Source: a virus (Duplodnaviria > Caudoviricetes). From it: DNA of 26,532 bases. Position numbers and translations under genes: made by a program. Shown in pieces: positions 1 through 26,532 of this stretch; position 1 is the first letter of the stretch; every line of letters starts with the position of its first letter. The stretch covers positions 1-26,532 of the IMG/VR virus record IMGVR_UViG_3300017774_005665; one strand, written 5' to 3'. Below the pieces are notes generated by a model. That model saw only the letters and a list, made by a program, of their open reading frames with translations. It was not told the DNA's origin and did no database searches.

Positions 1-8969: not shown

Positions 8970-9135
8970 CACTAGGGGATTCACGCCTCCGGCGGACTCG
9001 GTCACCTTTTTGACCAATGACTACAGATTTAAATCTGTTATGCAGTCCAATGAAGATGTTAAGGGGTGGGCGAGGGATACGCTCGAAATAATTAATGAAC
9101 TTCAGTACAGGCTTGAGATCGAGCGCAACAGGTGA
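8902..9135 (+). CDS. Lipoprotein, putative outer-membrane spanin (Rz1-like)
   Basis: Signal peptide II MNAKNTLTALLVVVVAFLGG-C with lipobox; lies inside the lysis cassette. Confidence 0.7.
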   Translation: MNAKNTLTALLVVVVAFLGGCASTRGFTPPADSVTFLTNDYRFKSVMQSNEDVKGWARDTLEIINELQYRLEIERNR

Positions 9136-9665
9136 TTACTCGGAAGAAAATAGACGAGATCTACCGCAATATCCTGAAGGGTTTAGATCCTTCCTTCGCC
9201 GCGCGGGTGGCTGCGTGGAGGGATGCGGTTATTGCGTCAGGTGTGATTCCGTACATTTACTGCGGAGCGAGAACGCCGGCGGAACAGGAGGAGTTGTATC
9301 GTCAGGGGAGGACGAAGTCTGGGAAGATTGTAACTAACGCGAGGGGGTACCCCATCCCTCAATCATTCCATTGCTATGGCAGGGCGATAGACTGGGTGCC
9401 CGCAAAGAAGATCGCAAATGATTCATATGAAGCAGATTGGGTGAATGTGCAGTCATATGGGGTTGGCATAGAAAACGGCAAATTATACTCACTGGTCGCC
9501 CTGTCGTGGGAAAGACCCCACCTTCAGGACGGACAATACAAAGACTGGAGGGATCTGGCTGCAAATATGGCAATATCTCAATCAGAGGAGCCAGTTACAT
9601 TCAGGGCAATCCCAGAGAAAAAGACTGCTAAAAGTCGCAAAGTAGTGATACGCAGAATAAAGTAG
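9132..9665 (+). CDS. Endolysin, peptidase M15 family (L-Ala-D-Glu peptidase-like)
   Basis: RTPAEQEELYRQGRT, IVTNA, SFHCYGRAID (SxHxxGxAxD) and ERPHLQ (ExxH) zinc motifs. Confidence 0.9.
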   Translation: MITRKKIDEIYRNILKGLDPSFAARVAAWRDAVIASGVIPYIYCGARTPAEQEELYRQGRTKSGKIVTNARGYPIPQSFHCYGRAIDWVPAKKIANDSYEADWVNVQSYGVGIENGKLYSLVALSWERPHLQDGQYKDWRDLAANMAISQSEEPVTFRAIPEKKTAKSRKVVIRRIK

Positions 9666-9694
9666 TTGACATGCTGAACCACTACCTGTAGACA
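9666..9694 (+). promoter_or_regulatory. Putative promoter of the head module, leaderless geometry
   Basis: TTGACA 9666-9671, 17-nt spacer, TAGACA 9689-9694, GTG at 9702. Confidence 0.55.
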
Positions 9695-9701
9695 GGCGCG
9701 A

Positions 9702-10046
9702 GTGACAAAACTAAGGATTTATGCTCGGGCGTTTGCTACAGCCCTAAGTATTTTTCGGTACTCTAGTTACGCCAATTTTAAATATGGCAATGATGACAGG
9801 ATGGCGACCCAGCAGTTTTTAAAGTCCGATAGTGGTAAGAGCTTTCTTCGGCTTTTGCTTGCTTTCTGTTCTTTGCGGGATGCCAAGGCAGTGCTTGCCG
9901 GCGGAGACAGGTTTGAGGCCGGCAAGGCCGTTGGCTGTAGGGAAATGGTTGCTTATTTAGCTTTCTTGGGCGGCTCGGCCGCAGAAGAAGATTCCGAATC
10001 CGCCGAAGAAGGGGACTTGGCGGAACTCGGTCATTTAGTCCCCTAA
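9702..10046 (+). CDS. Head-module hypothetical protein (Bbp19-like position)
   Basis: FLKSDSGKSFLRLL...EAGKAVGCREMV pattern with an acidic tail; immediately upstream of the scaffold. Confidence 0.6.
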   Translation: MTKLRIYARAFATALSIFRYSSYANFKYGNDDRMATQQFLKSDSGKSFLRLLLAFCSLRDAKAVLAGGDRFEAGKAVGCREMVAYLAFLGGSAAEEDSESAEEGDLAELGHLVP

Positions 10047-10070
10047 ACTTCGGGAAGAAAGGACTCCGAT

Positions 10071-11015
10071 ATGTCCAATGAACAAATAGCCGAACCGGTG
10101 GCGCAAGCCTCTGGAGAGGGTCAGGGAATCGAAGCCGAGTTGCAGGAGCTTGGGAGACTAGCCGGTCAGGTCGATGGTTTCTCCGCTCCTGATGTCAAGG
10201 CTCAGTCCCCTCGTAATACGGACGGAGTCCCGTCCGCGAGCAAGAATCAGTCGGCTGATAAAGCCGATCAACAAACGGCATCCACACCGAACTCTGAAAG
10301 CGAAGATCCAGTAACGAAGGAGATTAAATCCCTCGATGTTGGTGAAGATCGTGAAAAAAGCCGCAATCGGCTTGGTCAGTTGTGGGAGCAGTTCAATCAA
10401 AAGCAACGGGAGTTTGGCGAGCAGAGAGCTCAATTTGAGCGCGAAGCAGAGCAAGCTCGTTCCAGCCGGAACGAGGGCTATACGCCAAAAGAACTCAGAG
10501 AGTTTGCCAAGGAATGGGAGGAAGAGGGAAGGGATGACCTTGCCGAATCTGCCCGAAAAAAGGCAATCGAAATTGAGGAAACCGAAGCCAGTCGATCCGT
10601 CAAAGCCAAAGAGCGCGAGGCAGAGTTCCTGTCTCGCGTGAGGTCAAATTGGGACAATCTGACAAAGGAGAATCCAGATCTAAAGGATCAGGGTTCCGAC
10701 CTCTACCAGACAACCCAAGGCTTCATGGCGCACGGAGATCCGCTGGTAAAGGACTTCCTGAATCGTCACCCCGATGGCTTGGTCTTGGCAACAGCCCTTG
10801 CCAAATTGCAACTCGCTGGGGAGTCCGCTGCGGATGCCGTTAAAGAAGTTGAGCGGTTAAAAGCTGAAAATCAAAAATATAGACAGAAGTTTTCGTTAGG
10901 AACTTCCACTCCAATGTCGCCCACAGGCGACAAAAGGATTTCTGATATGAACACGGCGGAAGCCGAGAACTATCTCAAAAACCTAGTGGCGGCCACTGAC
11001 GGCGACCTGTCTTAG
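10071..11015 (+). CDS. Capsid scaffolding protein
   Basis: Acidic disordered N-terminus, long E/R/K coiled coils and a short C-terminal helix; directly upstream of the major capsid gene. Confidence 0.8.
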   Translation: MSNEQIAEPVAQASGEGQGIEAELQELGRLAGQVDGFSAPDVKAQSPRNTDGVPSASKNQSADKADQQTASTPNSESEDPVTKEIKSLDVGEDREKSRNRLGQLWEQFNQKQREFGEQRAQFEREAEQARSSRNEGYTPKELREFAKEWEEEGRDDLAESARKKAIEIEETEASRSVKAKEREAEFLSRVRSNWDNLTKENPDLKDQGSDLYQTTQGFMAHGDPLVKDFLNRHPDGLVLATALAKLQLAGESAADAVKEVERLKAENQKYRQKFSLGTSTPMSPTGDKRISDMNTAEAENYLKNLVAATDGDLS

Positions 11016-11026
11016 AGGTAATAACA

Positions 11027-12082
11027 ATGGCAATGATGAAAACAAATGTACCCGCTTCACTGGCGGATCAGTTCCAGAGCGTATTCTCGAAAAAGTTGTT
11101 GGACGGAGTCAAAGAGACTTTGGTTCTTAACACCTATGGACAGAAGTACGATCTTCCGACAAACACGGGTAACAATTCTATCACCATGTTCCAATGGGAC
11201 ACCGAGGCCAATGCATCCAATGTGCAGAGCTTGACTGAAGGAACGACGATTAGCACTTATCGTGATATCGGACTCCGTAAGATTCAAGTTCCTCTTGCAC
11301 AAGTGGGCGAGGCTCTAAAATTAAGCGACATCCTGAACTACACGCAGCTTTTCAATGCGTTGCAGGAAGGGATTCGCGCTTTAACTTTGGATGCTGCGCA
11401 GCATTTGGACACCGTTGTCCGTAACGCCCTGCATGGCGGCTCGACCGCTCAGGGTGTAACCGTTGACTCCGCTCGCGGAACCGGCATTCACGGGACTACA
11501 ATCCCGAAAATCTATGCCGGTGCTTCCACGACTGCGGCAGGCTTAGTGGCTGCTGCTGATGGTTTCCTTGCTCCTTCTGATCTTTTGGATGCCGCTACGG
11601 CAATCCGAAACGAAAAGAATGTGAGCTTGAATGAAACTTTCACAGCAATCGTCGACCCTTCCGTTGCTGCGGATCTCTTGAAGGATCAAACAGTTCTCAA
11701 TATCGCTTATCGCAATGTCGCGACCAAAGTCTCTGACATCGCGAAAGGCCAAATTGGCGACCTGTATGGTGTGAGCGTTTCGCAACACACCAACGCCTTC
11801 AAGGCCTCGTCTGGCAGCGAGAACACCTATGCAACTTCGGCCGCTTCGGGCGAAGTGCTGGTGTACTCGACTTATGTTATGACGAGCGGCGCGTTTGGAA
11901 CTGTGAACTATTCTGGACAATCTCCGTATGCCCCTTCCGTAGTTATTGTGGACAAGCCCGACAAGAGCGACATCCTCAATCAAAATATCTACGCTGGATG
12001 GAAAGCACACTGGGCTGTTCAGGTTCTCAATGCAAAGAAGGCTCGTATTCTTTGCAGCAAGTCCCGCACATCAAACTCCTAA
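11027..12082 (+). CDS. Major capsid protein, N4-gp56 type
   Basis: 351 aa with LTEGTT, IVDPSVAADL, GQIGDLYGV and DKSDILNQ...GWKAHWAVQVLN; follows the scaffold and precedes a terminator. Confidence 0.92.
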   Translation: MAMMKTNVPASLADQFQSVFSKKLLDGVKETLVLNTYGQKYDLPTNTGNNSITMFQWDTEANASNVQSLTEGTTISTYRDIGLRKIQVPLAQVGEALKLSDILNYTQLFNALQEGIRALTLDAAQHLDTVVRNALHGGSTAQGVTVDSARGTGIHGTTIPKIYAGASTTAAGLVAAADGFLAPSDLLDAATAIRNEKNVSLNETFTAIVDPSVAADLLKDQTVLNIAYRNVATKVSDIAKGQIGDLYGVSVSQHTNAFKASSGSENTYATSAASGEVLVYSTYVMTSGAFGTVNYSGQSPYAPSVVIVDKPDKSDILNQNIYAGWKAHWAVQVLNAKKARILCSKSRTSNS

Positions 12083-12112
12083 GTTAGTTTGTAGGGGTAT
12101 GTCCCCCGTAGC

Positions 12113-12148
12113 AAAACCCCAGCCAAAAGCTGGGGTTTTCTATTTTAT
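12113..12148 (+). terminator. Rho-independent terminator
   Basis: Perfect 11-bp stem AAAACCCCAGC / GCTGGGGTTTT with CAAAA loop, then T-rich ctattttat; 30 nt after the capsid stop. Confidence 0.88.
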
Positions 12149-12178
12149 TGCAATACAGGTAGTAACTGCTAAGCAGAT
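12148..12178 (+). promoter_or_regulatory. Putative promoter overlapping a palindromic operator-like site
   Basis: TTGCAA 12148-12153, 16-nt spacer, TAAGCA 12170-12175, ATG at 12181; AACTGCTAAGCAGAT at 12164-12178. Confidence 0.5.
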
Positions 12179-12180
12179 GC

Positions 12181-12468
12181 ATGCCCGTATATGAATATCT
12201 CGAGGCAAACGGCTCGATTACCACAAGAGTTCTTCCGGTCGAAGAGAGAGACACTTACCCAAATAGGGTCACCGTCCCAAGAAGCATTGTTTTTGTAGGG
12301 TCTACCCAAGATCCCACCATATCGGCCAATCGAATACGAGAGGGCTACAGAAAACTTGAAGAGCGCGGCGTGAAGATGAAGACCAGCAAGCGGGATTTCG
12401 ACAGGGCGTGGGGATCTCACGACACCAAGTCAGCCTTCAGGGGCGGGAAAGCCGTCAATGTTACCTAG
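12181..12468 (+). CDS. Small protein with FmdB-like N-terminus lacking Cys ligands
   Basis: MPVYEY start resembles FmdB zinc-ribbon proteins, but the CxxC pairs are absent. Confidence 0.6.
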   Translation: MPVYEYLEANGSITTRVLPVEERDTYPNRVTVPRSIVFVGSTQDPTISANRIREGYRKLEERGVKMKTSKRDFDRAWGSHDTKSAFRGGKAVNVT

Positions 12469-12495
12469 TAATTCGCAGGCCGCCGGAAGTGCCGA

Positions 12496-12897
12496 GTGAA
12501 AGACGCGAAAAAGTGTGGCGAGCTTGCTGAAACATTATTTGCTGCGGAGATAATGCGAAGAGGGGGAGTCCCTAGTAAGCCACTGGGCGACAGCACGCCG
12601 TATGACTGGCTTGTTCATGTCGGCAAGAATATCTGGCGGGTTCAGGTAAAAAGCACTTGGCACTGCGTTGTGAGGCAGGGCAAAAGATCTGCAAGTAAAT
12701 GCAGGGTAACAATTTCGGCAGGGCGATGGGCTAAGACTGTGTACACAAAACAAACCATCGACTTTGTGGCCGTCTATGTAGACCCGTTTTCCTCTTGGAT
12801 AATAATCCCATCACATGAAATAAAGGGGAGAAAGACTCTCTTTATAGGGCGGTCTGATTGCGAGCAGCCAAGCTGGTCGCTTCTTGGCCTCGCTTAA
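12496..12897 (+). CDS. PD-(D/E)XK endonuclease (group I intron-associated/PDDEXK_5 type), free-standing
   Basis: GELAETLF, KPLGDSTPYDW, RVQVKST and IDFVAVY...WIIIP motifs. Confidence 0.85.
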   Translation: MKDAKKCGELAETLFAAEIMRRGGVPSKPLGDSTPYDWLVHVGKNIWRVQVKSTWHCVVRQGKRSASKCRVTISAGRWAKTVYTKQTIDFVAVYVDPFSSWIIIPSHEIKGRKTLFIGRSDCEQPSWSLLGLA

Positions 12898-12900
12898 TAC

Positions 12901-12928
12901 TTGACTGCTTAACAGGCGATCATAGAAG
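12901..12928 (+). promoter_or_regulatory. Putative promoter of the tail module, leaderless geometry
   Basis: TTGACT 12901-12906, 16-nt spacer, TAGAAG 12923-12928, ATG at 12936. Confidence 0.5.
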
Positions 12929-12935
12929 TACGCAT

Positions 12936-13655
12936 ATGCCAAGGTTTACAAGAGGTAAGTCGTTTACAGCAACTGAAGAAGTAACAAACGCAAAGCTCCA
13001 CCAACTTGTGGACGATGCGTCAATTAATGCACAGGCAATTACGGATCTTACCGCAATGGCAGATGAGATTGCGGCCGGCGATCAGATTCCTCTTGTTGAT
13101 GTTAGCGTTGAATCAATCAGGAAGGTTAACGCCGGCCAGTTTATTTCTAAGGGTGCTGACAACAAATTTAATTGTCAGGGGCTTGCCATAAAAAATCTTG
13201 CAACCCCACTCGCCGCAAACGATGCGGCCAGCAAGGCCTATGTTGATGCAGCCTCTATTGCGGCCGGTAATTTACCAAATGTAACTCCGGAAAATAACGA
13301 ACAGGTTTTAAAGGTTGTTGGCGGTGCTTTTGCCTTGATCAAAGAAAACCTGATCAACCAAGTCCACCTAGCAGACAACAGCGTTGTGGCCGGCAAGATC
13401 GCCGCTGGTGCTGTTGTGGCCGGCAAGCTGGGGGCTGCCTCTGTCGGAACGCCCGAGCTTCAATTAAATTGTGTTACCAGCGAAAATCTTGCAACAAGCC
13501 TGACCATATCTGGGCAGTTTGTGGCGGGAACTTTAGTTGGTAATGGCAGCCAAATTACAAATCTTTCCGGCAATGGAGCCGGAAATAGGAATATATCAAC
13601 CGCGAATCCGGCAGGAGGGGCTGAAGGGGACATTTGGTATCAGGTTGCCAGCTAG
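12936..13655 (+). CDS. Tail fibre protein, proximal part (239 aa)
   Basis: Start re-called at ATG 12936. IKNLATP...DAASKAYVD motif, 10-aa VVAGKIAAGA-type repeats and a C-terminal ISTANP..G..GDIWYQ motif. Confidence 0.75.
   Translation: MPRFTRGKSFTATEEVTNAKLHQLVDDASINAQAITDLTAMADEIAAGDQIPLVDVSVESIRKVNAGQFISKGADNKFNCQGLAIKNLATPLAANDAASKAYVDAASIAAGNLPNVTPENNEQVLKVVGGAFALIKENLINQVHLADNSVVAGKIAAGAVVAGKLGAASVGTPELQLNCVTSENLATSLTISGQFVAGTLVGNGSQITNLSGNGAGNRNISTANPAGGAEGDIWYQVAS
13383..13427 (+). repeat. 15-bp direct repeat at 30-bp period in the fibre gene
   Basis: gttgtggccggcaag at 13383-13397 and 13413-13427. Confidence 0.85.
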
Positions 13656-13670
13656 TTTCCAGTCTGGCAT

Positions 13671-14588
13671 ATGCCCGAAAAAATTTACGCCCACAAGGAT
13701 GGTACTTTTAAAGAGGTAAAGTTTGTCCACATTAGGCAAAACAATCTCTGGAAGCTGGTAAATCAGATACATATTAGGACTGGGAACGCTTGGAAGCGAT
13801 CCTATGTTTGCTGGCTTGCTAGCGGAGGGACGGAGACTAGGGAGGGTGGCTATACATATCACAAATTTACGACTAGCGGAGTATTCAGTGCTGCTGGCTT
13901 CAGAAATTGTGAAGTTTGCTTAATTGGCGGAGGCGGTGGTGGAGGCAGCAGTTACGGGGGAGGAGGGGGTGGGGGCGGGATTGTGAATTATGAAAGCGTT
14001 AACTTAACTACTGGAGAATATGTCATAACAGTCGGGAATGGTGGTGCGGGTGGTGGGTCTGCTGGGGGCGCGTCTAGCATTGTGCTTAATTCCACAACCA
14101 TAAAGTCGGCCGGCGGCGGCAGCGGGGGAGGTGGTACAGGCCAAAGAGGCGGAGCCAGCGGGAGCGGTAAAGCTGGCGGAGCGGGAGAAACTTGGGCTAC
14201 CTCAAGAAGCAACGGAGACTCTGCTGTAACCGGCTATGTCTCAGGTGGCGGGGGCGGATATGCCGCACAGGGCGGGAACGCCAACGGCTCGCAACAGACG
14301 AAGGGGAGTGGCGGTGGCGGCACGGTGATTGTCCCGCCATCAATATTCGGAACCGATGCCCAAGCCGCCGGCGGTCAAGGCGGACTGCAAGGATACGGTG
14401 CTGTCGGCACAACATGCTCGACGACAGACAAAAACGGCAATTGCACTGCATATGTTTACGGTTACGGCGGCGTAGATAGCTCGGCCGGCGCATCCGGTGC
14501 CGGCTACGGTGCGGGAGGGGGGGGCGACTCTACAGGCAAAGCGGGCACTAATGGAATAGTTGTGATTAGGTATATTACACTTACATGA
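13671..14588 (+). CDS. Glycine-rich tail fibre/receptor-binding protein
   Basis: YTYHKFTTSG, VCLIGGGGGGG, YVITVGNGGAGG and a terminal GTNGIVVIRY, typical of glycine-rich phage fibre domains. Confidence 0.8.
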   Translation: MPEKIYAHKDGTFKEVKFVHIRQNNLWKLVNQIHIRTGNAWKRSYVCWLASGGTETREGGYTYHKFTTSGVFSAAGFRNCEVCLIGGGGGGGSSYGGGGGGGGIVNYESVNLTTGEYVITVGNGGAGGGSAGGASSIVLNSTTIKSAGGGSGGGGTGQRGGASGSGKAGGAGETWATSRSNGDSAVTGYVSGGGGGYAAQGGNANGSQQTKGSGGGGTVIVPPSIFGTDAQAAGGQGGLQGYGAVGTTCSTTDKNGNCTAYVYGYGGVDSSAGASGAGYGAGGGGDSTGKAGTNGIVVIRYITLT

Positions 14589-15283
14589 ACTTAGACGAGA
14601 TTGTTAATACAGTTAAAACCAAGATCCACGACACCAGTTCGGGGGCTGCCGCTGCTGCAAAAACTTTTGCCGCATTGCGCTATAAAATGGTTTGGGACAC
14701 CCAGCTATGGAGGGACTCATTGGCAATGACATCTCAGGCGGTGCCAGCGGGAACTCAGGTTGTCACCTTGCAGGAGCCCACGGTTGACTTAATAGTGGCA
14801 GTGGCGATTGGCGACCAAGGAATAACGCCGGCAAATTTTGAAACTACATTCATTTCTGCCAGAGAGGCGTTCAATGTTTCCGGCCAAACGGTTGCGTTTG
14901 TAGCCGTTTCCAGAACCAACTCTGGTCTTTCAAGGTTGCGACTCTTGAGCCCGCCCTCTGCCGCAACTACGCTGCATGTTCTTTATAAATCAAAGATACG
15001 AGTTATTAGGCAAGGGCAGAGCATTTTTTCCACTCTTGTTGATGACGGCGATGAAAGCGTAATACCGGCCGCAGACTTAGCTCTTACCGCACTGGTTGAG
15101 GCGGATATGCTCGAATATAAGCAGGCATATGCCAAGGCACAGGCCAAGCAGAGCGAAGCCCTGACATTGCTTGGGGTTGCAAGAAACTCGGAGCGATCAC
15201 AGGCCGCATCAAGATTTGAGATATCCGCAGAAAGCCTTGGAGAATGGACTAGAGATGATTGGGATTCCGCAGGAGGGATCTAG
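14585..15283 (+). CDS. Head-tail adaptor / tail tubular A-like protein
   Basis: MNLDEIVNTVKTKI N-terminal helix, beta-rich middle and helical C-terminus; position upstream of the nozzle. Assignment is mainly by architecture and synteny. Confidence 0.6.
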   Translation: MNLDEIVNTVKTKIHDTSSGAAAAAKTFAALRYKMVWDTQLWRDSLAMTSQAVPAGTQVVTLQEPTVDLIVAVAIGDQGITPANFETTFISAREAFNVSGQTVAFVAVSRTNSGLSRLRLLSPPSAATTLHVLYKSKIRVIRQGQSIFSTLVDDGDESVIPAADLALTALVEADMLEYKQAYAKAQAKQSEALTLLGVARNSERSQAASRFEISAESLGEWTRDDWDSAGGI

Positions 15284-15298
15284 AGAAAAGGAGGCAAC

Positions 15299-15472
15299 AT
15301 GAAGCAGGGGCTGTATGCAAATATCAATGCAAGGAAGAGGGCTGGGACTAGCAGGCCAAAAAGCGAAAGCACAATTGACCCCAGCACATATCGCAAAATG
15401 AAAGAAAAGAGGGGCGGCTTTTCGGATCGAGAATCAAGAAAAGCCTATGCGGCAAGAATGCTTGGGAAATAA
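15299..15472 (+). CDS. Small basic protein (57 aa), not in the ORF track
   Basis: Strong SD AAGGAGG at 15288-15294; MKQGLYANINARKRAGTSRPKS...; fills the intergenic gap. Confidence 0.8.
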   Translation: MKQGLYANINARKRAGTSRPKSESTIDPSTYRKMKEKRGGFSDRESRKAYAARMLGK

Positions 15473-15526
15473 TCTGTGAGAATTCCCCTCCTCTACCGCT
15501 GGTTTCAACGCCATCAGCGAACTGCA

Positions 15527-16057
15527 ATGATCAATATTAATCCAAATGAAGATGAGTTGTGTCGTTTTGCACACTGGTATTTAACCTCTGGCGATCCCGA
15601 GGCAATTAGGATTTATCCACCACTCGAAAATACCTATAATTTTGAGCTTGAAGGTGTAACTGGCATCACAATCTATAGGAAAGAAAACTTTCAAGTAGAA
15701 CTATTTATAGCGAAGCCTAATACCATTGTTCCGCAGCATCTTCACCCAAATGTAGATAGCTTTGAAGTTGCCCTACATGGAGTTAAGTTTACGCATAGCG
15801 GGGCTGTTAGGTTAGGCTTTCGGGAGGCCTTGGAGGAAAAGGATGGCAAGCCCGCTCATTCTTATACCGTAATAAGAGTTAAGCCCCATCATATGCATGG
15901 CGGAATGTCATCTGAACGGGGTGGCTCATTTTTGTCTATACAAAGATGGTTGAATGGCTCCTTGCCCACTACCGTAAGTGCTGATTGGTATGGCGGCACA
16001 ATGGGCGATGGCCACAAAAAACAAATATCACAACAAGAGAATCTTAAATGCCCTTAA
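15527..16057 (+). CDS. Cupin-fold metal-binding protein
   Basis: VPQHLHPNVDSFEV (H-x-H-x6-E) and a distal HMHGG. The start may be ATG 15527 or GTG 15476. Confidence 0.7.
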   Translation: MININPNEDELCRFAHWYLTSGDPEAIRIYPPLENTYNFELEGVTGITIYRKENFQVELFIAKPNTIVPQHLHPNVDSFEVALHGVKFTHSGAVRLGFREALEEKDGKPAHSYTVIRVKPHHMHGGMSSERGGSFLSIQRWLNGSLPTTVSADWYGGTMGDGHKKQISQQENLKCP

Positions 16058-18951
16058 TATCAGACACGGCCTTAAATTCCGAATTGTCGTTTGACAGGCA
16101 GGCCTCTTTTGAGGGCGGCGTTGACAAGCTGTCCCAGCCTCGGCTTCTAAAAGAAAATCAGTGCTCCAATCTTTTAAATGTAGAGTTAGATAACTACGGT
16201 CGAGTATCAACAAGGCAGGGGGTTGTAAGGCTTCCCGATGTGTTTGATCCCCAGACCGAGCTTTTGGGCGTAGTTGCCACCGTAACTGATGGGCAAGTGT
16301 CAACTGCGGTTCCTCTGTCCTATAGCTCCTCGTATTTTGGGGGTGGGTACGCCTCTTTAGGCCAGAATCATTTTGTAAGATATATTCCGGCAGGTTCCAC
16401 GCTCTCAAACAACGATAATTTCATATTGAGGGTAGATCGCGGGAGTAACCTAAAAATTACTATTAAATTAACAGCCGGAACGGGTTCTCTTGACTGGGGG
16501 GACTTAGCTTCGTCCGTAATACCCGCAGCGACAACGCAGCTTACTAGGCAGTACACCCTAGCGGCATATGCGCCCCCTTCTCTTGACTTCAATAGGTGGG
16601 AATATACTAGGGCTATTTCAAGCAACGCATCTTATAGAACGCTTGTGGCATATGCAGAGGGAAACGCCACAACAATACCCAAAACCGGATGGACTACATA
16701 TAATACTCTTCCCGCTGCAATCGCTTCAATTTCCTATCAAGTGCCGCCCCCCACAACTGTCGACGGCATGTTCTCCGTTTTTGTTCCAAGCAAAAACGAC
16801 GAGGCACTCCATGTGTTTAGGAGCGGAAACATATATCAATTTAACGGGTGGGACAGAGGCTGGAAGAAAATTGCAACTAACTCTTATGCGGCGGGCAAGG
16901 TCATATACCAATGCAATCTTTCTAATTTCATCTACTATACCGATGGGCTTCCGTCATCAAATTTAAAGAAGTACGACTCGTCCACGGGCGTGGTGTCCAC
17001 AATTCTGTCCTCAACCCAAAACACCGAAACATCCGGATACACTGCTTCTTTTGCTAAGTTTGTAAATGCTGGCTTCACATTTCCCCAGTTTTCCGCGACA
17101 GCCGCCACCTACGATGCTGCCACAAAAAAAATAACTCTTACTACCGCATCTGACCATGGGCTGAGCATTGGGCAAACTGTAGTTATTTTCGGCCAGACGG
17201 GGAACAATGTTCCTTTAAATGGCGAGTTTCCAATAGCAGAAGCAACCCTCAATACGCTCGCGTTCTTTATTAATACAGTTCCGGCGGGAGCGTTGACTGT
17301 GCCTCTTAAATTTGGAGAGGCCGAGGCAATGAAGACAATAACCTTTCTTTTTTCTTCGTATCCGCCCCTGTTAACCGTCGGTCAAACAGTTGCCATTGCG
17401 GGCGGAGAAGATGATCAGGATGTTTTAAATGGGATATGGACTGTCGCCTCAACCCCAACAAACTCGACTGTTACATTTAGAATCAACATAACCCCGAGGT
17501 CTTTGCTTGCCAATACTACCCTTTACACAAACAGGGTCAAAATCTCGAAAACAAACCACGGTTTTGTTGCCGGCGACAAGATAACCATTGATGGGCAGAA
17601 GGGGCTAAACGAGCCTCTCAACGGGACATGGGAGGTTATGTCAACACAGCTAACCGCCAATTCCTTTATGATCGAGCTCAGTGTCTGCCCAAAGGAGGCA
17701 TTCGTAAATTCTGATATAAAGATTACGAAAGAAATACCAACCGCCCCCAAGGGCATGACGAATCTGTGCGTGGCTAACGGCAGGATGTTTGCAAGCTGCC
17801 TGATTGGCGGCGAAATGGCTGCCGACACGCTTCTTGTCAGCGACTTCCTTTCTGAAAACTTTGATCTAATTACCAACACAATCAGGGTCGGTGGGGATGG
17901 CGGAAGGATAACCTCCATCGTTCCTTGGACTGGCGACAGGCTTGTTGTTTTTAAGGAAACTGGCGTTTATGTGGTTACCGGAATAACCCAAAAGAATGCG
18001 GCCAGCTTTACCATATCTGCTGTTGATAGTGTTGTGGGTGCCATAAACCAGAGAAGCTGTTCTCGCGTTGGGGCAGACATTGTCTTCGTGGCTTCGGACG
18101 GAATTAGGACGCTTTCAAGAACCCTTCAGGGCAGCGAACAAGCTGTCTCCATATCTGCCAGTAGGCCGGTTTACTCCTTGTTCGACAAGTTTGTTAAGTC
18201 TGAGCCGGAGAAGATCATAACAGCTTTTGCCGAGAACACCCTTTTTGTCTCAGGCCTTGTGGCCGATGACCCCGTCAAGAACAGGCAGACCATCGTGTTT
18301 GATACGGCAATAGGGGTTTGGGTCGGCGAGTTCACCGGCTCATTCTATCCGACAGCGTGGTGCATGGCCATTGATGCAGCCACACTTCCTTCGTGGCTCG
18401 ACGCAGTCCTTCCGTTTACCCTTAGCGGAAGAATAAACAGAAAGGCTGCCTTTGTATTCGGGTCAGAAGCTGGGCAAGTATTCCTTTGGAGGAAGGGTCA
18501 TAAATATAATGCCTCAGACAGGGTTACATATAACGACGATGTTGAAGACCCGCTTGATTTATTGCAGCCCATCCAGACCAGCTATTCAAGCAGGGGGTTC
18601 ACATTCGGCGAGGCCGTTTCCGAGAAAATAGGCAATACCGTTGAGATAGAGTTCGAGGGCTCTAGGGATGCCCAGATAAATGTTAGTGCTAAGTACGACA
18701 CTGAAGATGCGGAAATATACTTGGCCGACATCGATACCGGAGACAATTTCTTGAGGCTGCCCGCCAATCTCCCGAATGTCATCTCTGGTCGTGCCGGAAT
18801 TCCGACTGAGACTGTCAGCATAATCGATGCCCCAAGGTTTAGAGAGGCGATTGTCAAATGCTCGGCTCCGGCAGGAAAGATGTCCATAAAGGGCGTTACG
18901 CTTACTGGCTATGTTCAGCCGTACAATACCAACTTCTCAATATCAAATTGA
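16048..18951 (+). CDS. Tail nozzle / tubular protein B (P22 gp10-like) with inserted domains
   Basis: 967 aa. N-terminal SFEGGV...NV.LD..G.V.TRQG, beta-propeller-like RLVVFKETGVY and IVFVASDGIRTL, plus three HG-x4-V-x-I-x-G...LNG-x-W/F repeats. Confidence 0.8.
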   Translation: MPLISDTALNSELSFDRQASFEGGVDKLSQPRLLKENQCSNLLNVELDNYGRVSTRQGVVRLPDVFDPQTELLGVVATVTDGQVSTAVPLSYSSSYFGGGYASLGQNHFVRYIPAGSTLSNNDNFILRVDRGSNLKITIKLTAGTGSLDWGDLASSVIPAATTQLTRQYTLAAYAPPSLDFNRWEYTRAISSNASYRTLVAYAEGNATTIPKTGWTTYNTLPAAIASISYQVPPPTTVDGMFSVFVPSKNDEALHVFRSGNIYQFNGWDRGWKKIATNSYAAGKVIYQCNLSNFIYYTDGLPSSNLKKYDSSTGVVSTILSSTQNTETSGYTASFAKFVNAGFTFPQFSATAATYDAATKKITLTTASDHGLSIGQTVVIFGQTGNNVPLNGEFPIAEATLNTLAFFINTVPAGALTVPLKFGEAEAMKTITFLFSSYPPLLTVGQTVAIAGGEDDQDVLNGIWTVASTPTNSTVTFRINITPRSLLANTTLYTNRVKISKTNHGFVAGDKITIDGQKGLNEPLNGTWEVMSTQLTANSFMIELSVCPKEAFVNSDIKITKEIPTAPKGMTNLCVANGRMFASCLIGGEMAADTLLVSDFLSENFDLITNTIRVGGDGGRITSIVPWTGDRLVVFKETGVYVVTGITQKNAASFTISAVDSVVGAINQRSCSRVGADIVFVASDGIRTLSRTLQGSEQAVSISASRPVYSLFDKFVKSEPEKIITAFAENTLFVSGLVADDPVKNRQTIVFDTAIGVWVGEFTGSFYPTAWCMAIDAATLPSWLDAVLPFTLSGRINRKAAFVFGSEAGQVFLWRKGHKYNASDRVTYNDDVEDPLDLLQPIQTSYSSRGFTFGEAVSEKIGNTVEIEFEGSRDAQINVSAKYDTEDAEIYLADIDTGDNFLRLPANLPNVISGRAGIPTETVSIIDAPRFREAIVKCSAPAGKMSIKGVTLTGYVQPYNTNFSISN

Positions 18952-18976
18952 CACAAGCAACTGCTAAGCATACGAT
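18948..18976 (+). promoter_or_regulatory. Near-consensus sigma70 promoter containing the operator-like motif
   Basis: TTGACA 18948-18953, 17-nt spacer containing AACTGCTAAGCA, TACGAT 18971-18976. Confidence 0.65.
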
Positions 18977-18998
18977 ACGCAAATGAGGTCTAAATAGC

Positions 18999-19256
18999 AT
19001 GGGTGGTGGTGGTGGCGGCGGGAATCCTCCTCCTCCCCCTGATCCTTACGCCGAAGAGCGTAGGCAGCAGGCTCTTGCGAGGGAGAGATACGAGAAGGAG
19101 CGGCAAGAGATCTACATTCCAAGGACAAATGCAATGCTCGCCCAAAAGAATGCAGAGGTAGATAACTTCTATAGTATGATTGACCAGTACTACAAGGACA
19201 CAAACCAGTACAGGAACACTCCGGTAACGGTGTATACTAAAAAACCAGCAGCCTGA
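18999..19256 (+). CDS. Small putative internal virion protein (85 aa)
   Basis: MGGGGGGGNPPPPPDPY start, a style common to podovirus ejection/pilot proteins; follows the nozzle. Confidence 0.6.
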   Translation: MGGGGGGGNPPPPPDPYAEERRQQALARERYEKERQEIYIPRTNAMLAQKNAEVDNFYSMIDQYYKDTNQYRNTPVTVYTKKPAA

Positions 19257-19690
19257 TGACTGACAGCGACTACGAGTCTGTCGCTGATTATATCCGAGAA
19301 AAGTACACGCTAGCCATAGGCTGGGGGGATATGAAGCCTTGGCTCAAGTGGTACTACGAGCAAAAGCTGTTGGGCGTTATAAGGCTTGATGGGGTTATAA
19401 CGGGGGTCGGGATGGTTAGATTCGGCGACGATCAGGAGCAGTTAGGTAACGAGGCATACTACACACATCCAAACGGCAAGATTTGCTGGGTCGAGATGAT
19501 CTGCTCGAGCGACCCAAAATCACTGGCAGCCCTCATCGGGCTCCTAATAAGTGTTTGGGGGGTGCGAGAGAGGGTGGCCTTTCACCATGGCCGTAGGCAT
19601 AGCAGGATTTTGAACTTCCCGTTCAAGCTGATGGCTAGGGCATCATTTAAGGGCTTGACCATGCTGCAACCAACTGCTAAGCAGTTATAA
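19256..19690 (+). CDS. Putative GNAT-fold-like virion assembly protein
   Basis: Position between nozzle and ejection genes (T7 gp13/P22 gp14 slot); GVITGVGMVR and ICWVEMICS strands. Fold is inferred. Confidence 0.45.
   Translation: MTDSDYESVADYIREKYTLAIGWGDMKPWLKWYYEQKLLGVIRLDGVITGVGMVRFGDDQEQLGNEAYYTHPNGKICWVEMICSSDPKSLAALIGLLISVWGVRERVAFHHGRRHSRILNFPFKLMARASFKGLTMLQPTAKQL
19655..19686 (+). promoter_or_regulatory. Putative promoter with a perfect palindrome
   Basis: TTGACC 19655-19660, 17-nt spacer, TAAGCA 19678-19683; AACTGCT-A-AGCAGTT at 19672-19686. Confidence 0.5.
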
Positions 19691-19704
19691 AAGGTATATA
19701 ACAT

Positions 19705-20757
19705 ATGGGATCACCATCAATTCCGGCAGCCCCTCCACCGCCCCCCGCGCCTCCGTCGACAACCGGAGCGGACATCTCAATCGCGAACAAGGAGGCAATG
19801 GAGTATTACGCAACTACCGGATATCCCCTAATTTTAGAGGCACTTCGTCAGGGCAAAATGTCCTCCTTGGGGACAGATCTTGATATATATCGTAAAACAT
19901 CTGACGCATCGGTCGAGAATCAGCTAACGCTTGCACGGCGTTATGGTGGCGATGCTGCCAACCTGTCTCGCACGCTGATGCGGAGATCAGACCCGCAAAG
20001 GTTTGAAACTGCCGAAAGATACGGAGATTCCATTAATTCAGATCTTGCGCAAGGCTCTAAGGCCAGCCCGTCCGAGGCGCGCGCTGCCGAGCAGGACATT
20101 CGCTCTGCCCAAGCATCTCGCGGCAATCTTTACGGGAATGCCCCTACGGCCACTGAGGTCTTGGCAAAATTTAATGTTGGCCAACAGCTTCGCCAGCAGC
20201 GTCTGGCTAACGCCCAGAGCTATCTGGGGCTTGCTCCGATTGCCGGTCAAATCCCCTCTGCCACTCCTTCAGGTCAGGCCTTCCAGCCAACGATCCCGCT
20301 GCCAATGGCAAACTCGCCATTCATGGGTGGTCAGCAGATGTTGCAGGGGGCAGGAATCAACGCGCAGAACTACGGCTCGCAGCTTAACTATCTATCCAGC
20401 ACTTATGGTGCTCAAACGGCAGCTAATGCAGCCACATACCAGAATCCCCTTGCTGCCGGAATTGGCGCGGCTCAAGGAATCGTTGGTATCGGCATGGGTA
20501 TTGGCGGACTGCTTTGCTGGTTGGCTCGCGAAGTTTACGGCGAGAGCGACAACAATTGGGTCTATTTCCGCGAGTGGATGCTGAGCTTTGCGCCTGAATG
20601 GCTGTTCAAGCTCTACTGCAAGCACGGAATGTGGCTGGCTAAGTTCGTGTCGGGCAAGCCAATGCTGAAGGGCATTATCCGTAAATTTATGGATACCAAG
20701 GTTGGCGAGATGAAGTTAAGACTAGCCCCTTACGGATTTACGCCCCAACAGGCTTAG
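19705..20757 (+). CDS. DNA ejection/pilot protein with a C-terminal CWxARxVYG domain
   Basis: Pro-rich N-terminus, Q/A-rich helices with ASRGNLYG, a Gly-rich hydrophobic segment, then CWLAREVYG...WVYFREW...APEWLFKLY. Confidence 0.65.
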   Translation: MGSPSIPAAPPPPPAPPSTTGADISIANKEAMEYYATTGYPLILEALRQGKMSSLGTDLDIYRKTSDASVENQLTLARRYGGDAANLSRTLMRRSDPQRFETAERYGDSINSDLAQGSKASPSEARAAEQDIRSAQASRGNLYGNAPTATEVLAKFNVGQQLRQQRLANAQSYLGLAPIAGQIPSATPSGQAFQPTIPLPMANSPFMGGQQMLQGAGINAQNYGSQLNYLSSTYGAQTAANAATYQNPLAAGIGAAQGIVGIGMGIGGLLCWLAREVYGESDNNWVYFREWMLSFAPEWLFKLYCKHGMWLAKFVSGKPMLKGIIRKFMDTKVGEMKLRLAPYGFTPQQA

Positions 20758-20761
20758 TCAC

Positions 20762-21922
20762 ATGGCTGATCAATTCGGCAGCGTAGCCCAAGCTGGGGCA
20801 TACATGATGAACGCTGGGCTGGACGCGATGAGCCAGCGAAGGCAGATGCAGATCAACCAAGAGGAGCAGGAGAGAGACAGGGCATTTAGGGCTGAGCAAG
20901 CCGAAAGGACAAGACAGGCCTCATCCCGCGAAAATGAATTAGATCGGGCGAGCAAGAGAGCCCTCAACACAGACATGTCCGAGGCAGAGAAAATGCTTCT
21001 TGAGCGTAAGCTGCAATCGGCGAGTGCGGAGGCTCAGAAAGACAGGGATTTTAAATCTACGGAGCTCGCAAATGAGCGAGGCCTTGACCAGCAGAAGATT
21101 GATAATGACAGCCTTAGAGCAAACTCCGACAAGCGAAGAGTCGATATTGAGGAGGCAACATTCCAGCGCAATGATCCGGCCAACTTTAGGGCAGACGCTG
21201 ATTACACGATTGGCGCGTTTACTGAGCTAGCCACAAAGATGCGGGTCAATGAGGCCGCAATCAGCAAGGCGATGGCTCAAGGGGAACCCCAAGACAGCGT
21301 GTACATGATTGGCTTGTTGGCTCAAAAGGATGCTCTCGGCGCATATATGTCGAGAAAGGGGGGCTCTCTATTTGGCGCGAAGTACAAGCTCGAGGTGGAT
21401 ACTGCCACCGGCTCAGAAAAAATCGTGTCCGATCAGGTTTCACTGAATGACATCCTTTCCATGCGGACACACTTGGGCAGGGGGGTTGAAGGCTTTCAGG
21501 CTCAGCCAAAGGCCACATCGCAGGATTTGCTCAAGAGCGCATACGACTCCATGCCGAAGTCGCCTCGCTCTTCATATCAAACAGCCCCGCCACCCACGCA
21601 ATCCGTCATGCCTAGAACTGGTGCCGATCCTTTTGGTTTCGGTACAGAGTCTGAGTCATCGCAATCCACGACACCCCGAGGCCAAGTCCCTGATGATGTC
21701 GATGAAGTAATAGACACTCGCGCAGGGAAAAGAGAAACGATTCAAAGCAATTTAGAAAAAACAAGCAGTTCAATAAAAAAGGCGAAAGCCAAGAAAGATC
21801 TGGAGAATTTAAGGTCTTCGGGAAGGTATCAGGTGGGCGGCAGAGATTCAGCGTTGGGTAAGAAAGCCGCAGCCGAAAAACAAAGACGGATGGCGGAGCT
21901 CGAGGCCATTCTTTCCGAGTAA
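20762..21922 (+). CDS. Putative ejection protein (386 aa)
   Basis: Q/E/R-rich coiled-coil N-terminus; position between the pilot protein and the giant virion protein. Confidence 0.6.
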   Translation: MADQFGSVAQAGAYMMNAGLDAMSQRRQMQINQEEQERDRAFRAEQAERTRQASSRENELDRASKRALNTDMSEAEKMLLERKLQSASAEAQKDRDFKSTELANERGLDQQKIDNDSLRANSDKRRVDIEEATFQRNDPANFRADADYTIGAFTELATKMRVNEAAISKAMAQGEPQDSVYMIGLLAQKDALGAYMSRKGGSLFGAKYKLEVDTATGSEKIVSDQVSLNDILSMRTHLGRGVEGFQAQPKATSQDLLKSAYDSMPKSPRSSYQTAPPPTQSVMPRTGADPFGFGTESESSQSTTPRGQVPDDVDEVIDTRAGKRETIQSNLEKTSSSIKKAKAKKDLENLRSSGRYQVGGRDSALGKKAAAEKQRRMAELEAILSE

Positions 21923-21940
21923 TAGGCAGGGGCTAGGAAT

Positions 21941-24900
21941 ATGGCTCTGGCCACTTGGGATGAAATTAAAGCCCAGATTGGGTACGAAGATTTATCAACT
22001 GAAGACAGGCTGATTGCCTCGGATAAGTATGCCGACTATTTCCGGAAGTACTATACAGAGGTAGAGCCACAAGACGCTCAGGCCGTAGACGAGGCGGCAA
22101 GTTCCTTTATTTATAAAAACTCGGATGACGAGCTAGGCTCTTTAAATCCAGTCCGGAGGGGTGCCCAGTTCTTTGCCGGCATCGGCAGGGGGCTGTTTGA
22201 TTCCGCCAGCAGCAGCATCAAGGGCGTTGCTTTAGCCCAGCAAATGATTGGCGAGAAGACGGGAGCTTATGCCGACAATGATCCCGTCACGGAAAGGGAT
22301 GCCTACCAGATTGGCCGAGATCTCGACGAATTCGCCAAGTCAGCGTTTGGCTTGGAAGATCCAAGGCTTCGCAACGATTTTCTAAACACGCTGTTCCCCG
22401 AGGCAATCGGAACTGCCCTCGGATTTGCAACCGCTGGAGGCATCGCGGCAGGCACACTTGCTGTGGCCGCGCCTGCGGCGGCAGCCGCCCCAATTGGCCT
22501 TGGCCTAACCGGCGCAACAGCAGCAGCGAGTCTTGCCACCGGAGCACTCGGAACATTGCAGCAGGGGCAGCAAGGGTACGAGGAGGCCAAGCAGTACGGA
22601 GCCGACGAGGGAACCGCCAGATTGTCCGCCCTTATTAACGCGCCCCTTGGCGCGACTGAGGCTATCCCATTTGCCTCTCAGGGCGTAAAGCTGGCAGGCA
22701 AATTTGCGGGGGGTCTTTCTGGAGGTGCCCTGCGATCTGTGTTTAAGACCTTTGGTAAGGACGGAATTTTACAAGGGGTAGCTAAGACGGCAGCGGAAGA
22801 GTCATTGCAAGAAGGCTTTCAGCAGCTTGGCGGAAACATCATTGCCCAAAATCTTTACGACCCCAACCGAGGCACGCTTGAGGGTGTCGGGACGGCAATG
22901 GCATTGGGTGGTCTTGTTGGAGGAACCATAGGCGGGGGAGTCAACGCGATTGTCAGAGACAACGAGTCCTTCTACGCAGATGAGCTTGGCAAGGATATTG
23001 AAGAAAAGACTGCGCTGGCAAGTGCGGCCGTCGATGAAAGGCGGGAGCAGATTTTATATGCAGCCAGAAATGCATACCGGACAAGCGAGAGTAAGGTCGA
23101 CCTAGAAACCGGCGAGGAGACTTCTACAGAGAAATCAAAGACAGTGTTTGGCGACAGGCTTGGCGGTGATGTGCCGGACATCGGAGAAAACCCAGCCCTG
23201 AATAGCGTGCCGATAGGCAGGGATATCAGACAGGACAAGGACGGCACGAATATCGAGACGATCACTTACCACACTCCGATGGGGCTGCTTTGGGAGGCGG
23301 AGTTTAAGAGCGGCCAGCCGATTGCGGTTCGCGATGTTACCGATACAAGTCCAACCCTACAGCCACTTAGGGAGCCCCAAGACCCAGCTACTGCTAGGGC
23401 TCTAGGCCGTGGCCTAAAAGAGGAGTTCGGACTTGAGACTGAGGGCGAGATGGATCGGCGACTGATCGATGAGGCCACAAGGCGGATGCAATCAGGAAGA
23501 GAGGGGATCGGCAAGGAGGCGACACCAATCAATCAGCTTGAGACACCGAGAGTGCCCGAGCGCGACGATGCCGGCGTTGCAAGACAAGAGCAGTTGGCTC
23601 GGGAAATCGACCGCCTGTACAGGCTGCGCGACTCCTCGCTGGCTAAGCAAATTTTAACAGGGCAAAGCCCCGATGCGGGATCTGTGGGAGATGGCAATCC
23701 AAACACGGCCGTCGAGGTGATCAAATACGACAACAACGGCAGAGTTGTGCAGCCAAAAGCCAAGCCCACTCAATTAGTCTCTCGTCTAAACACCATGATA
23801 GCAGCTAGGGAAAGGGAGTTGCGAGGCCTGAAGGCCAGACCCGAATCCTACATATATGCATCGGTCAGGAATCAGCCCCCAAGCTATTCGCAAAGGGCTG
23901 CTCTAGTGCAGGGTTATGAGAGGCTCTGGAACAGCATCACATCCCCTCAATTAAGAAAGCAGATTGATATGGAGGTGGGCAACATTGATGAGGCCGCAGC
24001 CTCTATGAATCTGCCCTTGGGCGCAGTCGCCTACTACCGGAAGGCCATTCAGGGGCGCAAGGAAATGATCTTCCTGTCTGACAAGTTGGCCACAAATCAA
24101 ACAGTCACCAGAGAGATGCTGCATGAGCTTGGGCATTCCTTTTGGCACACGCTGCCTGCCGGCATCCAGTCTAAGGTTATCCAGCTTTGGAAGGCCGAAA
24201 CCGGATCGAGGACTGGGGTCTTGTTTGAGGAGGGCGGCGCGCTCAAGCCAGAGGTAAGCCCGTATGTTATGACAAGCCCCCAAGAGTTTTTCTCTGAAAG
24301 GTTGTCGTGGACTAACGACAACTGGGCGAAGGGCAGGACTGAGGCAAGTGGCATCATGCAGAAAACCGGCAACGGTTTCCGGAGCATGCTGGACAGATTC
24401 CTAAGATACACCGGCCACGGAGAACGACTAAATCTTGAGTTTAAAACATTCCTAAATCAGGGAGACAGGTTTGCCGCATCGAGAGATAGATCTGTTGCCT
24501 CGTTTGCGGCCGAGGGGGCTCAGTCTGGATTTGACACAGGGCTCAAGCGGGAAGTCTCTGCCTCGGTCAGAGGGATGCTGGATTTCGGCAAGATCTATGA
24601 CTTCGTAAAATCTAACGAGGGCGGGTTTACCGTAGACCCAGTGCAATTTAGAATGCCGCAAAGCGGATTTGTTGTAGCCCCGTCCAAGAAAACAGAGGAT
24701 AGCCTTGTATACGAGATCGAGGCCGGACTCGGCAGGGAAGGCATGATCAAGGCTCTTCGCTCCTATCTTCTGTCTCAAGAGGATCTAATCAAGGGGTTTG
24801 GTTTTGGGAAAGAGCTTGTGGGGGTGGATGGCCGTGGAGCCTTCTTTGGTGGGTGGAGAAAGACCGAGGCCAATGGGGTGGCCATCCCGCAAGACCAGCA

Positions 24901-26532
24901 GCCGCTTGTCATAGACATGTCCTTTATTCTCGACAAAAAAGAGGACGCTTTGTACCTTGCTGAAAATGGAGAGCAGGAAGCAATTTTCGACATCTCCGCT
25001 GGGGTCGCAATCGACACAGCAGAAGGCATCAGCCAACTACGAGCCGGTGGCGTTTACTCGCCCAACGACAGGGGAAGACTACAAGAGTTGGGTGGACAAA
25101 TTGATTACATCGCTGGACGAAAAGGGAGTTTTCGGGCAGCGGCAGACCGCATTGGACGAACCATCCGACCAGCTAACAACCAAGCAGCAGAAGACAATCG
25201 GGCGCAAAGCGTACCGCAAGAGGGGTCGCCAGAAGTAGCAGCTTCCGCGAGGGGTTCCAGATCCCTCAATCTTAGCCCCAAAGAGCGTGGGGATCTTGGC
25301 TTCTGGGTAAGTCAGCGAATTCCTAATGCCGTAAAGAAATCTGAGGACGGCCTTAACTCTGATCTCGTTATCGGCTTGGATGCCATCCTGTCAGACAAGA
25401 ATCTAGCCGCCAAACAGGCGGACTATTTTAGAAGATACATAGGCTGGAAGACGGAGGCCAAGACAGACGAGGATGTAATTAAAGACTTCTCGAATCACAT
25501 TAAGGCCAACCTCCTGTACCTATATGATTCTTACGACCCTAATCTAAGGGAGCGGGCTAAGCAGTGGTATCAGGGTGGCAGAAAGATTGCCGATGAGTGG
25601 GCTTCTAAGTATGGCTATACGACTCCGCAAGTAGCGGCCGTTATCGCGTCCCTATCTCCAAGAGCCAACTGGTTTGTTAATCTGACAATGGCCGAGCGTC
25701 TGATTGACATACACACCAAGGCGAAGGACAAGCCGTTTACCGAAGCGATGATGAAGGAGGCCAGAAAAATCTTAAAGCCATTCCAGTATCGGACTGTAAA
25801 AAACTCTCTCGGCAAGACCTACGCGCAGCTAACCAGCAACTTTGAAAAAGCTATCTTCATCAGGGTTTATGACCAAACCAACAATGACAGATCCTACTAC
25901 GCCTACTCTCCGGAAGGCAGCAGGCTAGGAAAGTTTAAGACCAAAGCCGGAGAGGACGCAAAGACAGCTTGGACTTCGTTTGGATTTATCGCCAAGGGGG
26001 TGAGCGTACTCGAGAATGGGAGCAGAGAGAACATCAGCAAGATTCTTGGTGGCGAGCACAAGGTAAGAAATTTCTACAACAACATCCTTCTCCCCAACCT
26101 ATCTGACTTCGGGGATGTAACAATCGACACGCACGCAGTAGCAGCAGGCTTATTGCGCCCCCTTTCCGGCAATGACTTCGAGGTTGGGCAGGCTCTTGGG
26201 GTTGGTGCTCCATCCTCAAGCCTGACTGGGGTGTCTGGTATGTATGGAGTTTATGCGGATGCCTACAGGAATGCGGCTGCCGAGCGAGGGGTCTTGCCCC
26301 GAGAGATGCAGAGCATTACTTGGGAGGCGGTCAGGGGTCTGTTCAAGCCCGCATTTAAAAATGCGAAAAATAAGGCTTTAATAAACAATACATGGAAGGA
26401 GTATTCAAAGGGTGAAGCAACCGCAGACAACACAAGGCGGCGAATCTCCAGCATCGCTGGAGGAATTGAAAGGCCTAGCTGGGCAGTTTCCGACTCTGGA
26501 GTATATGATCCTCAACAAAATTCCGCTAACAC
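21941..26532 (+). CDS. Giant polyvalent/internal virion protein, 3'-truncated (>1530 aa), not in the ORF track
   Basis: ATG 21941 (MALATWDEIK...). No stop in the segments I translated, and the track lists no closed ORF in this frame. Contains an A/G-rich membrane-like N-terminus (AEESLQEGFQQ...GGLVGG), HELGH at 24122-24136 with downstream EFFSE, a GFT...GGW...D.S...QEAIFD domain, and an SP...W..N / KVRNFYNNI / VTIDTHA / MQSITW domain. Confidence 0.9.
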   Translation, partial: MALATWDEIKAQIGYEDLSTEDRLIASDKYADYFRKYYTEVEPQDAQAVDEAASSFIYKNSDDELGSLNPVRRGAQFFAGIGRGLFDSASSSIKGVALAQQMIGEKTGAYADNDPVTERDAYQIGRDLDEFAKSAFGLEDPRLRNDFLNTLFPEAIGTALGFATAGGIAAGTLAVAAPAAAAAPIGLGLTGATAAASLATGALGTLQQGQQGYEEAKQYGADEGTARLSALINAPLGATEAIPFASQGVKLAGKFAGGLSGGALRSVFKTFGKDGILQGVAKTAAEESLQEGFQQLGGNIIAQNLYDPNRGTLEGVGTAMALGGLVGGTIGGGVNAIVRDNESFYADELGKDIEEKTALASAAVDERREQILYAARNAYRTSESKVDLETGEETSTEKSKTVFGDRLGGDVPDIGENPALNSVPIGRDIRQDKDGTNIETITYHTPMGLLWEAEFKSGQPIAVRDVTDTSPTLQPLREPQDPATARALGRGLKEEFGLETEGEMDRRLIDEATRRMQSGREGIGKEATPINQLETPRVPERDDAGVARQEQLAREIDRLYRLRDSSLAKQILTGQSPDAGSVGDGNPNTAVEVIKYDNNGRVVQPKAKPTQLVSRLNTMIAARERELRGLKARPESYIYASVRNQPPSYSQRAALVQGYERLWNSITSPQLRKQIDMEVGNIDEAAASMNLPLGAVAYYRKAIQGRKEMIFLSDKLATNQTVTREMLHELGHSFWHTLPAGIQSKVIQLWKAETGSRTGVLFEEGGALKPEVSPYVMTSPQEFFSERLSWTNDNWAKGRTEASGIMQKTGNGFRSMLDRFLRYTGHGERLNLEFKTFLNQGDRFAASRDRSVASFAAEGAQSGFDTGLKREVSASVRGMLDFGKIYDFVKSNEGGFTVDPVQFRMPQSGFVVAPSKKTEDSLVYEIEAGLGREGMIKALRSYLLSQEDLIKGFGFGKELVGVDGRGAFFGGWRKTEANGVAIPQDQQPLVIDMSFILDKKEDALYLAENGEQEAIFDISAGVAIDTAEGISQLRAGGVYSPNDRGRLQELGGQIDYIAGRKGSFRAAADRIGRTIRPANNQAAEDNRAQSVPQEGSPEVAASARGSRSLNLSPKERGDLGFWVSQRIPNAVKKSEDGLNSDLVIGLDAILSDKNLAAKQADYFRRYIGWKTEAKTDEDVIKDFSNHIKANLLYLYDSYDPNLRERAKQWYQGGRKIADEWASKYGYTTPQVAAVIASLSPRANWFVNLTMAERLIDIHTKAKDKPFTEAMMKEARKILKPFQYRTVKNSLGKTYAQLTSNFEKAIFIRVYDQTNNDRSYYAYSPEGSRLGKFKTKAGEDAKTAWTSFGFIAKGVSVLENGSRENISKILGGEHKVRNFYNNILLPNLSDFGDVTIDTHAVAAGLLRPLSGNDFEVGQALGVGAPSSSLTGVSGMYGVYADAYRNAAAERGVLPREMQSITWEAVRGLFKPAFKNAKNKALINNTWKEYSKGEATADNTRRRISSIAGGIERPSWAVSDSGVYDPQQNSAN
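24966..25238 (+). CDS. Candidate nested +1-frame gene A (90 aa) inside the giant gene
   Basis: Open frame across the inter-domain linker with a protein-like core FTRPTTGEDYKSWVDKLITSLDEKGVF. No good SD; the start is uncertain. Confidence 0.4.
   Translation: MESRKQFSTSPLGSQSTQQKASANYEPVAFTRPTTGEDYKSWVDKLITSLDEKGVFGQRQTALDEPSDQLTTKQQKTIGRKAYRKRGRQK
26412..26532 (+). CDS. Candidate nested +1-frame gene B, 3'-truncated
   Basis: TAA TAA at 26379-26384, AAGGAG at 26396-26401, GTG at 26412, then MKQPQTTQGGESPASLEELKGLAGQFPTLEYMILNKIPLT to the window end. Confidence 0.5.
   Translation, partial: MKQPQTTQGGESPASLEELKGLAGQFPTLEYMILNKIPLT

Follow-up and report, generated by a model that had tools for sequence, protein, structure and literature searches.

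Small genes overprinted in the +1 frame of a giant virion-protein gene form real, separately encoded families, and each family is tied to the domain encoded directly upstream. On balance, we favor the view that the two members found here, ORF A and ORF B, encode domain-specific cognate inhibitors of virion-delivered enzymes. The broader proposal that a polyvalent virion protein is a string of effector-immunity cassettes, with the inhibitor of each toxic module overprinted in the next linker and with at least six unnamed inhibitor families (A, B1, B2, C1, C2, and C3) encoded in this way, appears plausible to us at slightly under an even chance.

The window analyzed is the whole of a 26.5-kb contig, the plus strand of which carries terminase-like, head-tail adaptor, major head, and tail genes. 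The giant ORF belongs to the virion module, being preceded on its own strand by the major head, head-tail adaptor, and tail genes. Its N-terminus matches phrog_2206 (virion RNA polymerase family; E = 1e-7), and a Pfam search detected no MuF domain in the protein. A peptidase motif, a domain denoted here domain 1, and DUF7178 are encoded in this ORF, so that several disparate domains are joined in one polypeptide. In L001, a contig 99% identical to the window, the main frame of the giant gene runs for more than 1,300 codons beyond the window end. The domain next after domain 1 varies, being different in the relatives L060 and P0006. Three small or medium-sized genes occupy the region upstream of the giant ORF (18999-21922); they yielded no Pfam or PHROG match where tested, and they may encode additional ejected proteins. 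Near-identical sequence is present in freshwater and lake metagenomes from 16 studies, and the segment 23900-26532 is free of indels in contigs from four freshwater runs (four studies). RNA libraries account for 6 of the 20 runs holding the region, their contigs revealing neither strand, level, nor translation. The features pertinent to the analysis are as follows.

21941..26532, plus strand: gene for a giant virion protein of the polyvalent type, still open where the contig stops, with 1530 aa encoded up to that point
23957..24454, plus strand: candidate zincin-like metallopeptidase domain with HELGH at 24122, not followed by a nested gene
24551..24574 and 25232-25255, plus strand: recurrent boundary motif S-x-R-G after E-V-x-A
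24575..25020, plus strand: domain 1, ferredoxin-like alpha/beta, weakly SAM-lyase-like according to a structure model and residue pattern
24957 (TTG) or 24966 (ATG)..25238, plus strand: ORF A, 90-93 aa, +1 frame of the giant ORF
25283..26485, plus strand: domain 2, DUF7178, predicted HhH-GPD DNA-glycosylase fold, EHKVRNFY at 26054 and TIDTH at 26120
26394..26401, plus strand: Shine-Dalgarno-like GGAAGGAG preceding ORF B, duplex energy -8.3 kcal/mol
26412..26532, plus strand: 5′ part of ORF B, +1 frame, GTG start, cut by the contig end

The initial annotation had placed two +1-frame ORFs inside the giant ORF, the second of them running from 26412 to the end, had described the main-frame linker over the first as rich in R, G, A, and Q, and had seen no comparable ORF after the peptidase. 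All three readings were borne out. The linker over ORF A contains 45% R/G/A/Q as compared to 33% in the whole ORF, and behind the peptidase, the +1 frame is interrupted by stops at 24402, 24429, and 24453. In the peptidase linker, four-fold degenerate sites are identical at the background rate (14/31 and 7/16). The start of ORF A is ambiguous between the TTG at 24957, which is preceded by a modest Shine-Dalgarno sequence, and the ATG at 24966, which is not. The length of the open frame is weak proof by itself, since stretches of such length are not unusual in this gene: the +2 frame is open for 118 codons and that of ORF A for 107. The case rests on conservation.

This conservation is pronounced. 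A protein search with ORF A retrieved a single relative, 66% identical, which has the same place, frame, ATG, and stop in six viral contigs. When the giant gene was compared with two relatives (~54% protein identity), 27 of 29 and 25 of 27 four-fold sites within the ORF A overlap were identical, against 32/134, 7/44, and 12/31 in three stretches elsewhere in the gene (16-39%; 51/209 in sum; Fisher p = 5e-13), with a peak of 25/25 at 25050-25200 when the identity was plotted in 150-base bins. Between the two relatives themselves, synonymous changes affect 1 of 81 codons within ORF A versus 459 of 1998 elsewhere. Identity at main-frame position 3 reaches 0.75 in the overlap, versus 0.33-0.40 elsewhere, and main-frame position 1, the wobble position of the +1 frame, is at background (0.64); raised position 3 together with unchanged position 1 is the pattern predicted by dual coding. 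Thus, ORF A is a real gene under selection on the second frame.

Domain 1, behind which ORF A opens, is predicted to adopt a ferredoxin-like structure (pLDDT 84). SAM lyases occupied ranks 1, 3, and 5 of the Foldseek matches (E = 0.11-0.36) and were tied at the top of the VIA search (Z 3.5, rmsd 5.1, 101 aligned residues). Across 17 sequences, G91, D113, and Q133 are invariant and W93 nearly so. The SAM lyase Svi3-3 has conserved Gly56, Glu69, and Gln104, along with Tyr58 (PMC7877911), and the order of G, D, and Q in domain 1 parallels that of Gly56, Glu69, and Gln104, with Asp in place of Glu. Profile searches linked no SAM lyase to domain 1, and there were zero tblastn matches to it in cultured phages. 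The model and the residue pattern together suggest that domain 1 is probably SAM-lyase-like, the resemblance being weak.

Distant relatives of domain 1, sharing 25-34% identity, permitted a wider examination of the A family, for which the test set comprised 13 polyprotein loci and two free-standing proteins, after removal of two truncated loci and duplicate phages. All 13 polyprotein loci have an open +1 frame that encodes a short hydrophobic segment and, after it, a predicted helix. When each locus was scored with a profile from which its clade was left out, the +1 frame outscored both the main and the +2 frames in 13/13, and in 12 of the 13, no more than 6 of 200 shuffles per locus scored as well (2/200 for the window); L091 fails this comparison, with 24/200. 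Behind the two free-standing domain-1 proteins, an A-type ORF is absent (99/200 and 53/200 shuffles, respectively). Shine-Dalgarno signals in the A family are weak and mostly missing. In 6 of the 13 loci, the same position is occupied by an ATG, under Asp, Asn, or His codons of the main frame. ORF A itself is basic, with 17 K/R and 10 D/E residues, and neither ORF A nor ORF B has a PHROG match at E ≤ 0.01.

Domain 2 corresponds to Pfam DUF7178 (E = 8e-30). Its structure, predicted with high confidence (pLDDT 95), best matched the 8-oxoguanine glycosylase Ogg of T. maritima in the VIA search (Z 9.2, rmsd 3.9, 187 aligned), and VIA rows 1-22 are all HhH-GPD-superfamily glycosylases or a related queuine-salvage enzyme; DNA-modifying relatives of the fold also exist (VIA row 49). 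Foldseek returned nothing for domain 2 at E ≤ 0.001. As judged from the model, domain 2 has the HhH-GPD DNA-glycosylase fold. K261 and D283 are invariant in 48 of 48 sequences, and on the basis of their motifs, rather than of residue-level superposition, these are putative counterparts of the HhH Lys and the catalytic Asp. The domain contains 58 K/R and 45 D/E residues.

ORF B, which opens at the end of domain 2, is complete in L001, where it encodes 75 aa, ends at the window-equivalent position 26639, and is nested in the longer main frame. Profiles were built for two families, B1 from five seeds and B2 from three, and applied to 58 viral domain-2 loci. B1 was found in 17 of these (seeds counted; weakest E = 0.26) and B2 in nine, 26/58 altogether, always in the +1 frame. 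When profiles built on viral loci only were run against 27 held-out loci from genome assemblies, 18 had B1, one had B2 (19/27 for B in total), and four had members of the C families described below; the remainder consisted of two C-like ORFs recognized by eye, one truncated locus, and L124, which lacks a partner. The strongest test of the tie between ORF B and DUF7178 is the reciprocal one, in which DNA was scanned with the B1 core motif alone: DUF7178 lies directly upstream in 44 of the 46 matches, the two exceptions being a match truncated by the end of its contig and another that falls by chance in a large ORF of no relation. The 45 B1 motif loci, which group into 16 sequence clusters, comprise 33 in which the main frame stays open around the nested gene and 12 in which the gene stands free or overlaps in part. 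In L143 (1296-1891, minus strand), DUF7178 has acquired an ART-like domain of 144 aa, with Pfam matches below the cut-off, at its end; here the B1 gene, near-identical to its L153 counterpart, begins after the stop of the lengthened protein. As the B partner is kept with its domain under every gene layout, it is a separate protein.

In the tree of DUF7178 domains, B1 is found on some eight deep branches and B2 is confined to one clade (FastTree; deep support is weak). Kinship of B1 with B2 was considered and found unsupported by profile comparison (probability 1.9%, E = 0.026). The B1 cores are acidic, with 20% D/E and 7% K/R. By its sequence relationships, then, ORF B is a real gene and a member of an acidic family. 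For ORF B itself, there was no tblastn match in cultured phages and no usable match in the Atlas; a B1 gene is present in the sequenced phage LS06-2018-MD07 (OP947163.1, 2135-2353, minus strand), where it is missing from the annotation. DUF7178 together with a B1 gene also occurs in two cultured bacteria, Pseudofulvimonas gallinarii (L107) and Jannaschia seohaensis (L108; strain DSM 25227, NZ_UETC01000013.1, 45803-45988, minus strand), which might serve as laboratory systems. A different DUF7178-type domain in two relatives likewise has a +1 ORF behind it, for which the selection test gave 5/44 versus 23%. ORFs in the +1 frame, with no obvious kinship to B1 or B2, were observed behind other DUF7178-type domains at L060:5135-5377 and behind the C-terminal domain of L074.

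Partners are not found behind every domain. In 30 of the 58 viral loci, another domain is joined directly to the end of DUF7178 with no free linker, and owing to this fusion, ORF B is absent. A +1 ORF sits behind the fused domain instead. Such ORFs fall into C1, with 14 loci recognized by profile at E ≤ 1e-6 (four of them seeds) and four more that are weak or were assigned by eye, C2, with eight loci assigned by eye, and C3, with four loci assigned by eye. The other two non-B viral loci are one that is truncated and L034, which has neither a B nor a C partner. In 27 of 27 loci tested, that is, the 30 without three near-duplicates, C-family ORFs have an ATG and a Shine-Dalgarno sequence at one position, the start windows having been set after the positions of the C ORFs were seen; in 24 of the 27, the Shine-Dalgarno sequence ranks among the best 15% for all +1 ATGs of the gene. 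The invariant K and D are present in the fused DUF7178 domains as well. The fused C3-type domain of L118 matches the Pfam SAM lyase family PF23780 below the cut-off (E = 7e-5), and three other fused domains have no Pfam match. Some C1 ORFs (L008, L009, L017, L020, and L054) continue with conserved-looking segments, which may be second nested modules.

Partners are also missing elsewhere. Domain-1-like modules fused ahead of DUF7178 (L135, L174, and L139) have no A partner, and no B- or C-type partner was detected for the DUF7178 of Roseobacter phage CRP-738 gp40 (L083), L124, L034, or the stand-alone Cece gp22. In CRP-738 gp40 and L124, a short hydrophobic G/A/L-rich stretch follows DUF7178, and a methyltransferase-like segment was seen by eye ahead of DUF7178 in CRP-738. 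Behind the terminal DUF7178 of L034 lies a very acidic +2-frame ORF, possibly an unrelated partner. The initial annotation had put a small gene "behind each effector domain," which is too strong in view of the 30 fused loci and the modules and proteins just named. Of the points that it set out for checking, conservation of the +1 ORF behind the homologous domain holds for both families, and the small gene does occur as a separate downstream neighbor in the B family, in the 12 of 45 motif loci where DUF7178 ends the protein, though not with the two free-standing domain-1 proteins and Cece gp22. The cassette interpretation fares likewise: the small genes are under selection and tied to their own domains, but not every domain has a partner.

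An unbiased screen of 4,586 alternative-frame stretches in 63 giant ORFs looked for those in which conservation of the alternative frame exceeds that of the main frame. Among the resulting 23 families, the top five are A, B1 (twice), B2, and C1. Antisense "families" with gains of 11-24 lie opposite conserved domains or +1 genes and were dismissed as shadows. The screen also revealed a +1 stretch common to L022 and L023 (gain 29) and a +2 stretch common to L032 and L055 (gain 25). Given the fold of domain 2 and the likeness of domain 1, the partners appear to trail two kinds of domains, one glycosylase-fold and the other probably SAM-lyase-like.

The candidate peptidase domain carries the HELGH motif, and its matches to Pfam ATLF/Peptidase_M78 are weak, below the cut-off. 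Copies of the S-x-R-G motif, mostly after E-V-x-A, are all located at domain boundaries (two in the window, four in L001, and four in L060), and the motif is possibly where the peptidase of the protein itself would cleave. In L001, another zincin-like domain lies beyond ORF B (5360-6898), and no conserved nested ORF was detected behind it.

We propose that the ORF A and ORF B proteins bind the SAM-lyase-like and DNA-glycosylase-fold domains, respectively, during late synthesis of the polyprotein, when these domains would be active and harmful to phage growth through base excision on DNA that is being replicated and through depletion of SAM. We consider inhibition the most probable role of the partners because a glycosylase and a SAM lyase made late and in quantity would threaten the DNA and metabolism of the phage. 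The acidic B proteins may cover the basic DNA-binding surface of domain 2 in the manner of DNA mimics; acidic B cores and a basic domain 2 suit inhibition of such a surface. Shed at packaging or ejection, the partners would leave the enzymes to work only in the next cell, and the +1 frame of the linker would be the only spot where an internal domain and its immunity gene stay together on one short DNA and one mRNA. Each small gene lies directly downstream of its domain and is specific to it, as in a cassette. A strict rule of one partner per domain does not hold, given the 30 fused DUF7178 domains and a few others, and this dispensability is the weak point of the inhibitor reading. The basic character of ORF A, the general lack of Shine-Dalgarno sequences in the A family, and the weakness of the SAM-lyase assignment of domain 1 also count against it.

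Other protein functions deserve consideration. The partners could be domain-specific assembly chaperones that maintain the final folded domain of a module in a soluble, monomeric, or partly unfolded state for packaging and threading through the tail, inhibition being incidental. That a tightly fused module has a single partner, the type of which depends on its last domain, is consistent with folding or capping; moreover, the SAM lyases of known structure form trimers whose active sites lie at subunit interfaces (PMC7877911), an arrangement that the polyprotein might need to prevent. Yet there is no partner behind the peptidase of the window or along the shared N- and C-terminal parts, the five strongest families of the screen sit behind enzyme-like domains, and the acidic B cores match a DNA-binding surface, which makes chaperones an unlikely answer. 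We regard with still greater doubt the notion that the partners are positive subunits, such as activators or targeting and specificity factors, that travel or act with the domain in the infected cell. Tight family-specific pairing is expected of any binding partner, and loss upon domain fusion could mean that the fused domain substitutes for the subunit. For such a role, however, in-frame fusion would suffice, whereas separateness over about eight deep branches fits a detachable part, and free-standing relatives of both domains do without the partner.

The remaining explanations dispense with a separate small protein. A programmed +1 frameshift near the domain end would generate shorter polyprotein forms with a +1-frame tail, in line with the observations that the nested cases are all in the +1 frame and open within the last codons of the domain and that Shine-Dalgarno sequences at A-family starts are weak. 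This is very improbable, however, considering that free-standing copies lie in the +2 frame (L117 and L129) or past a stop and an added domain (L143), that the ATG and Shine-Dalgarno sequence of the C families are fixed in 27/27 loci even where xAT constitutes only 10-20% of xAT+xAC, and that the A-family ATG recurs at one place in 6/13 loci even though the main-frame residue there is one of three. The open frames might instead be by-products of an RNA or DNA signal or of recent recombination, which could account for the high DNA identity at 25037-25142, the only part to which the contig of one relative aligns. This possibility has been largely refuted and merits almost no credence: main-frame position 1 stays at background (0.64) while position 3 doubles, and the families are conserved as free genes and, despite DNA divergence, as proteins, in a comparison that was aligned on the +1 protein and hence favors the +1 frame. 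RNA structure as the source of the ORF A constraint was rejected, the region folding no better than shuffles (z = -1.08).

If the partners are indeed inhibitors, the families hidden from annotation would include inhibitors of HhH-GPD glycosylases and SAM lyases, and nested genes would flag those domains of polyvalent proteins that are dangerous to the phage itself, offering a sequence-only route to spotting toxic domains. Such inhibition would provide a testable answer to the question of how a phage makes and packages host-damaging enzymes without hurting its own late growth. The pairs, which represent candidate protein inhibitors for two enzyme classes, are small and amenable to testing in E. 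coli, and the nested genes constitute a class of conserved genes missed by annotation, as exemplified by B1 of LS06-2018-MD07.

Nested partner genes have a precedent in the embedded spanins Rz/Rz1 of phage lambda, a small +1 gene inside its partner gene, with embedded, overlapped, and separate forms. The likeness extends to the +1 nesting and to the coexistence of the three forms within one family; however, Rz/Rz1 has a single nested gene and works in lysis as a two-part machine, whereas here unrelated families are nested at several points behind different domains. Ugi is a small phage inhibitor of a DNA glycosylase, and acidic DNA mimicry is known in this class. Ugi and p56 of phi29 block the host uracil-DNA glycosylase, whereas the B proteins would inhibit a HhH-GPD-fold domain of the phage's own. 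p56 is a small phage protein that inhibits this host enzyme (PMC2018632). Domain 1 resembles the SAM lyases Svi3-3 and T3 SAMase (PMC7877911; PF23780) in its ferredoxin-like fold and in the order G, aromatic, acid, S, Q, and differs from them in having Asp for Glu69, an Asp-to-Gln spacing of ~20 versus 35, a location inside a polyprotein, and no significant score.

Polyvalent proteins are predicted to enter the host cell by injection along with the phage DNA (PMC5512222). The protein described here resembles them as a giant multi-domain product of the virion module with a candidate zincin-like metallopeptidase and varying, unrelated enzyme-like domains. The available text of PMC5512222 describes no partner or immunity genes; the main text of that article includes neither "glycosylase" nor "overlap," and its external domain lists could name these domains otherwise. 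Toxin genes, including those for phage MuF toxins, keep small immunity ORFs immediately downstream, and a small putative immunity ORF comes directly after 89% of the genes for MuF toxins (PMC5576092). Like the MuF polymorphic toxins of temperate phages, the giant gene combines a virion-module effector domain with a domain-specific small ORF behind it; in the MuF system as covered there, however, one C-terminal toxin is followed by a separate ORF, whereas here several internal domains have their partners inside the linkers of the polyprotein. In the open-access literature consulted, no account of partner genes nested in those for polyvalent proteins was found, nor any paper that mentions DUF7178 by name. 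Collectively, the ingredients, namely, immunity genes, embedded genes, and polyvalent proteins, are known, and what is new is their combination into several internal cassettes with overprinted partners.
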